Origin: an uncultured Bacilli bacterium
GTDB lineage: Bacteria > Bacillota_I > Bacilli_A > RF39 > UBA660
Length of the DNA stretch: 64,000 bases
Reading direction: 5' to 3'
Assembly (NCBI GenBank): GCA_944372455.1
Contig: CALVZF010000001.1
Location: 1,815 to 65,814, forward strand
The notes below the pieces were generated by a model. It was not told the origin of the DNA. It did not search any database and was given only the letters and a program-made list of their open reading frames with translations. How positions within the stretch are numbered: position 1 is the first letter of the stretch; the number at the start of each line of letters is the position of its first letter. Shown here piece after piece: positions 1 to 64,000 of this stretch. The position numbers and the translations under genes are program-made.

Positions 1-44
1 CTGATCCTTATGTTATTCAATAAAAAAATTAGATTTTCAAAAAT

Positions 45-425
45 CTAATTTTTTTCTTCTTCAGTATGTCCTTGCTTTCCTATAATACCACCAGTCATTG
101 AAGAAAATATTAATATAACATAATAAATTAAATTTTTCCATTCAAAACTTTTATTAAATCCTAATATAGAAACTAATAATAAAAACATACTAATAATAGC
201 GCCAATTTTAATTCCTTCTAAAAATCCTCTATTAGAACTTCTTTTTGATAAATAAAATCCACTAAATACTAATGTTGAAACTACTAAAATCATTTTAATA
301 ATATTTGTAGTTTTATCACCTAAAATATCAAAATAATTAAAAACAGTTAAAATTAAAACTCCAATTATAATAGTCAAAAAAGTATACATAAGATCTTTTA
401 AATATGTTTTTAACATAATAATCAC
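45..425 (-). CDS. small multi-pass membrane protein, unknown function
   Basis: 126 aa ORF with about 4 hydrophobic helices; no recognisable catalytic motif. Confidence 0.3.
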   Translation of the reverse strand: MIIMLKTYLKDLMYTFLTIIIGVLILTVFNYFDILGDKTTNIIKMILVVSTLVFSGFYLSKRSSNRGFLEGIKIGAIISMFLLLVSILGFNKSFEWKNLIYYVILIFSSMTGGIIGKQGHTEEEKN

Positions 426-490
426 CTAATTAATACTATGTAGTGAATAAAAATATATGACTTCTCCCATAACGTATATAGGTGATTATT

Positions 491-1135
491 ATGGATTATT
501 TTACTGTTATATTTAGAACTATTTTTTTCTATTTTACTGTTTTAGTTCTCTATAGACTGATGGGAAAAAGAGAAGTAGGACAATTAGGAATTATTGATTT
601 AATAGTTTCAATTCTTATATCTCAATTAGTTGCGATAAGTATTGAAAATTATAAAGATACTATTTTTATGTCATTAATTCCAATAGTTTTATTAACCCTT
701 TTACAATTTCTTTTAGCTTTTATTTCATTAAAAATTCCCAAGACTAGAGATTTTTTAGATGGTAAACCTTCTGTTATTGTTAAAAGTGGTAAAATTAATT
801 TTAAAGAGATGGTAAAACAAAAATATAATTTAGATGATCTATTAATGCAACTTCGTGAAAGTGGAGTAAGAAGTCTAGAAGAAGTAGATTATGCTATCTT
901 AGAAACTAGCGGAAATCTTTCAATTTTTAAAAAGAACTTTTTTAATTTTCCTTCTAGTTATCCATTTGCTATTATTTTAGATGGAAAAATTCAAGAAGAT
1001 ATTTTAAAAGAAATTAATAAGAGTAGAAACTGGATAGAAAGAATATTAAAAAATAAAAATATAGAACTAAATGATGTTTTTTATGCTTTTTATAAAGGGA
1101 GTAAAGTTTTTATTATTAAAAGAAGTGACCTTTAG
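491..1135 (+). CDS. DUF421 (YetF/YdfS-like) membrane protein
   Basis: N-terminal TM helices followed by R-x-MGKR-x-x-GQL-x-x-x-DL motif typical of DUF421. ATG at 491 sits 5 nt after a GGTGA RBS; the ORF track starts at an upstream GTG at 482. Confidence 0.5.
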   Translation: MDYFTVIFRTIFFYFTVLVLYRLMGKREVGQLGIIDLIVSILISQLVAISIENYKDTIFMSLIPIVLLTLLQFLLAFISLKIPKTRDFLDGKPSVIVKSGKINFKEMVKQKYNLDDLLMQLRESGVRSLEEVDYAILETSGNLSIFKKNFFNFPSSYPFAIILDGKIQEDILKEINKSRNWIERILKNKNIELNDVFYAFYKGSKVFIIKRSDL

Positions 1136-1177
1136 TTAAAATTTATAGTATAATCTTATTATAAGGAGAGGGTAGAT

Positions 1178-2266
1178 ATGAAAAAAATAAGTAAATTAGT
1201 CTTAACTATTCTTTTTGCATTTTCTAGTTTTATTCCAATAGTAAGTGCGAAAGAACAATTTATATCACAAATAGAAGAAAATATTAATTTGACTGAAGAA
1301 ATATTAGGAAGTAGTACTTTAATAGGAAATAATGTTAAAGTTGATAAAAATATAAGTGGAATATTATTTGCTGGCGCTAATAGTTTTAAATTTAATTCTA
1401 CAACTGACTATCTAGTATCAGTGGGAAATATTATAAGTATAAACGGTACTATAAATAATGATGCTTTTATATTAGGAAATGAAATTAACTTTATAAAAGA
1501 TACAGTTATTAATCGTGATTTAGTAATATATGGAAATAATATTACTATTTCAGGGACAATAGGTAGAGATTTAATAATTAACGGACAAAATATTATAATT
1601 GATAATGCCAATATTAATGGTAATGTTACTTTAAATACATCTTCGTTTGAGGTAACTGAAAATAGTAATATATTAGGTACTTTAAAATATAACAAAAATG
1701 CTAAAACTAAAATTGATAACAAAGCTCAAATAAATAATATTATAAAAACAAAAAGCACAGAAGAAGTAGGTCCTACAATAACTAATATTATTATTGAAAG
1801 AGTTTTATCTTTTATAAGAATGCTTGTAGTATTACTTGCAATGGTACTTATAATTCCTAGGTTATTTAAGAAAATTAAAAAACAACATATAAAAAGTCAA
1901 ATAAAGGATTCTTTATTAACTTTTGTTGAAGGGTTACTTGCTTTAATTTTAATTCCACTGACAATATTAATTCTCTTAATATCAAGTCTTGGAATTTCAT
2001 TGGGATTATTACTTTTAGTAATTTATATAATTAGTATATATATTTCATTTATATTATCTGGATATTATATTGGAATGTTTATATTTAAAAAATTATTAAA
2101 AAAAGATACTAATGATTTCTTTATAGGTAGTATCGGAATTTTGATTATTTATCTATTAAAATTTATTCCTTTTATAAGTTTTATAGCAACTATTATTGAA
2201 ATTTCACTTGGATTTGGAATTATGTTAAAATTATTTACCAATAAAAAAATAGGTTTGGAAAATTAA
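1178..2266 (+). CDS. secreted beta-helical-repeat protein with C-terminal multi-TM anchor
   Basis: Signal peptide (MKKISKLVLTILFAFSSFIPIVSA); repetitive I-x-G-x-I-x-x-D beta-strand repeats; 3-4 C-terminal hydrophobic helices. Confidence 0.35.
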   Translation: MKKISKLVLTILFAFSSFIPIVSAKEQFISQIEENINLTEEILGSSTLIGNNVKVDKNISGILFAGANSFKFNSTTDYLVSVGNIISINGTINNDAFILGNEINFIKDTVINRDLVIYGNNITISGTIGRDLIINGQNIIIDNANINGNVTLNTSSFEVTENSNILGTLKYNKNAKTKIDNKAQINNIIKTKSTEEVGPTITNIIIERVLSFIRMLVVLLAMVLIIPRLFKKIKKQHIKSQIKDSLLTFVEGLLALILIPLTILILLISSLGISLGLLLLVIYIISIYISFILSGYYIGMFIFKKLLKKDTNDFFIGSIGILIIYLLKFIPFISFIATIIEISLGFGIMLKLFTNKKIGLEN

Positions 2267-2282
2267 TTTCAATCCTATTTTT

Positions 2283-3416
2283 TTATTTATTTGTAAATCT
2301 TAAGTTTTCATTTGAAATGCTAAACAATAAACCAGCCATTATCATATACGATAATAAGGAGGATCCCCCATAACTTATAAAGGGAAGAGTAATACCTGTA
2401 ATAGGAAGTAACCCAATAGTCATTCCAATATTTTGAATTTGTTGGTAAATTAACATACCAGCAATTCCTGCAATTGTATATTTATTTATATTATTAACAC
2501 TTTTACTTCCTAAACCAATTATTTTAATATCAAAGAATACTAATAAACCGATTAATCCTATTGAACCTATCAAGCCATAATTGCTTGCAAATACTGCAAA
2601 AATAAAGTCTGTTTGTGGTTCAGGAAAATAAATTGGAGTTTGTAAAAATCCTTTCCCAAATAATCCAGCAGAACCAATCGCCATTAAAGCGTTTTCAAGC
2701 TGCATTCCACTACCACTTTTCCAGTCTAATAATCTATCTATTCTATAAAAGAAATCAGTACCAAAAATTTTAATAAATAAATCCTCATTTAAAAAATGAA
2801 TTAATAATACGGAACCTAATGATAATACTAAAAGCCCTATTGCAAATACAAACCATCTATATCTTATACCACTTACAAATAACATACAAAATGTTATTAA
2901 TAAATAAATCAAAACTACACCAGTATCAGGTTGCAGGAAGGTTAAAATTGAAGGAATAAGTACTATTACTCCTACTTTAAGTAAAAATTTAAATTCATCT
3001 AGTAAAGTAGGTGAATCATATTTTTCATTAAAATCATTTATCACCCGTGCTAAAGTTAAAATAAGAATTATTTTCATAAATTCACTAGGTTGTATAGTCC
3101 CAATTCCAGGAATTGAAAACCAAGCTTTAGCATGATTAATTGTAGGTGCAAATAAAAGAAGTGCAATAAGAGAGATTATACCAATAATATAAAGTATATA
3201 AACATTTTTATAAAGAAAATCATTACCTATATACATTAAAAGATAAGCTAAAATAAACCCTACAATAAACCAAAGTGCTTGTTTAATATATAAACTACTA
3301 TAACTTGAATTAAGTAATCCCTGGGCACTATATATTGTAGTAATACTAATTATAGCTAAAATTATTAAAGGAATTAATATTCCTTTTTCTACTTTATATT
3401 TTGAGACATTTTTCAT
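2283..3416 (-). CDS. SEDS-family peptidoglycan glycosyltransferase (FtsW/RodA/SpoVE family)
   Basis: 377 aa with about 10 TM helices; conserved SEDS segments (GSGMQLENALMAIGSAGLFGKG, PEPQTDFIFAV). Confidence 0.8.
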   Translation of the reverse strand: MKNVSKYKVEKGILIPLIILAIISITTIYSAQGLLNSSYSSLYIKQALWFIVGFILAYLLMYIGNDFLYKNVYILYIIGIISLIALLLFAPTINHAKAWFSIPGIGTIQPSEFMKIILILTLARVINDFNEKYDSPTLLDEFKFLLKVGVIVLIPSILTFLQPDTGVVLIYLLITFCMLFVSGIRYRWFVFAIGLLVLSLGSVLLIHFLNEDLFIKIFGTDFFYRIDRLLDWKSGSGMQLENALMAIGSAGLFGKGFLQTPIYFPEPQTDFIFAVFASNYGLIGSIGLIGLLVFFDIKIIGLGSKSVNNINKYTIAGIAGMLIYQQIQNIGMTIGLLPITGITLPFISYGGSSLLSYMIMAGLLFSISNENLRFTNK

Positions 3417-3513
3417 TTAAATTCACCTATTAATATGATATACCAAAATAAGTATTTTTACAATGAAAGTTTTGTAAAGTTTTGGCATATTATTTAACTA
3501 GGAGAGTGATAAC

Positions 3514-3882
3514 ATGGATAATAAATTACCCAAAGTTTTTGCAAATAGAGTAAATAATGTTAGTAATAACAAAAAATTTTTTTATTCCGAATTAGAAAGA
3601 AAAAATGTTAATGTCACTTCAAAAAAAGATCCTAATCAAAATACTAAAGAAGAAATTATTAAAAAATATAATTTAAGTAATACTGTAAAACAAAGTGATA
3701 TTAGAAATAAAATAGTAGACTTATTTAAATCTCCAAACAATGTATATAAAGTTAATGTAAAAATTAAAATAGGTGGTAAAACAATTACAAAGAGTTTAAT
3801 TGGAAGAACAAATTCATCCTTGATTACTTTAGATGATGAACTTATTAATATTAATGAAATAGATGATATTGAAGCAGTATAA
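3514..3882 (+). CDS. hypothetical protein
   Basis: 122 aa ORF, Lys/Asn-rich, no recognisable domain. Confidence 0.25.
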   Translation: MDNKLPKVFANRVNNVSNNKKFFYSELERKNVNVTSKKDPNQNTKEEIIKKYNLSNTVKQSDIRNKIVDLFKSPNNVYKVNVKIKIGGKTITKSLIGRTNSSLITLDDELININEIDDIEAV

Positions 3883-3937
3883 TAATTGACAAATTAACTA
3901 TTGGTTTGATATTATAAAAATGAAGTAGGGATGTATA

Positions 3938-4540
3938 GTGAATGGAGTAAGTAATTTAGAATTCAAACTTTTAAAAACATATTTAAATAGAATTGATATT
4001 CAAAATAGTTTAATTAGCGCATTAAATATTAGAAAAATTAACTACGATACTTTTTTACTTAGTGGAAAGTTAAGAGAGATAAAACCTTTTGAAATTACTT
4101 TGAGTGAATGTAATATTATTGTTAATATATACGATGAAAAGGTTATAATATTATCAGCAGTTAGTAAAACGGGAAATTCCAAAATAGCTAATGATGTTTC
4201 ATATATAAAAAGTAAAAATACTAGATTTGATAAATTCAGTAAAGAAGATTTAGAAATAGTACACACGAATTATGGTTTTGAAGAGCAACTATTTGATAAG
4301 ACTTTTTATAGAGGAAAAGAAAGATTTAAGGTTAATAAAAATACTAACCTTACTAAACCTTTTGATATTGTTAAATTAAGAGAAAGACATTCCATTTGTC
4401 CTAAAAATCCTGTAGAAGCTTATTTAATTGATAGTTCAATAATTGATTTACTAAAAAATGCTGATGACTTATTTGACAACTTAAATTGTCAAAAACTTGG
4501 TAAGAGTGATATCCAAAAGATAAAAAGACTAAATAACTAG
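3938..4540 (+). CDS. hypothetical protein
   Basis: 200 aa ORF with no recognisable domain. Confidence 0.3.
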   Translation: MNGVSNLEFKLLKTYLNRIDIQNSLISALNIRKINYDTFLLSGKLREIKPFEITLSECNIIVNIYDEKVIILSAVSKTGNSKIANDVSYIKSKNTRFDKFSKEDLEIVHTNYGFEEQLFDKTFYRGKERFKVNKNTNLTKPFDIVKLRERHSICPKNPVEAYLIDSSIIDLLKNADDLFDNLNCQKLGKSDIQKIKRLNN

Positions 4541-4566
4541 TCTTTTTATCTTTTGGAATTATTTAA

Positions 4567-5016
4567 TTACAAACAATCAACACAAGTATCATTTAAACAT
4601 TTAATAGCACATATACAATCACAATTTATTGTGAAGAATGAATCTGTTGCATCATAATTACAAGGACTTGATGAATCTCTGTTAGGTACTAATACTCTAA
4701 ATGTTGCACAGTTTCCATCTAATTTTTCAATTCTAAATACGCATGAAGTTTCACATGATGCTGAACAGTCTGCTTCTCTAGATACTGGCATGTTCCATGG
4801 TGTACCATTTCCACAGCAAGTATATAGTGTTACTGGTCTTGTATTACAATTGATTGGAGTTCCACAACCTAACACTGGTCTATCACATGAGTCTAGACAA
4901 GTTTCAGGTCCACAAACACTTTGTTGTAATACTAAGATAACTTGTAAGATTTCTGTAATACAATTTGTTTTATTTGCATTGTTGTTTGAATTATTGTTAT
5001 TACACATATATTCCAC
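4567..5016 (-). CDS. CotY/CotZ/ExsY-family cysteine-rich spore coat (crust/exosporium) protein
   Basis: 149 aa with 22 Cys. C-terminal VFRIEKLDGNCATFRVL...DSFFTINCDCICAIKCL resembles the B. subtilis CotY region FFRVEKL-CDCCATL...DFCIEVDLGCFCAVQCL. Locally elevated GC. Confidence 0.6.
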   Translation of the reverse strand: MEYMCNNNNSNNNANKTNCITEILQVILVLQQSVCGPETCLDSCDRPVLGCGTPINCNTRPVTLYTCCGNGTPWNMPVSREADCSASCETSCVFRIEKLDGNCATFRVLVPNRDSSSPCNYDATDSFFTINCDCICAIKCLNDTCVDCL

Positions 5017-5169
5017 CCCTTCTTCTATTCACTATTAACATATTCTTAAAATAAAAATTAGTATATAGCTAAAACCTATATTTTATTTAGAATCAAAGAT
5101 ATAAATTTTGTAGCTTAAAATTCTTTTGCAAATTTTTCCATTTAATAGTATAATTAAATAGGTGATTAT

Positions 5170-5496
5170 ATGTTATATCAATATATTATTATAATAGTAG
5201 TTTTATTATTAGTTGCTTTCGCAATAGTTAGATTAAATAAAAAAGATGTTAGAATTGAAATGAACAAACTAGTTAGTTATCTTGGAGGAAAAGAAAACAT
5301 TTTAAATGTAGAAGTAAATAAATCAAGATGTAAAGTTACTTTAAAAGATGTTAGTATAGTAAATAAAGATGCAATTCAAAAGCTTGGTGCTAGAGGAATC
5401 GTAGAAATTGATAATCAATTAAAAATCATTTTAGGAAGTAATGCTAGAACATTAAAAAAATATATAGATGACTATATTTTAGATAATAAGAAGTAA
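5170..5496 (+). CDS. membrane-anchored PTS EIIB(Glc-type)-like domain protein
   Basis: N-terminal TM helix, then a PTS EIIB type-1 fold signature (NVEVNKSRCKVTLKD with the conserved Cys). Confidence 0.4.
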   Translation: MLYQYIIIIVVLLLVAFAIVRLNKKDVRIEMNKLVSYLGGKENILNVEVNKSRCKVTLKDVSIVNKDAIQKLGARGIVEIDNQLKIILGSNARTLKKYIDDYILDNKK

Positions 5497-5590
5497 AAAA
5501 ACTACTTCTTATTTTTTTTCGACACCATGTGACAAAATTCAACTAAAAAAAAGAATATAATACAATTATCAAAGAAAAGGGATGGGGTAA

Positions 5591-6793
5591 ATGAGTATTT
5601 TAGATAATGTAATTGTTAATATAATTTATATAACTTTTCCATTATTGTGTTATTTGTTTTATATTGCATACAATAAAGATTTTTCTAAAAAAAGTAATGA
5701 GTTGTTTTTGGAAATCTCACTTTTTACATCAATATATTTATGTTTAAAATTAGGAACTAACTCATATTTATTAGTTAGTATTCCAGTATTAATATGTTTT
5801 TTATGTAAAAGAAAGTTTTGTTCATTTTTATTTCCTATATTAATAATAATTTATTCTATAATAATTTTTAATTATAATCCAATTTTATTATTTGTAGAAA
5901 ATATTTTAAGCTATATATTATTCTTACTTTATTATAATGAGAAAATTAATTATAAAGTATTAATAATAACTTTTTTAGCTATTCATTCTATAGTAAGTAT
6001 ATTTTATATTGATTTAGAGTTTTTAAAAGCTATATTAAATAGTATAATATATGTAATTATTACTTTATTAATATTATATTTACTTAAGAAGTCATATAAT
6101 ATTGCTAATATACATACAAGTATTAAAGAAATTGAAAAAGAAAAACAACTTAGAAATTCATTATTTAAGATTACACATGAGATAAAAAATCCTATCGCAG
6201 TATGTAAAGGATATTTAGATATGTTTGATAAAGATAATAAGGATCATTTAAAATTTATACCAATTATAAGATCAGAAATTAATAGAACATTAACTATTAT
6301 GAATGACTTTATGGAATTTTCTAAAATTAAACTTAATTTAGATGTAATGGATATTGAATTATTGTTAGAAGAAGTACTTGATACTTTAAATAATTTATTA
6401 AATGAAAATCATATTAAATTAGAATATAAAATTAAAGATGAAGAAATATATATTAATGGTGATTACGATAGACTTAAACAAGCATTTATAAATGTAATTA
6501 AAAATAGTGTAGAAGCTTTAGAAAATATTAGTGACGCTAAAATTAAGATTAATTATAGAGTGGTAAATAATAATATTGTTATTAAGATAGAAGATAACGG
6601 TATTGGTATGAGTGAAGAAGTTAAAGATAAGATATTTGAAGCTTTTTATACTACTAAAAAGTGTGGAACCGGACTTGGAGTAAGCTTATCAAAAGAAATT
6701 ATTGATGGTCATAATGGAACTATTTTATATGAATCAGAAGAAAACTTAGGAACAATTGTAAAGATTACACTACCAATACTTAATTTAGTTTAA
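5591..6793 (+). CDS. sensor histidine kinase (multi-TM N-terminus, HisKA + HATPase_c); no adjacent response regulator
   Basis: H-box ITHEIKNPIAV, N-box/G-boxes (IEDNGIGM, GTGLGVS); about 5-6 N-terminal TM helices. Confidence 0.8.
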   Translation: MSILDNVIVNIIYITFPLLCYLFYIAYNKDFSKKSNELFLEISLFTSIYLCLKLGTNSYLLVSIPVLICFLCKRKFCSFLFPILIIIYSIIIFNYNPILLFVENILSYILFLLYYNEKINYKVLIITFLAIHSIVSIFYIDLEFLKAILNSIIYVIITLLILYLLKKSYNIANIHTSIKEIEKEKQLRNSLFKITHEIKNPIAVCKGYLDMFDKDNKDHLKFIPIIRSEINRTLTIMNDFMEFSKIKLNLDVMDIELLLEEVLDTLNNLLNENHIKLEYKIKDEEIYINGDYDRLKQAFINVIKNSVEALENISDAKIKINYRVVNNNIVIKIEDNGIGMSEEVKDKIFEAFYTTKKCGTGLGVSLSKEIIDGHNGTILYESEENLGTIVKITLPILNLV

Positions 6794-6913
6794 ATTTTGT
6801 TAAAAAAATTATCAAAATTTCAATAAAACATTGATTTAAGCGTTAAAACATGATATTTTATAAATGTAAGCATAAAACAGCTTATTTAAATGACAAATAG
6901 GAGGTAAAAGAAC

Positions 6914-7186
6914 ATGTCAAAACAAGAATTAATTGATGTAATCGCAGAAAAAGCAGGTTTAACAAAAGCTGACGCAGGACGTGCTTTAGATGCAACTTTA
7001 GAAGGAATTAAAGAAGGATTAAAAAAAGAAGGAAAAGTTGCTTTAGTAGGATTTGGAACTTTTGAAGCTAAAACAAGAGCTGCAAGAGATGGTAGAAATC
7101 CACTTACAGGAGCTACTGTTCATATTCCTGAAAAAGTTGTTCCATCTTTCAAAGCTGGAAGTAAATTAAAAGATGCTTTAAATTAA
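6914..7186 (+). CDS. hup: DNA-binding protein HU
   Basis: 90 aa; canonical HU sequence (MSKQELIDVIAEKAGLTKADAG...GFGTFE...RNPLTG). Confidence 0.95.
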   Translation: MSKQELIDVIAEKAGLTKADAGRALDATLEGIKEGLKKEGKVALVGFGTFEAKTRAARDGRNPLTGATVHIPEKVVPSFKAGSKLKDALN

Positions 7187-7258
7187 TAAATGAAAGGGCA
7201 AATAATTTATTTGCTCTTTTAATTTGTTTTCATGATATAATTATTAAGGTGGTGAAAA

Positions 7259-8353
7259 ATGCTTGAAGTTAGTATAGAGATTTTAAAAAAGTTAGAAGAG
7301 AAGAATTTTAAAGCTTATATTGTAGGAGGTTTTGTAAGAGATTATATTCTAAATATTCCATCTATTGATGTAGATATATGTACAAATGCTAAACCAAAAG
7401 AAGTATTAGAAATATTTCCTACTGCAATCCCTAATGAAGATTATGGGAGTATAAGTTTAACCTATAAAAAAATTAATTTTGAAATCACTACTTTTAGAAA
7501 AGAAAAAAAATATGTTGATCATAGAAAACCACTTGAAATAGAATATACTAATGATTTAAGAGAAGATTTAGTAAGAAGAGATTTTACTATTAATACTCTT
7601 TGTATGACCAGTGAAAAAGAAATTATAGATGTATTAAATAGTATGAAAGATTTAAACGGGAAATTGATAAAAGTAGTTGGAGATCCAGAAAAAAAACTGG
7701 AAGAAGATGCACTTAGAATTTTAAGATGTGTAAGATTTGCCACTAAATTAAATTTTAAAATAGAAAATAAAACAATTCATGCTATAAAAAGAAATTCTAA
7801 ATATTTGAAAACATTATCATATACTAGAAAGAAAGAAGAATTAGATAAAATCTTTGCTAGTAAAAATGTTAAATATGGAATCAAATTAATTAAGAAATTA
7901 GGGTTAGATAAACCTTTGGAATTAGAAAATATAAAGAAATTAAAAATTGTAGATGATATACATGGAATTTGGGCACAACTTAATGTATTAAATAAATACA
8001 GTTTTACTAAACAAGAAGAACAAATAATTTTTACAATAGAAAAATTATTAAACGAAAAAACTAATATTTTAGATTTATATATAATATATAAATATGGGGC
8101 CTATATTACTTCTATAGTAGCTGAAATTAAAGGAATAAAAAAAGAAAAAGTAAATGCTATATATAGAGAACTTAGTATTTATAACAAAAATGAAATTAAT
8201 TTTTCAGGAGAACAAATAATAAAACTTTTAAATAAAGAACCAGGTAAATGGGTTAGTGAAGTAATAAATGATCTTGAAAAACAGATTGTATATAAAAAAT
8301 TAATTAATAGTGAGGATAAAATTAGAGAATATATTATAAAAAAATACAAATAA
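7259..8353 (+). CDS. cca: CCA-adding tRNA nucleotidyltransferase
   Basis: PolyA-polymerase head domain GGFVRDYILN...DVDICT; 364 aa, typical of Firmicutes Cca. Confidence 0.8.
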   Translation: MLEVSIEILKKLEEKNFKAYIVGGFVRDYILNIPSIDVDICTNAKPKEVLEIFPTAIPNEDYGSISLTYKKINFEITTFRKEKKYVDHRKPLEIEYTNDLREDLVRRDFTINTLCMTSEKEIIDVLNSMKDLNGKLIKVVGDPEKKLEEDALRILRCVRFATKLNFKIENKTIHAIKRNSKYLKTLSYTRKKEELDKIFASKNVKYGIKLIKKLGLDKPLELENIKKLKIVDDIHGIWAQLNVLNKYSFTKQEEQIIFTIEKLLNEKTNILDLYIIYKYGAYITSIVAEIKGIKKEKVNAIYRELSIYNKNEINFSGEQIIKLLNKEPGKWVSEVINDLEKQIVYKKLINSEDKIREYIIKKYK

Positions 8354-8382
8354 ACATACTCTTTTGTAGAGGTGTTTTTTTT

Positions 8383-9024
8383 ATGAGGTTTATTAAAATA
8401 TTTATAATTATGTTATTTCTAGTAACATTTTGTATATTTATACACCCTAATGCATCCCAAAATACCAAATACAATATTAAAGTTAAAAAAGATGATAGCT
8501 TATTAATTTTTATCTTAAATAAAAATTTAAATGCTTTATATATAAAGGAAAATAACATAACATCTATTGTAATTTTAAATTATAGTGTAAATGATAAACA
8601 AATAGAAAAAATATTAAATGAGAACAATATAACTAATGTTGATAAATTGTATAATATAACCCCTGTTATGTTAAAAATTTTTGATAAAGAAAGTAAATTT
8701 CTTACTACTAAAAACAATCTTATAAGTTTAAAAGTAGGTAAAGATAATTTTTGTATTTTTAATGAAGAACAGTATAATATAGATAATAATTTTAAAGATT
8801 GTAAATTTCTATATATGTTTAATTTTAAAAATGATGTATTAAAAGACTTAATTGGAAATCCTTATGTAATTTTTCAAAACTATAATAATCCATTACCAAT
8901 TTTAACTCAAGAACAAATATATGATGATTGGACAGAATTATATACTATTGAAAAAGATTACTATACGATTTTAAAAGTTTCAAATAAAGAATTTAATATA
9001 ATTGTTATTCCAATAGTAAATTAA
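8383..9024 (+). CDS. hypothetical secreted protein
   Basis: N-terminal signal peptide; no recognisable domain. Confidence 0.3.
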   Translation: MRFIKIFIIMLFLVTFCIFIHPNASQNTKYNIKVKKDDSLLIFILNKNLNALYIKENNITSIVILNYSVNDKQIEKILNENNITNVDKLYNITPVMLKIFDKESKFLTTKNNLISLKVGKDNFCIFNEEQYNIDNNFKDCKFLYMFNFKNDVLKDLIGNPYVIFQNYNNPLPILTQEQIYDDWTELYTIEKDYYTILKVSNKEFNIIVIPIVN

Positions 9025-9051
9025 ACCTGGTATAATATTACTGGTGATAAC

Positions 9052-9480
9052 ATGAAAAAAATTATTTTAGTAGTAGTAGGGGTTTTATTAATAGGAGTAA
9101 TTGCAGTTATACTTATGACTAATTTAAGTAGTAGTAACCTTAAAAAAAATATTGAGACTGCTAAAACTACAGTTATGTTAAATTATAATATTGATAGTAT
9201 TCAAGAGGTAACAGTATATAATGGTGAAGAATCGTACTATATTATGTCATATACTAAAGATACTAAGAAGTATATTGGAGTTATTTCAAAAGATTATAAT
9301 ATGGTTTTTAGTATAGAAGAAGCTAAATTAGCTAATATTGATGAAAAGGATTATCAAATTGGATATAAGGATAAGAAGCTTATATACGAAGTTCAAAAAG
9401 AAGATAAGGATGGGTTAAATTATTATTATTATGATGCACTTACTAAAGAGTTAATTAAGAAAATAAGTGTTAATAGATAG
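9052..9480 (+). CDS. YpmB-like membrane-anchored protein (PepSY-like)
   Basis: N-terminal TM anchor, 142 aa, located immediately upstream of dnaD-nth as ypmB is in Bacillus. Confidence 0.35.
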   Translation: MKKIILVVVGVLLIGVIAVILMTNLSSSNLKKNIETAKTTVMLNYNIDSIQEVTVYNGEESYYIMSYTKDTKKYIGVISKDYNMVFSIEEAKLANIDEKDYQIGYKDKKLIYEVQKEDKDGLNYYYYDALTKELIKKISVNR

Positions 9481-9490
9481 GAGTGGTATT

Positions 9491-10156
9491 ATGAGTATTA
9501 AAAATACTGATAAATTAATTGATTTTATGAAGCTTGGAACTATTACTATTCCTAAATATATATTTTTAAATTATAATAAATTAAATCTTACTGCAGAAGA
9601 GTTTATTGTACTTATTTATTTATTAAATAATAATGGGGTTATAATATTTAATCCTAAAGTTATTGCTCAAGAACTAAATTTAGATGTTAAAAAGATATTA
9701 GAGTTAATTAATTCATTATCTAACAAACAACTTTTATCTATTGAGCTTATGAAAAACAAATTGGGAATTACTGAAGAATATATTTCTTGTGACTTGTTTT
9801 ATAAAAAGCTTTCTTTATTTATGATGGAAGAATTAAATAATGATGTTAAAGTAAATACAAACTTGTTTGAACTTTTTGAAAATGAATTTGGTAGAACTTT
9901 ATCTCCTATGGAATATGAGATTATTGGAGGGTGGAATAAAGAAGGTTTTAGTGATGAATTAATCATTGAGGCTTTAAAAGAAGCTACTTTTAATGGGGTT
10001 AGTAATTTAAGATATATTGATAAAATTCTTTTTGAATGGAAAAAGAAAGGTTATAAAACTGTTTTGGATGTTAAAAAGAATAATATTAAGAGAAATAAAA
10101 AAGAAGAGAAAATAGAAATTTTTGATTATGATTGGTTGAATGGTGATGACAAATGA
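9491..10156 (+). CDS. dnaD: DnaD-domain replication initiation/membrane attachment protein
   Basis: DnaD-like N- and C-terminal regions (EFIVLIYLL, SPMEYEIIGGW); position upstream of nth as in Bacilli. ATG 9491 lies 4 nt after an AGGAGTGG RBS; the ORF track starts at GTG 9467. Confidence 0.6.
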   Translation: MSIKNTDKLIDFMKLGTITIPKYIFLNYNKLNLTAEEFIVLIYLLNNNGVIIFNPKVIAQELNLDVKKILELINSLSNKQLLSIELMKNKLGITEEYISCDLFYKKLSLFMMEELNNDVKVNTNLFELFENEFGRTLSPMEYEIIGGWNKEGFSDELIIEALKEATFNGVSNLRYIDKILFEWKKKGYKTVLDVKKNNIKRNKKEEKIEIFDYDWLNGDDK

Positions 10157-10782
10157 TAGAGCAAATTGAAAATTATTTGGATACTTTATATCCAAATCCT
10201 AAATGTGAATTGAATTATAATAAAGATTATGAATTACTTATCGCAGTAGTTTTAAGTGCTCAAACTACTGATAAAAGAGTTAATAAGGTAACAGAAATAT
10301 TATTTAAAAAATATCCTTCTTTAAAAGCTTTAAAAGAGGCTAATTTAAAGGATATTCAAAATATTATAAAAGAGATTGGAACATATAGAAAAAAGGCTGT
10401 ATTTGTAAAAGAAATAGCTAAAAGACTGGATGAAGAATGTGGAGGAATAGTTCCTAATGATAGGAAGTTACTAGAAAGTTTTAGTGGAGTAGGAAGAAAA
10501 ACTTGCAACGTAGTATTAAGTAATATATATAATGTTCCTGCTATAGCTGTGGATACCCATGTTTCAAGAGTAAGTAAAAGATTAGGATTAGCTAAAAAAG
10601 ATGATGATGTATCTACAATAGAAAAGAAATTAATGAAAAAAGTTGATAAAAATAACTGGAGTAAATTTCATCATCAAATGGTATTATTTGGAAGATATAA
10701 CTGTAAAGCCAAAGGTCCTGATTGTACTAAATGTAAGTTATATGATATTTGTAAAGAAGAAAATGAAAAAAGAAAAAAATAA
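10153..10782 (+). CDS. nth: endonuclease III (DNA glycosylase/AP lyase)
   Basis: HhH-GPD motif (LESFSGVGRKTCNVVL...AVDTHV) and 4Fe-4S cluster loop C-x6-C-x2-C-x5-C (CKAKGPDCTKCKLYDIC). Confidence 0.9.
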   Translation: MIEQIENYLDTLYPNPKCELNYNKDYELLIAVVLSAQTTDKRVNKVTEILFKKYPSLKALKEANLKDIQNIIKEIGTYRKKAVFVKEIAKRLDEECGGIVPNDRKLLESFSGVGRKTCNVVLSNIYNVPAIAVDTHVSRVSKRLGLAKKDDDVSTIEKKLMKKVDKNNWSKFHHQMVLFGRYNCKAKGPDCTKCKLYDICKEENEKRKK

Positions 10783-10806
10783 TGGTTTAGTAGCCATTAT
10801 TTTTTA

Positions 10807-13632
10807 CTATTCTGTTGTAGGAGGGTTACTATTATCAACAACATTAACTGTTCTGGTTAATTTTTTTGTTTGATCTTTATAACTTACTTTGTATGTAATT
10901 GTGTAACTACCTGCAACACTAGTATCAAGAGTTTCAGGAGTCTTAACTATAGTTGCTTTACTAGATACATCATCGTTTCCTTCTAGAACAAATATTCCTG
11001 GATCATTAAATGTTTCTCCTACATTTAAAGTTATTACTTCATCTCCATTTAATTTAAATATTATTGGCTCAGTTTCAATAGTTTCAGTTAAATCTACTGA
11101 AGTACTAACTCCATTACTTTCAATACCATCTATATTTGAATAACTTGTTTTAACTACAAAAGTATATTTTTTATTTTCGTTTAAAGTAATTTTATAGCTT
11201 GTAGCATCTGTAGTTCCAATTTTGGTACCATCTTGATAAATTGAATAAGTTGGTAATCCACTTGTATCAGGCATAATAGGTGCGGTCCAACTAAGAGTAA
11301 CTGTTTGACCATTAACTTTAGCACTTAATCCTGAAACATCTGGAATTTTCATATTAGTATTATCTGTTTCAGTAGGTTCAGTTCCTTTTTTAAAGTATTC
11401 GTATAATACTTGATCTGATGGAGTATAATCACTAGCAAGTTTTAATGGATCTGATCCACGTACCACTTTAACTTTTACAACACTATCTGGTGCTTTAAAT
11501 GTTTTACCTGTTTTTTCAAATATTCCTCTTGCAATTGCATTCCATAATGCAGTTCTATCTGACCAGTTAGCAGTAGTAAAATAATGATCACTGTAAATTT
11601 TTTCATATCCAAACCACATACCAATTGCATATTCTTGATCATACCCAACTTCCCATAAATCATTAATTGCAGTTGATTTTAAACCATGTGCGGCTTTTGT
11701 TTCTTCATCAAAATTTGAAGTTCCGGTTTTAGCAGCATATTGAACACCAGATATTCTACCACCACCGATGTTACCACTATTAATTCCGTTATTTAAGATA
11801 TCAGTAATCATAAATGCAGTAGAATCTGACATTGCTCTAGTTTTTTTAGGAGTGAAAGTTTCTTCACTTCCATCTTCATCATAAATAATTTTAGTTACAG
11901 AATAAGGTTCTATATAATATCCACCATTTCCGAAAGCCGCATAAGCAGCTGCCATTTGAAGAGGGTTACAACCTGTAAAAGCTCCAAGCGCATGTGCCTC
12001 ATGCAAATCTTCTTCTGGAGTAATTCCAAGTCCTTCTACGAATTCTCTAATTTTTTTCTTATCATTTTGTTGAAAAGCTTTAACTGCTGGAATATTTCTA
12101 GATGTAGCTAATGCTTGCCTCATAGTTAAAGTTCCTCTATACGTTCCATCTGAATTTCTAATTGGCGTTCCATCACTATATGTGTAAGGTTCATCTACAA
12201 ATGTTTTAGCTGGACTCCATCCTTCGTATTCTAAACCTGGTCCATAGTCAAATAATGGTTTTGCAGTAGATCCTATTTGTCTTTTTATCATTGTCGCATT
12301 ATTTAAGGTTTTAGCACCTACCTTATTTCTACCGCCACCAATAGCTACTATAGCTCCAGTATTTATATCAGTAACTGCAATTCCTGCTTGAACTACGTCA
12401 TCTTTAAATTTATATATTTCTCCTGCTAGAATTTTTTCTATATAATCTTGTTTTTCTGGTATCAGAGTAGTATAAATTTGCATTGAAACATTATACGGAC
12501 TTTTTCCTGTTTTCTTTTCTACCTCACTTGTTACTATATCTAAATAAGCTTGATATTTATTTTTACTAGTAGCATTATTTGATAACATGTCTTCTATTTT
12601 TACTTCACTAGCAGCTTTTCTTTCTTCTTCAGTTATATATCCGTGTCTTTTCATTAAATATAAAACTGTATTTCTACGTTTTTCAGTATTTTCAGGGTTT
12701 ATTGTTGGATCATAGGTATTAGGTGCTTGAAACATTCCTGCAATCATTGCAGCTTCTGGTAAAGATAAATCTTTTACATCTTTTCCAAAGTATGAACGGC
12801 TTGCTTGTTGTACACCGTAAGCACCATTTCCCAAATAAGGAATATTAACATAGAATTCCATAATTTCTTCTTTGGTGTATTGTTTTTCTAGTTTAAATAC
12901 AGCTAAATATATATCTGTAAACTTTCTAGTTAAAGTTTGTTTTTTACTTGTAAATCTATTTTTTACAATTTGCATTGATAGAGTAGATGCACCACCACCA
13001 TCTTTTCCCATTAATTGTTTAATTGTCGCTACTGTAAATCTTCCAAAGTCAACTCCATTATGTTTAAAGAAGTTAGCATCTTCGGTAGCTAAAATCGCAT
13101 CAATTAGAATTTGTGGTAATTCATCGTAAGATACTTTTTCACGTTTTTCCAAACCTAATTCAGCAATAATGTTATTATTACTATCATATACCACACTTTT
13201 TTCTTTAGAATAAAGTTTTTCTGCATCAAAAGAAGGAGCATTTAAAACTATATATCCCATAAATCCTGCCATAATAACTAATCCGGCAAAAATAATAATT
13301 AAAAAAGCTAATAAGACATTGTTTAATTTTTTTCGTTTTTTAGGTTTTTTCTCTTTTGAAATTTTTTCTTTTTTTGCATCATTAATTGTCGTGATTTCAA
13401 TAGTATCACTTTTATTTTTTCCCTTTTTAATTCTTTTCATTATATCATCTCCATATTCGTATATTACATATATTGACGCTATTACTAATAAAAGTAAAAC
13501 TGTTTTAATTATACCAATTACAAATATTCCAATTATTAATATTAAAAAACTTAGGAAAAATATCGGTATTAAATCTTCTTTTCCTTTGAAAAAGTTTTTA
13601 ATTTTTGATATTAAATTTTTCATTAAATTCAC
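10807..13632 (-). CDS. ponA: class A penicillin-binding protein 1A (transglycosylase + transpeptidase, C-terminal Ig/Fn3-like repeats)
   Basis: GT51 motifs (EDANFFKHNGVD, RQIGSTAKP), transpeptidase SxxK/SxN/KTG (AKTGTS). True start may be the internal MKRIKKGK near 13437, which gives a single TM. Confidence 0.9.
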   Translation of the reverse strand: MNLMKNLISKIKNFFKGKEDLIPIFFLSFLILIIGIFVIGIIKTVLLLLVIASIYVIYEYGDDIMKRIKKGKNKSDTIEITTINDAKKEKISKEKKPKKRKKLNNVLLAFLIIIFAGLVIMAGFMGYIVLNAPSFDAEKLYSKEKSVVYDSNNNIIAELGLEKREKVSYDELPQILIDAILATEDANFFKHNGVDFGRFTVATIKQLMGKDGGGASTLSMQIVKNRFTSKKQTLTRKFTDIYLAVFKLEKQYTKEEIMEFYVNIPYLGNGAYGVQQASRSYFGKDVKDLSLPEAAMIAGMFQAPNTYDPTINPENTEKRRNTVLYLMKRHGYITEEERKAASEVKIEDMLSNNATSKNKYQAYLDIVTSEVEKKTGKSPYNVSMQIYTTLIPEKQDYIEKILAGEIYKFKDDVVQAGIAVTDINTGAIVAIGGGRNKVGAKTLNNATMIKRQIGSTAKPLFDYGPGLEYEGWSPAKTFVDEPYTYSDGTPIRNSDGTYRGTLTMRQALATSRNIPAVKAFQQNDKKKIREFVEGLGITPEEDLHEAHALGAFTGCNPLQMAAAYAAFGNGGYYIEPYSVTKIIYDEDGSEETFTPKKTRAMSDSTAFMITDILNNGINSGNIGGGRISGVQYAAKTGTSNFDEETKAAHGLKSTAINDLWEVGYDQEYAIGMWFGYEKIYSDHYFTTANWSDRTALWNAIARGIFEKTGKTFKAPDSVVKVKVVRGSDPLKLASDYTPSDQVLYEYFKKGTEPTETDNTNMKIPDVSGLSAKVNGQTVTLSWTAPIMPDTSGLPTYSIYQDGTKIGTTDATSYKITLNENKKYTFVVKTSYSNIDGIESNGVSTSVDLTETIETEPIIFKLNGDEVITLNVGETFNDPGIFVLEGNDDVSSKATIVKTPETLDTSVAGSYTITYKVSYKDQTKKLTRTVNVVDNSNPPTTE

Positions 13633-14200
13633 CTCTATACAAATTATCTACTACTTTTAAATAGTCAATTCTTGGTTGAAATTTATAATCTAATATAGTT
13701 GCTTTTTCTTCAAAATAAGAAATTGGGATTGATTTTCTGCTTCTTTCTTCTATAAAAGCTATTAAATCTTCACCCTTTAAAAGAAATAATTTATTTAAAG
13801 TTGTAAAACTTACTATGATAAATCCAATCCCTCCATGTTTTATTATAGCATTTAAATGAGCTATTTGATGTTTATGTATATTTGAAAGTGGAAATGAAGT
13901 TTTATTTTTAGTTTCTTTAGCTTCAAAATCTATATATTTACCTTTATAAATTCCATTATAATCTGTAGTTGATGGAATTTTATAATGTGCTTCTGTTATT
14001 ACTGCATCTATTCTTGATGGATAATCTACTTTATTGACAGTTATAGGAGTAGGTTTCTTATGTATAACTGCTATATCGTTATCTAAATAGTATTTATTAG
14101 TAACATTTATATCTGTTTCTAAATTCATCCCACGATTTCCATAGTATACATCTTTTTTTATAGATTTTTTAATTCCAGCTGGGTACTTCATTTTGCTCAC
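13598..14200 (-). CDS. recU: Holliday-junction resolvase RecU
   Basis: Near-colinear with B. subtilis RecU ([52 protein letters not shown]). Confidence 0.9.
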   Translation of the reverse strand: [200 protein letters not shown]

Positions 14201-14496
14201 CTGTGATAGTATTATACTACAAAATTATCTAAAGTTCTATAATTATAATACAAAAATATTTTAATAGTTCTGTAATAACATTATTTGACAACTATTGTCG
14301 AAACAGATGATTATTTTTTATAAAAATGTTAGTTTAGATGTGGAGATGATAATTTATGAATACTTTATATATTGAAGTTATGTTTGATGAGTTAATAGAA
14401 AGGGTAGAAGATACTAAACTTAGATCTTATATTTTAAAGAAATTTTGATATTTTCAAATGAAGGTGTTATAATAACTAACACAAAGGGATGGTTAT

Positions 14497-15303
14497 ATGG
14501 TTACAGTAGATATAATTAGTGATCAAGCAAATAGAAGAGTGAAAAAAGATATTGAAAAAAATGATTTGGATGCTAATATTATAGAAGGTTTAAACAGAGA
14601 AGAAATTGTTGAGTTTATAGATAATAGTCATAGTAATTACATTTTATTTTTAGATAAAAAAGATAGTATTAGTAATAGTTTATTAGATAAATTATGTAGT
14701 GTGGCAAAAGGCGGGATAGATAAAAGTATTATTTCTCCTAATTTTAATCGTAGATTGCAAATAAATGGGAAACTTATTCCTACTTTTTGGTTACAACAAT
14801 ATTTACTTCACAATAAAATTTTACGTTATGATTCAACAGATATGTATCCATTTTTATATGAAAGTCCTGAAATAAAATGTAATAGTGTTTCTTTTTGTCA
14901 AAATAGATATATAAAGTTTGAAGAAGCTCATAAAAATCTTTTAACGTCTATTCAAAAATTAGAAGAATTACAAAAATTATTACAAGCTAAACAAATATAT
15001 AATGAAAAAGAATTCAAAAGTATATATTTAGATGAATTAATTTTTAGATATAAACAATATAGAAATAGTTCTTCATTTCTTTTTAAACCTATACATGCTA
15101 ATGAAAATATTTTAGAAATTTTATATGCTATCATAAATGTTAAATTTGGCGATGTAAAAGAATTTGGATTTAAAATGAAAATTGATGAAGATCCTAATTT
15201 GCAATTTGATTTTGAAATAATAGATGATAATGCAGTAAAAGAAATTATTAACAAGTTAGATGTGAAAACTAAAATGCTTGTTTTAAATAAGGTACTCAAA
15301 TAA
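14497..15303 (+). CDS. hypothetical protein
   Basis: 268 aa ORF with no recognisable domain. Confidence 0.3.
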   Translation: MVTVDIISDQANRRVKKDIEKNDLDANIIEGLNREEIVEFIDNSHSNYILFLDKKDSISNSLLDKLCSVAKGGIDKSIISPNFNRRLQINGKLIPTFWLQQYLLHNKILRYDSTDMYPFLYESPEIKCNSVSFCQNRYIKFEEAHKNLLTSIQKLEELQKLLQAKQIYNEKEFKSIYLDELIFRYKQYRNSSSFLFKPIHANENILEILYAIINVKFGDVKEFGFKMKIDEDPNLQFDFEIIDDNAVKEIINKLDVKTKMLVLNKVLK

Positions 15304-15423
15304 TTAATTTTTAATTCTTCCTTGACTAAATAATGCTTTACATATTACAATAGATATATACGTTAAAATATATTTATTATTATTAACATATATATTGATT
15401 ATTTAGGATGGAGGAATTTTTGT

Positions 15424-16977
15424 ATGGATAAAATTTTATTCTCCATTTTACTTGTTATTGTTGGTGTTTTTCTTGGAATTATTGTAACAATTATTATTAA
15501 TTATATAAGAGGAAATAAAGCTTCAAAGAAAGCTGAAAAAATTATTGTTGATGCTAAGAAAGAAGCAGACAAATCTAAAAGAGATGCAATTTTAGAATCA
15601 AAAGAAGAAATTTATAGATTAAAGCAAGATGCAGATAAAGAAATAAAAGAGCGTAAAAATGAAATAAAAAATAGTGAGGATAGACTTTTACAACGTGAAG
15701 AAAATATTGACAAAAGAGATCAAGCTTTACAAAATAGGGAAAAACTTTTAGATGAAAGAGATAATAATTTATTACAAAAACAAAAAGAAATTCAAGATAA
15801 GGAAGTAAATTTGGAAGAATTACAAAAACAACAATTAGAAGTATTAGAACGTATTTCTGGTTATTCAAAAGATAAAGCTAGAAATGAAATTATGAAAAAA
15901 GTAGAAGATTCTATGGGATTAGAGATTGCAGAATATATTAAAGAACGTGAATCTGAAGCTAAATTAGAAGCAGATAGAAAAGCTAAAAATTTATTAGTTA
16001 TGAGTATGCAAAAGTATGCTTCTGATATTACAAATGAACAAACAGTTACTGTAGTTAATTTACCAAATGATGAAATGAAAGGTAGAATAATCGGTAGAGA
16101 AGGTAGAAATATTAGAACAATTGAAGCAGTTACAGGAGTTGATTTAATTATTGATGATACTCCAGAAGCAATTGTTTTATCTAGTTTTGATCCTTTAAGA
16201 AGAGAAATTGCTAGAGTTACTATCGAAACTTTAATTAAGGATGGTAGAATTCATCCAACTAGAATTGAAGAATTATATGATAAAACTTGTAAGGATATAA
16301 ATGCCAGAATTACTGAAATAGGTGAAGGTGCTTTATTTAAGTTAGGTATTACAAAGGTGGATTCTGAATTAGTTCATATATTAGGAAAACTTTATTTTAG
16401 GACTAGTTATGGACAAAATGCATTACAACATTCAATAGAAGTAGCTAATCTTGCTGGAATAATGGCTGCAGAAATTGGTGAAAATGTTTTACTTGCTAAA
16501 CGTGCTGGTTTATTACACGACATTGGTAAAGCAATTGACTTTGAAATTGAAGGAAGTCATGTGGAAATTGGTGCGGATTTAGCTAAGAAATATAAAGAAG
16601 ATGAGGTAGTAATTAATGCTATTGAATCTCATCATGGGGATAAAGAACAAACTAGTATTATTTCTTCATTGGTAATGATTGCTGATGCTTTATCAGCTGC
16701 TAGACCTGGTGCACGTAACGATTCTTTTGAAAATTATGTTAAACGTGTAAAACAATTGGAAGAAGTAGCCAAAGATATTGAGGGTGTAGATAAAAGTTAT
16801 GCTCTTCAAGCAGGTAGAGAACTTAGAGTTATAGTTAAACCAGAAAAAATTGATGATTTAACTAGTTATAAGATTGCTCGCGATATTAAAGAAAAGATTG
16901 AAAAAGAAATGAAATATCCGGGTACAATTAAAATAACTGTTGTACGAGAAACAAGGGCAGTAGAAGAAGCTAAGTAA
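15424..16977 (+). CDS. rny: ribonuclease Y
   Basis: N-terminal TM, coiled coil, KH domain ([26 protein letters not shown]), HD domain (LLHDIGKA). Confidence 0.9.
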
Positions 16978-17117
16978 TATTTGGGTTATTGACATATAAT
17001 GTGTTAATAATCTTTTTATTTGTAAAAATTATCATTTTAACTTTTTTTTACTTGAAAATGCTTTTTATATATAATATAATTTAAATAGTATTAAAGTAGA
17101 GAATGGTGGGATTTCCA

Positions 17118-18956
17118 ATGACTAATAAAAGTGGTTTTTTTGGAATAAGAGAAATATATGCTTCATTTATATTAGTAGCTACTATGATATTTGTTTCCAT
17201 TTTTTCTTCAATGGCTGTATTTCAAAAGACAGTAGAAAAAGTAGGAGTTGCTTCATTAGTTGCTAATAATGTTAATCAAGTTTTATCTTCAACTGAAAGC
17301 TCATTTGTTTTATCAACAGATAAAACTTATGGAACTATTTTGGTTTCTTCTGGTAGTAGTAAATTTTTTGATATTACTATTACTAACGATAAAAATATAA
17401 ATACAAAGTATAAACTTTATTATAGGTTTACTTCTGGAGTTACAGTTTTGGATGTAGAGGTTGGTGTTTCTGATCAAAGTTTGAATAGTTCAAGTGCTAG
17501 TTTAAATAAATCTGGAAATGATGGTAATTCAAAAGTAGTTAGAGTTGGTATAAGAAATACTTCTAATCAAGATGTATCTATAGATATTGGTTCTCAAGGT
17601 GGATATGAAAATAATGAAGTTATATTACTTTCTGGAAGAAATGAAATGGGTACAATTTTAGAAAGTTATAAAGATAGTAGTGGAGCAAATTCACCAAAAT
17701 TAGCAAGCGGAATGATACCTGTAATTTATGATTCTGATAATGATAAATGGTTAAAAGCAGATGTTACAAGCGAGTGGTATGATTATGATAATCAATGGTG
17801 GGCTAATGCAGTAACAGTAACAAGTGATACTAGATCTACTTATCAAAGTGCTAGTCCATTAACTGAAATAAGTATGGATGATATCAATACTATGTGGGTA
17901 TGGATTCCAAGGTACAAATATAAAATTCCATGTGATATAGGTAGTAGTTCATCAATTGCTAGTCCACCAGAAATAGATGTAATATTTGAAAATGGTGTAG
18001 ATACCACGGGAGAAGAATTAGCAGATTGTCCAATAACATCAACAAGTTGTTATTATACTCATCCAGCATTTAGAGATGGAAGTAGTGTATATAAAACAAT
18101 AGCTTACGATCAAGGAGGTTGGGATAAAGAATTAGAAGGAATATGGGTAGGAAAATTTGAAATGGGCGGTAATAATACAACCCCAATAATAAAACCTAAT
18201 GAAATAACACTAAAAATTCAAGATGTAAGTACTCAATTTGATACATCATTAAAGTTTGCCGGTGGATCAAGAAATACAAGTAACGGAGCAATAACATTTT
18301 CAGGAAATAATATATATGGATTAACAAGTAGTACTGATACCCATATGATGAAAAATACTGAGTGGGGAGCAGTGGCTTACCTTTCGCAAAGTAAATATGG
18401 AAAGATGGGAAATTCAAATTATAGTGGGACAGATAAAGAAATTTATAAAAATAATAGTAGTACATATACAGGAAGAAGTAGCGGAAGTCCAAATGGTTCA
18501 GCTAATATTTATTCTTATAATGATACTATTTGTTCTGATACTTCCTGTGATGGGTCCAAGGTATTAAATAAAGGTACGGGGGCAAGTACTACAGGAACTA
18601 TATATGGTATTTATGATATGCACGGGGGAGCAAATGAATATATAATGAGTAACTGGGAAAATGATGTAAACATATCTGGATTTGATACAAATAATTTACC
18701 TGGGGGAAGTAATGGAAGCAAATATTACGAAAAATACACAGGATCTAATTCATCAATTGATGTAAATAATGCAATAAAAGGAGACGCAACATATGAGGTA
18801 AATAACTGGTATTTTGATTATAAGATAGATTCTGTCATTATTAGTTGGATTAATCGTGGATCAGGCTATGATGATAGCGATGGAGGAATTTTTGCATACG
18901 GTTCTTATGATGGTTATTCTGGTATAAATTCTACTCATGTAGTCTTGATTCCGTAA
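17118..18956 (+). CDS. membrane-anchored protein with FGE-sulfatase (SUMF1/EgtB/PvdO)-like domain
   Basis: N-terminal hydrophobic segment (possible degenerate pilin-like signal G-FFGIRE). C-terminal motifs resemble the FGE family (TEWGAVAYLSQSKYG; GIYDMHGGANEY vs YDMSGNVWEW). Confidence 0.4.
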   Translation: MTNKSGFFGIREIYASFILVATMIFVSIFSSMAVFQKTVEKVGVASLVANNVNQVLSSTESSFVLSTDKTYGTILVSSGSSKFFDITITNDKNINTKYKLYYRFTSGVTVLDVEVGVSDQSLNSSSASLNKSGNDGNSKVVRVGIRNTSNQDVSIDIGSQGGYENNEVILLSGRNEMGTILESYKDSSGANSPKLASGMIPVIYDSDNDKWLKADVTSEWYDYDNQWWANAVTVTSDTRSTYQSASPLTEISMDDINTMWVWIPRYKYKIPCDIGSSSSIASPPEIDVIFENGVDTTGEELADCPITSTSCYYTHPAFRDGSSVYKTIAYDQGGWDKELEGIWVGKFEMGGNNTTPIIKPNEITLKIQDVSTQFDTSLKFAGGSRNTSNGAITFSGNNIYGLTSSTDTHMMKNTEWGAVAYLSQSKYGKMGNSNYSGTDKEIYKNNSSTYTGRSSGSPNGSANIYSYNDTICSDTSCDGSKVLNKGTGASTTGTIYGIYDMHGGANEYIMSNWENDVNISGFDTNNLPGGSNGSKYYEKYTGSNSSIDVNNAIKGDATYEVNNWYFDYKIDSVIISWINRGSGYDDSDGGIFAYGSYDGYSGINSTHVVLIP

Positions 18957-19025
18957 AATTTTTGATAACAATCTACCGGTGACAACTGGTGGATTTGTTG
19001 TGACTCTGTTAAGTCATATAATAAG

Positions 19026-19060
19026 AAAAGATATCCTTTGTTTTTTTGGATATCTTTTTT
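19026..19060 (+). terminator. rho-independent terminator
   Basis: AAAAGATATCC-loop-GGATATCTTTT perfect 11 bp stem followed by a T-run. Confidence 0.6.
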
Positions 19061-19172
19061 AATAAAAGTATTTTTATTTGGCGTTACAATTATTAATTTT
19101 TATCTTTATAATGAGATTTATTATAATTGTTATAAAATCCACAATTATAATTAGTGGACTATTAATTTAAAA

Positions 19173-19790
19173 TTAGAATTTTCTATATAATCCTATAGCT
19201 TTTCCTAAAATAGTAACACTATCTAAAATTATAGGATTCATCGTGTCATTTTCTGGTTGTAATCTAAAATAACCTTTTTCTTTATAGTATGTTTTTAATG
19301 TTACCTCATTATCCTTTGTCATTGCAACCACTATATCTCCATTACGTGCAGTATTTTGTTTTTGTACTATTACTATATCCTTATCAAATATTCCTGCATT
19401 TATCATACTTTCTCCACTAACATTTAAAGTAAAAACTTCTTTTTGTTTAGGAATTAAAAATGCAGGTAAAGAAAAAAATTCATTTGGTCTTTCAATTGCT
19501 TCAATTGGACTTCCAGCGGTTACTTTTCCTAATAAAGGAACTTCTACTACTTCTTCATTTTTATTTTCGTATTCGTTTTCTACTAATAATTCTAAAGCTC
19601 TATTTTTTGAACTATCTTTTTTGATAAACCCCTTAGCTTCTAAGTTATTTAAATGCGAGTGAATTGTAGCAGGGGAAGAAAGTCCTAAAGCTTTACCAAT
19701 TTCTCTTACTGTTGGGGGATATCCATTAGATACTATAAATTCTTTTATATAATTTAAGATTTCTGTTTGTCTATCAGTTAATTTTTCCAT
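19173..19790 (-). CDS. lexA: LexA repressor
   Basis: wHTH N-terminus (LTDRQTEILNYIKEF...TVREIG), Ala-Gly cleavage site (VTAGSPIEA), S24 peptidase Ser/Lys motifs. Probable start MEKL at 19790. Confidence 0.9.
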   Translation of the reverse strand: MEKLTDRQTEILNYIKEFIVSNGYPPTVREIGKALGLSSPATIHSHLNNLEAKGFIKKDSSKNRALELLVENEYENKNEEVVEVPLLGKVTAGSPIEAIERPNEFFSLPAFLIPKQKEVFTLNVSGESMINAGIFDKDIVIVQKQNTARNGDIVVAMTKDNEVTLKTYYKEKGYFRLQPENDTMNPIILDSVTILGKAIGLYRKF

Positions 19791-19839
19791 TAGACCAACT
19801 CCTTTATGTATATATATTAACACACATTTACAATTTTGT

Positions 19840-19890
19840 CAAACAATTGTTCGCAAAACTCTTGACACGAACGTGTGTTCGGTATAGAAT
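19840..19890. promoter_or_regulatory. two LexA (Cheo/SOS) boxes in a divergent promoter region: CGAACGTGTGTTCG (19868-19881) and CAAACAATTGTTCG (19840-19853)
   Basis: Perfect CGAAC-N4-GTTCG palindrome lies in the 17 nt spacer between TTGACA (19862-67) and TAGAAT (19885-90). A second, one-mismatch box overlaps the likely lexA promoter. Confidence 0.7.
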
Positions 19891-19916
19891 ATTAAGTGTG
19901 AAGGGAAGTTGATAGT

Positions 19917-20069
19917 ATGTTAAATAATGTTTTGAAACAAAGAAAGGAATTATTTTTATTTTTATTAATGTTTATTCTATTTGCATATTTTGCTGTAATT
20001 CGTGTAGATCATTTAGAAAATGGATATATTAACCATGAAAATATTATAGAAATGGTGTATAATAAATGA
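19917..20069 (+). CDS. small membrane protein, putative SOS-induced gene (YneA-like position, no LysM)
   Basis: 50 aa ORF with one TM helix, immediately downstream of the Cheo-box promoter and divergent from lexA. Confidence 0.35.
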   Translation: MLNNVLKQRKELFLFLLMFILFAYFAVIRVDHLENGYINHENIIEMVYNK

Positions 20070-20245
20070 AAGAAAATGTTTTAAGATTTTTTAATGGTAA
20101 CATTTTAAGAAATAAAATCATGGTTAAACTTTGGGATGACAAACAACAAAAATGGTATTTTGAAGTTATTAATGTGAAAAAAGAAGAAGCTAATGCTATA
20201 ATTAGTTATGATGAATTATTAAATAGGAGTAAGCATAAGAAATAA
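20066..20245 (+). CDS. small hypothetical protein
   Basis: 59 aa ORF whose start overlaps the stop of the previous ORF (ATGA). Confidence 0.3.
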   Translation: MKENVLRFFNGNILRNKIMVKLWDDKQQKWYFEVINVKKEEANAIISYDELLNRSKHKK

Positions 20246-20256
20246 GAGGCGGTAGT

Positions 20257-21093
20257 ATGATAACTATTAAAAATAGTTCTATTAATTTAAAAGATACAAT
20301 TACTTGTGGACAATGTTTTAGATTTTTTGAGGAAGAAGATAATAGTTTTACTATTATTTTGAGTGATAGAGTTATAAACATTAAGCAAGTTGATAATGAA
20401 TTAATTATTATTTCAAATAATGAAGATAATTTAGAAAATGTTATTAAAGAATATTTTGATTTAAATACTAATTATGATGAAATTAATAAATATTTGTTAT
20501 CATTAGATGATAAGTTAAAAGAGGCTATTACAGATTCTAAAGGTTTTAAAATATTAAGACAAGATCCTTTTGAAATGTTGATTTCCTATATAATATCTCA
20601 AAATAACAATGTAAAAAGAATAATGAAATCTGTAGATAAATTAGCTTTGAAGTATGGGGAAAAAAGTGAATTTAACAATAAGATATATTACTTATTTCCT
20701 AAATACGAAAAATTAAAAGATATATCAATAGATGATTTAAAAGATATTGGTGTAGGTTTTAGAGATTCATACATTATAAATGCATTAGACCTTATTAAAA
20801 ATAATACTATTAATTTGGATAAAATAAATGACATGAGTACTGATGAAGCGCTAAGTTATTTAGAATTAATAAAAGGGGTAGGTCCTAAAGTGGCTTCTTG
20901 TATTCTACTTTTTTCTTATCATAAATATGATGTTTTTCCTGTGGATACTTGGGTTACTAAAGCTATGTTAGTACTTTATCCTAATATTGAATCAAATCAA
21001 AACAAAATTATAGAGTTTGCAAAAGAAAAATATGGTATTTATTCTGGAGTTGCACTTCAATATATGTATCATTATATGAGAAATTTGAAATAA
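20257..21093 (+). CDS. HhH-GPD DNA glycosylase (Ogg/AlkA-like, 8-oxoguanine glycosylase candidate)
   Basis: OGG-like N-domain, HhH-GPD motif with catalytic Asp (GVGPKVASCILLFSYHKYDVFPVDTWV). Confidence 0.6.
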   Translation: MITIKNSSINLKDTITCGQCFRFFEEEDNSFTIILSDRVINIKQVDNELIIISNNEDNLENVIKEYFDLNTNYDEINKYLLSLDDKLKEAITDSKGFKILRQDPFEMLISYIISQNNNVKRIMKSVDKLALKYGEKSEFNNKIYYLFPKYEKLKDISIDDLKDIGVGFRDSYIINALDLIKNNTINLDKINDMSTDEALSYLELIKGVGPKVASCILLFSYHKYDVFPVDTWVTKAMLVLYPNIESNQNKIIEFAKEKYGIYSGVALQYMYHYMRNLK

Positions 21094-21171
21094 ACATTTT
21101 AGTTTATTTTTTTAATGTTTTAAAAGTGTTTTAAATTTTGTTTACGACTATTATTATTGGGGAGGTAAAAT

Positions 21172-23286
21172 ATGAAAAAAAGAATAATAGTCATTAAACA
21201 AGAAGGTGTAAAAGACTGTGGAGTAGCTTCTTTACTTTCTATAATTAAATATTATGGTGGAAATATTGGTATAGAAAGATTAAGAGAAGAAACAAAAACT
21301 ACTAAGAATGGTACTACTGCTTTTCATTTAATTGATTATGCAAATAAAATAGGATTTAGTTCTAAAGGAATAAAATGTGCAGATATAAATGACTTGAAAT
21401 CTATCACTCTTCCTGCAATTGCTCATTTAGTTATCAATAAATCATATAAACATTATGTAGTAATTTATAAAGTAGATTTTAAACATAATGTAATAACAAT
21501 TATGGATCCTGCCTATGGTGTTAAGAAATTAACTTTTAAAGAGTTTAATAATATTTGGTCAAAAGTTATTATAACTTTTTATCCAATTGGTAAGATATCA
21601 AAATATGAGCAAAATAATAAAATTTATTCCTTAATCAAAAATATTCTTTTATCAAATAAAAGATTAATTTTTTGTACCATTATATTATCAATTTTTGTAA
21701 TAGGGTCAAATATTGTTAATTCTTATTATTTTAAAATTATAATTGATAATTTTTTTGGTAATTCTTTTTATAGTTTTTGTTTTATATCATTTATATTTGC
21801 TTTAATAATATTTTTAAAATTAATAAGTGATTATTTTAGAAATAAATTACTATTTAGCCTTCAACAAAAAATTGATTTTAATTTAATAACCACTTCTTTT
21901 AAACATATTATTAACCTCCCATATAACTATTTTAAAAACCATACTTCTGGAGAATTAATATCGAGAATTAACGATTTAAACTATATTAAAGAAATACTTA
22001 GTAAAATAATACTCAATGTTTTTTTAGATTCTATAATGATAATTTTTATTGCTATTATTTTATTTAATATTAATTTAAAATTATTTATTATAACTATCTT
22101 TATGTGTATGTTATATCTATTGATTGTTATTATCTTTTCTAAACTTTTTAAAAAACAAATTTTAATTTCTCAGATAAAATTTTCTAAAACTAATTCTTAC
22201 ATGTTTGAATGTACTAATGGGTTTGAAACAATAAAAAATATGAATTTAGAGAACAAAATTACTAATAATTTTGAAAATAAATATGTAGATTATCTAGGAC
22301 ATGAATACAAAGTTAGAAATTATAATAATATACAACAATTTTTTAAGAGTTTAATAAATGATATTGGTTCTTTAATAATTCTTTTTACAGGATATGTTTT
22401 AGTACTTCAAAACAAATTAAGTTTAGGGGAACTTATAACTTTCAATGTACTTTTATCATATTTTGTAAATCCTATAAGAAATATTCTTGATTTGGAGCCA
22501 TTAGTTAGATATGCTTTATCATCTTTAAAAAGAATTAATGAAATCTTTGAAATCAAACAAGAAAATCTATGTATTGATAATAAATATAGCGGTTGTAATA
22601 TTAAAGGAGAACTAGAGTTTAAAGGTCTTACATTTTCTTTTAATGATAAAGATAATATTCTAAATAATATAAATCTTAAAATTAGAAAAGGAGAGAGAAT
22701 AGCTATTATTGGTAAAAGTGGGTGTGGAAAATCTACTATGTTAAAATTGATTTTAAGATATAATGATATTAAAAGAAATATGATTTTTATTGATGGTAAA
22801 GATATTAATGATTATAATCTTAAAGAACTTAGAAATAATATTACATATGTATCACAAAACGAAGTATTGTTTAATGATACTATAATGAATAATATTTTGA
22901 TTAAAAATAATTTAGATTATGATACTTTTTTAAATAAGTGTAAATTAACTTTAGTAAATAATATTTGTAACAATAAATATTTAGGTTATGATACTTTATT
23001 AGAGGAAAATGGATTTAACTTATCAGGTGGAGAAAGAGAAAGAATAATTCTTTGTAGGGCTCTTACCAAAAATTCTAATTTAATTATTTTAGATGAAGCT
23101 TTAAATCAAATTGATGTAGATATGGAAAGAAAGATTTTGAAAAATTTATTTAGTTTGACTTTACACAAAACTATTATTGTTGTTTCACATAGGTTAGAAA
23201 ATTTAGATTTATTTGACAGAATTATAACAATGGAAAACGGGAATATCAAAAAAACAAATAAGAGAAGAGTTTATATTAATGGATGA
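21172..23286 (+). CDS. peptidase-C39 ABC transporter (bacteriocin/peptide exporter, ComA/LagD-like)
   Basis: N-terminal C39 domain with catalytic Cys (GVKDCGVASL), 6 TM helices, Walker A GKSGCGKST, signature LSGGERER. Confidence 0.9.
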   Translation: MKKRIIVIKQEGVKDCGVASLLSIIKYYGGNIGIERLREETKTTKNGTTAFHLIDYANKIGFSSKGIKCADINDLKSITLPAIAHLVINKSYKHYVVIYKVDFKHNVITIMDPAYGVKKLTFKEFNNIWSKVIITFYPIGKISKYEQNNKIYSLIKNILLSNKRLIFCTIILSIFVIGSNIVNSYYFKIIIDNFFGNSFYSFCFISFIFALIIFLKLISDYFRNKLLFSLQQKIDFNLITTSFKHIINLPYNYFKNHTSGELISRINDLNYIKEILSKIILNVFLDSIMIIFIAIILFNINLKLFIITIFMCMLYLLIVIIFSKLFKKQILISQIKFSKTNSYMFECTNGFETIKNMNLENKITNNFENKYVDYLGHEYKVRNYNNIQQFFKSLINDIGSLIILFTGYVLVLQNKLSLGELITFNVLLSYFVNPIRNILDLEPLVRYALSSLKRINEIFEIKQENLCIDNKYSGCNIKGELEFKGLTFSFNDKDNILNNINLKIRKGERIAIIGKSGCGKSTMLKLILRYNDIKRNMIFIDGKDINDYNLKELRNNITYVSQNEVLFNDTIMNNILIKNNLDYDTFLNKCKLTLVNNICNNKYLGYDTLLEENGFNLSGGERERIILCRALTKNSNLIILDEALNQIDVDMERKILKNLFSLTLHKTIIVVSHRLENLDLFDRIITMENGNIKKTNKRRVYING

Positions 23287-23713
23287 AATAATTAATATTA
23301 AAGATTATAAAAATTTAGATATATTAGAGTTTAAATATACCCATAAGTATTTAATAGTCTGTTTAGTAATACTAACAATGATTGTTATAATGTTATTAAA
23401 CATTAATGTTAATTTTATGTATGAAAATAAATTGTTAGTTCAAAAGAATTGTATAATTACTTTAATTAATATTGAAGATATAGATTTATTTAATAGAGTT
23501 AACTATATTACTATAGGTAATAAAAAATATAATTTTAAAATTCAATCTTTAAGTATACCTAAAAAAGTTAATAATGATTTTTATCAAGAGTTAAGATTAA
23601 CTTTAAATAATTTTAATTCTACAGAAAATGAAGTTATACCATATAGTATAAATTATGAATCTAAAAAAGTTTTTAAAATAGTTAAAGAAATCTTTAATGA
23701 TAGGAGGGCATGA
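23279..23713 (+). CDS. small membrane protein, bacteriocin accessory or immunity candidate
   Basis: 144 aa with one TM helix; translationally coupled between the exporter and the peptide genes. Confidence 0.35.
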   Translation: MDEIINIKDYKNLDILEFKYTHKYLIVCLVILTMIVIMLLNINVNFMYENKLLVQKNCIITLINIEDIDLFNRVNYITIGNKKYNFKIQSLSIPKKVNNDFYQELRLTLNNFNSTENEVIPYSINYESKKVFKIVKEIFNDRRA

Positions 23714-23850
23714 TGTTATTAAGTAATGAACAATTATTAGAAATTGAAGGAGGTATAAATACACTTACATTTTCTGGGATACTAGGTGGAATTATTTTTT
23801 TAATTGGCATAGTATCTGGATTTGTAAGACCAATTAAATGTTCAAAATAG
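23710..23850 (+). CDS. double-glycine-leader bacteriocin precursor (peptide alpha)
   Basis: RBS TAGGAGGG; leader MMLLSNEQLLEIEGG; mature INTLTFSGILGGIIFLIGIVSGFVRPIKCSK (GxxxG-rich, cationic C-terminus). Not in the ORF track. Confidence 0.65.
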   Translation: MMLLSNEQLLEIEGGINTLTFSGILGGIIFLIGIVSGFVRPIKCSK

Positions 23851-23865
23851 GAGGTTGAAGTAAAA

Positions 23866-24033
23866 ATGGAATTAAAAAAAGAAGAATTATTAAATATAGA
23901 AGGGGGAATCAATCTTTCTGGAACCCTTATATCAGCTTTTACTAAAATTATTACTACAATATTAGATGTTGGTAGAAGTCTAGGTTCAGCACTTAGAAGG
24001 ATTAGTAGTGGTATGGTATGTCCCTTAAGTTAA
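23866..24033 (+). CDS. double-glycine-leader bacteriocin precursor (peptide beta)
   Basis: RBS GGAGG; leader MELKKEELLNIEGG; mature 41 aa peptide with a GxxxG motif and a single Cys. Not in the ORF track. Confidence 0.65.
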   Translation: MELKKEELLNIEGGINLSGTLISAFTKIITTILDVGRSLGSALRRISSGMVCPLS

Positions 24034-24091
24034 TGTGGAATATATTTATATATATTAAAAAGTATTTATTGTACTTTATATAATTTTAAAA

Positions 24092-24122
24092 GGATAATAT
24101 TTAAAAAATATTGTCCTTTTTG
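24092..24122 (+). terminator. rho-independent terminator after the bacteriocin genes
   Basis: GGATAATAT-loop-ATATTGTCC stem (one G-U pair) followed by TTTTT. Confidence 0.55.
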
Positions 24123-24143
24123 TTGAATTTAGGAAACTTTTTA

Positions 24144-24172
24144 TTGTTAATTAAAATTAGTTGTGTTATAAT
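24144..24172 (+). promoter_or_regulatory. putative sigmaA promoter of rpsU
   Basis: TTGTTA - 17 nt - TATAAT, about 30 nt upstream of the rpsU RBS. Confidence 0.4.
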
Positions 24173-24204
24173 TAAGGGCGAAACAAGAAGGGAGGGAAAC
24201 AAAA

Positions 24205-24399
24205 ATGGTACATGTATCAGTTAAAAATGATAATGTTGATGGTGCACTTAAAGTTTTTAAACAAAAATTTGCTAAAAGTGGAGTCCCTTCTGAAATCAAG
24301 AAAAGAAAACACTATGACAAACCTGGGGTAAAAAGAAGATTAGAAAAAAAAGAAGGAATTAAAAATTCTAGAAGAAATGCAAGAAAAAACAGAGACTAA
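24205..24399 (+). CDS. rpsU: 30S ribosomal protein S21
   Basis: 64 aa, highly basic, FKQKFAKSGV...KRKHYDKPGVKRR signature. Confidence 0.9.
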   Translation: MVHVSVKNDNVDGALKVFKQKFAKSGVPSEIKKRKHYDKPGVKRRLEKKEGIKNSRRNARKNRD

Positions 24400-24436
24400 T
24401 AAATCTCTGTTTCTTTAATGTTTTATAAAAAAATAG

Positions 24437-24465
24437 AAAGGTTGCACCCCCTGAGGGCAACCTTT
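24437..24465 (+). terminator. GC-rich stem-loop after rpsU containing the CCCCCTGAGG motif
   Basis: AAAGGTTGC-ACCCCCTGAGG-GCAACCTTT; 9 bp stem, no strong T-run. Confidence 0.4.
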
Positions 24466-24658
24466 CAAAAAAGAATAAAAAGGGGTTGGCTAGTGTGATA
24501 CTAGCACCAATTCGCCTAATTGGGAATTGGTAGTTCCTATACTAATTCATCTTTAAATATTTGTCAACATTTTTTAACATTTTTTTTAATTTTTTTCAAT
24601 ATAGTTTTTTTTAATAGTTATTTTAGTTATAATATTATATAAGAAAAAGGTGATCATC

Positions 24659-26653
24659 ATGGATTTATTAAACGTGTCTGGTATTGGTCCTAAATCAATA
24701 AATCTATTACATAAATTAAATATTTATACGATTTGCGATCTTTTAAATTATTATCCTTTTAGATATGAAATTTTGAAACTTGATAAACTATCTTTAAAAG
24801 CTGATGACGAAAAAGTAATTATAGAAGGATTAATAGAAAAAATTCCAACTGTTATAAGATTAAAAGGAAACATGAATAAAATGAGTTTAAGAGTTTTATC
24901 AGATGATATGTTAGTCAATGTTGTAATTTTTAATAGAGGGTTTATGAAACCTCATTTTCAAATTGGAAAAGAAATTACCATTATTGGTAAATGGAATAAG
25001 CTTAAGAATACTATCACTGCTTCTGATATTAGATTTGAAAAAATTAATGGTGTAAAAATAGAAAGTATTTATAGAACTACTCAAGGTTTAAATAAAAGAA
25101 TGTTATCAAAATATATAGATAATGCAATTAATGGGTGCATTAATGAACTTACTGATTATATACCTTTTTTTCTTTCAAACAAATATAATTTTATGGATAA
25201 AGAACAAGCAATTAAAATAATTCATAATCCGTTTGATATTGAAAGTTTAAAACAAGCACAAATAAGATTAAAATATGAAGAATTATTTGTTTTCATGTTA
25301 AAAATTAATTGTTTAAAACTTAAAAATCAAAAGCAAAACAATGGTTTACAAAGAGAAATAGATTATAATAAAGTAACAGAATTTATTGAACATCTTCCTT
25401 TTAAATTAACTACTGATCAATTAAGTGCAGTTTCAGAAATAAAAGATGATCTAATAAGTCCTAAAAGAATGAATAGATTACTACAAGGAGATGTTGGTAG
25501 TGGTAAAACTATTGTTAGTATTATTGCTTCTTATATAAATTATTTATCTGGTTATCAAACTGCTTTTATGGCACCTACTGAGATATTAGCTACTCAACAT
25601 TTTGAAAATATAAAAAAGTTATTTAATGATTATAATATAAACGTAGAACTATTAACTGGAAGTACAAAGAAGAAAGAAAAAAAACAGATTTATCAAAAAT
25701 TAGAAAATGGCGAAATAGATTTAATTATTGGTACTCATACTTTGATTCAAGACGATATTAAATATAAAAATTTAGGATTAGTTATAACAGATGAACAGCA
25801 CCGATTTGGAGTTAATCAAAGGTCAAATTTGAGCAATAAAGGAATGATGCCAGATATTTTATATATGAGTGCGACTCCAATACCTAGAACTTATGCTTTA
25901 ACTATATATGGAGATATGGATGTATCAAATATAAAGACAAGACCACAAGGTAGAAAAGATATAATAACTTATGTTAAAAATAATAATGAAATTATTGATG
26001 TGTTAAAATTGATGAAACAAGAACTTGATAGTAACCATCAAATTTATATAATAGCTCCACTAATTGAAGAGAGTGAAAGAAGCGATTTAGAAAACGTGTA
26101 TAAATTAGAAACTAATTTTAAAAAAGCTTTTAAAAATAATACTATTGAAATTTTGCATGGAAAAATGAGTTCAGAAGAAAAAGATGACGTAATGAATAAA
26201 TTTTCTAAAAATGAAACTAATATTTTAATTAGTACTACTGTTATAGAAGTTGGTGTAGATGTTAAAAATGCTACTATGATAGTAATTTTTGATGCTAATA
26301 GGTTTGGGCTTTCAACTTTACACCAATTAAGAGGAAGAGTAGGTAGAAATGATTTACAATCATATTGTGTATTAATTAGTGATAAATCAAAAGAACGATT
26401 AGAAATATTAAAAAATACTAACGATGGTTTTGAAATTAGTGAACAAGATTTTAAATTAAGAGGACAAGGAGATTTATTTGGAATAAAACAAAGTGGTGAT
26501 ATGACTTTTAAAATTGCCAATTTGAAAGAAGACTATAAAATATTGTTACAAGCTAAAAATGATTCATTGGAATTTCTTAAAAATGAGGTTTACACTCTTG
26601 ACAATAAGAAAATAATAGATGAAATCCTTGGAAATATTGACAATTTAAACTAA
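24659..26653 (+). CDS. recG: ATP-dependent DNA helicase RecG
   Basis: Wedge domain, Walker A GDVGSGKT, DEQH box (ITDEQHRFG), helicase C motifs (QLRGRVGR). ATG 24659 follows a GGTGA RBS. Confidence 0.9.
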   Translation: MDLLNVSGIGPKSINLLHKLNIYTICDLLNYYPFRYEILKLDKLSLKADDEKVIIEGLIEKIPTVIRLKGNMNKMSLRVLSDDMLVNVVIFNRGFMKPHFQIGKEITIIGKWNKLKNTITASDIRFEKINGVKIESIYRTTQGLNKRMLSKYIDNAINGCINELTDYIPFFLSNKYNFMDKEQAIKIIHNPFDIESLKQAQIRLKYEELFVFMLKINCLKLKNQKQNNGLQREIDYNKVTEFIEHLPFKLTTDQLSAVSEIKDDLISPKRMNRLLQGDVGSGKTIVSIIASYINYLSGYQTAFMAPTEILATQHFENIKKLFNDYNINVELLTGSTKKKEKKQIYQKLENGEIDLIIGTHTLIQDDIKYKNLGLVITDEQHRFGVNQRSNLSNKGMMPDILYMSATPIPRTYALTIYGDMDVSNIKTRPQGRKDIITYVKNNNEIIDVLKLMKQELDSNHQIYIIAPLIEESERSDLENVYKLETNFKKAFKNNTIEILHGKMSSEEKDDVMNKFSKNETNILISTTVIEVGVDVKNATMIVIFDANRFGLSTLHQLRGRVGRNDLQSYCVLISDKSKERLEILKNTNDGFEISEQDFKLRGQGDLFGIKQSGDMTFKIANLKEDYKILLQAKNDSLEFLKNEVYTLDNKKIIDEILGNIDNLN

Positions 26654-26785
26654 TGATTAAAAATTTTAAATTTTATTGGTATAAATATTATTGACATTTA
26701 TTTGAATTTTTAATATTATGTATTTAGCGTGATAGTATTACACGCTCACTCTTACGATTATATGTGAGAGTGTATTCAACCAAAA

Positions 26786-26823
26786 CCCCCTGAAGACGGA
26801 CTTATGTCCGTCGCTTTTTGTTT
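26786..26823 (+). repeat. CCCCCTGAAGAC + hairpin + T-run element (terminator-like), copy B
   Basis: CCCCCTGAAGACGGAC-TTAT-GTCCGTC-GCTTTTTGTTT. Same motif as 32990-33028 with compensatory stem changes. Confidence 0.5.
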
Positions 26824-26841
26824 ATGTACAATTAAAAAATA

Positions 26842-26870
26842 TTGACTTTTAGATAATTAAATAATAGAAT
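26842..26870 (+). promoter_or_regulatory. putative sigmaA promoter of the six-gene operon
   Basis: TTGACT - 17 nt - TAGAAT. Confidence 0.4.
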
Positions 26871-26921
26871 ATTAGTGAATTTTTGGAAATTGTGTTTTCC
26901 TATGGAGAAGACCAACTAGAA

Positions 26922-26956
26922 GGACAAAGGAAACATTTTACTTTTTGTCCTTTTTT
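26922..26956 (+). promoter_or_regulatory. leader terminator/attenuator hairpin in the 5' UTR of the six-gene operon
   Basis: GGACAAAG-loop-CTTTTTGTCC followed by TTTTTT, between the promoter and the RBS of the gene at 26988. Confidence 0.5.
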
Positions 26957-26987
26957 ATAAATTTACAATATTAATGAGAGGTGCAAT

Positions 26988-28115
26988 ATGGTCTGTAATA
27001 TTAAACAAAATACTTTAATAAAGAAGATTCATAAAGATATAGATAGAAAATTTGATAAAGTTATTTATATAAATATTCAGAATTTTTCAATTAATGGCTG
27101 TGCAATCTATCAAAAGAGAAAATGTTTTTTCAAAATAACAGATGAGGATTATTTTATTAAAGAAATAAATGGTTATCTTATTTCTTATAAAGAAATTCCA
27201 ACTATGACCATATTATTTGTAAAGTATTTATCTCATTGTAAAAAATATTTAATTGCTTATAATTTTAATAATAAAGTAAAGGAGAATAGTGGCTTATTAA
27301 ATGATATACTTGTAAAGAATGATAAAACTAATATAAGAGATAAAGCAACAGATAGAGAACTTAAAAATATTTTAGATGCTTATAGTACTATTTATAGTAG
27401 AAAAAAGGTATTTAGAAGTTATTGTCCTAGTAATATATTCTTTATTGAAAGGATAAATTCAAGATTAGACAAATGGTATATGAACTGTAGTGATTTTAAA
27501 AAGTTAATTGTCATAAATGGTAAGTACAACTTTAATTTACAAAACATTTTAAAAGAAACAAAAGAATATTTTTTAAATAATAAAAATAAAAAGTATCAAT
27601 GTATTTTAAGCCAAGGTGATCCAAATACTCTAAATATTTCCTCAACACCGTGTTTTTTTGATTTAGCAACTGCTGGTTATAATCCTATAATTGGTGAATT
27701 AGCTATTACAATTATATCTACTTTAATTTATGACAATTATTTTTGCCCAAAATATCATAGTAAATCGTACTATTTACACGAACTTGCTATTGAACAGTCA
27801 AGTTTATTTGAACCTAATTTACATTATAAATATAATAAATCTAATATTTATATAAATTCCGATATAATAACAAGTGATATAAGAAAAAAATATATTTTAA
27901 GTTATTTAGAAATTTTAAAGAAAAATAATATACATATAGGAAAAGAAATTAAGTATTATATTATAATGAGATTATTGTGTGTTTTTAATGTTAGAAAAAT
28001 GTCAAAAAAAGATTATTATTATTCTCTATATTTAGTATGTTATTTTTATAAAAATATAGACAATAATTTTTATAAATCTATTAGTGATATAATTAATGAA
28101 ATGGGGTGCGTTTAA
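26988..28115 (+). CDS. protein-kinase-like (APH/ChoK-fold) small-molecule phosphotransferase
   Basis: Catalytic loop LSQGDPNTLNI (cf. HGDxHPGNIL) and metal-binding FDLATAG (cf. DFE/DxG). Confidence 0.5.
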   Translation: MVCNIKQNTLIKKIHKDIDRKFDKVIYINIQNFSINGCAIYQKRKCFFKITDEDYFIKEINGYLISYKEIPTMTILFVKYLSHCKKYLIAYNFNNKVKENSGLLNDILVKNDKTNIRDKATDRELKNILDAYSTIYSRKKVFRSYCPSNIFFIERINSRLDKWYMNCSDFKKLIVINGKYNFNLQNILKETKEYFLNNKNKKYQCILSQGDPNTLNISSTPCFFDLATAGYNPIIGELAITIISTLIYDNYFCPKYHSKSYYLHELAIEQSSLFEPNLHYKYNKSNIYINSDIITSDIRKKYILSYLEILKKNNIHIGKEIKYYIIMRLLCVFNVRKMSKKDYYYSLYLVCYFYKNIDNNFYKSISDIINEMGCV

Positions 28116-28802
28116 ATGAATAATAATTATACAGATATAATTGATGATTATATAGAAAATTTGAAAGGGGCACTAGATAATAATCTTGAATTAATTTATA
28201 TAATTGGTAGTAGTGCTACAAAAGATGTAGTTGTTGGTTGGAGTGATATAGACTGTATTATTGTTATTAGTAATTATAATTTTAATGATATAGAAACCAT
28301 TAAAAAAATTTCTAATAGTTATGATATTAAGATAGGTAATACAATTTATTCTAAAAATGAATTTGAAAAGGGATTGTTAGATCAAAAAACTATATATTAT
28401 CTTTTATTAAATCAAGAAAAAATCTTAAATATAGCTTATATAAATTCAAATTTAAAAATACCAAATATAGATTATAATAATTGTAAAAATGCGACTAAAA
28501 CACTTCTTTTTAATGATTTACATAATTGCAAGAGATTATTAACATATATGAATTTAGATAGCGGACAAGTTAAATCTTTATTTAAAAAAATATATGTAAT
28601 TATGAAATCAATTCTAATATTACATAATTATAGACCGAAAAATTATAAAGAAACTTTTAATATGTTTAGCACTAACTTTAACTATGAATATTTTGATTAC
28701 CTTAAATTTATAGAAGATTTTAAAATGAATCAAGTAGACGAAAAAAAACTTAAAAATTATGCTTTTAAATTAATAGTATATGTTACTGATAAGATTTTAT
28801 AA
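28116..28802 (+). CDS. Pol-beta-superfamily nucleotidyltransferase (ANT/Lnu/AadA-like: NTase + helical C-domain)
   Basis: GSSATKD-x6-SDIDCIIVI minimal NTase motif (GS...D.D); start codon abuts the upstream stop. Confidence 0.55.
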   Translation: MNNNYTDIIDDYIENLKGALDNNLELIYIIGSSATKDVVVGWSDIDCIIVISNYNFNDIETIKKISNSYDIKIGNTIYSKNEFEKGLLDQKTIYYLLLNQEKILNIAYINSNLKIPNIDYNNCKNATKTLLFNDLHNCKRLLTYMNLDSGQVKSLFKKIYVIMKSILILHNYRPKNYKETFNMFSTNFNYEYFDYLKFIEDFKMNQVDEKKLKNYAFKLIVYVTDKIL

Positions 28803-28830
28803 TTCATATTCCAGGGAGGTGGAAGTAGCA

Positions 28831-29976
28831 ATGAATATGCCAAGACAATTTGATGATTTTGTTACATTTTTTGATATTGGAATAGAAAATATTAATCAAG
28901 AACAGTTTAGAACTTTGTACTGTGTTATGTCCGAAACCGTGAAGAAAAGAAATAATATTACTAGATTAGCATTACAATATTTATTAGATAAAGAGAAACT
29001 TACACAAGAAGAAAAAAATATTGCAACAACTATACTTGATGATAGTTATTATCAGAAACCTAATAGATATGAACATTGTAAACTATGTTCTGATGATTTT
29101 AATAGAGAAATACTGGCAAAATATAGTAATAGATTTAGGTTTTGGGAATTGTGCTTTCCAACTGTCCCATATTTTCCTGCTAATATGATGGTATATTTAA
29201 AAAATAGACAATTTATTCATAAAGAAAATTTTCAAGATTTAACAATAGAAGAACTAGAAGAATTAAAATATATTATAAGTAATTTAAAGGAAACTTTAAA
29301 TAATAATGTATTTAATGGTGAACTTACAGGTATAAATGTTTTGTTTAATCAAATATCTAAATCACAATTATGTATTCATGGGCACATAGAGTTGATGATA
29401 AGAAATATTGATAAATTAAATTATGGATGTACTTTGCTTAAAACTAGAAATTATGACCCTGTTGTTGAGAAAATAAATAATAAAATGAAAAGAAAAACAG
29501 GAGTTATACCAACATTAGAAGGTATTAGAATAAATATGAGCAATGTTAGTGATAAAATAGCATTAGATTATATAAATGAATATGAAAATAATTTATTAGA
29601 TATTATAAGATTAGGTAATGAATTAAGAAAGGGACAGCAAAAGGTAAATGGTGATTTTGATATGCTGTTGTTGAACGGCTTGAGTCCAGCACCTACAGAT
29701 TCAATATATTTAACTGATTACAGAGGAGAGTTGTTTTTATCAGCTGTTCCTGAAATTATACCACCAACTATTAATATTTCTGAAGTTGGGGATTTAAATG
29801 ATGCAGAAAATATGTATTTAATTAAATATAATGCTACAACACCTAATAGTAAATATGCAATTATGAAAAAGTATAGTCCATTAGTTAGACCGAGTAGTAA
29901 AGTTCCTTATGAAATGTCATATACCGAAAATGTAAAAGTGTTGACAAGAAAGATAGGTGATGTATTAAATATATGA
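28831..29976 (+). CDS. hypothetical enzyme, possible HIT/GalT-like nucleotidyl transferase or phosphorylase
   Basis: H-G-H-I-E motif (CIHGHIELM) reminiscent of HxHxQ/HxHxH; otherwise no clear domain. ATG 28831 follows a GGGAGGTGGA RBS. Confidence 0.3.
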   Translation: MNMPRQFDDFVTFFDIGIENINQEQFRTLYCVMSETVKKRNNITRLALQYLLDKEKLTQEEKNIATTILDDSYYQKPNRYEHCKLCSDDFNREILAKYSNRFRFWELCFPTVPYFPANMMVYLKNRQFIHKENFQDLTIEELEELKYIISNLKETLNNNVFNGELTGINVLFNQISKSQLCIHGHIELMIRNIDKLNYGCTLLKTRNYDPVVEKINNKMKRKTGVIPTLEGIRINMSNVSDKIALDYINEYENNLLDIIRLGNELRKGQQKVNGDFDMLLLNGLSPAPTDSIYLTDYRGELFLSAVPEIIPPTINISEVGDLNDAENMYLIKYNATTPNSKYAIMKKYSPLVRPSSKVPYEMSYTENVKVLTRKIGDVLNI

Positions 29977-31496
29977 AAACTAATGAGTTAATTTATGATA
30001 AAACTTTAAAGAAAATGCTTTTTGAATATATAGAAAAATTAGACAGTTTTATTATTAATACAAGTGGATATCCAACTTCAAATTGTCAAACTAAAGGAGA
30101 AGTAAACGATGTTTTCTTCAAAAAGTTAAATACAACAAAAATAAAGAAACTTTATAGTGGTGACTATCTATCTTTGTTTAATGAGTATTATAATTTATTA
30201 CAAGGAAAAGTAAAAACAAATAAAATTATAGCGTTGCTGTATAAAGATAATGATATTTTCGAATTTTCGCAGTTAATTGATAAAGAAAAGTTTTTAGATA
30301 ATGCTAATGTTTTTCAATGGGATGATATAAGTAATCTCTTTGATATAATTCTATTAGAAATTAATGCTTGTGTTAATTATAATAAAAGTAGTAAAATAAA
30401 GTTGGGAATTGAAACAGCGATTTGGAATTTTACAATAGATGGTATTCTTTTTGATTTAGATCCACCTAAACTATTAAAGAAAACAGAAGATACAAGTTTT
30501 ACTAGAAAAGAAGATATTAATCATATTAAAAGAACAATTTATCGTAGTTTTGATGAAACAGGTATGAAAATTAACTTGCTTGTTACTTTGAAATTAGGAG
30601 AAAAACATAATAGTTTTATTATAAAAAATAAACCTGATAATTATCTAATAATTCTTTTAAAAAAAATACTTGATAGTTATACTAAAGAAGATGATAGAAA
30701 AAAATTAGTAGAAAAATTATACAATGGTGTGTCTGCAAATGAGATGTTTGTAGATCACCCTATAGAAATTTTAAGGAGGGAACTTATGATGAGAGAACAA
30801 AGTATGAATAAAGAAATAGTATTTGTTGCTGGTACTTCTGAGTCTGGCAAAAGTGGAGGAATAAACTATTTAAAAGATAAATATGATGAAATTCAACATA
30901 TAAAAATAAGAGATGTTTTTCCTAAAGTTTATGAAGATACTCAAACAAATTTATCTTTTGAAGAATGGCAAGATGTTGAAGAAAAAAGAGATTTAAATAA
31001 CTTTTGGAGATTATTTGTAAATAAGGTTTATGAAATGGCTAATCCTGAAAAAAGTATTATAATTTTAGATACAATGTACGGTGTTGATGGTATGATAGAG
31101 TTATATAAAATATTAGGTGATAAAGTTAATTTACTATATATTGATGCTCCATTCAATGATAGAGTTATGAGAGAGTATTTAAGATTAAGAACAGATTCTC
31201 CAAGAGGTACAAGAAAAGCAGATTTATCAGTAACAATAGAAGATGTAGTAGAAAGAACAATAAAAAAAGATAAGAAAAAAAATAGCAGACGTGCTAATAA
31301 ATTAAAAGAGTTACGTTATAGTGCTGACTATAAAAGTTTAGAAATAGGTGGATTAGGAGAGCAATTTACTTATTTAATTAATAATGATAGTAATATTGAT
31401 AACTTTTATTCGTCTTTAGATAAATATATTAATCATATAAAAAATAAAAGTACTGATAAATCAGATGTAGAGTTACAAAAGAGGCTAAAAAAATGA
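29973..31496 (+). CDS. two-domain protein with C-terminal P-loop kinase-like NTPase
   Basis: Walker A VAGTSESGKSG and a hydrophobic-strand-Asp Walker B candidate (IIILDTMYG); N-terminal 270 aa of unknown fold. Overlaps the upstream stop (ATGA). Confidence 0.4.
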   Translation: MKTNELIYDKTLKKMLFEYIEKLDSFIINTSGYPTSNCQTKGEVNDVFFKKLNTTKIKKLYSGDYLSLFNEYYNLLQGKVKTNKIIALLYKDNDIFEFSQLIDKEKFLDNANVFQWDDISNLFDIILLEINACVNYNKSSKIKLGIETAIWNFTIDGILFDLDPPKLLKKTEDTSFTRKEDINHIKRTIYRSFDETGMKINLLVTLKLGEKHNSFIIKNKPDNYLIILLKKILDSYTKEDDRKKLVEKLYNGVSANEMFVDHPIEILRRELMMREQSMNKEIVFVAGTSESGKSGGINYLKDKYDEIQHIKIRDVFPKVYEDTQTNLSFEEWQDVEEKRDLNNFWRLFVNKVYEMANPEKSIIILDTMYGVDGMIELYKILGDKVNLLYIDAPFNDRVMREYLRLRTDSPRGTRKADLSVTIEDVVERTIKKDKKKNSRRANKLKELRYSADYKSLEIGGLGEQFTYLINNDSNIDNFYSSLDKYINHIKNKSTDKSDVELQKRLKK

Positions 31497-32014
31497 ATTT
31501 AACATTTTTAAGACATGGTACAACTGATTTAAATGGAAAAGGATTAATTGCTACAAAGTTAGACTATTCTTTAAATGATAATGGAAGAAAACAATGTGTG
31601 GAAAATATTTTTGCAAAAGATGATTTTAGCATCGTTTATTCTTCGCCTTATAAAAGGACTTTAGAAACTGCTAGACTTGTGTATCCATATAGTGAACCTA
31701 TTATATTACCTTGTATTGTGCAACGCAATTTAGGTGTTTTAAATGAAAAATATAAAAAAGATTATACTAGAGAATATTTAAAGTTGGTTAGAGATTATAT
31801 AGTTAATCCCGAAGGTGCAGAAACATTAAATGATATAATAATTAGATTAGATTACTTTTTTGATTACGTTAAACTAAATAATAGTGAAAATGCTAATATT
31901 TTAGTAGTTACTCATAATGGTATTATGAGAATAATAAAGAAGTATTATATGAATGAAACAAATAATATAGAAAGTGAAAATTTGGAAAAATTTACTTTGA
32001 CTTTAAAGAGGTAA
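31493..32014 (+). CDS. histidine phosphatase (phosphoglycerate-mutase/CobC family)
   Basis: RHG motif (LRHGTTDLN), SSPYKRTLETA, second His (VVTHNGIMR). Confidence 0.7.
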   Translation: MNLTFLRHGTTDLNGKGLIATKLDYSLNDNGRKQCVENIFAKDDFSIVYSSPYKRTLETARLVYPYSEPIILPCIVQRNLGVLNEKYKKDYTREYLKLVRDYIVNPEGAETLNDIIIRLDYFFDYVKLNNSENANILVVTHNGIMRIIKKYYMNETNNIESENLEKFTLTLKR

Positions 32015-32168
32015 GATACTAACAAAATATAATATGAATTTTTGGAATATATTATTAATACTAATTATTTAGCAGTTGTAATATAATTTGTTCATTATAC
32101 AACAGGAAGTACATTTACAATATAGATAGTGTAAGAAAGTTATTCTAAATAATAGAGGTGGTTATTAT

Positions 32169-32657
32169 ATGCGAGAAAGTATAAAAATTAAAACAGATAA
32201 TTATAATTTTAAGTTTAGAGTTTCAGGATTAATTATAAAAAATAATAAGCTTTTATTAGTTGATATGGATGATAGTGGTTTTTGGTGTTTACCTGGAGGT
32301 TATGTAGAACTAGGTGAAACAACAGAGACTGCAGTTAAACGCGAATTGTTAGAAGAAGTAGGAAAAAAGTTTGATATTAGTAAATATTTGGGTGTAGTAG
32401 AAAATTACTTTATAAATAAATATTCAAAAAAAATTCATGAAATATCTTTCTACTATTTAATGAGTCCTATAGAAAATATAGATACTAATAATTTTACTAT
32501 TATTGAAAATGATAAAGGTCATAATATAAAGTTGGCTTTCAAGTGGATTGATTTAAAAGAAGTAAATAATTATGATATCAGACCTAGTTTTCTTAAACAA
32601 ATCTTAGAAAGTGAAAATCTTGAATTTAATCATCTGATTTTTAATGAGTTAGATTAA
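32169..32657 (+). CDS. Nudix hydrolase
   Basis: Nudix box GGYVELGETTETAVKRELLEEVG. Confidence 0.8.
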   Translation: MRESIKIKTDNYNFKFRVSGLIIKNNKLLLVDMDDSGFWCLPGGYVELGETTETAVKRELLEEVGKKFDISKYLGVVENYFINKYSKKIHEISFYYLMSPIENIDTNNFTIIENDKGHNIKLAFKWIDLKEVNNYDIRPSFLKQILESENLEFNHLIFNELD

Positions 32658-32989
32658 GCGCATTATTATTTATAATAAAAAATGATAATTATTTAAACCT
32701 TAAAAAGATTTTAATATTTATAGATAGAAATCTTTAGATTACCAATTCAAGTGATATAGTTATTATGAAAGGTATAAGGTTTTTATGGAAAAATAGTAAT
32801 TGAACTATATATAAAATAATTTCGGGATTCTATACATGTATAAAATATTAAATTAGGTAATAATTAGGTAATATTTTTTTAGATTTTTCTTAATTATATT
32901 TAATTTTCTTTAATATAAATTAAATTAAAACAGTTAAAAAAATAATGGGAAAATGAAGTTGTAAAATAAAAAATGACTAAACAACTTCG

Positions 32990-33028
32990 CCCCCTGAAGA
33001 CAGACCGAGAGGTCTGTCATTTGTTTTT
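32990..33028 (+). repeat. CCCCCTGAAGAC + hairpin + T-run element, copy C
   Basis: CCCCCTGAAGACAGACC-GAGA-GGTCTGTC-ATTTGTTTTT, preceded by hairpin GAAGTTGT...ACAACTTC. Confidence 0.5.
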
Positions 33029-33191
33029 ATACCCATAAAATGGGGGATTTAAGATAAATTTAAATATTTCCAAACTACATTAAACCACATTTTATTAATT
33101 TTCAGTGGTTAGATAAATGAATAAAGAGTTTAACTAAGAGATTTTTAATAAATTTCTTAGTTTTTTTAATAAATATAGAAAGGAGTCAAAA

Positions 33192-33335
33192 ATGTCAGAA
33201 TGTAAAATAATCGCAATAACAAATCAGAAAGGAGGGGTAGGTAAAACTACAACTACCTTTAATCAAGGATGCATCAAGAATTATAGAATAATTACTTATC
33301 TTTTATACCAACTAGTACATCTAATGAAACATTAA
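33192..33335 (+). pseudogene. truncated ParA/Soj-family partition ATPase (N-terminal 30 aa, then out-of-context tail)
   Basis: MSECKIIAITNQKGGVGKTTTTFNQG deviant Walker A, then the frame runs into the antisense strand of the XRE gene and stops after 47 codons. Confidence 0.6.
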
Positions 33336-33732
33336 AAATTTTACATAAACTAATTAGTGTTTCAACAGAAATTGATCTTTTTTGAGTTTCATATTGTGAT
33401 ATTGTATTATGATTATAGGATAGTTTATTCGCTAAGTCTTTTTGTGTCGTATTTTTTGATAACCGGTAATTTTTAAGAATTTTAGTTAATTGGGATAATT
33501 TAAATTTTTTTCTATTACCATTAAAGTATTTAATGTTTGTTATTCCTACAATATAATCTAAACTAACATTATAAAATTCAGCAATTTCAAGTAGTAAAGA
33601 AATTGGTATAGCATTTTTTTGTGTTTCATATTCTACATAGGATCTACGATTTATATTTAATCTATTTGAAATATCTTCTTGTGAATAATTATAATATTCT
33701 CGTAAATCTTTGATTCTAAATTTTTTAATCAT
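33292..33732 (-). CDS. tandem XRE-family HTH transcriptional regulator
   Basis: Two Cro/C1-type HTH repeats (QEDISNRLNINRRSYVEYE and QKDLANKLSYNHNTISQYE). Confidence 0.7.
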   Translation of the reverse strand: MIKKFRIKDLREYYNYSQEDISNRLNINRRSYVEYETQKNAIPISLLLEIAEFYNVSLDYIVGITNIKYFNGNRKKFKLSQLTKILKNYRLSKNTTQKDLANKLSYNHNTISQYETQKRSISVETLISLCKIFNVSLDVLVGIKDK

Positions 33733-34041
33733 TTATACACCGCCTATTTTATACATTCATAACGTATCATAGATGAATTATTTTTATTTTCGTTTGGCAT
33801 AAATTGCGAAGTTGTTAAGAATCATTAAAATATTGTCTAAACTAAAATTTATTTAGTAAATATTTAGAAAGGAGCAGGTCTAAAATATCTTATATTAGTA
33901 ATTTTAGGTTAAAAAAAGTATGTTCAAGATAAATTATTATGTAATTTTATTAACAATCTATCACGTTTTTATACTTACCAAAAAGTGCGTACTACCACAA
34001 ATGAAAGTGTTGTTGTATAATATATATAGGAGTTGATACCT

Positions 34042-34353
34042 ATGACAAAAACTTATACAAATTGTCCAGTTGAATATACAGCATCTATTATAGGAAACAA
34101 ATGGAAAATTATTATTCTAAGAGATTTACTAACGGGCACAAAAAGATATAATGAGTTAACAAGAAGTGTTGTTGGGATATCAGCTAAAGTATTGACAGAA
34201 AATTTAAGAGAATTAGAAGGTGACGGAATTGTTAAAAGAAAAGTTTATCCTGTAGTACCACCTAAAGTAGAATATTCCTTAACAGATAAAGGAAACGAAT
34301 TAAAAGACGTACTTGATATGATGAAAGCGTTTGGAGAAAAATATAAACAATGA
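34042..34353 (+). CDS. HxlR-family winged-helix transcriptional regulator
   Basis: CPVEYTASIIGNKWKIIILRDL...RYNEL signature of HxlR/MarR-like regulators. Confidence 0.8.
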   Translation: MTKTYTNCPVEYTASIIGNKWKIIILRDLLTGTKRYNELTRSVVGISAKVLTENLRELEGDGIVKRKVYPVVPPKVEYSLTDKGNELKDVLDMMKAFGEKYKQ

Positions 34354-35237
34354 TTTTAAATGTTAGTGGAAGGACAGATATAATTGCTTTTTACAGCGAA
34401 TGGTTTATGAATAGATATAAAGAGGGATTTGTAGATGTAAGAAATCCATTTAATCCTAAAATGATTAGTAGAATATATTTTGACGATGTAGATGCTATCA
34501 TGTTTTGTACAAAAAATCCGATACCTATACTAAAATATTTAAGGGAAATCAAAAAGCCAATATTATTTCATGTTACTTTAACTTCATATCATAAAGATAT
34601 TGAACCAAATGTTCCATCAAAAGGAAAGATAATAGAAGCCGTGAAAGAATTATCTAATATTGTTGGAGTAGATAATTTAAGTATTAGATATGATCCTTTA
34701 TATATAAGTGATAAGTACAACGTAGAATATCATAAAAAAGCATTTGACAAATTGTGCAGTTTATTAGAAGGATATGCAAAAAGAATAATAATATCGTTTA
34801 TAGATGATTATAAAAATGTTAGAAAAAATGAAAAGAAATTAAACTTTCGTGAATTTACTGAAAATGATTATAAAGAAATAGGTATTAGTTTTAGTGAAAG
34901 TGCAAAAAAATATGGAATGACAGTTCAAACTTGTTTTGAGGATAGAAATCTTGCAGAATATGGCTTTACTATAGGAGAATGTGTATCACATGAATTAGCA
35001 TATATTTTAACTGGTAAAAAATATCCTAATTGGAAAGCGAGAAAAGAACAAAAATGTAATTGTGTTCAAATGGTTGATATAGGAGTATATAATACTTGTA
35101 ATCACATGTGCAAGTATTGCTATGCTAATTATGATGAAAAACAAGTATTAAGTAATATGTGTGAGCATGATAAAAATAGCAGTTTACTGATTGGTCATAT
35201 TAATGAAGATGATATTATCAAAGTTAGAGAGGGATGA
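34350..35237 (+). CDS. DUF1848-like protein with C-terminal CxxxCxxC cysteine cluster
   Basis: C-terminal NTCNHMCKYCYANY (radical-SAM-like C-x3-C-x2-C) plus extra Cys (CNCVQ, CEHD). DUF1848 assignment is from recall. Confidence 0.45.
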   Translation: MILNVSGRTDIIAFYSEWFMNRYKEGFVDVRNPFNPKMISRIYFDDVDAIMFCTKNPIPILKYLREIKKPILFHVTLTSYHKDIEPNVPSKGKIIEAVKELSNIVGVDNLSIRYDPLYISDKYNVEYHKKAFDKLCSLLEGYAKRIIISFIDDYKNVRKNEKKLNFREFTENDYKEIGISFSESAKKYGMTVQTCFEDRNLAEYGFTIGECVSHELAYILTGKKYPNWKARKEQKCNCVQMVDIGVYNTCNHMCKYCYANYDEKQVLSNMCEHDKNSSLLIGHINEDDIIKVREG

Positions 35238-36000
35238 TTCTATAAATAATATTGATTATTTAATTCAAGAACTAATTAAAGAAGATACAAGACTAGCTAA
35301 CATAAAAATACCATCATCATTAGAAGAAAAGAAAGAATTATATCGTGCAATTAGAAATATAAGAGAACCAAAGCCAATAAGTGAAGAATACCTAAAAATT
35401 CAAGATGAATATTTACAGGAAGAAATAAAAAAGAAAGGTATTGTGAATGAAGAAGAAATCCCATTTGATAAAAGTATTATTTCTATATGGAGAGGAGATA
35501 TAACAACGCTAAAATGTGATGTAGTAGTAAATGCTTGTAATAAATATTTACTTGGTTGTTTTAATCCTGCTCATAGATGTATAGATAATACAATTCATTC
35601 ATTTTCAGGAATAGAACTTCGTGAAGAATGTAATAATATTATGAAAGGTAGGACATTACCTAATGGTAAAGTTGTTTTAACTAATGCATATAATTTACCT
35701 AGTAAATATATTATTCAAACAGTTGGACCAGAGGTAAATGGGATTCCAACTGAACAAGATAAAGAAGATTTAAAAAATTGTTATTATAATTCATTAGAGC
35801 TTGCCAAAGAAAAAGGATTAAAAAGTATTGCATTTCCATGTATAGCAACAGGACTTTATGGATTTCCACAAGATGAGGCAATTGAAATAGCAATTAAAAC
35901 TATTACAAATTACATAGAAGAAAATATAGGTATATTCAAACATATTATATTTAATGTATTTAAAGATGAAGATTTAATAATCTATAAAAAAAATCTATGA
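35203..36000 (+). CDS. macrodomain protein (MacroD/YmdB-like ADP-ribose hydrolase) with about 95 aa N-terminal extension
   Basis: Macro motifs GDIT-CDVVVNACN, IHSFSG, IIQTVGPEVNG, SIAFPCIATGLYGFP. Start overlaps the DUF1848 gene. Confidence 0.8.
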   Translation: MKMILSKLERDDSINNIDYLIQELIKEDTRLANIKIPSSLEEKKELYRAIRNIREPKPISEEYLKIQDEYLQEEIKKKGIVNEEEIPFDKSIISIWRGDITTLKCDVVVNACNKYLLGCFNPAHRCIDNTIHSFSGIELREECNNIMKGRTLPNGKVVLTNAYNLPSKYIIQTVGPEVNGIPTEQDKEDLKNCYYNSLELAKEKGLKSIAFPCIATGLYGFPQDEAIEIAIKTITNYIEENIGIFKHIIFNVFKDEDLIIYKKNL

Positions 36001-36018
36001 TAAAGGTGATGAAATATA

Positions 36019-36846
36019 ATGACTGATATTATTAAAATTAAAAAATGGATTGATGAAGCAAATGCAATTATAATTGGTGCAGGTGCAGGATTATCAGATG
36101 CAGCAGGTATTCATTATAGTGGAGCAAAATTTGAACACGATTTTATAGATTGGATTAGAAAGTACGGAATAAAAGATTTATATACTTCATCTTTTTATCC
36201 ATTTAGAACAGAAGAAGAAAGATGGGCTTATTGGTCTAAACACATTTATTTTTCTTATTATGAAAGAAGAAATACTGACCTTTATAAAAATTTATTTAAT
36301 CTAATTAAAGATAAGAATTATTTTGTTATCACAACTAATACTGATGGACAGTTTATAAATAATGGATTTGATAAAGAAAGAGTATTTGAAGTTCAAGGTA
36401 GTTATTCAAAACTACAGTGTGCTACACCATGTCATAACAAACTATATGATAATGAAGAACAAGTAAAAGAAATGTTATCAAATATAGATGAAGATTTAAA
36501 AATACCTTCTTCATTAGTTCCTAAATGTCCTGTGTGTGGTAAAAAGATGTCAGTTAATTTAAGATGCGATAATACATTTGTTGAAGATGATAATTGGTTT
36601 AAAATGCAAAATAAGTATAATAATTTTATAAGAAATAATTCTGATAAAAATGTACTTTTATTAGAGTTTGGTATTGGTTTTAACACGCCTGGAATTATTA
36701 GATTTCCATTTGAACAAATGACATTTATGTACGATAATTTCAAGTTAATAAGATTTAATGATAAATATGCAATGATACCAGAAGAAATTAGAGATAGGGC
36801 TATACCTGTAACTGATAATATAAATGGAACAATAGACTTAATATAA
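36019..36846 (+). CDS. Sir2-family protein, macrodomain-linked sirtuin (SirTM-like)
   Basis: Rossmann GAGAGLSDAAGI, Zn ribbon CATPCHNKLYD...CPVCGKKM; immediately downstream of the macrodomain gene. Confidence 0.75.
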   Translation: MTDIIKIKKWIDEANAIIIGAGAGLSDAAGIHYSGAKFEHDFIDWIRKYGIKDLYTSSFYPFRTEEERWAYWSKHIYFSYYERRNTDLYKNLFNLIKDKNYFVITTNTDGQFINNGFDKERVFEVQGSYSKLQCATPCHNKLYDNEEQVKEMLSNIDEDLKIPSSLVPKCPVCGKKMSVNLRCDNTFVEDDNWFKMQNKYNNFIRNNSDKNVLLLEFGIGFNTPGIIRFPFEQMTFMYDNFKLIRFNDKYAMIPEEIRDRAIPVTDNINGTIDLI

Positions 36847-37033
36847 AAATTAAATTATATATAATATAGAAAAGAATCTAGAAAATATTTTAGATTTTTT
36901 TTAATAAATTTACATGCTAAAAACTTTCTTTTTTTCTTATTTCAAAATATAATTAATTATGGTATTATTAACTAAACTAAAAGTAGAGTTATAAATTTAA
37001 TTTATGTGATATGATTATTTTGAGGTGAAAATC

Positions 37034-38854
37034 ATGGATAATAATAAAGTTGGAAAATTTATTGCAAGACTTCGTAAAGAAAAAAATTTAACTCAACAAG
37101 AATTAGGAGATAAATTATTTGTTACAGATAAAGCTGTAAGTAAATGGGAACGAGGATTAAGTTTTCCAGATGTTACACTTTTAGAAAAATTAGCAAGTGA
37201 ATTAGGAGTAGACGTCTCTGAAATTTTAAGTGGAAAAAGAGGAAAGGTAAGTAAATTAAATGTTCAAGAAGAAGTAAATAAAGCTATAAAAAATATAAAG
37301 GAGGAACAACGTCTAAAAAAAGAAAATTTTAGAAAAAAAGTAAAAAAAGTGTCTATTATTGCTTTTTGCTTTCTAATAGTTATAGCTTTACTATTGATTA
37401 TTAGATATAAACATTATCATCCAAAAACAATTAAGGAGGGAAACAATCCTTACGAAATCGGATTTATCGGATTTTATAATTTACAAAATAAAGGATTAGA
37501 AGAATTTATTGAAATAATGAATAAAACGGAGAATCAAAAAAATTTAAAATCTAATATTGTAGGACTAAATATTGATTTAAATAAAAAAGGTAATATTAAA
37601 TCTATTTCCTTATCAATTAATTATTTTGACAACGATTTAAAATATGTAGGTAGAGGATATTACAATTATAAAAATAAAAATTTAGAGTATAGTTATGAAA
37701 GTGTTAAAGAATGTAAAACAGTTACAGATTGTGAAATTAATTCATCTTTGGTAATGGAATACTCTAAAAGTTTAAATATAAGTTATTTAAGCGACAAACT
37801 AAAAACCATACCTTTTAAAAATCAAATCAAATTGAGCAATTTAGATTATTATGTAGTCTCTATATATCCTAACAAAAAGTTTTCAGATTCTACGGTAGTA
37901 TTTGACATGAGGGATAACAAAAAAATAGAGGCACTAAATTTTGACGATTATAAAGCTGGAAAAGGTGGAACAGTATCTCAAGGAATTTATTTAACTATCA
38001 CACTTAGTGATGGTAGTAGTGTTGTTGCTCCTGAAATATATCAATACATCTTTGATAATGTAGATGGAGATACAAAAAAAGTTGATTATAGTATGGAAAC
38101 AGATTATTATATAAATTCCAAAAACGAGTTATTATTTACAAGAGATTATGGTAATAATTGGATTAAAACTGACATTTCAAGTAATGAAGTAGAAGAAACA
38201 TTAGATTTTTATAAAGACATTTCGCTTAAAAATAGTAGTTGGTTTATCTCAACTAATGAATTAGTACCTATTGCTTATTTTTATGGAAAACAACCAAAAT
38301 TAAAAATATCAACAGATAATGGAAATAATTGGATAGAGAAAACTTTTGAATTAGCAAACACTGAGGTACATAAAGATATAACACGTCGTATTGTAGGGTT
38401 TACCGATCAAAATTTTGGATATGTAGCTTTAGGTACAGATTGGACTATGGGAAGCGGTGAAATAAAAAAAGCCTATATAACAAAAAATAGTGGTAATGAT
38501 TGGGAAACTATTGAATTACCAGAAAATGGAACTAGTAAAACTTTAATAGATTTCATAATGTATGATGAAAAAACTGGAATTGTTTTACTTCATAATAATC
38601 AAAAAGAATTTCCATATATATTTTCTACCATAAATGGTGGTGAGTCTTGGGAAAATGTTGGATATATAAATGAAATTCCAAAGACTGTTACTTATTTAAG
38701 TAATATAGATAATATAGAAAAAGAAAATAATAAATATATTATAACTTTAAGCCAAGGAGATTCTGCAACAACTAAAATTAAATTAATATCTTCCGATTTA
38801 ATAAATTGGAAATATGATTCTACATTTACAAGTAATATACATACTGTGGGTTAA
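37034..38854 (+). CDS. membrane-bound XRE-HTH regulator with extracellular BNR/Asp-box repeat (beta-propeller-like) domain
   Basis: N-terminal Cro/C1 HTH (LTQQELGDKLFVTDKAVSKWERG), one TM, then repeated S/D-x-G-N-N/D-W motifs (DYGNNWIK, STDNGNNWIE, KNSGNDWE, INGGESWEN). Confidence 0.6.
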   Translation: MDNNKVGKFIARLRKEKNLTQQELGDKLFVTDKAVSKWERGLSFPDVTLLEKLASELGVDVSEILSGKRGKVSKLNVQEEVNKAIKNIKEEQRLKKENFRKKVKKVSIIAFCFLIVIALLLIIRYKHYHPKTIKEGNNPYEIGFIGFYNLQNKGLEEFIEIMNKTENQKNLKSNIVGLNIDLNKKGNIKSISLSINYFDNDLKYVGRGYYNYKNKNLEYSYESVKECKTVTDCEINSSLVMEYSKSLNISYLSDKLKTIPFKNQIKLSNLDYYVVSIYPNKKFSDSTVVFDMRDNKKIEALNFDDYKAGKGGTVSQGIYLTITLSDGSSVVAPEIYQYIFDNVDGDTKKVDYSMETDYYINSKNELLFTRDYGNNWIKTDISSNEVEETLDFYKDISLKNSSWFISTNELVPIAYFYGKQPKLKISTDNGNNWIEKTFELANTEVHKDITRRIVGFTDQNFGYVALGTDWTMGSGEIKKAYITKNSGNDWETIELPENGTSKTLIDFIMYDEKTGIVLLHNNQKEFPYIFSTINGGESWENVGYINEIPKTVTYLSNIDNIEKENNKYIITLSQGDSATTKIKLISSDLINWKYDSTFTSNIHTVG

Positions 38855-38865
38855 ATGGAGGAATT

Positions 38866-39669
38866 ATGAAAAAGAAAATAATTATTTCGGTTTTAGTAAT
38901 TCTTTTAATTATTTTAATACTATATTTTTTAATACTGAGAAATATATACTTAGGATATAAAAAAATAAGTATAATCTATGATAAAGAAAATAATAGTCAA
39001 ACGGTAGAATTAGGGATTCCTAAATTATCATTCATGGCTAAAGAAAATGATAAAAGTTATTCGTTTAAAAATTTAAGAAGTAATAAAGTTTTGCTTAATG
39101 AAGTTAAAGATTTTTTAAAAACTTTAGAAAGCTTAAACTGTAATAATACAACCTATTATTATGATTCAAAAAATGACTTTACCATTGTAGACTATTCCGT
39201 AAAAAATAATTTTGTTTATAATACTATCTCTTATAGAATTGTTTATGGTAATTATTGCAATCAAAACAAACTAGCTGAATACGCAAAAAAACTTGGTGGA
39301 CTTAAAAGATATCATACTATAAATGGTGGAAAAATAACTTTAAATGAAAGCTGGAATTCTAAATTTGAAATGTTGTTTTTAGATGACATTACTGAATCAA
39401 ATAAAGGTTATAAATTTAAAGCTAATTTAAAAGTAATGTATTATAAAAGAAAATCCGAAAAAGAATTTTACACATATACTTTAGAAAATTCAGTTGGAAA
39501 CTTTCAAATAAAAGATGATAAGTTATATTATACTAGAACAGAAATATTAGAAAGTTCTAATGATATAACAATTCCTAATGAATCTATTTTTAAAATAAAA
39601 GATAGTAAATTAATTTTAACTGACAATTATTTAAGTAATTATTATGATCAAGAAATAATTTTAAATTAA
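38866..39669 (+). CDS. membrane-anchored hypothetical protein
   Basis: N-terminal TM; 267 aa extracytoplasmic portion with no recognisable domain. Confidence 0.3.
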   Translation: MKKKIIISVLVILLIILILYFLILRNIYLGYKKISIIYDKENNSQTVELGIPKLSFMAKENDKSYSFKNLRSNKVLLNEVKDFLKTLESLNCNNTTYYYDSKNDFTIVDYSVKNNFVYNTISYRIVYGNYCNQNKLAEYAKKLGGLKRYHTINGGKITLNESWNSKFEMLFLDDITESNKGYKFKANLKVMYYKRKSEKEFYTYTLENSVGNFQIKDDKLYYTRTEILESSNDITIPNESIFKIKDSKLILTDNYLSNYYDQEIILN

Positions 39670-39849
39670 AAAAGGCGATTTTTTATTGTCTTTTTTAATT
39701 TACTATAAATTATACAAGTCAATATCTAAATAATATTTCTTTAAATTTTAAATAAGCAATAATGAATTTATTTAATTATTTAAAAAATGTATACAAAAAG
39801 CCAAAATAATAGTATATTAACATTAGGTATTTAAAAAGGAGTGATATTT

Positions 39850-40527
39850 ATGAATAGAGTAAGTCATTTATTATGGGGAGTCTTCTTGGTTATTATTGGA
39901 GTTATTTTTGGATTGAACGCTTTAGAAATTACAGATATTAATATTTTCTTTGATGGTTGGTGGTGTTTTATTATAATTATTCCATGTTTTATTGATTTAT
40001 TTAAAGATAAAGATAAAAGTTTCGATATCATAGGGATAATTGTTGGTACTATATTGTTTTTAGGATGTCAAAGCCTAATAAGTTTTGAACTTATTTTAAA
40101 GTTAGTTATACCTTTAATTTTAGTTTTGAGTGGTTTATCATTTATTTTTAGAGACTTATTAAATAGTAAAGTAAAAAAAGAAATTAAAAAAATTAATAAA
40201 AAGAGTGGTAAAGAATATTATGCTACTTTTGGAGGTCAAAATCTTAATTTTGATGATGAAGAATTTACAGGATGTAGTTTAAACTCTATTTTTGGCGGGA
40301 TAAAATGTGATTTAAAAGATGCCATTATAAAAAAAGATACTGTAATAAATGCCAGTTCAATTTTTGGGGGAATAACAATATATGTACCTGATAATGTAAA
40401 AATAAAAATAAATTCAACCCCTATTTTTGGAGGAGTATCTGATGAAAGAAAAAATAGAAATACTGAATCAGAAATAACATTATATATTAATTCAACTTGT
40501 ATTTTTGGAGGGATTGAAATTAAATGA
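39850..40527 (+). CDS. LiaF-like membrane protein (toast-rack/DUF2154-like C-domain)
   Basis: 4 TM helices, then repeated IFGG beta-strand motifs (SIFGGIKCDL, SIFGGITIYV, PIFGGVSDE, CIFGGIEIK). Confidence 0.45.
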   Translation: MNRVSHLLWGVFLVIIGVIFGLNALEITDINIFFDGWWCFIIIIPCFIDLFKDKDKSFDIIGIIVGTILFLGCQSLISFELILKLVIPLILVLSGLSFIFRDLLNSKVKKEIKKINKKSGKEYYATFGGQNLNFDDEEFTGCSLNSIFGGIKCDLKDAIIKKDTVINASSIFGGITIYVPDNVKIKINSTPIFGGVSDERKNRNTESEITLYINSTCIFGGIEIK

Positions 40528-41321
40528 TCCAGTTTCAAAAGTTAATTAAATATTGTGCTATTGCTTTCGCCTTTTTTCTTATATTTAATATTATTTCAGG
40601 AATTATTTATGGAATTTCATTATTTAGTAATGCTTCTAATAATAGTTTAAATGAATTTGAAAACTTAAATGTAAATCAGGATACATTTGTTTTAAATATT
40701 GATATATTTAGTATGAATATATCTATCAAAACTGGTAATAAACTTAAGATTGAAACTAATAACAAAAACATTAATTTTAAACAAGATAATAACAGATTAC
40801 ATATTAAAGAAAAACATGGATGGTTTAATAAAACTCAAAATAGTGATTTAATAATATATGTACCTCAAAATTTTATATTTGATATGGTTTCCATTGAATC
40901 TGGTGCAGGAAAATTAAATGTTGACCAATTGCTTACTAAAAATTTATACTTAGACCTGGGAGCAGGGAAAGTAGTTATTAATAATTTAAATACATTTGAT
41001 AATACAGAAATTGATGGAGGAGCTGGTTCAATAGAAATTAATAATGGAAAAATTAATAATTTAGATTTAGATATGGGAGTAGGACAATTATCTTTAAATT
41101 CTACATTAACTGGTAATAATAAAATAGATTCTGGAGTAGGTGTGATAGACCTAAATTTGAATGGAACTATTAATGATTATAAAATAAAAATTGATAAAGG
41201 AATCGGAGCTGTAAATCTTAATGGCGAAAAAGTAAAAGGAAATACTTATTACGGTACTGGTTCAAATTTAGTTGATGTTGATGGTGGGATAGGTAATATT
41301 AATATTTCCATTTTAGACTAA
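40524..41321 (+). CDS. DUF4097 (LiaG/YvlB-like putative adhesin, beta-strand repeat) protein
   Basis: N-terminal TM; repeated G-A/V-G-x-h-x-h-N repeats (SGAGKLNV, LGAGKVVI, GGAGSIEI, MGVGQLSL, SGVGVIDL, KGIGAVNL). Confidence 0.5.
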   Translation: MIQFQKLIKYCAIAFAFFLIFNIISGIIYGISLFSNASNNSLNEFENLNVNQDTFVLNIDIFSMNISIKTGNKLKIETNNKNINFKQDNNRLHIKEKHGWFNKTQNSDLIIYVPQNFIFDMVSIESGAGKLNVDQLLTKNLYLDLGAGKVVINNLNTFDNTEIDGGAGSIEINNGKINNLDLDMGVGQLSLNSTLTGNNKIDSGVGVIDLNLNGTINDYKIKIDKGIGAVNLNGEKVKGNTYYGTGSNLVDVDGGIGNINISILD

Positions 41322-41354
41322 AAAGATGGTAAAATAAGTATATAGGTGATCATT

Positions 41355-42563
41355 ATGAGTAAAAACGAAATATATATTGGTGATAATTTTAAAGTTATGA
41401 ATACTTCTAATTTTAAGAAGTACCAAAATAAAATTAAAATGATTTATATTGACCCACCCTATAATACAAAAGGAAATAAAAGCTATAACGATAAGGTTGA
41501 AAGTAATGATTGGGCTTCATTTATGTATGAACGTATAAAAAAATCAAAAGAATTTTTAAAAGATGATGGTGTTATTTTTATTAGTATTGATGACAATGAA
41601 TATGCTAATCTTAAAATCTTATGTGATCAAATTTTTGGAAAAGATAATTTTGTTGGAACTTTCATTACTAATCAATCTCAAAGAAGTAATGCCAAACATA
41701 TTAATACTGTTCATGAATATATTTTGTGTTTTGCTAAAAATAAGAAAAAACTTGGAAAATTTCAAATTAATAGAATGGAAATCCCTGAAGATAAACAAAT
41801 GATTACAAAATTATATAGAGAAATAACTAAGATTTACAAACAAGAAGGCTACAAAATTGCTAATGAAAAAATTAAACCTATAATAAAAAATTATTGTTTT
41901 AAATACGGAATTACTTGGTTAAAAAATTACTGTAATGTAGATGAAAGCGGTAGAATATTTTTTGCAACAGACCTTTCAACTCCTGGAACTCCTCGTGATG
42001 TTAACATTAAAGAAATAGGTTTAAAATTAAAAGCATTGAAAACTAGAGGATGGTCAAGTGATAAAAAATTAATTGAATTACATAATAAAAATTTACTTTA
42101 TTTTAAAGAAGGTAGACCATATCATAAACATTATCTAGAAGAAGCTATGGATAATGTACCATCAATTTTAAAATTTTTCTCAAGACAAGGAACAAACGAC
42201 TTAAAAAAACTTGGGATTCCTAATATTTTTGATACTCCAAAACCAGTTGAAATGATTAAATTTTTAATTAGAATTTCAACAAAATCAAATGATTTAATTA
42301 TGGATTTTTTTGCAGGATCTGGAACTACAGCTCAAGCAGTATATGAATTGAATAAAGAAAAAGAAAGAAAAAATAAGTATATATTGATACAAATAAATGA
42401 AAAAGTAAATAAAAATTCTTTTGTGTATCAAGCATGTATAGATAATCACATTGATCCAAATGTTTCTGAAATTTTACAATTTAGAATAAATTATTATTTG
42501 AAAAAAAATAATATGAAACAAGATTATGAATTATTTAAAATAGATAATTTAAATGAGGTGTAG
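41355..42563 (+). CDS. beta-class DNA methyltransferase (N6-adenine or N4-cytosine), Type II R-M
   Basis: Motif IV IYIDPPYN near the N-terminus and motif I FFAGSGTTAQA near the C-terminus (IV-before-I order, beta class). Confidence 0.85.
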   Translation: MSKNEIYIGDNFKVMNTSNFKKYQNKIKMIYIDPPYNTKGNKSYNDKVESNDWASFMYERIKKSKEFLKDDGVIFISIDDNEYANLKILCDQIFGKDNFVGTFITNQSQRSNAKHINTVHEYILCFAKNKKKLGKFQINRMEIPEDKQMITKLYREITKIYKQEGYKIANEKIKPIIKNYCFKYGITWLKNYCNVDESGRIFFATDLSTPGTPRDVNIKEIGLKLKALKTRGWSSDKKLIELHNKNLLYFKEGRPYHKHYLEEAMDNVPSILKFFSRQGTNDLKKLGIPNIFDTPKPVEMIKFLIRISTKSNDLIMDFFAGSGTTAQAVYELNKEKERKNKYILIQINEKVNKNSFVYQACIDNHIDPNVSEILQFRINYYLKKNNMKQDYELFKIDNLNEV

Positions 42564-42565
42564 GT

Positions 42566-43228
42566 ATGAATAATAAAGATTTAAAATTACTTCATAAAGG
42601 GTATTTTGAACCAATAGATGAAAACTTTATAAAAGAAGGAACTGAAATTTTAAAACAATTAAAAGTGATTCAAGAAAAATATCAAAAAGAAGATACCGAT
42701 ACTTTTATAAATGAATTAAGAGATTCCATTGCTGGTAAAGCTTTAGGATTTAATTTAGTAAATACTGAAAAACATGGTTTTGATTGTAAAGAAGAAAAAA
42801 ATCAATCTATTTATTTAGAAGTTAAATCCGCAAGTTTTATTGCTAAGACATGGCAAGCCACATTTAATGATACTACTTTTGAAAAAGCTGAAGCCTTTAA
42901 AAATAAAAACGTATATTTAGCTTTAGCAGTATGGAATGATGCTAGTGATCTACTATTTATTTGTTATGGACAAAATAGGGAAATAGGAGAATTTCTTGAA
43001 AAAAAAGTTAAACATTTTAAAGAAGGACGTACAGTAAGGAGTACTCAATCTATACCATTATCAACTTTAGTATTCAATTATGGATTTAAAATACTTGCAG
43101 TTAATAGAAGTAAACAAGAAGTATTAAATATTTTAAAAGCTAAAAATTTAAAATTTAAAAATTTAACTATTGATAATATAGTATCAGTTGAAGAATTTAA
43201 TAGAATTGAAGAAGAAATTTACTGTTAA
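42566..43228 (+). CDS. putative Type II restriction endonuclease (PD-(D/E)xK)
   Basis: Translationally coupled to the MTase; candidate PD-(D/E)xK core HGFD...YLEVK. Confidence 0.5.
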   Translation: MNNKDLKLLHKGYFEPIDENFIKEGTEILKQLKVIQEKYQKEDTDTFINELRDSIAGKALGFNLVNTEKHGFDCKEEKNQSIYLEVKSASFIAKTWQATFNDTTFEKAEAFKNKNVYLALAVWNDASDLLFICYGQNREIGEFLEKKVKHFKEGRTVRSTQSIPLSTLVFNYGFKILAVNRSKQEVLNILKAKNLKFKNLTIDNIVSVEEFNRIEEEIYC

Positions 43229-43285
43229 ATAAAATTTACTAAATAATTTATATATAATAGACAATACTAAAAATGGTGAGAAAAA

Positions 43286-43768
43286 ATGACAAAATTTTCA
43301 AAATATATTTTAAGTATTGTTTTTCTTATTATTTTATTTATACAATATTTTACCTTTATCAAAAATAATAACAATACAGTTAGTGTATTTAATCAAAATA
43401 AAAATCAAACAAATAATGAATTTAATTATTATGAATTAACTTTTAAAAATGGAATAAATATTAAGAATATGAAAAATTATTTTTCAAAATTAAAATCTAA
43501 TGAATATAAAATTAATATAGTAACTCCAAAAATTAATCCCGCTTGGAATAATAATCTTAAAGAAAACCTTGAAAGTATAGAATATACAAGTATTGATAAA
43601 TTATTTAAATACTATCTTAATTGTTTAGAAGAATATCATTTAGATGAGGAAATTAATAATACTAAAATTTATGGTATAGAAATAGAAAAGTTAGTTATAT
43701 ACACTTCAAATAAAAATATAAAACTATTAAAAGCTAGCGACAATAATTTAGAATATAAACAAAAATGA
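43286..43768 (+). CDS. hypothetical membrane-anchored protein
   Basis: N-terminal TM; no recognisable domain. Confidence 0.3.
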   Translation: MTKFSKYILSIVFLIILFIQYFTFIKNNNNTVSVFNQNKNQTNNEFNYYELTFKNGINIKNMKNYFSKLKSNEYKINIVTPKINPAWNNNLKENLESIEYTSIDKLFKYYLNCLEEYHLDEEINNTKIYGIEIEKLVIYTSNKNIKLLKASDNNLEYKQK

Positions 43769-43790
43769 AGAAACTTTTTAAGTTTCTTCA

Positions 43791-43988
43791 TTATTCAGTC
43801 ATTGAGATTGCTCCAGTTGGACAATTTTCAATTGCTTCTTCTACATCAGCTTTGTTTTCATTAATTTTAGCATCATCCATTACAAATGCAAGTCCATCGT
43901 CATCTATTTCAAATACTTCTGGTACCATTGCTTGACAAGCACCACAACCTATACATACATCTTTATTTACTTTAAGCATTTTATTCAC
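43791..43988 (-). CDS. small ferredoxin (Fe-S, Cys-x2-Cys-x2-Cys ... Cys-Pro)
   Basis: 65 aa; CIGCGAC...CPTGAI motifs. Confidence 0.8.
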   Translation of the reverse strand: MNKMLKVNKDVCIGCGACQAMVPEVFEIDDDGLAFVMDDAKINENKADVEEAIENCPTGAISMTE

Positions 43989-44085
43989 CTCTATACATGA
44001 TTATATATATTAAAAATTAAAAAATCAACAAAAAAAGTGTTATATATTTTATTTTTGACAAAAATATGTTATTATTTTGATATGA

Positions 44086-44931
44086 ATGGTAAGAAGGTGG
44101 TTATTTGTGAAGAGTAGAATGGATAGATATTACAACGCAAATAATAAGTTTGTCGGAAGGACAACTAAAAATGAAAATTTGTATAAAGAAGCAGATTACA
44201 GTGTATATTCATCAAATGAAACAATAATTGACACAAATAATGAAATAGATATTACCAAATTGAAAGATATTATAAAAAGTAGAGAAGATTATCAACGTGC
44301 TAAATCATATAGAAATATGCTTAACGATAAAAAATTTGATTATGATGATGTTAGTTATGAAGAAGATACTTATGAAGAAAAAGATTATGATATTAATGCA
44401 CTTTTAGATAAAGTAAAAAAAGAAAAAAATATTGTTCACGAAGAAGATAAATATAGAAAACTTAGAAATACACAATACGATATATTAAGTAACCTTGATA
44501 TAAAAAACAAACATAAAACTAATCAAATTAACGAAGAAGAAGAAAAACAAGATTTACAGGGATTAATAGATTCTATTACTCATAAAACTAATAGTAACGA
44601 ATCAAAAACCTTAGATCCTACTGATTTATTATCAGATTTAAAAGCAGAAAATACTATGGTTACCGATCCAATAACAGAAGATACATTAAAAGAAAAAGAA
44701 ATAGAAGAATTACAAAAAAAGAAAGAGTTAAATGAAGAAAGTGATACTAGCTTTTATTCAGATTCGTTTAATTTTTCTAAAAAAGATTTTGAAGGTTTTC
44801 AAGATTTACAAGATGATGTTAAATCAAATAATATCTTAATCAAAATTTTAATATTTATTTTGGTAATCATAATTTTAACAATTGGGGTTTTAATTTTAGA
44901 TTATTTTTATCATTTTATACCATTTATGTAA
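44086..44931 (+). CDS. acidic protein with C-terminal TM anchor, unknown function
   Basis: Highly charged/acidic low-complexity body with a C-terminal hydrophobic helix. Confidence 0.3.
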   Translation: MVRRWLFVKSRMDRYYNANNKFVGRTTKNENLYKEADYSVYSSNETIIDTNNEIDITKLKDIIKSREDYQRAKSYRNMLNDKKFDYDDVSYEEDTYEEKDYDINALLDKVKKEKNIVHEEDKYRKLRNTQYDILSNLDIKNKHKTNQINEEEEKQDLQGLIDSITHKTNSNESKTLDPTDLLSDLKAENTMVTDPITEDTLKEKEIEELQKKKELNEESDTSFYSDSFNFSKKDFEGFQDLQDDVKSNNILIKILIFILVIIILTIGVLILDYFYHFIPFM

Positions 44932-44977
44932 TATTTTAAGTTAATCATAATATACTTTATTGAAGCGAGGGATATAT

Positions 44978-45502
44978 ATGATTAACAAACAAAGTATATG
45001 GTTTTTAACACTTTTCAGTCTAATACTTGTTTTAAGCGTTTATTACATTACAATGCCAAATGAACTTCTTTTAACTAATAATTCAACGCAAACTACTAAA
45101 AATGAAGAAAAAACTGAAACTACTAGTAAAACTGATGACGTAGTAGTAAAAGAAAGTGAAGTTTTGACGGCTCTAAGAGTAGAAGCAGAAGAAAAAAGAA
45201 CAGAAGAAATTAATGAGTTAAACAAAACTTTAAATAATAAAGAAGCTAGTGTTGAAGATAAAAATAATGCATTTGAAAAAATAAAAGATTTAAATTCTAT
45301 AAAAGGAAAAGAACAGTTATTAGAAAAAAAGATTAAAGAAGAATACAAATTAGATGCATTTGTAAAAGTTGATGATAATAATCAAGTAAGAGTAGTAGTA
45401 TCAAGTAGCGAACAAAGCGTAGAACTTGCTAACAACATTATGAGATTAGTCCAAGAAAACTTTGATACAAAGATGTATATATCTGTAAAATTTCAAAGCT
45501 AA
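44978..45502 (+). CDS. SpoIIIAH-like sporulation protein (N-terminal TM + YscJ/FliF-like C-domain)
   Basis: Architecture and C-terminal FVKVDDNNQVRVVVSS... resemble SpoIIIAH; lies upstream of gerE. Confidence 0.4.
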   Translation: MINKQSIWFLTLFSLILVLSVYYITMPNELLLTNNSTQTTKNEEKTETTSKTDDVVVKESEVLTALRVEAEEKRTEEINELNKTLNNKEASVEDKNNAFEKIKDLNSIKGKEQLLEKKIKEEYKLDAFVKVDDNNQVRVVVSSSEQSVELANNIMRLVQENFDTKMYISVKFQS

Positions 45503-45612
45503 CAATTGTTAGTTTTTTTAGTTAAAAAGCCTTTCACTTATATTTAACATAAACATACAATACTATGAGTAAAAATATAAGCCACCTCTATTAGGAGGAA
45601 AGGAAGGGAAAT

Positions 45613-45819
45613 ATGAGTAAAGAAATAATGACCAAAAGAGAGAAGGAAGTATTTGTATTACTTGTACAAAATAAAAGTACTAAAGAAATTGCAAACGAAT
45701 TAAATATTAGTGAAAAAACAGTAAGAAATCATATCTCTAATGCAATGCAAAAATTAGGGGTTAAAGGTAGAGCACAAGCAGTAGTAGAATTATTAAAATT
45801 AGGAGAATTGAGTCTATAA
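45613..45819 (+). CDS. gerE: GerE (LuxR-family sporulation transcription factor)
   Basis: Near-identical to B. subtilis GerE over LTKREREVFELLVQDKTTKEIA-EL-ISEKTVRNHISNAMQKLGVKGR-QAVVELL. Confidence 0.85.
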   Translation: MSKEIMTKREKEVFVLLVQNKSTKEIANELNISEKTVRNHISNAMQKLGVKGRAQAVVELLKLGELSL

Positions 45820-45898
45820 AACAAAAGTCATCAAAAATAAAATGGTGACTTTTCATTTTTTATAAATATATACATATCATTAATTAGAGGTGGAATTT

Positions 45899-46864
45899 AT
45901 GTTAAAAAGAATTTCAATTAGAAAAATCACTTTAGCAACATTTACTTTACTAGTATTATTAGTTATGTATTTAATTCCTAATAATACTAAAGATTTAAAG
46001 GTTCCACAAATAGAAGAATATACTTCATTGGATACTAATAATATGCATGAAATTTATTTAATAGATAGAAATAATTATGTGGCTAGAACTACCATATCAT
46101 ACGTATCTAGTAATAAATCCGTTGAAGAACAAGCTAAAGAATTATTAGAAGCAATGATAGTTGAAGGAAAAAAAGAAAGTTTAATTCCTAATGGATTTAA
46201 GGCTATAATTCCTTCAGGTACAAAAATTTTAAGTATAAATTTTGATAATGGTAATCTTAAACTAAATTTTTCTAAGGATTTTTTAGATATAAATGAAGAA
46301 TATGAGGAAAAAATGATTGAATCTATTTGTTACACTTTGACTAGTATAGATGAGATAAAAGGAATTTTAATTTATGTTGAAGATAAACTATTAACTGAAT
46401 TACCAAAAAGCAAGAAATTTTTACCAAGTATTTTAAATAGAAGTTTTGGGATTAATAAAGTATTTAATATCACTAGTATTAAGAATGTTGACCCAGTTAC
46501 TATTTATTATATAAATAAGTATAACGATAATTATTATTATATTCCGGTTACCAAATATTTAAACAAAAAAGATGATAAAGTAAAAGTAATTATTGAAGAA
46601 TTAGCAAGTACTCCAACATATCAGAATAATCTTATGAGTTTTTTAAATTCAAATGCTAAATTATTAGATTATGAAATTAAAGATAAACAAATGAGTTTAG
46701 AATTTAATAATTATTTGCTTGATGATTTTGAAAAAATGAACATTTTAGAAGAGGTTAAATATACTATTTCATTGTCAATTAAAGATAATTATGATGTAGA
46801 TGAGATTGTTTTCTACGTTGATAACAAAGAAATTTCAAAAACTGTATTTAAAAATGTTGAATAA
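45899..46864 (+). CDS. GerMN-domain (GerM-like) sporulation/germination protein
   Basis: N-terminal anchor plus two repeats of GerMN-like length; position next to gerE; weak motif support. Confidence 0.4.
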   Translation: MLKRISIRKITLATFTLLVLLVMYLIPNNTKDLKVPQIEEYTSLDTNNMHEIYLIDRNNYVARTTISYVSSNKSVEEQAKELLEAMIVEGKKESLIPNGFKAIIPSGTKILSINFDNGNLKLNFSKDFLDINEEYEEKMIESICYTLTSIDEIKGILIYVEDKLLTELPKSKKFLPSILNRSFGINKVFNITSIKNVDPVTIYYINKYNDNYYYIPVTKYLNKKDDKVKVIIEELASTPTYQNNLMSFLNSNAKLLDYEIKDKQMSLEFNNYLLDDFEKMNILEEVKYTISLSIKDNYDVDEIVFYVDNKEISKTVFKNVE

Positions 46865-46916
46865 TCCTTTATTTTGTTGTATAATTAACATGCGATTTAA
46901 TTATTTTGCATGTTAT

Positions 46917-46993
46917 GTCCTGGTAGCTCAGTTGGATAGAGCAATCGCCTTCTAAGCGATCGGTCAGGGGTTCGAATCCCTTCCAGGACACCA
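46917..46993 (+). tRNA. tRNA-Arg (anticodon TCT)
   Basis: Cloverleaf: acceptor GTCCTGG/CCAGGAC, D-arm GCTC-AGTTGGATA-GAGC, anticodon loop CTTCTAA, T-arm GGGGTTCGAATCCC, encoded CCA. Confidence 0.9.
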
Positions 46994-46999
46994 CTTTAT

Positions 47000-47084
47000 G
47001 CGGATGTGGCGGAATTGGCAGACGCACTAGACTTAGGATCTAGCGGAGCAATCCATGGGGGTTCAAGTCCCTTCATCCGCACCA
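47000..47084 (+). tRNA. tRNA-Leu (anticodon TAG), long variable arm
   Basis: Acceptor GCGGATG/CATCCGC, anticodon stem-loop CTAGA-CTTAGGA-TCTAG, variable arm, T-arm GGGGTTCAAGTCCC, encoded CCA. Confidence 0.9.
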
Positions 47085-47095
47085 TTGAGGTTGAT

Positions 47096-47127
47096 ACACG
47101 CACACCTATATTAGATGTGTGTTTTTC
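47096..47127 (+). terminator. putative terminator after the tRNA pair
   Basis: CACAC-loop-GTGTG stem followed by TTTTT; modest. Confidence 0.35.
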
Positions 47128-47194
47128 TTTGTTTAAAATAAGTTCATAATATTTGGTATTATGGGCTTTTTTCAATACTAGGAGGTGAATTTTT

Positions 47195-47488
47195 TTGAAA
47201 ACGACCATAGAAACTTTAAAATTTCCTTGTGAATTTAAGAAAAAACTTAAAATGAAAGCGAGTTTAGGTAATTTAAGTATTAGTTATATTGATGGACATT
47301 TAATTAAGATTAATAATATTAATCTAGGTATAACAGAACCATATAAGATGATTATTAAGAATAATAAAATTACTTTAATTGCTTATTTATATGAAGATAA
47401 TGATAAAATATATTTACCTATTAGTAATGCAATTATAACATTCACAAAATTTACTCAAATACTTAATTCAATGAATAATTTTATTTGA
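47195..47488 (+). CDS. hypothetical protein (TTG start after a strong RBS)
   Basis: AGGAGGTGA RBS 6 nt upstream of TTG; 97 aa, no recognisable domain. Confidence 0.25.
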   Translation: MKTTIETLKFPCEFKKKLKMKASLGNLSISYIDGHLIKINNINLGITEPYKMIIKNNKITLIAYLYEDNDKIYLPISNAIITFTKFTQILNSMNNFI

Positions 47489-47726
47489 TAGTTTATTTAA
47501 GAATTTATTTTTTAATTTAATCCTTATAAAATATGGAAAAGCGGCAAAAAAACACAACTAAAAATACAACTAAAATTTCCACTAAATTCGCTACTGACAA
47601 AGCAATTTAAAACTGCTAAAATAAGGTATGCTAGGAGAAAATTAGATATAATCCTAGTAATTAAACACAAGGAAAATTTTATTTCTTGTGTTTTTTCATA
47701 TTTAAAAAGGAAGGAGGTAGAAAAAT

Positions 47727-49009
47727 ATGCAAGAAAAAAAAATAATAGCTGGTTTATATCCTCGTGTATCAACTGAGGATCAAAGTAGATATGGACATAG
47801 TCTAGATGAACAAGAAGATAGATTAAAGAAATTGTGTGATTATAAGGAATATGAAATTTATAAAGTCTATCGTGAAGAAGGGGTTTCAGCTAAAAGTATG
47901 AAACGACCTAAATTTCAAGAAATGATTGAAGATATGAAGTCTGGTAAAATAAATAAAATTATTGTTTATAAATTAGATAGATTAACTCGTTCTATACAGG
48001 ATTTAGAAAGTATCTTTAGAATGCTTGAAGAATATGATTATAGCTTAGAAAGTGTATCAGAAGATATTAATACTGAAACAGCAACTGGTAAATTCTTTGT
48101 TAGAATGACTACAATACTAGCTCAACTAGAAATTGAAAGATGTTCTGAAAGAACTAAATTTGGTTTAGTAGGAGCTGCTAAAAAAGGTCATATAAGTGGA
48201 CAGCCACCTTTAGGTTATACTAAAGAATCAGAAAATAAATCTATTATAATTGATGATGTACAAGCTGAAGTTGTAAGAAGAATATTTAGATTGTATCTTG
48301 ATGGTATGTCAGTATGTTCTATTTGTAAATTATTTAAAGAAGAAAATGTATTAAATAGAAGATGGCCTACTACAACTGTAGATAAAATATTATCTAATCA
48401 ACTCTATATTTGTAATGTGGTTCATAGAAAAAGATCTGGTGAAGATGTAGAAATATTTGAAGATGTTGTACCTGCAATTATAGATAAAACTGATTTTGAA
48501 ATGGTACAAAAAGCAAAGAAAAGAATCTAAAGAATTATATGAGAAAACATACTTTTATCTTTATGCAGAAAATTAAATGTCCTAAATGTAATAAGATTAT
48601 GGGTGGATGCTCTAGTACAAGTAAAACTGGTAAGAAACATATCTATTATCAATGTTCAAAATGCAGAATGAGAATCAGCGAGAAGAAATGTGAAAAATCC
48701 ATCTTAAAATTCTTAAATGATATGTTGGATTTCTTCTTAATAATTGATAATTCATTTAAACCTATAATGAATAAAGACACATCAAATGAAATAATAAAAT
48801 ATAAAAATAAATTATCAGAACTAGAAGAAAAAGATACAAGAATTAAGAAGGCATTTGTTGATGGATTATTAGAACCAGATGATTTACAAACTGAAATTAA
48901 ATTATTAAATTCGGAAATTGATATTGTAAAAAACAAAATAAATGAGTTAGAAAAGTTACAAAATTCATTAGATTATAAACAAGATATTAATACATTCTTT
49001 AATCTATAA
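47727..49009 (+). pseudogene. large serine recombinase (resolvase + recombinase + zinc-ribbon/coiled-coil), split by a frameshift near 48500-48530
   Basis: N-terminal catalytic YPRVSTEDQ and recombinase domain in frame 0 (47727-48530). Zn ribbon CPKCNK...CSKC and coiled coil continue in the -1 frame from 48500, open to 49009. The junction sits in an A-rich tract. Confidence 0.7.
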
Positions 49010-49021
49010 GAAATAGAAAAA

Positions 49022-49462
49022 ATGAAAATAAAATCTGACTATGTTAAACAAAATAATCTATGGATAAAACTAACTAAAGAACAGAAACAATACATTATAA
49101 ATAAGTATATTGATGAGTTTGAAGTTAAAGTAGATAAAGATTATAATGTTCAAATCACTAATATTATTTTCAATAAAAATGAATTAGAAAATATTGGATA
49201 TATGTTTAGAAATGATTGTTTTGATCTAATTGTTAACGTAAAAGATAGAGATATTATTTTATCTAACCATAAAACTGATGAAGAAACTATAAACTATATT
49301 GATACACTAAAAAATTTTTATAAGATAACTGAAACAGAAATTACTGGAGAATTATTTAATATAAATGATTATGATAATGATGAAATTATTCAAATAATTC
49401 CACAAGAAAAAAAGAATAAATTTGAAAAAAATAAATTTAAAATTTTACAAATTGAAGCATAA
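49022..49462 (+). CDS. hypothetical protein
   Basis: 146 aa ORF with no recognisable domain. Confidence 0.3.
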   Translation: MKIKSDYVKQNNLWIKLTKEQKQYIINKYIDEFEVKVDKDYNVQITNIIFNKNELENIGYMFRNDCFDLIVNVKDRDIILSNHKTDEETINYIDTLKNFYKITETEITGELFNINDYDNDEIIQIIPQEKKNKFEKNKFKILQIEA

Positions 49463-50223
49463 CATTTGCTTCTTTTTTTTTACTTAAGGGGGGTTGATAA
49501 ATATGAATTGTTTTTTTTAATTTTTATTAGCGCAATTACTAGAATATTTTGATAATGATAAAGAAAAATTATTAGAATTTATTCCTATAATTGCATTAGA
49601 AAATTATAAAAATGATATAAATGATGTAATACGGTTAGAAACATCAAAAATAAGTGAAAAATCATAAATCACTAAATTTAGTTGATTAAAAAACCTTATA
49701 AAATAAGGGTAAAAACACTATAATAGTTAAAATTTGAACCTAAAAAGTGGAAAAATAGTTGTTTTCGCAAGTGCGAAAATGGTTGTTGGTGCATTCCCAT
49801 ATCCTATTATAATTAAAATTTTAACTATTTTGAAGAAAGGAGGTATTTTTTATAATGGAAGTCAGTGTTGTATTACACGAAGAAGATGCAGAATTATTAT
49901 CAAAATATATGAAAGATAATAATATAAAAACTAAGCAAAAGTTGTAAGAAAATGTATAGAATTTGCTTCAAGAAAATTATCAATGGATGATATGATTTGT
50001 GATATAGATAATAAAATAAATAGACTTTTATATAGAGAAAATTTTAAGAAAAAACTATTAGAACAATTTTATGCGAATATGGAATTTAAAAAGGAAGCGG
50101 ATGTAAAAACTGAGCTAAGTTTAAGAAGATTTTATGATAGTAAAAGTCTTTTAATTAATAAGACCAAGGATAAAAAAATATGATATAATATGTATAATTA
50201 ATTACTTTGGGAGGTGTGATTCC

Positions 50224-51111
50224 ATGAATAATTTTAACTTAAATTTGTTTAAATATTTCTATTATGTCGTTTATTACAATGGGTTTACTAATGCATCAAA
50301 AAATTTAAATATTGCTCAATCATCATTAAGTTATAATATAAAACAATTAGAATTACAGTTAGATAAAACATTAATTATTAGAGATAATAAGATTTTTGAA
50401 TTAACTGAAGATGGATATAATTTGTATGAAAATCTAAAATCCGCTTTTATTATTTTAAATCAAAATTTGGAACAATTTGATAATAAAAATACTATGGAAT
50501 TGACTATTGGGGTTAGACATTATTTATCAGATTTTATTTTTTTAGATTCGATAGTTGAATTTATTAATACATATCCTAATATCCATATTAATATAAAACT
50601 ATATTCTAAATTGGATGTTAAAAAATTTGAAGATGAATATGATGTGTTAATTGATTATGAAGATTATACTAATTTAATTAATACTAATAATAAAGATTTA
50701 TTATGTATTTTAAACAATACTTTTGTTTCAGGAAAAGAACTATCAAAAAATTATGATTCAATTCAATCTATTAAAGAACTAGCAAATACGAGATTAATAT
50801 CAATGTGTCCAAATAAACGAAATGGTAAATTTCAAAAAATGTGTTTTGAAAATGGTATTTTATTTAAAAACATTATATCAGTTAATGATAGTATAATATC
50901 TAAGGAATTAGTAAAGAATAATTTAGGATTATGCTTTGTTAATAGGGAGTTTTTTAAAGAAGAAATTGCAAATGGAGATGTAAAAGAAATTAAAGTAAAA
51001 GAACAATTGTTTAATGACAGTGTATATATTGTTTATAAAAATGGTAAAAATATTAATAACATAAACAAATTTATTAAGATATTAAAAAATCAATATAAGG
51101 AGGAATTATAA
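50224..51111 (+). CDS. LysR-family transcriptional regulator
   Basis: N-terminal LysR HTH (LNLFKYFYYVVYYNGFTNASKNLNIAQSSLSYNIKQLE) and substrate-binding domain length. Confidence 0.8.
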   Translation: MNNFNLNLFKYFYYVVYYNGFTNASKNLNIAQSSLSYNIKQLELQLDKTLIIRDNKIFELTEDGYNLYENLKSAFIILNQNLEQFDNKNTMELTIGVRHYLSDFIFLDSIVEFINTYPNIHINIKLYSKLDVKKFEDEYDVLIDYEDYTNLINTNNKDLLCILNNTFVSGKELSKNYDSIQSIKELANTRLISMCPNKRNGKFQKMCFENGILFKNIISVNDSIISKELVKNNLGLCFVNREFFKEEIANGDVKEIKVKEQLFNDSVYIVYKNGKNINNINKFIKILKNQYKEEL

Positions 51112-51626
51112 TGAGTAAGTGGGACTTATATGATGATAAATTTAATAATACTGGAATTATTATAAATGATACTGATGAAATACCCGATGGTAAGTATCAT
51201 TATTCTATAAATGCATGGATATTAAATTCAAAAAAACAATTATTATTAATACGAAATACTTTAAATTATAATATTCATTATCCTGGTTTTTGGAATAGTA
51301 TTAATGGTAATGTTTTAAGTGGTGAAAGTCCAACTGATACCTGTATTAGAGCAATTAATTCTAAAATTGGAATAAAAGTTTCAAATTATGATATTAAAAA
51401 AATAGATACAAAATTGCGTGATCCTTATCATTACATTTATGAAACTTATATAGTTAATAAAGATATTAATTTAAATGAGATATGTTTTGCAGATAATACT
51501 GTTGTTCAGGCAAAATGGATTGATTTGAATGAATTATATAACATGATTGAAAATGGGGAAATCGCGTGGGTTTTAATTCCAAGAATAGAAGAATATGTAA
51601 TACCGCTAATGAAAGAGACTAACTAA
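51111..51626 (+). CDS. Nudix-like hydrolase (degenerate Nudix box)
   Basis: Nudix-fold length and partial box (GESPTDTCIRAINSKIG); overlaps the LysR stop. Confidence 0.45.
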   Translation: MSKWDLYDDKFNNTGIIINDTDEIPDGKYHYSINAWILNSKKQLLLIRNTLNYNIHYPGFWNSINGNVLSGESPTDTCIRAINSKIGIKVSNYDIKKIDTKLRDPYHYIYETYIVNKDINLNEICFADNTVVQAKWIDLNELYNMIENGEIAWVLIPRIEEYVIPLMKETN

Positions 51627-51668
51627 AATTGAACTGAACCCCAAAAGTTGGACAGTTTATAATTAGTA

Positions 51669-52508
51669 TTAATTAGAGGATTGTAACCTGTAATTTACAG
51701 GAGACAGTCCTTTTAATTTTTCTTTAAGTCTATCATGATTATAATAATAAATATAGTCATCTATTGCATTTATTAAATTATCCAATGTCTCATATTTATC
51801 TTCCTGATCATAAAACATCTCTGTTTTTAGTATTCCGAAAAATTTTTCCATTAATCCATTATCCATACTATTTCCTTTTCTGGACATACTTTGTTTTATA
51901 CCTTTATTTTTTAATCTCTGTTGATATGTGTCATGTTGATATTGCCATCCTTGATCAGAGTGAAATATTAAACCCTCTAAATTTCTTCCATCAAAAGCTT
52001 TATTTAACATATCATTTATTTGTTCTAAATTTGGTGATTTAGAAACATTATAGGATATTATTTCTTGATTGAATCCATCTAATACTGGTGAAAGATAGAT
52101 TTTTTCTCCTCTTAAATTAAACTCTGTAACATCAGTATACCATTTTTTATTTGGTTTATCTGCTTCAAAATCTCTGTTAATAAGATTATCTGCAATTTTA
52201 CCGATAGTTCCTTTATAAGAAGAGTATTTACTTTTATTTCTTTTTAAAGGTCTTAATCCCGATTTAACCATTAAACGATATACTTTTTTATGATTTACTT
52301 TATAGCCACGATTTCTTAATTCTAAAGTTATTCTGCGATAACCATATCTTTCTTTATGTTTAAAAAATATTTCTTTTATTTTATCAATTATTTCGCTGTT
52401 TTTATCATCTTTATCATTTTTAGATAAAGTATAATAATAAACGGATTTTGCCAATCCTGATACTTTTAGAAGAATCTTTAATGGATATGTTAGCCGAAGT
52501 TCATTCAC
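51669..52508 (-). CDS. IS3-family transposase OrfB (DDE/rve integrase core)
   Basis: Integrase core motifs (WYTDVTEF, HSDQGWQYQ). -1 frame relative to orfA with an AAAAAG slippery tract at the junction. Confidence 0.85.
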   Translation of the reverse strand: MNELRLTYPLKILLKVSGLAKSVYYYTLSKNDKDDKNSEIIDKIKEIFFKHKERYGYRRITLELRNRGYKVNHKKVYRLMVKSGLRPLKRNKSKYSSYKGTIGKIADNLINRDFEADKPNKKWYTDVTEFNLRGEKIYLSPVLDGFNQEIISYNVSKSPNLEQINDMLNKAFDGRNLEGLIFHSDQGWQYQHDTYQQRLKNKGIKQSMSRKGNSMDNGLMEKFFGILKTEMFYDQEDKYETLDNLINAIDDYIYYYNHDRLKEKLKGLSPVNYRLQSSN

Positions 52509-52513
52509 AACAC

Positions 52514-53020
52514 TTACTTTTTCTTCTGTTGTTGATTCTTCCTTGCTTGAACAACAGCTCTCAATTTTTTTGAGTATTCTAATTCTGCCTTCAAATATAA
52601 TTTTTCTTCTTCTAATCTTTTGATTTTTTCATCTTTAGTTTCATTTTCTTTTTTCTTTTCTACTTTTGGCATAGTTGGACGACCTCGCTTTCGTTCAACT
52701 ATATTATAACCGTTTTCTTTGTATTTTTTAATCCAATTTTGTAACATTCCATCGCTTGACAAACCTATATCTAAAGATACTGACCATACTGGTTCTTTAT
52801 TTAATAGTACTCTATCTATTGCATCCTGTTTAAACGTTATAGGGTAACTTTTATTTCTTGATGTCTTGACCACATCAAATCCATGTATATCTATTAATTT
52901 TATTAAATATGTAATTCCTGATTCCCTTTTATTATATTTTCTTGATAATGTATTTATTGATGAACCTTCTTTGTAATCGTGGCATAAATTTATTTTATCT
53001 TCATAACTTAATTTGCTCAT
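52514..53020 (-). CDS. IS3-family transposase OrfA (HTH + leucine zipper)
   Basis: HTH near the N-terminus, basic/coiled-coil C-terminus ending KKNQQQKKK before the frameshift window. Confidence 0.8.
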   Translation of the reverse strand: MSKLSYEDKINLCHDYKEGSSINTLSRKYNKRESGITYLIKLIDIHGFDVVKTSRNKSYPITFKQDAIDRVLLNKEPVWSVSLDIGLSSDGMLQNWIKKYKENGYNIVERKRGRPTMPKVEKKKENETKDEKIKRLEEEKLYLKAELEYSKKLRAVVQARKNQQQKKK

Positions 53021-53161
53021 ATAAAAACCTCGTTTCTATGTCCAAGAAACGGGGTTCATATCAAATTGATTAGTCTCTTTATTATTGATTTTTTCTATAT
53101 GTTATATCGAATTTTTGAATGATTAAAATGTACTGTATTATTATATAATATATGTGATTTG

Positions 53162-54692
53162 GAGTGATTATATGCAAAGTATACCAGATTCATTAAAACG
53201 AATTATAGAAAAAAATCCAATTTTGGAACATACCGTTAGAGGATTACCAAATTTAGGTGAAAACTTAGTTGATGGTCAATTTTCCAGAGAAGTTAATAAA
53301 ATTTATGATGCTTTTGAATTATATGGCAATGATTTATATGAACTTGAAAATGAAAGAATTAAAAATATTTCTTCAAGATCACTTGGTGGTGGAAGTCCAA
53401 TGAGAACATTTGCATTTCCTTTATGTAAAGAAGAACTAATTAAAATAATTGATAGCGATAAGTTATCAGATTATCCTATGGCTGCAGGTGATGAGGAGTC
53501 AAGAAAAATAATTTTAGAATATTTAAATCAAGAAGGATTTAAAAGTAATAGTGGGTTATCAAAAGATAATATTATTTTTACAGTTTCCTCTACACATGCA
53601 TTTAACATTATTTCAAGTATTATTGCTAGGCCATATGATGTAATATTAATGACAGGTCCAAATTATGGCTTATTTACGTTTGTTCCTGAACGTATTTCTG
53701 GGGCAACTGTTGAGATTTTGCCATTATCTGAAGAAGATAATTGGTATGTTAATCCACAAAAGTTATCAAAAAGGATTGATGAAATTAATGCAGATTTAAA
53801 AACTAAATATGGTGAATCTTTAGGATATACACCAAAAGTTGTTGCATTTTTAAATGAAAATCCACATAATCCTTTAGGCAAAGTAATGAATGAAAATAAT
53901 AAAGAAATACTTGAAGGTATTGGAAATGTTTGTTTATCAAAAGGTGTATTTGTTATAGATGATTTAATATATAGAGACCTAACTTATGATAGAAATAATT
54001 TAGCAAAACCGATAGCTTCTTATGAAAAATTCTTTGATAATACAATAACAATAACTGGTTTATCAAAATCTTATGGTTTAGCATCGATTAGATCTGGTAT
54101 GGTAGTTGCAAATGAGATAATAATTAGAGCGATACGAAATAAAATTTTTCAAACAATGGATTCTTCACCAGTATTACAAGGTAGAGCTTTGGCTGGTGCA
54201 TTTAACGCATCTGAAAGACGAAAAAAAGAGTATAATAATTATTTTAATCCAATTATTGAGGAATATAAATATCGTTTAGAATTATTGAAAGCATTAATTA
54301 ATGGTATAGATTTTATTAAAGATAGTAACTTAAAAGTGCAAATAGAAAATGATATAAGAAATTATGCTTATGATTATAATATAAGTCAAATTTTAGACGG
54401 AATACCAAATATCGATTTTGTAAATGGAACAATACCTGATTCTGGATTTTTTGAAATGTTAGATTTTACAGGATTAAAAAACAAAGTTGCTGAAAACGGT
54501 AGAGTAATTAGTGATGAAAAAGAATTGCTTAAATATTTGTATGAACAAGAAAAAATTAAACTTATATTAGGTCAATCAATATCATGGCCAAATGAGGAAC
54601 AACTTATAGGAAGAGTTACCACTGCACTTCCAAGAGAAGATTTAGTTGAACATTTTGGTGCAATGAATAAATGTTTAAGGAAGTTGAAATAA
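53162..54692 (+). CDS. PLP-dependent aminotransferase (class I/II fold)
   Basis: NENPHNPLG (NPxNPTG-like) and PLP-lysine motif SKSYGLASIRSG. Confidence 0.75.
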
Positions 54693-54693
54693 A

Positions 54694-55566
54694 ATGAAAA
54701 ACGTTGGAATTATATCTTGTGATAAGTGGATGAATAAAATCACTGAAGATTTATTATTAAAGCAAGAATTAATGAATAATAATATAAATGCGAAAATTAT
54801 TTCGTGGGAAGACATGACAATTGATTATTCAAAATTTGATTGCTTAATATTGCGTTCAGCTTGGGGGTATCAAGATAAATATTTAAAATTTAAAGAATGG
54901 TTGCAGATGATAAAAAATAAAAATATTTTATTATTAAACTATCCAGATATTATTATTAATAATATTCAAAAGAATAAACAATTTAATATTTTAGAAAGAA
55001 ATAATATTCCATTCATCCATACTAGTTTTGTATACAATGAAGATGATTTATTAGAAAGACTTAATTTAAATCCTTTAATAGTTGTTAAACCAATAATATC
55101 TGGAAGTGGAAAAAATACATATTTAATAAATCGAGATGATTTATTAAATTTAAGAAATATATTAAATAAATTAAAAAATATTTTTATCCAGAATGATAAT
55201 GGAATAATGATACAACCATATATTAATGGTATAGAAAATGGTGAGTATTCTTGTATTTTTATTGATGGTATTAATACCCATAATATGTTAAGGTTTCCTG
55301 GTATTTTTTCAGAAAAAAAAAGACCGATATATTTATCAGACATACCACATTGTGTTAAAAAAATAGCAAATGATGTATCGAAATTAGAGGAATTTACAGG
55401 TTATTTATATATGCGAGTTGATATTGTATTACAAGATGGTAATCCAATAATTATGGAAGTTGAACTAGCCGAACCAGATTTGTTATTTAAGTATATTGAA
55501 TACGACAAAGTTAGAGATCGAGGAATAAAATTACTATCAAAAAGTATAGTTAGGAGAATAAAATAA
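54694..55566 (+). CDS. ATP-grasp family ligase (RimK/glutathione-synthetase-like)
   Basis: Domain length and pattern (pre-ATP-grasp, then IVVKP...SGSGKNTYLI, central and C-terminal lobes); by eye only. Confidence 0.5.
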   Translation: MKNVGIISCDKWMNKITEDLLLKQELMNNNINAKIISWEDMTIDYSKFDCLILRSAWGYQDKYLKFKEWLQMIKNKNILLLNYPDIIINNIQKNKQFNILERNNIPFIHTSFVYNEDDLLERLNLNPLIVVKPIISGSGKNTYLINRDDLLNLRNILNKLKNIFIQNDNGIMIQPYINGIENGEYSCIFIDGINTHNMLRFPGIFSEKKRPIYLSDIPHCVKKIANDVSKLEEFTGYLYMRVDIVLQDGNPIIMEVELAEPDLLFKYIEYDKVRDRGIKLLSKSIVRRIK

Positions 55567-56816
55567 TGAAAACTTTATTATATTTTGAGGAATATGAATC
55601 TGATCTTTCAAAAGCATTGAGAAGAAGAAAAGATATTAATGTTTTATTTATTAGAACAGATAAGAATATAAATTTTTTTAGTAATGAGTATTTAGAAAAA
55701 TACAAAGATTATTATCAATTCTTCTATTATAATGATTTTGATATAGAAATTCATAAGTTTAAAAATTGGCTGAATCATAAAAAAATTAAAGTAGATTATT
55801 TTTTAAATGATTCTGAATTTTATATGGAGTATTCAAATAAAATTGCTGATAAACTTGGATTAGATTGTTTAAGTCCTGAACAAGTAAAGTGGGTAAGAGA
55901 TAAAGTTGCTATGAAAGATAGATTTAATCAAATTGGTTTAAAAACAGTTGATTATCAAATTGTTACTTCTAAAAAAGATATTTTGGAATTTATGAAAAAG
56001 CATTTAGGAGAACCAATTATATTTAAACCGAGAGATTTAATGAATAGTAAAAATGTATTTAAAATTGATTGTATTAGTGATTTAGATCAAATAGATTTAA
56101 ACTTAGAAGATGAAAGGTATATGGTTGAATCATATTGCTATGATCAAGAATGGTCAATAGAAAGTCTTGTTCAAAATGGTATAGTACTTGATTCTTATGT
56201 AACTTATATACCTAATAGAACTTTATGGGCGGCAATGGATAATAGATTAAATTGTCATATGACAGTTCCTAAAACACCTAAATATTTTAAGTTTATTCCC
56301 AAAGACTTTATTCAAAAAATAGTAGACGGTATGAATTTAAAAAATGGTGTAATGACAATAGAGGTGTTCATAGATGACGATGGTAATGTGATGCCAAGTG
56401 AATTAGGATGGCGTTTACCTGGTTGTCAAGCAACTAAGAACCATAGCTTATCTTATGGGTTTGATATGATTGATGCATTAATTGATATAGTAATTCATAA
56501 AACAGTTGATTTAAAATATAGAGATGAAATTATTAGTGTAGGTGACTTATATCTTCCTAATAAATCAGGGTTAATAGAAAAAATAACGCCATTAGAAAAA
56601 TTATTAAAAATGAATGGTGTAATCGATGGTGAAATGTTTGTTAAAACTGGAGATTATCGAGAAAAAAGAAGAGTTGGAAATGATGCATCTGGTTGGGTTC
56701 AAGTTTCAGGTAAAAATGAATTTGATACATTAAGAAAGATGCAAGCTGTTTATGATGATTTTGAAATAGTATCATCAGATGATATAGGAGGAAGAAAATA
56801 TGTTAAAAAGATTTAG
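55566..56816 (+). CDS. ATP-grasp family ligase (possible L-amino-acid ligase)
   Basis: ATP-grasp core (DKVAMKDRFNQIGLKT...IIFKPRDLMNSKNVFKI, ME-loop region); start overlaps the upstream stop. Confidence 0.55.
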   Translation: MKTLLYFEEYESDLSKALRRRKDINVLFIRTDKNINFFSNEYLEKYKDYYQFFYYNDFDIEIHKFKNWLNHKKIKVDYFLNDSEFYMEYSNKIADKLGLDCLSPEQVKWVRDKVAMKDRFNQIGLKTVDYQIVTSKKDILEFMKKHLGEPIIFKPRDLMNSKNVFKIDCISDLDQIDLNLEDERYMVESYCYDQEWSIESLVQNGIVLDSYVTYIPNRTLWAAMDNRLNCHMTVPKTPKYFKFIPKDFIQKIVDGMNLKNGVMTIEVFIDDDGNVMPSELGWRLPGCQATKNHSLSYGFDMIDALIDIVIHKTVDLKYRDEIISVGDLYLPNKSGLIEKITPLEKLLKMNGVIDGEMFVKTGDYREKRRVGNDASGWVQVSGKNEFDTLRKMQAVYDDFEIVSSDDIGGRKYVKKI

Positions 56817-57591
56817 TGGATATTTATTAGTAATTATACCTATTATATTAATAACAACTGGTTGTACAAATAAATTAAGTGTTATAAATAAAAAAGATGA
56901 TTTAAATAATAAAAATATAGGTGTATATACAGGTTCAGAATATGATAGCATTGCAGAAGATAACATAGAAAATCCTAAAATCTTATATTACAACAGCTAT
57001 AGTGATCAAATATCTGCTTTAAAATCTGGTAAGATAGATGGTTTCCTAGCCGATAAACCTTTAGCGAAAGAAATAATAAAAGAAAATACGGAATTAAAAA
57101 TATTAAAAGAAAAATTAACAGAAGATAGTTATGCATTTGCTATTAATCCAGAAAAAAGTAATTTGCAGTATGAGATTAATAAAGAATTAGTTAAGATGAA
57201 TAAAAATGGTAAATTAAAAGCATTTGAAGATAAATGGATGGGTAATGATGAAAGCAAGAAAGAATTAGAAGTTTATCATTATGATGATTCAAAAGGCGTG
57301 GTTAAATTTGCTACGGTATCTGGTTCAGCACCATTTGCTTACATGAAAAATAATAAAATAGTTGGATATGATATTGATGTTATTAGTTATATTTGTAAAG
57401 AATTAGGTTATAAATTAGAGATTATAGAAATGTCATTTGATGGAATAATACCAGCATTAAAATCGGGAAAAGTAGATATAGCTGGATGTTCGATTATTGT
57501 TACTGAGGAAAGAAAAAAATCTGTTTTATTCTCAGAACCAGATTATACTGGTGGAATTGTAGTAGTTGTTAGAGGAACAAATGAAAAGTAG
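56800..57591 (+). CDS. amino-acid ABC transporter substrate-binding lipoprotein (SBP family 3)
   Basis: Lipobox LITTGC; SBP_bac_3 motifs (IGVYTGSEYD, GKIDGFLADKP, GYDIDV...GKVDIAG). Confidence 0.8.
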   Translation: MLKRFSGYLLVIIPIILITTGCTNKLSVINKKDDLNNKNIGVYTGSEYDSIAEDNIENPKILYYNSYSDQISALKSGKIDGFLADKPLAKEIIKENTELKILKEKLTEDSYAFAINPEKSNLQYEINKELVKMNKNGKLKAFEDKWMGNDESKKELEVYHYDDSKGVVKFATVSGSAPFAYMKNNKIVGYDIDVISYICKELGYKLEIIEMSFDGIIPALKSGKVDIAGCSIIVTEERKKSVLFSEPDYTGGIVVVVRGTNEK

Positions 57592-58357
57592 AACTAAGTT
57601 TATAAAAATTTTTACTGTATTATTTCTTATACTAATAGTTATATTTATTAGTAAGAATGTAATTATAGATTTTTTAATTAATATTAGTAATAGTTTTAAT
57701 CGAACAGTAATAGTAGAAAAAAGATATATTTTATTCTTAAAGGGATTAAATTCAACTCTATTAATTTCATTCTTATCAATTATATTTGGCACATTATTAG
57801 GAATTATTTTATTCTTGTTACAAAGATTAAAGATACGAGTTTTAAATATATTATCGTATATGGTGGTACGTTTTTTGCAGGGGATTCCAGTAACAATATT
57901 ATTATTAACATTCTATTTTGGAATTTTTGGAGATATAAAAATAGAACCTATTTTAGTAGCAATAATAACATTCTCAATATATTTTTCAGTATATGTTTCT
58001 GAAATTGTTAAAGGATCATTTCTATCAATTAATAGAACACAAATTGATTCTGCTTATGCTTTAGGTTTTACTAAACTTCAAGCAGTTAGATATATAATTA
58101 TTCCTCAAGTGCTTTCGTATGTAATACCAGTTTATAAAAACGAAAGTGTTTCATTAATAAAATCTACTTCTATAGCTGGATATATATCTATAATAGAACT
58201 AACTAAAGCAAGTGATATCATAAGAAATAGAACTTATGAAGCATTTTTCCCATTAGTATTTACATCGCTTATATATTTTATAATTTGTTATGCATTTTGT
58301 AAATTATTGGATCTATTGTATAAGAAAATTAATCCAAGGATGGTGAAAAAATCATGA
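57581..58357 (+). CDS. amino-acid ABC transporter permease (His/Glu/Gln/Arg/opine family)
   Basis: EAA-like loop (ESAYALGFTKLQAVRYIIIPQ) and 5 TM helices. Confidence 0.8.
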   Translation: MKSRTKFIKIFTVLFLILIVIFISKNVIIDFLINISNSFNRTVIVEKRYILFLKGLNSTLLISFLSIIFGTLLGIILFLLQRLKIRVLNILSYMVVRFLQGIPVTILLLTFYFGIFGDIKIEPILVAIITFSIYFSVYVSEIVKGSFLSINRTQIDSAYALGFTKLQAVRYIIIPQVLSYVIPVYKNESVSLIKSTSIAGYISIIELTKASDIIRNRTYEAFFPLVFTSLIYFIICYAFCKLLDLLYKKINPRMVKKS

Positions 58358-59025
58358 AAAAAGATTGCATATTAGAATTTGAAAATGTTTCAAAATACTA
58401 TGGTGATGAATTGGTATTTAATAATGTTAATTTAAAAATTAAAAAAGGTGAAGTGATTTCTATAGTAGGAAAAAGTGGAAGTGGAAAGAGTACTTTATTA
58501 AAGTGTATAAACCGTTTAGAAAGTATTGATAATGGTAATATAAAGTTTAAAGGGATGGATATAGCAAAAAAATCTCTTGTGGAATTAAGACAAAAAATTG
58601 GTATAGTATTTCAAGATTATAATTTATTTGAACACCTAACTGTATTTGATAATCTTATGATAGGTTTAATTAAAATAAAGGGTTACTCTAAGAAAGATAG
58701 TATTCATAAGGTTTTAAATATTTTAAAAAAAATGGATTTGACTGATAAAAAGGATAAATATCCAGATGAATTATCTGGAGGGCAAAAACAAAGAATTGCT
58801 ATTGCCAGAACTCTATTAATGGAACCAGATATTATTCTTTTAGATGAACCTACAAGTGCTTTAGATAAAGAAATGAGAGATAGTGTATTAGAATTAATTA
58901 ATGACCTTGTTGATGAAGATATGACTTTAATTGTAGTATCACACGAAAATGAATTTGTTAATAAAGTGTCAGATAGAATTTTTATCCTTAATAAACATAC
59001 TTTATTGGAGAAGAAAAATGGATAG
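58354..59025 (+). CDS. amino-acid ABC transporter ATP-binding protein
   Basis: Walker A GKSGSGKST, signature LSGGQKQR, Walker B ILLDEPTSALD. Confidence 0.9.
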   Translation: MKKDCILEFENVSKYYGDELVFNNVNLKIKKGEVISIVGKSGSGKSTLLKCINRLESIDNGNIKFKGMDIAKKSLVELRQKIGIVFQDYNLFEHLTVFDNLMIGLIKIKGYSKKDSIHKVLNILKKMDLTDKKDKYPDELSGGQKQRIAIARTLLMEPDIILLDEPTSALDKEMRDSVLELINDLVDEDMTLIVVSHENEFVNKVSDRIFILNKHTLLEKKNG

Positions 59026-59905
59026 TATCAATAGTTATAAAATTATAGAAAAATTTCTATTAGGTGGTTCATCTGTTCAAAAATATATTGTTGAAAAAAA
59101 CAATAAAATATTCTTGCTAAGATTATATGATATAAGATTTATGAATAGTAGATATAGAGCTTTTGATAATATTAGAATCTTATATGATAATGGAATAAAT
59201 GTTCCTGAAATATATGATTTTGGTGAACTTTCTGATAATAAACATGGTTATGTTGTTATGGATTGGGTTGATGGAGTTTCTTTAGATAATTTATTAACTG
59301 ATGATAGTTGTTTAATTAATAAATATGTAAAAATAGTGGCAAATGAATTATTAAAAATGCATAGTATAGCTATAAATGAAAATATAGATATACATGATAA
59401 GTTTATAAAGTCGTTTAATAAGAAAATAAATAAGTTGAAAAATCTTGGTATAGATTATACATCTTCAGTTTTAGAATCGTTTGTTTTAGATAATAGTAAA
59501 GTTTTAAAAGAATTGGATACAAGTATTATACATGGAGATTTTCACCCTGGAAATATAGTAGTTAATGATGATAGTATTTGTTTTATAGATATGGATGTAT
59601 GTAAGAATGACTTTGCTTGGGTGGATCTATCAACAAATGCTTGTAATCTCAATTATCCTAAGTTTTATACAGCTTTAATAAATGAGTATTTTGATAATAA
59701 TATACCAGATGATTTTTGGCTAATATATAATCTATACGGTTTATTATATTGCTTAGATTATATACTTTATTGTAGTAGAATGGATAATAAAACACTTGAA
59801 GATGGTACTACAGTCTTAAAAAAATTTTTAGATTATTCAGATGAATTTAGTTCATTGAAACCTAAGTGGTTTGATAATAGTAAGGTTTTAAGAAAGGAAA
59901 AATAG
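59018..59905 (+). CDS. APH/ChoK-fold phosphotransferase (kinase)
   Basis: Brenner motif IIHGDFHPGNIVV and DFG-like ICFIDMDV; start overlaps the upstream stop (ATGGATAG). Confidence 0.7.
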   Translation: MDSINSYKIIEKFLLGGSSVQKYIVEKNNKIFLLRLYDIRFMNSRYRAFDNIRILYDNGINVPEIYDFGELSDNKHGYVVMDWVDGVSLDNLLTDDSCLINKYVKIVANELLKMHSIAINENIDIHDKFIKSFNKKINKLKNLGIDYTSSVLESFVLDNSKVLKELDTSIIHGDFHPGNIVVNDDSICFIDMDVCKNDFAWVDLSTNACNLNYPKFYTALINEYFDNNIPDDFWLIYNLYGLLYCLDYILYCSRMDNKTLEDGTTVLKKFLDYSDEFSSLKPKWFDNSKVLRKEK

Positions 59906-59907
59906 AT

Positions 59908-60834
59908 ATGAGAGAATTGAAAAAATATGAAGGAAATAGAGTTATATTAATGGCTTGTTCAAAATGTAATGTTGCTTGCAAACATTGTTACATAGGATAT
60001 GCTGGAAATAGAACTCCAGAAGAACTAAAAATATTAGCAGAACATTATAAAAATAAATATAAAATAGTAAGAATAGATGGTGCCGAACCACTTGTTGACT
60101 TAGGATATTTGCCTTCTTACAAAATAGTTGAACAAGATTGGATTATGACAAATGGCCTTAGAATATTTCAGGAGCCTGAGATAATAGATTTATTATTAGA
60201 AAATGGAATAAGAAATGTATTTATGTCTTATCATTTTGAAATACAAGATAGTTTAAATGGTATTACTAATGAGATGTTAAATGAAGTTATTAAAATATTA
60301 AGAGAAAAAGGAATTAGAGTTGTTTTAATGACAACAATTACAAACAAAAATGCTAAAGATACTTTAGAAATATGTGATAATGCATATGAATTGGGTGCAT
60401 CTGGAATAGAATTTAATAAAATATTTATTCAAGGAAGAGCTAAGAATCTATCTAATATTGGATTAGTAAAAGAAGATTATGATTGTTTTTTTACACAGTT
60501 AAAACAGGCTAGAGACAAATATGATATAAATGACTTTGAAGTAAGAAGAAGTGGTACTTTTGGTTGTGATACTGTTAATGAGCCAAATAATTTTAGATGT
60601 AGTGCAGGTGTAAAAAAAGTATGTATTACACCTGATGATAAAGTTTATGGTTGCACATGTATTTGTAAACCAGGTTATGAAGTTGGAAAAATAATTGATG
60701 GTGAAATATATATATATTCTGATTTTGAAAATGATCGTACATGGTGTTTAGGCGATAAAATGGGTGAATTAGGTATCGAAAATATTCAGGATCTTAATAA
60801 TCCAAAAATTAAGAGTTTAGTTAGAAAGATTTAA
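59908..60834 (+). CDS. radical SAM enzyme with C-terminal SPASM/twitch-like Cys cluster
   Basis: CNVACKHCY (C-x3-C-x2-C) near the N-terminus; C-terminal FRCSAGVKKVCITPDDKVYGCTCICKPG auxiliary-cluster cysteines. Confidence 0.7.
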   Translation: MRELKKYEGNRVILMACSKCNVACKHCYIGYAGNRTPEELKILAEHYKNKYKIVRIDGAEPLVDLGYLPSYKIVEQDWIMTNGLRIFQEPEIIDLLLENGIRNVFMSYHFEIQDSLNGITNEMLNEVIKILREKGIRVVLMTTITNKNAKDTLEICDNAYELGASGIEFNKIFIQGRAKNLSNIGLVKEDYDCFFTQLKQARDKYDINDFEVRRSGTFGCDTVNEPNNFRCSAGVKKVCITPDDKVYGCTCICKPGYEVGKIIDGEIYIYSDFENDRTWCLGDKMGELGIENIQDLNNPKIKSLVRKI

Positions 60835-60835
60835 T

Positions 60836-61603
60836 ATGAATAAGAACGAATTAAATAATATACTAAAAAAGTACTATTCTTTTAGCGATGTAGCTATGAG
60901 TAAATTGAATATAAATGATAAGCAACATTTTGATTTAGTGATTGTTTCTCCAACTTGGAAACCGCATTTTGTATTTAATGAAAAATATAGTGTCGAAAAT
61001 TTGAAAAAAGGAAGCACTTCTACATTTATTTTGTATTATAATAATAAAAAAATATTATTTATTAAGACTGGCAAAGGAGCACCAAATATGTTTGATAATT
61101 TACTACTATTGAGAAATATCGATGCACCATATATATTTTTAGGATCTGCTGGTTCTTTGAGTGAAAATGTTCAGGAGGGAGATATTTTTATACCAGATTA
61201 TTCTATTTCAGGTGATGGTGCATCATTATATTTTGAAAAGAAAATAGATACTGCTAATTTTTGTAATAAAATATTTTTTAGTACTGAAATTAAACAACAT
61301 ATCGAGAGTGTTTTAAAAAATAGTAATTTTTCGTATAAAACTGGTGGAATTTATTCCACGGATACATTAATTGGCGAATATTATCATACTCAAGAAATAA
61401 TAGAACTTGGTGCATCTTGCATTGAACAAGAAACTGCTTCATTTGGTAAATGTATGAAAATTATGGAAAAAGAAGGGTTTCCAATTTTAGTGATATCTGA
61501 TTCATTAGTTACTGATACAAGCTATTATGAACCAATCGAGAATAAGCAAAAATACCTTTTAACTAGAACAAAAAAACTACAAAAGATAATTAGTAAATTT
61601 TAG
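60836..61603 (+). CDS. PNP/UDP-phosphorylase-fold (nucleoside phosphorylase/nucleosidase family) protein
   Basis: GSAGSL...GDIFIPD and IEQETASF patterns typical of the PNP_UDP_1 fold; by eye only. Confidence 0.45.
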   Translation: MNKNELNNILKKYYSFSDVAMSKLNINDKQHFDLVIVSPTWKPHFVFNEKYSVENLKKGSTSTFILYYNNKKILFIKTGKGAPNMFDNLLLLRNIDAPYIFLGSAGSLSENVQEGDIFIPDYSISGDGASLYFEKKIDTANFCNKIFFSTEIKQHIESVLKNSNFSYKTGGIYSTDTLIGEYYHTQEIIELGASCIEQETASFGKCMKIMEKEGFPILVISDSLVTDTSYYEPIENKQKYLLTRTKKLQKIISKF

Positions 61604-61611
61604 GGGGAATT

Positions 61612-62178
61612 ATGAAATATATAATAATGTCAGATGGAAAAGGAACAAGATGGAATAATTATCTTGGCATTACGAAACAAGAAGTTATTATTAACAATGA
61701 AAGATTAATTGATAGAACTATTAGAATGATTTTAGAAAGGTCAATTGATGATATATATATATTATCAAGTAATCAAAGTCATGAAAGTAAATATGCGAAG
61801 AGAATAGTTTCAAAATATGATGATTATTTTCATAAAAAGTATGCTTACGATTATCTTGATGATTCAATAACTTATTTATATGGAGATACATTTTATGATG
61901 AAAAAACAATGGATATAATTATAAAAGATATATGTGAGAACATAAGTTTTTATGGTAATGAACATGCAATTGTTGCCGTGAAAGTAAATAATTATAAGTT
62001 ATTAAAGAATGTAATAGATAACTCAGATAACAGTCATCATTCTCTTTATCATTTATTTGACAATTTTGAAGAGTATAGAACTTTTGTTAATGTTGGAGAT
62101 GGATTTGTCAATATAAATACTCCAAATGATTATACTAACTTAATTAAAAATGATAAAAGATTGATATTAAAGAGGTAA
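61612..62178 (+). CDS. MobA/LicC-like NTP-transferase (nucleotidyltransferase)
   Basis: N-terminal IIMSDGKGTRW (cf. LAGGxGTRL/M) signature of sugar or phospho-alcohol nucleotidyltransferases. Confidence 0.5.
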   Translation: MKYIIMSDGKGTRWNNYLGITKQEVIINNERLIDRTIRMILERSIDDIYILSSNQSHESKYAKRIVSKYDDYFHKKYAYDYLDDSITYLYGDTFYDEKTMDIIIKDICENISFYGNEHAIVAVKVNNYKLLKNVIDNSDNSHHSLYHLFDNFEEYRTFVNVGDGFVNINTPNDYTNLIKNDKRLILKR

Positions 62179-62182
62179 TTAT

Positions 62183-63088
62183 ATGCTTGATGAAATAGTT
62201 GTACAAATAATAGAAAAAAATATAAACGAAAAAATAACAAGTATAAAGCAAATTAATTCTGGCTACAGTAGAATAATTTTTCTGATAAATGATAAATATA
62301 TTTTGAAAATTGTCACTAATCCCATTAAAGATAATAATACAATTAAAGAAGTGAATTTTTTATTAAATAATGATATTCTAGAATTTATTCCAAAGGTGAT
62401 ATTTTGTGATTTTACAAAAAAGTCTTTTCCATATGTATACTATTTAGAAAGAAAAATTAATGGAGAATCATTATTATTAAAATGGCCTTTATTAAAAGAA
62501 AGTGAAAAACAACAAATATTAGTTCAATTATTGGAAAAGTTAGATAAATTACATTCTCTTGATTATAGTTCACATTTTGATAATAATTGTTTAGATTTAC
62601 TATTAAAAGAATATGATAATTACTTAAGTAAAATTATATATTCTAAAATTTTAAACAAAGAAAAAATACATTATTTATATGAATTAAAGAATACAATTCC
62701 ATATTTATTAGAAGGCGCAAAAACTGGATTAATTCATGGAGATTTGCATTTTAATAATATTTTAGTTAATGATGATAATAAGATATCAATAATTGATTTT
62801 GAAAAATTAAAACATTCATTTGTTGAGAGGGAATTAGATCCTATAAATCGTATGTCAAGAAATCCTAATTCTTTTAATACTAATCCAAAAATTGTATTAA
62901 TCGATTATGATTTTCGAAATATTATGAATTTTATAAAAAATAATTTTGAAGCGATAAATAATGATAAATTTGATGACAGATTATTACTTTTTGATTGTTT
63001 AAACTCATTAATGTGGTTAGAAAAGTATCCTAAATATGAGTTATATAATGATATTCTTTTTAACAAAAGTAAAAAATTATTAAGGTAA
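62183..63088 (+). CDS. APH/choline-kinase-fold phosphotransferase
   Basis: LIHGDLHFNNILVN and IIDFE motifs. Confidence 0.65.
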   Translation: MLDEIVVQIIEKNINEKITSIKQINSGYSRIIFLINDKYILKIVTNPIKDNNTIKEVNFLLNNDILEFIPKVIFCDFTKKSFPYVYYLERKINGESLLLKWPLLKESEKQQILVQLLEKLDKLHSLDYSSHFDNNCLDLLLKEYDNYLSKIIYSKILNKEKIHYLYELKNTIPYLLEGAKTGLIHGDLHFNNILVNDDNKISIIDFEKLKHSFVERELDPINRMSRNPNSFNTNPKIVLIDYDFRNIMNFIKNNFEAINNDKFDDRLLLFDCLNSLMWLEKYPKYELYNDILFNKSKKLLR

Positions 63089-63130
63089 ATGTGATATAAT
63101 ATAATTGATTAAAGAATGGAGTGAAGTTGT

Positions 63131-63658
63131 ATGAAAGAAATACTATATAATTATGATAATTTAAAGTTAGAGGATATTGATGAGGTTGTTACTAGAACAA
63201 AGGGTTTGATTATTAATAGTAATAATGAAATAACTTTAGGCTATTCTCATAAAACTTACCAATTTCCAGGTGGTCATTTAGAGCATGGCGAAAGTTTAGA
63301 AGAATGTTTATTAAGAGAAATAGCAGAAGAAACAGGAATAGAAATAAAAGATGCTAAATTAAAACCTTTTGAAAAAATTACTTATTATAGTAAAAATTAT
63401 CATGGATCTGGTAAAAATAGAAAAAATGATATTTATTATTATATTATAAATACTGATGCTAAATTTGATATGAACAATTCAAAATTAGATAATTGGGAAA
63501 AAGATGGTAATTTCACTGTTAAGACTTTCCCAATCGAAAACATTGAGCAAGTATTAATTGATAGTATACCTGATAATCCAATCAACAAGGTGATTGTTGA
63601 AGAAATGTTAGATATTTTAAAAGAATATAACAAAATAAGTAATATGGATAGAGATTAA
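63131..63658 (+). CDS. Nudix hydrolase
   Basis: Nudix box GGHLEHGESLEECLLREIAEETGIE. Confidence 0.8.
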   Translation: MKEILYNYDNLKLEDIDEVVTRTKGLIINSNNEITLGYSHKTYQFPGGHLEHGESLEECLLREIAEETGIEIKDAKLKPFEKITYYSKNYHGSGKNRKNDIYYYIINTDAKFDMNNSKLDNWEKDGNFTVKTFPIENIEQVLIDSIPDNPINKVIVEEMLDILKEYNKISNMDRD

Positions 63659-63659
63659 T

Positions 63660-64000
63660 ATGAAGTATTTAATTGTAATTGATAGTGATGGTACATTAAG
63701 ACATTCTGATGGTAATATTTCTGATAAAACCAAAAAAATTATGAAAAAGGTTGTGGACTGTGGAAATATTGTTGTTATTTGCACTGCAAGACCTAGATAT
63801 TATACATTAAAGGTTTCAAATGAAGTAGGTTTAAACGAGTATTTAATATCATCTAATGGTACAGAAATCTATGATAACATTAATAAAAAAAATATTTATT
63901 CTACATATTTACCAAAAGAGGAATGTAAAATAATATATCAAGAAACAAAGAAACTTGGGCTTAGAGTTATGTTCGTATCAGAAAATACTGAATATGTAAC
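63660..64000 (+). CDS. HAD-superfamily (Cof-like, IIB) phosphatase, 3' end outside the window
   Basis: Motif I VIDSDGTL and Cof-like spacing (ICTARP); truncated by the window end. Confidence 0.6.
   Translation, partial: MKYLIVIDSDGTLRHSDGNISDKTKKIMKKVVDCGNIVVICTARPRYYTLKVSNEVGLNEYLISSNGTEIYDNINKKNIYSTYLPKEECKIIYQETKKLGLRVMFVSENTEYV

Follow-up and report, generated by a model that had tools for sequence, protein, structure and literature searches.

A predicted LexA-gated operon divergent from lexA in uncultured gut Bacilli encodes a candidate minimal, LysM-less counterpart of YneA and SosA

The lexA locus and its two promoters covered by LexA boxes

The window analyzed here, a 64-kb stretch of DNA, belongs to a lineage of uncultured, wall-bearing gut Bacilli with a very AT-rich genome (24% GC). 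In this window, lexA is separated by a 123-bp region from a divergent operon that encodes a 50-aa peptide (hereafter, pep50), a 59-aa protein (p59), and a DNA glycosylase (Table 1), the three genes that a preliminary description of the locus had listed downstream. The 123-bp region holds two back-to-back sigma-70 promoters, each of which is covered by one LexA box of the form CGAAC-N4-GTTCG.

Table 1. Features of the lexA locus (positions in the window; gene coordinates of lexA include the stop codon)
Feature	Coordinates	Strand	Description
lexA	19173..19793	-	ATG at 19793; 206 aa
lexA promoter	19814..19842	-	-35 TTGACA (19842-19837), 17-nt spacer, -10 TAATAT (19819-19814)
LexA box 1	19840..19853		CAAACAATTGTTCG; 1 mismatch to CGAAC-N4-GTTCG; on the lexA -35
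Divergent operon promoter	19862..19890	+	TTGACA (19862-19867), 17-nt spacer, TAGAAT (19885-19890)
LexA box 2	19868..19881		CGAACGTGTGTTCG; perfect arms, 0 mismatches; fills the 17-nt spacer of the divergent promoter
pep50	19917..20069	+	ORF with RBS; 50 aa; first gene of the divergent operon
p59	20066..20245	+	59 aa, basic; start overlaps the pep50 stop (ATGA)
ogg	20257..21093	+	278 aa; Ogg1-type 8-oxoguanine DNA glycosylase/lyase; OGG_N and HhH-GPD domains
Terminator hairpin	21087..21113	+	GAAATAAAC / GTTTATTTT and T-run; AT-rich; overlaps the ogg stop codon

The lexA gene is preceded by a good ribosome-binding site (AAAGGAG) and encodes a complete protein in which both the winged-helix DNA-binding domain (LexA_DNA_bind) and the S24 self-cleavage module (Peptidase_S24) are detected with Pfam, and which matches the TIGR00498 lexA equivalog (234.7 bits, E 7e-70). 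The Ala-Gly cleavage site and the catalytic Ser and Lys are invariant in comparison with LexA of Bacillaceae and Clostridia, and around the recognition helix the sequence resembles its counterpart in Bacillaceae LexA, in line with the features of a cognate LexA. An exact look-up of this protein returned no identical record; the related loci described below were found through the pep50 peptide, not through LexA.

According to the preliminary description, a perfect LexA box lies in the spacer of a promoter pointing away from lexA, and a second, near-perfect box is located 15 bp further toward lexA. The first of these (box 2) is found exactly as described; the second (box 1) is present as well, but the spacing is 14 nt, with 28 bp from center to center. 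An additional feature that was absent from the earlier account is the overlap of box 1 with the -35 element of lexA's own minus-strand promoter: on the lexA strand, this box reads CGAACAATTGTTTG and shares its final three bases with the start of the -35 hexamer. Thus, with box 1 on the lexA -35 and box 2 within the operon promoter, each of the divergent promoters has its own operator. Among the promoter-like sites of the region, that of the operon ranks highest (11 of the 12 consensus positions), and the lexA promoter scored 10 of 12 in the promoter scan and carries a TG ahead of the -10. Apart from these two boxes, the 64-kb window holds no match to CGAAC-N4-GTTCG with at most one mismatch, and the two found compare with an expectation of 0.12; two matches were reached in 1 of 100 shuffles. 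When two mismatches were allowed, there were seven sites, counting both real boxes, compared to 2.5 expected, and the five 2-mismatch sites were not accepted as extra boxes because their number is near the chance level.

A phylogenetic footprint, constructed from 23 aligned species and 8 metagenomic loci, shows that both boxes and both promoters hold their positions in every related locus. The box arms and the promoter hexamers are invariant, whereas the box centers and the remaining spacer positions vary freely; for example, the central 4 nt of box 2 read GTGT, AATT, TCTT, ACTT, GAAA, and others in the relatives, with the arms kept. The operon promoter is conserved across the clade, both hexamers of the lexA promoter are kept in the 23 aligned species, and the GTCAAAC block at box 1 is invariant in all of them. 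The one position at which this box departs from the consensus, its 'mismatch', supplies the base needed for TTGACA on the opposite strand. A palindrome that is placed on core promoter elements and has conserved arms but a non-conserved center is the pattern of Firmicutes-type LexA operators. LexA-type regulation of the divergent operon is strongly supported in silico, and we infer binding of LexA to these sites and induction of the operon by DNA damage.

Genes of the divergent operon

The pep50 and p59 genes overlap by 4 nt, with the ATGA stop/start overlap present in all members, and the gap between p59 and ogg, 11 nt in this genome, ranges from 9 to 13 nt across the members. No terminator was found between the gated promoter and ogg. 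The hairpin that follows ogg is probably the intrinsic terminator of the SOS transcript: hairpins with T-runs, of different sequences, occupy the same position in five related loci (L009, L010, L011, L012, and L014; -4.7 to -12.3 kcal/mol). With -5.8 kcal/mol by RNAfold, the hairpin of this genome is a weak one and marks the 3' end of the transcript only tentatively; it escaped the consensus scan, which demands at least 3 G-C pairs.

The glycosylase, previously described as an HhH-GPD protein, contains OGG_N and HhH-GPD domains (Pfam E values of 3e-24 and 6e-7, respectively, both above the gathering scores) and produces a full-length match to the C. acetobutylicum Ogg (PDB 3F0Z; E 6e-69, ~45% identity). 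Two motifs are kept: GVGPKVA, whose catalytic Lys corresponds to the position of the Lys-to-Gln change in the mutant 3I0X, and FPVDTW, with the catalytic Asp. The domains and catalytic residues are shared with the family that includes the C. acetobutylicum enzyme and human OGG1, and unlike in these known comparators, ogg here is located in a LexA-gated operon. Together, these observations support the assignment of the glycosylase as a true Ogg that is encoded in the same operon as pep50. The dN/dS values are 0.13-0.20 for ogg and 0.17-0.29 for p59. Searches of Pfam, NCBIfam, and PHROG with p59 yielded only phrog_25117, weakly matched at E 0.0017, and the AF2 model obtained from 3 sequences, a beta-hairpin and a helix, is of low confidence (pLDDT 56.6).

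Conservation of the small ORFs, on which the preliminary description had made its interpretation depend, holds for pep50, which is kept in 24 of the 24 genomes compared, but conservation of p59 is confined to the subclade with ogg. Moreover, p59, ogg, and genes for a C39 ABC transporter/bacteriocin co-occur only in one subclade. To judge from this distribution, p59 and Ogg are a subclade-specific add-on outside the conserved core.

The conserved membrane peptide and its genomic slot

The comparison set consisted of 24 related species-level genomes, all from uncultured gut Bacilli. The layout of lexA and the divergent operon is kept in each of these genomes, and what follows the gated promoter first is invariably a gene for a small single-TM peptide, 44-52 aa in length and predicted to have its N-terminus inside. 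Every contig that was retrieved independently shows the same arrangement, and genes of this family are always divergent from lexA. Homologs with 60-84% identity to pep50 occur in identical gene context. The genes downstream of the peptide differ between species, and in three loci (L015, L019, and L024), the peptide is immediately followed by a terminator; together with its presence in all genomes, this makes the peptide the conserved cargo. The gene order in the relatives is lexA, peptide, transketolase, a ~140-aa protein, and UPF0154 (YneF family), an order shared with Bacillus subtilis. In the Lachnospiraceae, Clostridia, and Bacillaceae loci compared, the same slot is occupied by a YneA-like gene encoding a TM segment and a LysM domain. 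The ~140-aa gene that follows tkt would be expected to be SirA/YneE, but this assignment was dropped because the Pfam search gave no match. In some relatives, pilin-like N_methyl genes are found near the locus.

In pep50, three basic residues near the N-terminus (K7, R9, K10) precede a TM segment at approximately residues 11-28, and a polar C-terminal tail of 22 aa follows; by the positive-inside rule, the N-terminus is predicted to be inside and the C-terminus outside. The AF2 model is a single helix spanning residues 2-49, with pLDDT of 87-93 over residues 11-30. The dN/dS values, obtained over 50 codons, range from 0.25 to 0.8, so that some pairs stay below 1 by no more than a moderate margin. 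There was no match to pep50 in Pfam, NCBIfam, or PHROG, and the family, which includes at least 88 protein clusters, is entirely unannotated ('hypothetical'); these clusters are 42-50 aa long, apart from a few called at 56-71 aa. An HMM built from the five closest peptides gave only 2 hits among 1.84 billion representatives, and the family became visible once a clade-wide alignment was built from synteny-defined peptides. A database-wide search with the profile from this alignment found nothing but 42-71-aa proteins of pep50's own family, so that any functional assignment has to draw on position and architecture. Two segments stand out as conserved within the family: the motif [KR][LM]E next to the membrane and the very C-terminus, a putative degradation tag. 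A small TM protein next to lexA with these two conserved segments displays the architecture of the LysM-less SOS inhibitors.

The SOS division inhibitors of Gram-positive bacteria are small single-TM proteins that are encoded divergently from lexA (PMC6851548). YneA of Bacillus subtilis and Listeria, which combines a TM segment with LysM, and ChiZ of Mycobacterium share with pep50 the slot, the topology, and control by LexA boxes. The likeness to the yneA slot extends to the tkt and UPF0154 (yneF-family) genes downstream in the relatives of pep50, and the peptide itself resembles YneA in its divergent orientation, LexA boxes, single N-terminal TM, and predicted external C-terminus. The earlier statement that the 50-aa peptide takes the position of YneA but lacks LysM was borne out by synteny and by the Pfam search, which detected no LysM in pep50 at E <=0.01, the 22-aa tail leaving no room for the domain; in the positional counterparts from other Firmicutes, LysM is readily detected. 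No homology between pep50 and YneA-like proteins was detected by profile-profile comparison (hhalign probability 1.5%).

SosA of Staphylococcus aureus (77 aa) is likewise divergent from lexA and LexA-controlled, with one N-terminal TM and no LysM; its C-terminus is extracellular, where the positive-inside rule places that of pep50, and its most conserved stretches are the one that directly follows the TM and the very C-terminal end (PMC6851548), as in the pep50 family. The tail, however, is ~22 aa in pep50 compared to roughly 45 aa in SosA, and the database-wide profile searches, which yielded the pep50 family alone, suggest that homology to staphylococcal SosA is not detectable. DivS of Corynebacterium, a LysM-less SOS inhibitor encoded, like SosA, beside lexA (PMC6851548), and SidA of Caulobacter (29 aa) are further very small or LysM-less SOS-induced membrane inhibitors, and both act on late divisome proteins (PMC6851548, PMC13396833). 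Their lineages and sequences are unrelated to those of pep50. The gene for SidA is not known to be adjacent to lexA. With SosA and DivS as precedents (PMC6851548), the earlier designation of the peptide as a candidate novel inhibitor is justified only in a relative sense: the family is unannotated and has no detectable homology to YneA, but an inhibitor without LysM is not new.

Proposed mechanism and alternative explanations

In the undamaged cell, LexA dimers would sit on both operators. Box 1, on the lexA -35, would mediate autoregulation of lexA and is likely to be intrinsically weaker because one of its arms must double as TTGACA, whereas box 2, with its perfect arms filling the spacer of the divergent promoter, would exclude RNA polymerase and provide for tight repression. 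Upon damage, RecA-stimulated self-cleavage of LexA would free both promoters, and a ~1.2-kb transcript, roughly 19897-21113, would then be made, yielding pep50, p59, and Ogg. [quoted passage not shown] Its TM helix and the short tail next to the membrane would block a late divisome step, for example, the FtsW/PBP-dependent synthesis of the septal wall; the conserved C-terminus is, possibly, a protease tag that would allow recovery. In this subclade, the same transcript would raise the level of Ogg, for 8-oxoG removal, along with p59.

Division inhibition and the division target are what we infer from the position and architecture of the peptide. Septal wall synthesis is a plausible target given that the organism encodes a class A PBP and that a Mur ligase is present at one related locus. 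Furthermore, the TM of YneA binds TM7 of FtsW, and the same is predicted for SosA and SidA (PMC13396833). The YneA TM alone, however, reaches the division site without causing inhibition, for which the LysM domain is required (PMC13396833), so that the mechanism of pep50 cannot be identical to that of YneA; the 22-aa tail would need some other mode of inhibition, which counts against the inhibitor interpretation, as do the absence of detectable homology to YneA-like proteins and the dN/dS values of up to 0.8.

On balance, we hold with moderate confidence that the operon beside lexA belongs to the SOS response and that the peptide, its conserved cargo, is a counterpart of YneA and SosA that is minimal in size and has no LysM; the system is most likely a new, very small version of the known type of SOS division inhibitor. 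A more ambitious and tentative reading, to which we would not yet commit, is that the 42-52-aa family represents the smallest Gram-positive SOS checkpoint effector, universal in a large clade of uncultured gut Bacilli with very AT-rich genomes and devoid of a peptidoglycan-binding domain, in which a bare TM helix with a ~20-residue tail halts synthesis of the septal wall through, for example, an interaction with FtsW, and that, in one subclade, the SOS regulon recruited base-excision repair of oxidized guanine, with the first LexA-controlled Ogg, and a new 59-aa partner protein. None of these findings overturns current models. They provide a function-level hypothesis for a wholly unannotated peptide family (at least 88 clusters, no Pfam hits) that is present in every examined member of a common, uncultured gut lineage, and extend the rule that a small TM gene divergent from lexA is an SOS division brake to a clade in which the YneA-type LysM protein is replaced. 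If an inhibitor, the 50-residue peptide would offer a compact means to probe the late divisome and, in particular, FtsW, recently put forward as a common target of such inhibitors.

The same peptide could, in principle, be an SOS-induced membrane-damaging or persistence toxin that depolarizes the membrane instead of acting on the divisome. TisB and DinQ of E. coli, the models for such a function, are small, hydrophobic, and LexA-controlled; pep50 is also small, hydrophobic, located under LexA boxes, predicted to form one long helix, and lacking a domain that would point to a specific target. Nevertheless, we consider this explanation unlikely because the hallmarks of type I toxins, a structured inhibitory 5' leader and an antisense RNA partner, were not found at the locus: the leader is only ~20 nt long with the RBS exposed, the 5' region of pep50 has no stable structure (fold z -0.71), an Rfam search of the locus gave no hit, minus-strand promoter-like sites are no more common than expected by chance, and no conserved antisense partner is apparent, with the downstream neighborhood varying between species. 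Furthermore, the peptide sits exactly in the yneA/sosA slot and keeps a conserved polar extracytoplasmic tail of 20-25 aa. We also assign a low probability to the possibility that pep50 is SOS-induced but plays another membrane role, in connection with a protease, a transporter, or competence/pilus functions, its position being a relic of a truncated YneA that lost LysM. The inactivity of YneA without LysM (PMC13396833), the lack of homology between the peptide family and any characterized inhibitor, and the pilin-like genes in the vicinity would all fit this scenario, but LysM is dispensable for this class of inhibitors, as SosA and DivS demonstrate (PMC6851548), and a non-functional relic would not retain its length, TM, and juxtamembrane and C-terminal motifs, nor would 24 or more species and 88 or more clusters all keep the perfect operator-in-promoter arrangement.

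The inhibitor interpretation of pep50 is separate from the question of whether ogg belongs to the SOS response. The SOS-linked glycosylases that are already known are of the UDG type (PMC4951493, PMC8565304), so that the glycosylase, which had been called unusual in this context, is unusual only in a relative sense; our literature search for an SOS-regulated Ogg found no report. If the linkage is genuine, oxidative base repair joins the SOS-controlled functions. It is also conceivable, if quite improbable, that the peptide is the only SOS cargo, with p59 and ogg expressed mainly from a constitutive promoter of their own and their adjacency being an accident of insertion together with the bacteriocin cluster. 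The restriction of p59, ogg, and the C39 ABC transporter/bacteriocin genes to one subclade is compatible with such an insertion, but the ATGA overlap in all members, the short p59-ogg gap, and the uninterrupted stretch from the promoter to ogg, with a conserved terminator only after ogg, argue for a single transcript. A partly conserved TGCTATAAT-like promoter site is present inside p59, 55 nt upstream of ogg, and ogg may also be expressed from this site independently of SOS, although its -10 element is not conserved in L009, L010, L012, and L014.

Regulatory region between lexA and pep50

The window is very AT-rich (24.2% GC), and lexA and pep50 are separated in it by a gap of 123 bp that contains two divergent promoters and two boxes of the CGAAC-N4-GTTCG type. 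The lexA product scores 234.7 bits against the NCBIfam lexA equivalog model (cut-off 111). When it is aligned with LexA of Bacillaceae, Clostridia and Lachnospiraceae, no substitution is seen at the Ala-Gly cleavage site or at the dyad Ser and Lys, and the recognition-helix region reads SSPATIHSHL against SSSTVHGHL, near the Bacillaceae version.

Features of the lexA-pep50 locus and the adjacent genes (window coordinates)
Feature	Position	Strand	Description
lexA	ATG 19793, stop 19173	minus	LexA DNA-binding domain and S24 peptidase domain
lexA promoter	TTGACA 19842-19837, TAATAT ending 19814	minus	17-nt spacer; TG upstream of -10
Box 1, CAAACAATTGTTCG	19840-19853		overlaps -35 of the lexA promoter
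Divergent-operon promoter	TTGACA 19862, TAGAAT ending 19890	plus	17-nt spacer; 11/12
Box 2, CGAACGTGTGTTCG	19868-19881		occupies the spacer of the plus-strand promoter
pep50	19917-20069	plus	basic N-terminus, ~18-residue hydrophobic segment, polar 22-residue tail
p59	20066-20245	plus	start inside the pep50 stop codon (ATGA)
ogg	20257-21093	plus	278 aa; 11 nt after p59; OGG_N and HhH-GPD domains
Terminator-like AT-rich hairpin with T-run	21087-21113		overlaps the ogg stop codon; -5.8 kcal/mol
C39-peptidase ABC exporter	21172-23286		bacteriocin cluster
144-aa protein	23279-23713		bacteriocin cluster; no family
Two double-glycine-leader peptides	23710-23850, 23866-24033		bacteriocin cluster; both weak TIGR03949 matches

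Re-scanning the region, in which the plus-strand promoter is the top sigma-70-like site, bore out the coordinates and sequences of the boxes and promoter in the preliminary description, except that the boxes lie 14 nt apart, not 15 bp. The position of box 1 on lexA's own promoter had been overlooked: on the lexA strand, this box reads CGAACAATTGTTTG-ACA, so that its single "mismatch" is the base that completes TTGACA. These are the only boxes with at most one mismatch in the 64 kb (0.12 expected), and two matches were reached in 1 of 100 shuffled sequences. Two perfectly symmetric palindromes, CGGACTTATGTCCG (26797-26810) and CTAACAATTGTTAG (45499-45512), each show two mirror-placed differences from the LexA box; they may serve other regulators as operators, or may match by chance.

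A one-genome-per-species scan, run with a LexA alignment, yielded 24 genomes whose LexA is 73% identical or more; every one is an uncultured gut MAG, labelled "Bacilli", "Tenericutes" or "Erysipelotrichaceae", and the hosts include human, goat, rabbit and mouse. The intergenic architecture is alike in all of them. The invariant positions in a 23-species alignment are GTCAAAC (one box 1 arm with the lexA -35), GTT of the other box 1 arm, TTGA.A of the divergent -35, the box 2 arms GAA and GT..G, and both -10 hexamers. Free variation is seen at the four central positions of each box and at the remaining spacer positions. Fixed arms with free centres are the footprint that would be expected for a LexA dimer site, and the proposed LexA control of the divergent promoter is strongly supported by this phylogenetic footprinting.

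The peptide family and its neighbourhood

The promoter with box 2 in its spacer is followed first, in 24 of the 24 genomes, by a gene for a peptide of 44-52 aa whose architecture is the same throughout; two of these peptides (L023 and L028) were missed by the ORF filter and read by eye. Exact or near relatives of pep50 (60-100% identity) occur in metagenomic contigs, all with the order lexA, divergent pep50, p59, ogg, C39 ABC transporter. With a profile built from 23 peptides defined by synteny, 88 clusters (90% identity) were collected, nearly all of 42-50 aa, none named and none with a Pfam domain; three of three random picks have a divergent lexA 130 bp away. The family consensus runs MKEMLKSK, a TM segment with VLG[IV]xY/F, xS...[KR][LM]E and ...I[VA]MxN[IL]K, and the window subfamily (MLNNVLKQRK...VYNK) is a divergent branch. 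A few members were called at 56-71 aa, five through an upstream in-frame start: in P0017, P0020, P0021, P0024 and P0027, some gene callers place the start of the ORF 10-23 codons further upstream, and the resulting 58-71-aa products would be translated from inside the promoter/operator region. These versions look like annotation artefacts, the conserved start being the MKEMLKSK methionine.

Several lines of evidence argue that pep50 is a real ORF: frame, length and architecture are retained although stop codons are very frequent in the genome, the RBS is good, the gene is translationally coupled to p59, and dN/dS is below 1 (0.25-0.8 over 50 codons, compared with 0.17-0.29 for p59 and 0.13-0.20 for ogg). 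AlphaFold2, with a 56-sequence alignment, models pep50 as a single helix (residues 2-49), with pLDDT of 87-93 over residues 11-30 and low confidence over the tail.

The genes after the peptide differ between the 24 genomes. Only the window's subclade (the window and related loci L004-L012 and L014) has p59, ogg and the ABC transporter there; outside it, the peptide is followed by a transketolase, a ~140-aa protein (MRKYYLF...) and a UPF0154 protein, as seen at L074 (3196-5960), L076 (3216-3862) and L013-L071. Because the peptide is constant and the following genes are variable, the peptide is the conserved cargo, and p59-ogg a lineage-specific addition. The relatives mirror the B. subtilis map order, lexA / yneA-yneB-ynzC / tkt / sirA / yneF; the ~140-aa protein after transketolase, which has no Pfam match, may represent a highly diverged counterpart of SirA/YneE. 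The same scan also recovered Lachnospiraceae, Clostridia and Bacillaceae loci; in these, the gene transcribed divergently from lexA encodes a protein of 92-170 aa that, with one TM segment and LysM, is YneA-like. The transketolase/UPF0154 order and this TM-LysM gene strengthen the earlier argument that the 50-aa peptide occupies the YneA position. As to the small ORFs, on whose conservation the preliminary description had made its proposal depend, the peptide is kept in all 24 genomes and p59 within the window's subclade.

A hairpin with a T-run lies directly after the peptide gene in L015, L019 and L024. Prepilin-type (N_methyl) proteins are encoded directly after it in L017 and L021 and near lexA in L072, L073 and L076. 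In the window, a 617-aa Ser/Asn/Gly-rich protein with a hydrophobic N-terminal segment and no Pfam match is encoded just past the lexA 3' end (17103-18956).

Candidate function of pep50

In Gram-positives, small single-TM genes next to lexA encode SOS division inhibitors (YneA, ChiZ, DivS and SosA), two of which, SosA (77 aa) and DivS, are without LysM; SosA is conserved in its membrane-proximal part and at the extreme C-terminus, the latter a CtpA-dependent degradation signal (PMC6851548). According to a 2026 study, the YneA TM segment binds TM7 of FtsW, after which LysM is required for septal synthesis to be blocked; in its AF3 models, SosA, ChiZ and SidA sit on FtsW too (PMC13396833).

Despite the "Tenericutes" label on some sister MAGs, the organism makes peptidoglycan, has a wall and presumably has a conventional divisome, given a class A PBP in the window (transglycosylase, transpeptidase and C-terminal Ig-like domains) and a Mur ligase at one related locus. 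recU adjoins the PBP gene (10807-14200, minus strand).

Given the lexA-adjacent slot, the single-TM precedents, the LysM-less SosA and DivS, and the walled organism, we read pep50 as a functional counterpart of YneA/SosA. The peptide would be tightly repressed through the perfect operator inside its promoter, induced upon LexA cleavage and inserted into the membrane N-in/C-out, where it would stop division at a late step. pep50 falls outside the YneA family: a Pfam search confirmed that it has no LysM domain, and the profile-profile probability is 1.5%. Since YneA is inactive without LysM, an inhibitory mechanism of pep50 would have to be nearer to that of SosA, acting through the extended helix or tail. 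In this uncultured gut lineage, the SOS module is very small and LysM-less, and Ogg and p59 extend it in a lineage-specific way. We consider the entire picture, an SOS operon with a LysM-less YneA/SosA counterpart, somewhat favoured; for division inhibition taken by itself, the balance is about equal.

A different role for a small SOS-induced membrane peptide, that of a TisB/DinQ-like toxin, is less likely for pep50, whose leader is short and unstructured (fold z -0.71), with no RNA-family match in the locus and neither an antisense partner nor a neighbour conserved at related loci. That pep50 is a decayed relic is unlikely, given the conservation of the peptide over at least 88 clusters.

p59, ogg and the downstream cluster

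The preliminary description had referred to an Ogg/AlkA-type HhH-GPD glycosylase. The 278-aa protein can be aligned from end to end with Clostridium acetobutylicum Ogg (3F0Z; ~45% identity, E 6e-69) and conserves FPVDTW and the catalytic Lys in GVGPKVA (substituted in the 3I0X mutant); it is thus an Ogg and not an AlkA. Calling an SOS-regulated base-excision glycosylase unusual was fair, in that LexA control of an Ogg did not turn up in a literature search, but such regulation is not unprecedented in kind: a UDG-type operon is known from Verrucomicrobia, Alphaproteobacteria and Bacteroidetes (PMC4951493, PMC8565304). p59 always accompanies ogg and, judging by dN/dS, is under purifying selection. 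Pfam, NCBIfam and PHROG searches gave no informative homologue and the structure model is unreliable; the only lead is a weak match of residues 9-56 to phrog_25117, a phage family of unknown function (E 0.0017, alone not significant).

A scan found no terminator-like site from the promoter through to the end of ogg, and in five related species, hairpins of differing sequence (-4.7 to -12.3 kcal/mol) lie at the position equivalent to that of the post-ogg hairpin. The predicted SOS transcript most likely extends from ~19897 to ~21113, with possible read-through. Expression of ogg mainly from its own promoter is possible, with a TGCTATAAT site inside p59 as the candidate, but four of six species have not kept this site, and the gene junctions (the pep50/p59 ATGA overlap and the 11-nt p59-ogg gap) favour co-transcription.

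Directly downstream of the operon, there is a class IIb-like bacteriocin cluster (21172-24033) that travels with p59-ogg in the same subclade. It is separated from the LexA-gated promoter by the weak post-ogg hairpin alone, so that SOS read-through into bacteriocin export is conceivable. In minimum-energy folds of the interval between ogg and the ABC transporter gene, the RBS of the latter (GGAGG) is paired with an upstream complement, for example, TCTTTCACATC...GGTGTGGAGG, in L009, L010, L012 and L014, and less clearly in the window itself (about 21125-21171); this stretch may be a translational or attenuation element. The bacteriocin genes are followed by rpsU (S21; region 24206-24470), with a two-way hairpin terminator at 24384-24415, and by a GC-rich hairpin, AGGTTGCACCCCCTGAGGGCAACCT (about 24441-24466), that is striking in a 24% GC genome; recG starts at 24650.

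Follow-up and report, generated by a model that had tools for sequence, protein, structure and literature searches.

A candidate two-peptide, class IIb-type bacteriocin operon beside rpsU in an uncultured Bacilli bacterium and its relatives

The stretch of DNA considered here (the window, 64,000 nucleotides from an uncultured Bacilli bacterium) carries on its forward strand, at positions 21172-24033, a run of four genes. They encode a C39-peptidase ABC exporter, a 144-amino-acid (aa) single-pass membrane protein, and two small prepeptides, here called pepA and pepB. An earlier note on this DNA had described a two-peptide export locus. A check of the open reading frames (ORFs) of the window recovered all of its elements where they had been placed, and that observation is confirmed; the interpretation attached to it is partly supported.

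The first gene (21172-23286, + strand) encodes a peptidase-containing ABC exporter (PCAT) of 704 aa. It has an N-terminal C39 peptidase with its catalytic residues, a six-helix ABC membrane domain, and an ATPase domain, the architecture by which a PCAT is recognized. All three domains score far over the Pfam cutoffs (Peptidase_C39, 120 bits; ABC_membrane, 138 bits; ABC_tran, 102 bits). The top-scoring NCBIfam model is TIGR01193, a peptide cleavage/export ABC transporter subfamily, at 471.9 bits, which is under its curated trusted cutoff of 523.85 bits. The closest solved homologs are PCAT1 of Clostridium thermocellum (4ry2, E = 5e-119) and ComA of Streptococcus (8hf4, E = 2e-114). Both have the same three domains, align over the full length, and share the peptidase motifs, although identity is only about 30% by eye and the substrates differ. 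The Cys, His, and Asp motifs of the peptidase (DCG, HYVVIY, and DP) align with those of PCAT1, as do Walker A (GKSGCGKST), the signature (LSGGERER), and Walker B (ILDEA). The second gene, for the 144-aa protein (23279-23713, +), overlaps the stop of the exporter gene by 8 nt (junction ATGGATGA), and its own stop meets the start of pepA in a TGATG overlap.

What do the two small genes encode? The earlier note had described them as ORFs with good ribosome-binding sites and double-glycine leaders; both are present, and the leaders are canonical. pepA (23713-23850, +; alternative start at 23710) encodes a 45-aa prepeptide in which a 14-aa leader (leader part MMLLSNEQLLEIEGG) is followed, after the predicted cleavage point, by a 31-aa hydrophobic mature peptide, INTLTF...CSK (INTLTFSGILGGIIFLIGIVSGFVRPIKCSK). 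The ATG at 23713 is the better start because AGGAGG lies 5 nt upstream and because of the TGATG overlap; the 45-aa product is also the version in public gene calls. The peptide has one Cys and two GxxxG motifs (GILGG and GIVSG). pepB (23866-24033, +) encodes a 55-aa prepeptide with a 14-aa leader (leader part MELKKEELLNIEGG) and, after the predicted cleavage point, a 41-aa cationic amphipathic mature peptide (INLSG...CPLS). It is predicted to be helical with a high hydrophobic moment, and its AlphaFold2 model shows one helix in the leader (residues 5-12) and another in the mature part (residues 16-47). pepB, too, has a single Cys and one GxxxG motif, GRSLG, within the invariant LDVGRSLGxAxRR (core LDxGRSLGxAxRR). 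Beyond the leader, it has no Pfam or NCBIfam family and no detectable relative among named bacteriocins.

The leaders of both peptides carry the consensus L-12, E-8/-9, L-7, I-4, G-2, G-1, which is kept in all homologs. A regular expression for double-glycine leaders, run over all six frames of the window, matched pepA and pepB alone, and none of 200 first-order Markov shuffles of the window yielded any match. The peptides had been called unannotated, which is correct relative to a 60-aa ORF cutoff but not for public collections, where both occur as unnamed products (P0001 and P0002). A 72-aa ORF that overlaps them on the minus strand (23694-23912) had rightly been dismissed as spurious. It is taken as a non-gene because the + strand ORFs beneath it show amino acid conservation across about 76 loci and have dN/dS values far below 1.

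The operon is closed by an intrinsic terminator hairpin with 15-bp stems at 24088-24120 (+; -13.2 kcal/mol, z = -3.0), in agreement with the end previously given for the locus. Downstream lie the rpsU promoter (TTGTTA-17-TATAAT, 24144-24172) and rpsU itself (24205-24399). Alignment shows that the hairpin and the rpsU promoter are both kept in three related loci (L003, L005, and L006). At the other end, we infer a putative operon promoter, TTTAAA-16-TATTAT (21130-21157, +), which overlaps a TTTACGAyTAt motif common to L003 and L006.

The earlier note had staked its reading on the leader-bearing ORFs being conserved in homologous loci. The pair does recur below a C39 ABC exporter. Metagenomes of gut, rumen, digester, and sludge yielded about 76 such loci (GC 21-34%), across which the order ABC, pepA, pepB is repeated. 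pepA lies directly 5' of pepB in 58 of 62 assessable loci, and the exporter is upstream of the pair in 49 of 53. The GxxxG motifs and the one Cys per peptide, both pointed out previously, are conserved across the family. The former appear as GxxDG in pepA and GRSLG in pepB. The Cys of pepA, which ends the family motif F(L/I)IG(V/I)xDG(Y/F)xRPxxC, is invariant in 51/51 copies, and that of pepB is present in 51/51 complete copies; it is the sole Cys in 48/51 pepA and 50/52 pepB sequences. With dN/dS values of 0.05-0.38, pepA and pepB are, as judged from their sequences, real genes under purifying selection. The family they belong to is previously undescribed and widely conserved.

The 144-aa protein is modeled as a short cytoplasmic N terminus, a transmembrane helix (residues 20-40), a beta-barrel (43-130), and a C-terminal helix. 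The top structural matches of its model (pLDDT 84.9) are membrane-fusion proteins (HlyD-type adaptors). MacA, Spr0693, and the ComB/LcnD-type accessories combine an N-terminal transmembrane anchor with an extracytoplasmic beta-barrel (strand then helix), an arrangement that the model appears to share, and the genes of HlyD-type accessories, like this one, adjoin or overlap the ABC gene. ComB/LcnD-type accessories are roughly 450 aa long, compared with about 145 aa here, and the model is without the alpha-helical hairpin and lipoyl domains, for which its length leaves no room. It also differs from the HlyD/membrane-fusion accessories in lacking detectable sequence similarity and in being missing from part of the family. 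None of 19 family members matched a Pfam or NCBIfam model, HlyD models included, and a PDB profile search returned no match. An hhalign comparison of the family with seven PCAT-adjacent accessory proteins of Pedobacter and Mucilaginibacter (the one checked, from L009, is Pfam HlyD_3) gave a probability of 0.5%. The earlier note had seen no HlyD-like accessory here, a claim that the modeled fold makes doubtful. It had also considered the 144-aa protein the obvious immunity candidate. The fold best matches membrane-fusion proteins, so the model points to a miniature membrane-fusion-like accessory as the more likely identity.

What, then, might confer immunity? In most related loci, a third gene, pepC, lies 3' of pepB (detected in 42 of 72 loci). 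It is a paralog of pepB (hhalign probability 78%, E = 1.8e-5) with a predicted uncleaved N-terminal membrane anchor in place of the leader, and it is likely the family's immunity protein. It was invisible to the earlier note because it is deleted in the window. Translations and alignment identify a remnant of 7 codons (GTG GAA TAT ATT TAT ATA TAT TAA; 24035-24058, +), identical in L001 and L002; compared with L003, L005, and L006, the rest of the gene has been removed by a deletion of about 117 nt. A pepC profile run against the 64-kb window found pepB itself as its top match (E = 4e-5) and no other pepC-like ORF. Many lineages have no space for pepC, with rpsU beginning 41-113 nt after pepB. 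In the L154-L163 lineage, the pepC-like core bears a cleavable double-glycine leader, not an anchor.

The roles might be assigned the other way around, with the 144-aa protein as the immunity protein and pepC as something else, for example, a third structural peptide. The 144-aa protein is membrane anchored, cotranscribed, and fast evolving, as immunity proteins often are: it shares 27-34% identity with its counterparts in relatives that match the window at 90-97% in S21. An immunity role for “accessory” proteins is permitted by the class IIb literature (PMC2850506), the gene is retained in the window where pepC is gone, and the leader on the pepC-like peptide of L154-L163 suggests that it is exported. 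We nevertheless consider this assignment unlikely. The fold of the 144-aa protein matches membrane-fusion adaptors that partner ABC exporters, its main overlap is with the exporter gene and not the peptide genes, and the peptide pair occurs without space for it in L133, L135, L139, L148, L151, and L152, among others. Moreover, pepC matches known small class IIb immunity genes in position and size. pepC is kept here as the immunity candidate.

How well does the locus fit the class IIb, two-peptide bacteriocins? These are defined by paired peptide genes, double-glycine-type leaders of 15-30 residues that are cleaved by a dedicated ABC transporter, GxxxG (or AxxxA/SxxxS) motifs in both peptides, and an immunity gene in the same operon (PMC2850506). 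Here, pepA and pepB are 15 nt apart with one terminator 3' of pepB, both contain GxxxG, and the leaders match the double-glycine consensus at a length of 14 residues, against 15-30. The window holds no immunity gene, its sole candidate, pepC, being a remnant. The order of peptide, peptide, and small hydrophobic ORF agrees with the definition as well (PMC2850506). Scores against TIGR03949, the NCBIfam model of the class IIb lactobin A/cerein 7B family, are 15.6 bits for the window pepA and 17.0 bits for the window pepB, both below the curated cutoff of 21.5 bits, and 25.9 bits for the L005 ortholog. E values corresponding roughly to that cutoff were obtained for 22 of 48 pepA homologs.

Lactococcin G, plantaricin EF/JK, and lactobin A/cerein 7B likewise have their two prepeptide genes side by side in a single operon, with double-glycine leaders and with GxxxG in both peptides, and lactococcin G also has a dedicated C39 ABC exporter and an accessory gene in its peptide operon. 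The small hydrophobic gene found directly downstream in class IIb systems is present in the window's relatives. The same order, ending in a small hydrophobic protein of about 60 aa, is seen in the class IIb arrays of Streptococcus suis plasmid pBM407. CibAB-CibC of Streptococcus pneumoniae is also arranged as peptide, peptide, and small hydrophobic protein. In these Cib and pBM407 arrays, however, the exporter is encoded elsewhere, and homology does not extend past the leader (34% identity over 44 aa, E = 0.2). Other features are unlike class IIb systems: pepB, pepC, and the accessory belong to no named family, the putative immunity protein is a paralog of one of the peptides and the window copy lacks an immunity candidate, and the locus is chromosomal and deeply syntenic beside rpsU. 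A further likeness is to the bacteroidetocins, described as double-glycine-leader peptide toxins of Bacteroidetes that are widespread in gut microbiota, as the present family is, and as related to class IIa bacteriocins (PMC6671954). Their target is given as BamA (PMC8546649). They belong to a different phylum with a Gram-negative envelope and are likened here by description, not sequence.

The suggestion of a class IIb-like pair thus fits what pairing, leaders, GxxxG motifs, conserved Cys, and near-cutoff TIGR03949 scores indicate, and on sequence grounds the system appears to be a new form within the class IIb kind. Our main reading, with a rough probability of 0.6, is that a self-contained operon (its own promoter, ABC exporter, accessory, pepA, pepB, and terminator) makes and exports a two-peptide, class IIb-type, membrane-active bacteriocin. 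The exporter, through its C39 domain, would recognize the 14-residue leaders, cut after the double glycine, and translocate the mature peptides, helped by the translationally coupled 144-aa protein as a miniature membrane-fusion-like adaptor. Once outside, the 31-aa hydrophobic pepA and the 41-aa cationic amphipathic pepB would pair via GIVSG and GRSLG. The single invariant Cys near each C terminus suggests that they are probably also joined covalently, and the resulting heterodimer of about 7.5 kDa would insert into target membranes. pepC, deleted in this genome, would provide immunity by staying bound to the producer and acting as a decoy for the interface between pepA and pepB.

A literature search found no report of a covalent heterodimer with one invariant Cys in each peptide among class IIb bacteriocins. 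The producers are apparently anaerobes of the gut and rumen, where the formation of disulfides outside the cell is not assured. A bolder version of the main reading, which we hold only tentatively and consider rather less probable than not, makes pepA/pepB the first disulfide-linked heterodimeric two-peptide bacteriocin. In that version, pepC would be a decoy born of duplication of the beta-peptide gene, a membrane anchor having replaced the cleavable leader, and the module would be inherited vertically beside rpsU across a broad clade of uncultured low-GC bacteria from gut, rumen, and digesters, with the decoy repeatedly lost, in this genome among others.

Is the peptide pair a weapon at all? 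It could instead be a conserved physiological factor of the lineage, a heterodimer that is secreted or inserted in the membrane and serves signaling, an envelope function, or self-directed lysis, with the exporter as its maturation machine. rpsU follows within 2.5 kb in 47 of 62 assessable loci, and the position is retained where S21 proteins are only 40-60% identical, a range over which the pepB core stays invariant. Cassette divergence tracks that of the adjacent rpsU (Mantel r = 0.80 for ABC and 0.77 for pepB, p about 5e-4). Viral contigs yielded no copy, and plasmids gave only weak, leader-level matches. Such core-like vertical inheritance is unusual for bacteriocins and counts against the bacteriocin reading, as does the lack of an immunity gene in the window and of space for pepC in many lineages. 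We still regard a physiological role as improbable. The exporter gene is split or pseudogenized in L146, L003, and L153, and the system is therefore dispensable, as expected of an accessory trait. Furthermore, class IIb bacteriocins have exactly this peptide architecture with a small hydrophobic ORF next to it. The locus has no linked regulator or receptor kinase, and the window's one histidine kinase lies 15 kb away.

Even if the family makes bacteriocins, the copy in this genome might be an inactive, decaying remnant. pepC is deleted, and upstream of the exporter AAGTGTT replaces the AGGAAT-type box found at constant spacing from the ribosome-binding site in most other lineages. The window pepA is also the most divergent in its group (38-51% identity to L003, L005, and L006, which are 71-80% identical among themselves), and its dN/dS reaches 0.38 against L003, whereas values among the others are 0.05-0.09. 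Decay seems quite unlikely, given that none of the four ORFs is broken and all have good ribosome-binding sites, the exporter keeps its catalytic and ATPase motifs, all family-invariant residues are present in pepA and pepB, dN/dS is still below 1, and pepC is naturally missing in many lineages.

The earlier note had placed the locus directly after an SOS-controlled promoter region. LexA boxes occur only at 19840-19881, in the lexA/ogg promoter 1.3 kb upstream of the exporter. They include a perfect Cheo box, CGAACGTGTGTTCG (19868-19881), the single GAAC-N4-GTTC site in 64 kb, which is flanked by the -35 and -10 elements of a + strand promoter (19862-19890). All genes from there to pepB are on one strand, and the AT-rich hairpin and U-run directly after the ogg stop (21087-21117, +) form a weak terminator candidate (-5.7 kcal/mol, z = -0.8), so read-through could in principle yield an SOS-induced, colicin-like bacteriocin. 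We consider this very improbable and the neighborhood incidental: a hairpin stands at the same place in L006 (-8.0 kcal/mol, z = -4.0), the exporter gene is preceded by its own promoter-like element with no LexA box near it in a scan of the window, and the lexA-ogg context is confined to the window and L006, two close lineages, with other upstream neighbors elsewhere. Among the other loci, L006 alone gave an ogg or lexA match.

Should the peptides prove active, the operon would represent a two-peptide bacteriocin system that is fixed in the chromosome and widespread among uncultured low-GC bacteria of the gut and rumen, which have so far contributed almost no characterized antimicrobials. It would also have features undescribed for class IIb, namely, an invariant Cys pair suggesting a covalently joined heterodimer, a membrane-anchored paralog of a toxin subunit as immunity candidate, and a 145-residue adaptor that may be a minimal HlyD-type core in single-membrane bacteria. 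This genome, from which pepC has been lost naturally, offers a ready-made test of the gene's role. If pepA and pepB instead lack antibacterial activity, so deep a conservation next to rpsU would suggest that peptidase-containing ABC exporters serve some unknown physiological purpose.

All of the features that the earlier note claimed for this locus are present on the + strand of the window. The C39-peptidase ABC exporter (704 aa) is encoded at 21172-23286, and the gene for the 144-aa protein (23279-23713) overlaps its end by 8 nt. The two double-glycine-leader peptide genes follow, pepA at 23710/23713-23850 and pepB at 23866-24033. After pepB comes a stable hairpin (24088-24120; -13.2 kcal/mol, z = -3.0) and, downstream of it, rpsU (Pfam Ribosomal_S21) behind a TTGTTA-17-TATAAT promoter. 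The better of the two pepA starts is the ATG at 23713, which lies 5 nt past AGGAGG and, within TGATG, shares bases with the stop codon before it. The pepA product reads M-LLSNEQLLEIEGG up to the predicted double-glycine cleavage site and INTLTFSGILGGIIFLIGIVSGFVRPIKCSK beyond it; for pepB, the predicted site divides MELKKEELLNIEGG from INLSGTLISAFTKIITTILDVGRSLGSALRRISSGMVCPLS. Across six frames of the 64 kb, only these two ORFs carry the double-glycine-leader pattern, which was found in none of 200 Markov shuffles. The dN/dS of close pairs is 0.05-0.38, so pepA and pepB are protein-coding genes under constraint, and the 72-aa antisense ORF over them is spurious, as had been thought. To call the peptides unannotated is not strictly correct, since the exact sequences of both exist as gene calls in public collections, though unnamed ones.

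The exporter has the Pfam domains Peptidase_C39, ABC_membrane, and ABC_tran and can be aligned over its full length to PCAT1 and ComA, two transporters of solved structure; the peptidase motifs DCG, HYVVIY, and DP and the ATPase motifs are in register. A search of GTDB representatives, a set from which the window's species is absent, gave only relatives of at most 34% identity from unrelated phyla. The exporter also matches the Mycoplasma "Mbov_0121 family" PCAT model at 348 bits, although publications on Mbov_0121 yielded nothing informative, and the pepA of one related locus (L089, 895-1038) weakly matches the Mycoplasma MPN313 family of NCBIfam (NF045747, E = 0.007); the two matches may hint at related pairs of exporter and peptide in Mollicutes.

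How widespread is this arrangement? Queried with pepA or the 144-aa protein, word-indexed protein searches found nothing but the query. Homologues were gathered instead through pepB, synteny, an exhaustive HMMER search, and a metagenome scan. There are 13 database homologues of pepB, in which GG, GRSLG, RR, and Cys are invariant, and their contigs show the same order throughout: exporter, ~145-aa protein, ~45-aa peptide, and ~55-aa peptide, usually directly upstream of rpsU. The pepA orthologues, which frequently start with TTG, had been missed by the word-based search. A further 71 loci, all of 21-34% GC, came from scanning metagenomes with the pepB alignment; their assemblies derive from human gut, rumen, digesters, and sludge. 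In a profile-based tabulation restricted to assessable loci, the exporter lies upstream in 49/53, pepA immediately upstream of pepB in 58/62, and rpsU within 2.5 kb downstream in 47/62, while the 145-aa gene is detected in 36/59; several lineages have no room for it. No relatives of the cassette (exporter, 144-aa gene, pepA, and pepB) were found on viral contigs, and plasmids gave only leader-driven matches to Streptococcus suis class IIb genes at E = 0.2. The family is a large one, has not been described before, and occurs in uncultured bacteria only.

The cassette is best read as an operon for a class IIb-type two-peptide bacteriocin, with putative antibacterial activity, which in this class depends on both peptides. 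Compared with the defining features of the class (PMC2850506), the locus has adjacent peptide genes, GxxxG motifs in the peptides, and a dedicated exporter with a putative accessory gene, that of the 144-aa protein. The leaders match the consensus and cleavage is predicted, though at 14 residues they fall just below the published 15-30 (PMC2850506). As to an immunity gene, a candidate is present in relatives only and is absent from the window. The interpretation given in the earlier note is supported in part. At the sequence level only pepA approaches a named family: 22/48 homologues score at about the cutoff of TIGR03949 (class IIb bacteriocin, lactobin A/cerein 7B family), with the window copy below it.

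Each peptide has a distinct family signature. After its leader, pepA has a Gly-rich hydrophobic helix and ends in F(L/I)IG(V/I)xDG(Y/F)xRPxxC; in pepB, the leader is followed by an amphipathic helix that contains LDxGRSLG(T/S)xxRR, and the Cys stands 0-4 residues before the C terminus. The mature forms are predicted to be a transmembrane-like helix (pepA) and a long amphipathic helix (pepB). Their calculated average masses are 3265.0 Da (pepA, 31 aa) and 4263.0 Da (pepB, 41 aa), and an oxidised heterodimer would have 7526.0 Da. A literature search with DGYVRP of pepA, GRSLGTA of pepB, and similar strings found nothing relevant. Cys is present in 51/51 pepA copies and 51/51 complete pepB copies and is nearly always the only one, a pattern that supports the putative intermolecular disulfide of the earlier note. 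A separate literature search found no report of a two-peptide bacteriocin linked covalently in this way.

What does the 144-aa protein do? It has no sequence match in Pfam, NCBIfam, or a PDB profile search, and its family is very small, with 13 representatives among the 1.84 billion sequences covered by the exhaustive HMMER search; a 14th match, the protein P0024, was discarded as a spurious TPR protein. The AlphaFold2 model built with the family alignment is a confident one (pLDDT 84.9), in which a transmembrane helix (20-40) leads into a beta-barrel (43-130) and then a C-terminal helix. An HlyD-type signal came from fold comparison only, and hhalign against HlyD accessory proteins found no homology; since the resemblance is confined to the fold, sequence does not place the protein in the HlyD family. 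It is read, with moderate confidence, as a membrane-fusion-protein-like adaptor that serves the exporter and has been drastically shortened. This fold weakens both the view that the protein is the obvious immunity factor and the statement that the locus has no HlyD-like accessory. In another assembly of the same species (L002), a single-base difference from the window (23130-24200) stretches the called product to 147 aa (P0017).

The candidate immunity gene is pepC, an extra, mostly uncalled ORF of ~50-65 aa in the 170-290 nt between pepB and rpsU, found in 6/6 syntenic relatives examined in detail. Its product has a basic N terminus, a transmembrane segment, IxxxGxxxGTxxR, and often a C-terminal Cys. 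Where did it come from? Over 46 columns, the terminal Cys among them, a 21-sequence pepC profile can be aligned with that of pepB (hhalign probability 78%, E = 1.8e-5), and nothing in the window matches it better than pepB (E = 4e-5). In one human-gut lineage (L154-L163; e.g., L154, 8160-8303), moreover, a third double-glycine-leader peptide, MSNEELMSVHGG followed by RLNITISYSYNSVMGYLYTLGRRIGTYFNRLFH, has a pepC-like core with a cleavable leader replacing the membrane anchor, and this third component is apparently exported. Together these sequence comparisons indicate that pepC is a paralogue of pepB. In the window, only the remnant GTG GAA TAT ATT TAT ATA TAT TAA (24035-24058) is left; alignment with L003, L005, and L006 reveals a deletion of ~117 nt, with the flanking terminator and rpsU promoter conserved. 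The sequence is identical in L001 and L002, further assemblies of the same species from samples that are possibly not independent. Many more distant lineages are naturally without pepC, and there rpsU lies only 41-113 nt after pepB.

The main rival to a bacteriocin is a conserved physiological role for the pepA/pepB pair, one other than antagonism. It gains from the frequent absence of an immunity gene and from the core-like synteny of the cassette. In a set of 24 non-redundant loci, divergence of the cassette is correlated with that of the adjacent S21 (Mantel r = 0.80 for the exporter and 0.77 for pepB, p ~5e-4), S21 identity being only 40-60% in most pairs. Since divergence tracks S21, the cassette looks vertically inherited at a fixed site in a wide clade. 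In the window's close group, the cassette has diverged much further than well-conserved housekeeping proteins: identity to the window is 90-97% for S21, 89% for LexA, 76% for RecG, and 72% for OGG, and 55-63% for the exporter, 31-34% for the 144-aa protein, 38-51% for pepA, and 65-72% for pepB. The cassette nonetheless appears dispensable, given that the exporter is pseudogenised by TAA stops in L146 (5717-7772) and split into two ORFs in L003 (40-2249) and L153 (136-2200), all three with intact pepA and pepB; these breaks could reflect either genuine decay or faulty assembly.

How might expression be controlled? The locus has no linked two-component system, as the earlier note had stated. A perfect Cheo box, CGAACGTGTGTTCG (19868-19881), lies inside a TTGACA-17-TAGAAT promoter driving two small ORFs and ogg, the DNA glycosylase gene upstream of the exporter, and lexA, which is divergent, has a near-perfect box of its own; the divergent promoter region (19840-19890) thus holds two LexA boxes. 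The first small ORF (19917-20069, + strand) encodes a 50-aa single-transmembrane protein, a candidate for an inhibitor of cell division, induced by SOS like SosA/YneA, and the second (20066-20245, + strand) encodes 59 aa; the arrangement is kept in L006 (58% and 64% identity). SOS control of the cassette itself, suggested by its position, is without support because an AT-rich hairpin with a U-run separates ogg from the exporter gene (in the window and, stronger, in L006), a promoter-like element with no LexA box nearby follows, and the lexA-ogg context is limited to the window and L006. In most other lineages, a (G)CAGGAAT or AAAGGAAA box comes after the terminator of the upstream gene and keeps a constant spacing to the ribosome-binding site of the exporter gene (~-36 to -30 from its GGAG), with TAGTAT or TAGAAT ~12 nt later (L102, L104, L112, L116, L120, L133, L135, L138, L139, L141, L142, L145, L148, L150, and L152). 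The window has AAGTGTT at this position and L006 has AAGTCTT. The box and its downstream element resemble sigma-H-type promoters. When 739 kb of related loci were scanned with a position weight matrix, strong sites appeared at the cassette only, so a sigma-H/ComX-like reading is still a guess.

As for the host, its gene content (DnaD, RNase Y, LexA, and a class A PBP adjoining RecU), together with TGA as a stop codon and 24% GC, points to a walled, low-GC member of the Bacillota. An alternative genetic code was rejected, with TGA ending 8/46 long ORFs of the window and 46/309 in related loci. Elsewhere, the window encodes a 617-aa protein (17103-18956) with a pilin-like hydrophobic N terminus and a Ser/Gly/Asn-rich body, which has no Pfam or NCBIfam match and whose exact sequence is absent from a collection of 15 billion proteins. 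After recG come four consecutive + strand ORFs without a Pfam match (26988-31496; 375, 228, 398, and 507 aa), and next to these a histidine phosphatase and a NUDIX hydrolase are encoded downstream.

Overall, nothing in the locus overturns current concepts. What the family does raise are specific, testable ideas: that the two peptides may form a covalent heterodimer, that the immunity protein may be a paralogue acting as a decoy, and that the adaptor may be a minimal one.

Follow-up and report, generated by a model that had tools for sequence, protein, structure and literature searches.

The 3′ ends of tRNA and tmRNA genes are integration targets of prophages and islands. Tandem accretion and cis-mobilisable elements (CIMEs) are features of the attachment sites of streptococcal ICE/IME. 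An arm-binding domain is typical of lambda-type integrase systems. Among the small RNAs of Firmicutes, such as RoxS/RsaE, unpaired C-rich tails are the typical seed regions. The small-RNA genes ryeB and ryeE are known phage integration targets (PMC3603311).

The window analysed here is a 64-kb stretch of DNA from an uncultured Bacilli bacterium. It contains three copies (A, B and C) of a short motif, associated with two apparently undescribed small RNAs, sRNA-A and sRNA-B, which are predicted from the sequence. Copies B and C are read, with a probability of roughly 0.85, as the att direct repeats of an island in the 3′ end of the sRNA-B gene, and copy A as the terminator loop of sRNA-A. Elements that integrate at the 3′ end of RNA genes are a known phenomenon, and the locus, so read, is a new example of it.

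The motif CCCCCTGARG is matched exactly three times in the window, each time in an intergenic position on the plus strand. The base composition of the window is 24.2% G+C and the chance expectation for the motif is a mean of 0.03 matches; none of 100 dinucleotide shuffles reached three. The original prediction of one motif at three intergenic sites is therefore borne out, and no further credible copy was found in the 64 kb at up to two mismatches. The strong hairpins reported at the three sites are present as described. At copy A the structure is GAAAGGTTGC-loop-GCAACCTTTC, with the motif inside the loop and a T-run on the minus strand only. The range first assigned to this copy, 24437-24465, fits the hairpin, not the motif proper, which is the shorter stretch listed in the table. 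Copy B is followed by GACGGAC-TTAT-GTCCGTC and copy C by GACAGACC-GAGA-GGTCTGTC, each with a T-run, and a terminator scan calls both as intrinsic terminators (a G+C-rich stem-loop plus T-run). B and C carry an identical decamer and have 16 of 17 bases in common (CCCCCTGAAGACRGAC), the identity beginning at the first C of the core. Their single stem difference is compensated, as had been claimed. Visual inspection of the surroundings of B and C for short peptides revealed only trivial ORFs, with no common frame.

Table. Positions of the predicted small-RNA genes, motif copies and putative island in the window
Feature	Position	Strand	Basis or remark
sRNA-A promoter	24539..24567	-	TTGACA, 17-nt spacer, TAGTAT; promoter scan
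sRNA-A gene (predicted), ~105 nt	24428..24532	-	conserved in 34 distinct sequences
sRNA-A hairpin 1	24531-24506	-	
sRNA-A hairpin 2	24505-24489	-	
sRNA-A unpaired stretch CAACCCCUUUUUAUUCUUUU	between hairpin 2 and terminator	-	
sRNA-A terminator, loop CCCUCAGGGGGU	24466-24436	-	loop = copy A reversed
Copy A, motif	24447-24456	+	inside loop of hairpin 24436-24466
sRNA-B promoter (sigma-70-type)	26691..26719	+	TTGACA, 17-nt spacer, TATTAT; 11/12 consensus match
sRNA-B gene (predicted), ~98 nt	26726..26823	+	fold, conservation, covariation
sRNA-B hairpin 1	26726-26746	+	
sRNA-B hairpin 2	26747-26772	+	
sRNA-B unpaired linker UAUUCAACCAAAACCCCCUGAA	26773-26794	+	
sRNA-B terminator (hairpin of copy B)	26795-26812, T-run to 26823	+	
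Copy B, core CCCCCTGAAG in sRNA-B tail (putative attL)	26786..26795	+	homology ends after decamer
Putative integrated island, 6.2 kb	26796..32989	+	ORFs, Pfam matches
Six island genes	26988-32657	+	ORFs, Pfam matches
Tandem ATTAGGTAATA x2	32852..32873	+	117-138 nt before copy C; read from sequence
Copy C, distal direct repeat (putative attR)	32990..33028	+	B/C identity from first core C
Copy C, core CCCCCTGAAG	32990-32999	+	
Copy C, hairpin (putative displaced terminator)	32999-33018	+	
Copy C, T-run	33019-33028	+	

The sRNA-B gene has a predicted fold of -32.4 kcal/mol (z = -4.7), in which the 3′ tail CAACCAAAACCCCCUGAAG is unpaired and lies directly upstream of the terminator. The TTGACA and the -10 region of its promoter are invariant in three relatives (L002, L003 and L006). 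A scan of a genome collection returned at least 120 loci, 118 of which are genuine sRNA-B genes (107 distinct sequences). No fewer than 118 species-level genomes, from uncultured low-GC gut Bacilli, carry the gene. The search pattern itself forced conservation of a 19-mer in the 118 loci; those free of this ascertainment bias are only seven RecG-anchored and six hairpin-anchored loci. The sRNA-B gene is preceded by recG and rpsU or by other housekeeping genes. Assemblies of this group of Bacilli often break exactly at the sRNA-B site.

Hairpin 2 of sRNA-B covaries. On an alignment of hairpin 2 only, 89.4% of cells are paired, against 76.6% in shuffles, and 118 cells carry double changes, against 28; the observed value was reached by 0 of 500 shuffles. 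A plain MAFFT alignment of the whole RNA, broken by variable loop lengths, gave no structure with RNAalifold, and the first seed alignment for a full-length model was dropped as hairpin 1 was cut in many rows. The covariance model R1 scores 58.2 bits at sRNA-B and has no other match in the window. No credible Rfam family was found for the whole region or for either RNA alone, at gathering thresholds or at E up to 10. Both sRNA-B and sRNA-A are probably expressed as RNAs.

Copy A is the conserved terminator loop of sRNA-A, the second and convergently placed small RNA, and not an att site. The TTGACA of the sRNA-A promoter is found at the same distance in relatives. All eight stem pairs of the terminator show compensatory changes, and conservation of the loop CAGGGGG is 90% or higher. 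The two additional hairpins originally noted after copy A exist, as hairpins 2 and 1 of this RNA. The suggestion of a small RNA in the structured tract behind rpsU also holds, with the correction that the gene is on the minus strand, so that its RNA contains the motif of copy A in reverse complement; copy A does not belong to the same element as B and C.

In four RecG-anchored relatives, the promoter and RNA body of sRNA-B are kept up to CCCCCTGAAG, after which the sequences diverge completely. Three more distant relatives are likewise conserved up to the decamer and divergent beyond it, so the breakpoint pattern does not stem from the way in which loci were collected. Beyond the motif, sRNA-B loci contain a variable terminator hairpin, followed by prophages or islands. 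One occupied/unoccupied pair can be compared, L134 against L135/L136: homology on the left extends through the sRNA, and on the right its first position is precisely the first core C. The target gene stays intact after insertion: of 129 distinct contexts of the core, 124 have a hairpin after the decamer, and the other five are A-type copies. These hairpins, for which the scoring allowed short stems with one mismatch at most (mean 63% G+C), comprise at least 70 different stems; 82 open at the last G of the core, and 90 of the 124 have at least five T in the next 9 nt. The proposal that motif and structure form one selected unit therefore stands for the motif, which is conserved, and falls for the hairpin, which is whatever terminator came with the inserted element. 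Distal cores analogous to copy C number at least 10 in other genomes, and delimit cargo in L002, L003 (two), L006, L053, L064, L102, L131, L132 and L135. Throughout more than 120 related loci, the motif is confined to the two RNA genes and to the far ends of elements that follow sRNA-B.

Homologues of a lambda-type tyrosine integrase were found at 23 loci, without exception on the opposite strand; at 15 loci the integrase starts 90-250 nt after the core. In a prophage (L007), whose integrase lies at 5259-6374, the distance is 264 nt. Integrases of this core-adjacent family contain the Pfam domains Phage_integrase and Arm-DNA-bind_4. A complete element of 10.6 kb (L132) has the order core, integrase, cargo, core, and the decamer alone is common to its two ends. 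In another locus (L003), three cores within 4.7 kb separate units of two genes each, and none of the annotated genes is an integrase. The cargo at the sRNA-B site is defence-like and includes restriction-modification systems, Abi_2, AIPR and AAA_21. Words of the TTAGGTA type are enriched near cores in other loci. A viral scan with a second hairpin class gave no match.

In the proposed mechanism, the sRNA-B tail would double as attB, the decamer CCCCCTGAAG serving as the chromosomal attachment core for lambda-type tyrosine integrases that prophages and mobilisable islands carry. The final G of this decamer is also the first base of the terminator stem. Strand exchange within the decamer would insert the element and duplicate the core. 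The inserted element would bring a new G+C-rich hairpin with a T-run, so that the sRNA-B gene stays terminated, and the previous terminator would be displaced to the far end of the element. Applied to the window, this makes copy B, followed by the terminator of the element, the attL end of the island, and copy C, followed by the older terminator that was displaced, its attR end. The empty site would be the sRNA-B tail joined to the C hairpin, ACAGACCGAGAGGTCTGT.

The island of the window probably entered by this decamer route. B and C do bracket the six-gene operon, as first described, and the earlier alternative that they are the ends of an inserted cassette fits their reading as att-core direct repeats. 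The genes encode a 375-aa protein, a nucleotidyltransferase, proteins of 398 and 507 aa, a histidine phosphatase and a NUDIX hydrolase; PADLOC gave only weak matches to candidate families. There is a single sRNA-B body in the window and none upstream of copy C, which is therefore core plus terminator and nothing more. The tandem ATTAGGTAATA before copy C might be an arm-type site of an integrase; as an arm-site word, TTAGGTAA shows no enrichment across the whole window. No homologue of the sRNA-B-site integrase family was found in the island or elsewhere in the window, and the island would thus be a decayed element or one moved in trans. The same six-gene module occurs in three other loci (L140-L142), in unrelated genomic contexts and without the flanking motif. 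A tblastx comparison of the window with the DNA downstream of sRNA-B in close relatives found no genes in common, the island included. Neither an empty site nor a second copy of the island was found among all fetched loci, and one metagenome scan, with a pattern covering the B and C hairpins, found related sites and no empty site for C.

The recurrence of one 10-nt motif beside strong hairpins at three intergenic sites could also be that of a small dispersed repeat family of the REP/BOX type, or of terminator-associated repeats spread through the genome, an alternative raised in the original prediction. Such a family is hard to reconcile with the distribution of the motif: the three copies in 64 kb all belong either to one of two RNA genes or to an end of the island, and more than 130 related loci have it only within the two RNAs and downstream of sRNA-B. 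Nor is there a conserved palindromic unit, as the same decamer is followed by unrelated stems, and copy A has its motif in the loop of a gene on the other strand. This alternative is given next to no credence. Hardly more is given to the view that motif and hairpin are a functional RNA 3′-end module, selected independently at each site and not a recombination scar, which could be a shared seed or, as had been suggested for the motif itself, a protein-binding site on 3′-UTR-derived RNAs. The unpaired position of the motif directly upstream of the terminator in B and C would suit it, as would the resemblance to the C-rich seeds of RoxS/RsaE. It does not account for homology breakpoints exactly at the core, for the integrases that adjoin the core, or for distal copies that are found only downstream of sRNA-B, where the DNA before them is unrelated and has neither promoter nor RNA body.

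An integron-like array is a somewhat better candidate, and still an improbable one. Here, a recombinase with specificity for the core plus the folded hairpin would act in trans to capture and shuffle short integrase-less cassettes, each ending in core and hairpin. As in integron attI/attC arrays, ordered accessory units, often of defence type, lie downstream of a fixed promoter-bearing site, and between them stands a short core that is conserved, beside a hairpin that varies. The two-gene units of L003, the window's island with no integrase of the sRNA-B-site family, the defence-like cargo and the hairpin that follows nearly all cores, conserved in structure and variable in sequence, are all in keeping with it. 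Unlike in integrons, however, no recombinase gene is fixed beside the sRNA-B gene; the integrases sit inside the elements and have the arm-binding domain of the lambda-type kind. The near-perfect G+C stems with T-runs are probably terminators, not imperfect attC-like folds, and the integrase-less units are explicable by decay of larger elements after tandem insertion. Integration by element-borne integrases into the sRNA-B tail remains the preferred reading.

A bolder extension, possible and on balance doubtful, combines a conserved pairing of sRNA-A with sRNA-B, as the reason for the frozen decamer, with movement of integrase-less units in trans. The sRNA-A loop, which as RNA is CUCAGGGGG, is the complement of the sRNA-B tail CCCCCUGA and may pair with it, as a sponge or as an antisense in trans. 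If so, the constraint of pairing would have frozen the decamer across more than 100 species, and integrases would have settled on it for that reason. RNAduplex on the full-length RNAs was uninformative, as shuffled sequences scored equally well, and was replaced with short-segment duplexes. The short integrase-less units at the sRNA-B site may be moved in trans, in which case the locus would be a defence-gene array that behaves like an integron. To our knowledge, integrons are not known in the lineage of these Bacilli.

The sRNA-B gene ending in CCCCCTGAAG offers a sequence-defined marker for prophages, mobilisable islands and defence cargo in a large group of uncultured low-GC gut Bacilli. 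The integrase family and its attachment site could serve as a site-specific integration tool in these organisms. Rfam has no entry for either of the two small RNAs, widely conserved as they are, and their complementary C5 (sRNA-B) and G5 (sRNA-A) motifs point to a regulatory pair. Apart from unrelated primers, the decamer was not found in a literature search.

Among described small RNAs, RoxS/RsaE (RF01820) resembles sRNA-A and sRNA-B in its length of about 100 nt, its 5′ hairpins and its intrinsic terminator, as well as in an unpaired C-rich stretch (CAACCCCUUUUU in sRNA-A and CCCCCUGAAG in sRNA-B). Membership of RF01820 was rejected: the match scores 26.2 bits against a threshold of 79 (E = 0.54), involves the wrong hairpins, spans the rpsU terminator and is gone when sRNA-A or sRNA-B is searched alone. 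The arrangement of elements is similar to that of the streptococcal CIMEs, where integrase-less, att-bounded units also lie next to integrase-bearing elements at one site. The CIME-like units at the sRNA-B site may have arisen through decay after successive insertions, and movement in trans is also possible. They differ in their target, here a small-RNA gene instead of a protein gene's end.

The closest likeness in target is with the enterobacterial sRNA genes ryeB (SdsR) and ryeE (CyaR) and with the tRNA and tmRNA genes, in which a tyrosine integrase likewise acts at a conserved 3′ stretch of a structured RNA gene. As in these systems, insertion leaves a direct repeat of the core on either side of the element, which itself restores the gene's 3′ end, and repeated use of the site produces tandem arrays. 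sRNA-B belongs to another RNA family, with no Rfam match, and to a different phylum-level lineage. A further difference is that the identity between the two ends can be as short as 10 nt. Instead of a copy of its own 3′ end, sRNA-B would regain any functional terminator hairpin, and attL and attR consequently carry unrelated stems.

The decamer CCCCCTGARG, referred to here as the core, has exactly three matches in the window (24.2% G+C), at 24447 (copy A), 26786 (copy B) and 32990 (copy C), all on the + strand and all intergenic, against a mean of 0.03 in shuffled sequence. The regions of the three copies fold far more stably than shuffled controls (z -4.0 to -5.8). Copies B and C have CCCCCTGAAGACRGAC in common, are both called as terminators by a terminator scan, and bracket six genes. 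The observation in the original prediction, a motif with hairpins at three intergenic sites, two of them flanking an operon, is confirmed; its interpretation is supported in part.

Copy B forms the tail of sRNA-B (26726-26823, + strand), a conserved small-RNA gene that consists, behind its promoter, of two hairpins, an unpaired UAUUCAACCAAAACCCCCUGAA and a terminator. When recG neighbourhoods were fetched from relatives with 69-75% RecG identity, promoter and body were near-invariant through the last base of CCCCCTGAAG, past which these relatives share nothing but a G+C-rich hairpin with a T-run each. The layout is identical in three remoter relatives (61-63% RecG identity) picked via RecG and not via the motif. 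A scan for CAACCAAAACCCCCTGAAG, taking one genome per species, gave at least 120 loci; sRNA-B accounts for 118 of the 120 matches listed (at least 118 loci), in MAGs labelled uncultured Bacilli, Tenericutes, Mycoplasma, Erysipelotrichaceae and similar. As only the decamer is constant among sRNA-B variants, this 19-mer scan undercounts the family. Variants lacking the CAACCAAAA linker (ACUCAAACCCCCUGAAG and CAACCGAACCCCCUGAAG) occur at loci L128/L129 and L130.

The three-hairpin architecture is uniform across individual folds. In hairpin 2, pairing across the nine base pairs is 89.4% over 108 distinct sequences, compared with 76.6% in shuffles and 31-58% with a slid partner. Double-change cells number 118, where 28 would be expected, and compensatory changes occur in each of the nine pairs. 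A covariance model built from hairpin 2 and CAACCAAAA scores 58 bits at 26739-26785, with no other credible match within the window. A search of Rfam with the isolated sRNA-B region gave no family, even with E relaxed to 10.

The DNA after the core is mobile. In L007, a locus from the viral-contig scan, a divergent sRNA-B is followed by a convergent integrase 264 nt past the motif and then by phage genes. Homologues of this integrase (39-54% identity) lie in 23 listed genome loci, in each case on the opposite strand, starting 90-250 nt past the motif in 15 and separated from it by a cargo gene in the remaining eight. The Phage_integrase catalytic and N-terminal arm-DNA-binding domains identify these enzymes as lambda-type. 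A complete element is present in L132, where sRNA-B and the core are followed by the integrase, replication/mobilisation-like and cargo genes and, 10.6 kb downstream, a second core; the two ends have only the ten bases CCCCCTGAAG in common. Loci L134 and L135/L136 form an occupied/unoccupied pair from one host lineage. L134 matches L136 at 98% through sRNA and core, and L135 at 93.5% with onset exactly at the first C of the core; L136 and L135 are on a single contig of 63 kb, where an integrase-bearing element separates them.

The words TTTAGGTAC and TTTATAAGGGTTT, strongly enriched 25-130 nt past cores, would fit arm-type or accessory binding sites. A possible P-arm binding site is the word ATTACGAAC, which in three genomes recurs ahead of distal (attR-type) cores, no more than about 70 nt away. 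Numerous MAG contigs break off at the core of sRNA-B or less than about 150 nt from it, as expected if strains in a sample differ in inserted DNA; assemblies systematically break at this site.

A stem of 6-12 pairs (mean 63% G+C) directly follows the core in 124 of 129 distinct core contexts, mostly starting at its last G, often with a GAAA loop and usually with a T-run next. At least 70 different stems were counted, and so many unrelated ones argue that the hairpins are terminators from the latest-arrived element, not a conserved partner of the motif. The same classes of hairpin plus flank reappear behind different sRNA-B variants, as expected of elements moving between species. Stem compensation between B and C had been taken as selection on a motif-plus-stem unit. 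This does not hold; the stems differ by a single compensated change, which reflects two related terminators. A REP/BOX family and an integron were both rejected by the features tested.

The further suggestion that B and C are the ends of an inserted cassette is favoured. The covariance-model search of the window found no sRNA-B body upstream of copy C, identity between B and C starts at the first C of the core, and other genomes have at least ten distal cores of this kind, bounding cargo that includes DpnII and type I restriction-modification systems, Abi_2, AIPR, AAA_21 and DUF6602. Copy C is therefore best read as attR, and B as attL, of a 6.2-kb island. The window, island included, has no homologue of the L007-type integrase. 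Neither the fetched loci nor the metagenome scan contained an empty site for this island, so how it entered is inferred from the behaviour of the family. A tandem ATTAGGTAATA ahead of copy C is a possible arm site, but the window as a whole shows no enrichment of this word.

Other genomes contain the intact six-gene module (60-72% identity) in unrelated surroundings that lack the motif, and it is thus accessory DNA. Its neighbours there include tRNA genes in one copy and a Y1 transposase with a Mob_Pre relaxase in another. The 507-aa protein has a P-loop-like GTSESGKSG motif, and the island genes gave no more than weak matches to candidate defence families (PADLOC). Between the terminator of B and the first island gene lies a second promoter-like site, followed by a hairpin and T-run immediately ahead of the start codon; the region 26860-26987 is a possible leader or attenuator.

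Copy A is of a different kind. The structured tract behind rpsU, proposed earlier as a small RNA, is indeed one: a minus-strand gene, sRNA-A, conserved in 34 distinct sequences, mostly about 2.3 kb upstream of sRNA-B across recG. Its promoter is followed by two hairpins, an unpaired CAACCCCUUUUUAUUCUUUU and the copy A hairpin as terminator, with a T-run on the minus strand only. Compensatory changes affect 8/8 pairs of the terminator stem. While the stem varies, 29 of 32 aligned sequences retain the loop CAGGGGG, which argues for selection on the loop sequence. Rfam has no family for sRNA-A; a weak match to RsaE was at chance level, and RsaE/RoxS membership was rejected.

As RNA, the sRNA-A loop has the sequence CUCAGGGGG(U), which complements the tail of sRNA-B and is its only perfect complement within the window. 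The predicted duplex has 9 bp at -18.2 kcal/mol (-15.7 to -20.6 with the loop variants of other species), compared with about -10 for the loop with its own C-rich linker. By this modelling, an interaction of the two RNAs is plausible.

Elsewhere in the window, a conserved cluster upstream of rpsU (a Peptidase_C39 ABC exporter, a protein of about 144 aa and 1-3 ORFs of 44-56 aa) resembles a locus for bacteriocin or peptide export. After copy C, a CCCATAAAATGGGGG stretch akin to the GCCCATTTTATAAGG words past cores elsewhere, and a two-HTH Cro/CI-type regulator, may be the remnant of a second, older element.

Positions of features in the window and in loci fetched from other genomes
Feature	Position	Strand	Details
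sRNA-B promoter	26691-26719	+	TTGACA, 17 nt, TATTAT; near-consensus; promoter scan
sRNA-A promoter	24567-24539	-	TTGACA-17-TAGTAT; promoter scan
sRNA-A gene	24428-24532	-	terminator loop CUCAGGGGGU, complementary to sRNA-B tail
sRNA-B tail, unpaired	26773-26795	+	ACCCCCUGA
Second promoter-like site	26842-26870		TTGACT-17-TAGAAT
Hairpin with T-run	~26921-26957		GGACAAAGG...TTTTTGTCCTTTTTT
Six-gene operon	26988-32657		375-aa protein, nucleotidyltransferase, 398-aa protein, 507-aa protein, histidine phosphatase, NUDIX hydrolase
Module copies elsewhere	L140 515-6692; L141 5025-10537; L142 5023-10529
Tandem ATTAGGTAATA x2	117-138 nt before copy C
CCCATAAAATGGGGG stretch/possible remnant	33019-33732
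Two-HTH regulator	33292-33732	-
Peptidase_C39 cluster	window 21172-24033; L002 6406-9443; L003 1313-4353
ATTACGAAC word	L002 ~18915-18984; L006 ~15610; L132 just before distal core
Contigs ending near core			L012, L014, L015, L037, L038, L043, L046, L049, L050, L066, L077, L079, L085, L087

The locus is useful mainly in three respects: it marks where mobile and defence DNA lies in these genomes, it pairs an integrase with its att site, and it adds two small RNAs, so far uncatalogued, which may interact. Prophages and islands are known to integrate at the 3′ ends of tRNA genes, tmRNA genes and certain sRNA genes (ryeB, ryeE; PMC3603311), and the sRNA-B locus works alike. In contrast to the known targets, the RNA belongs to a family absent from Rfam 15 and to an uncultured gut lineage. 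New here are this target RNA, how short the shared core is, and the fact that unrelated hairpins take the place of the gene's terminator.
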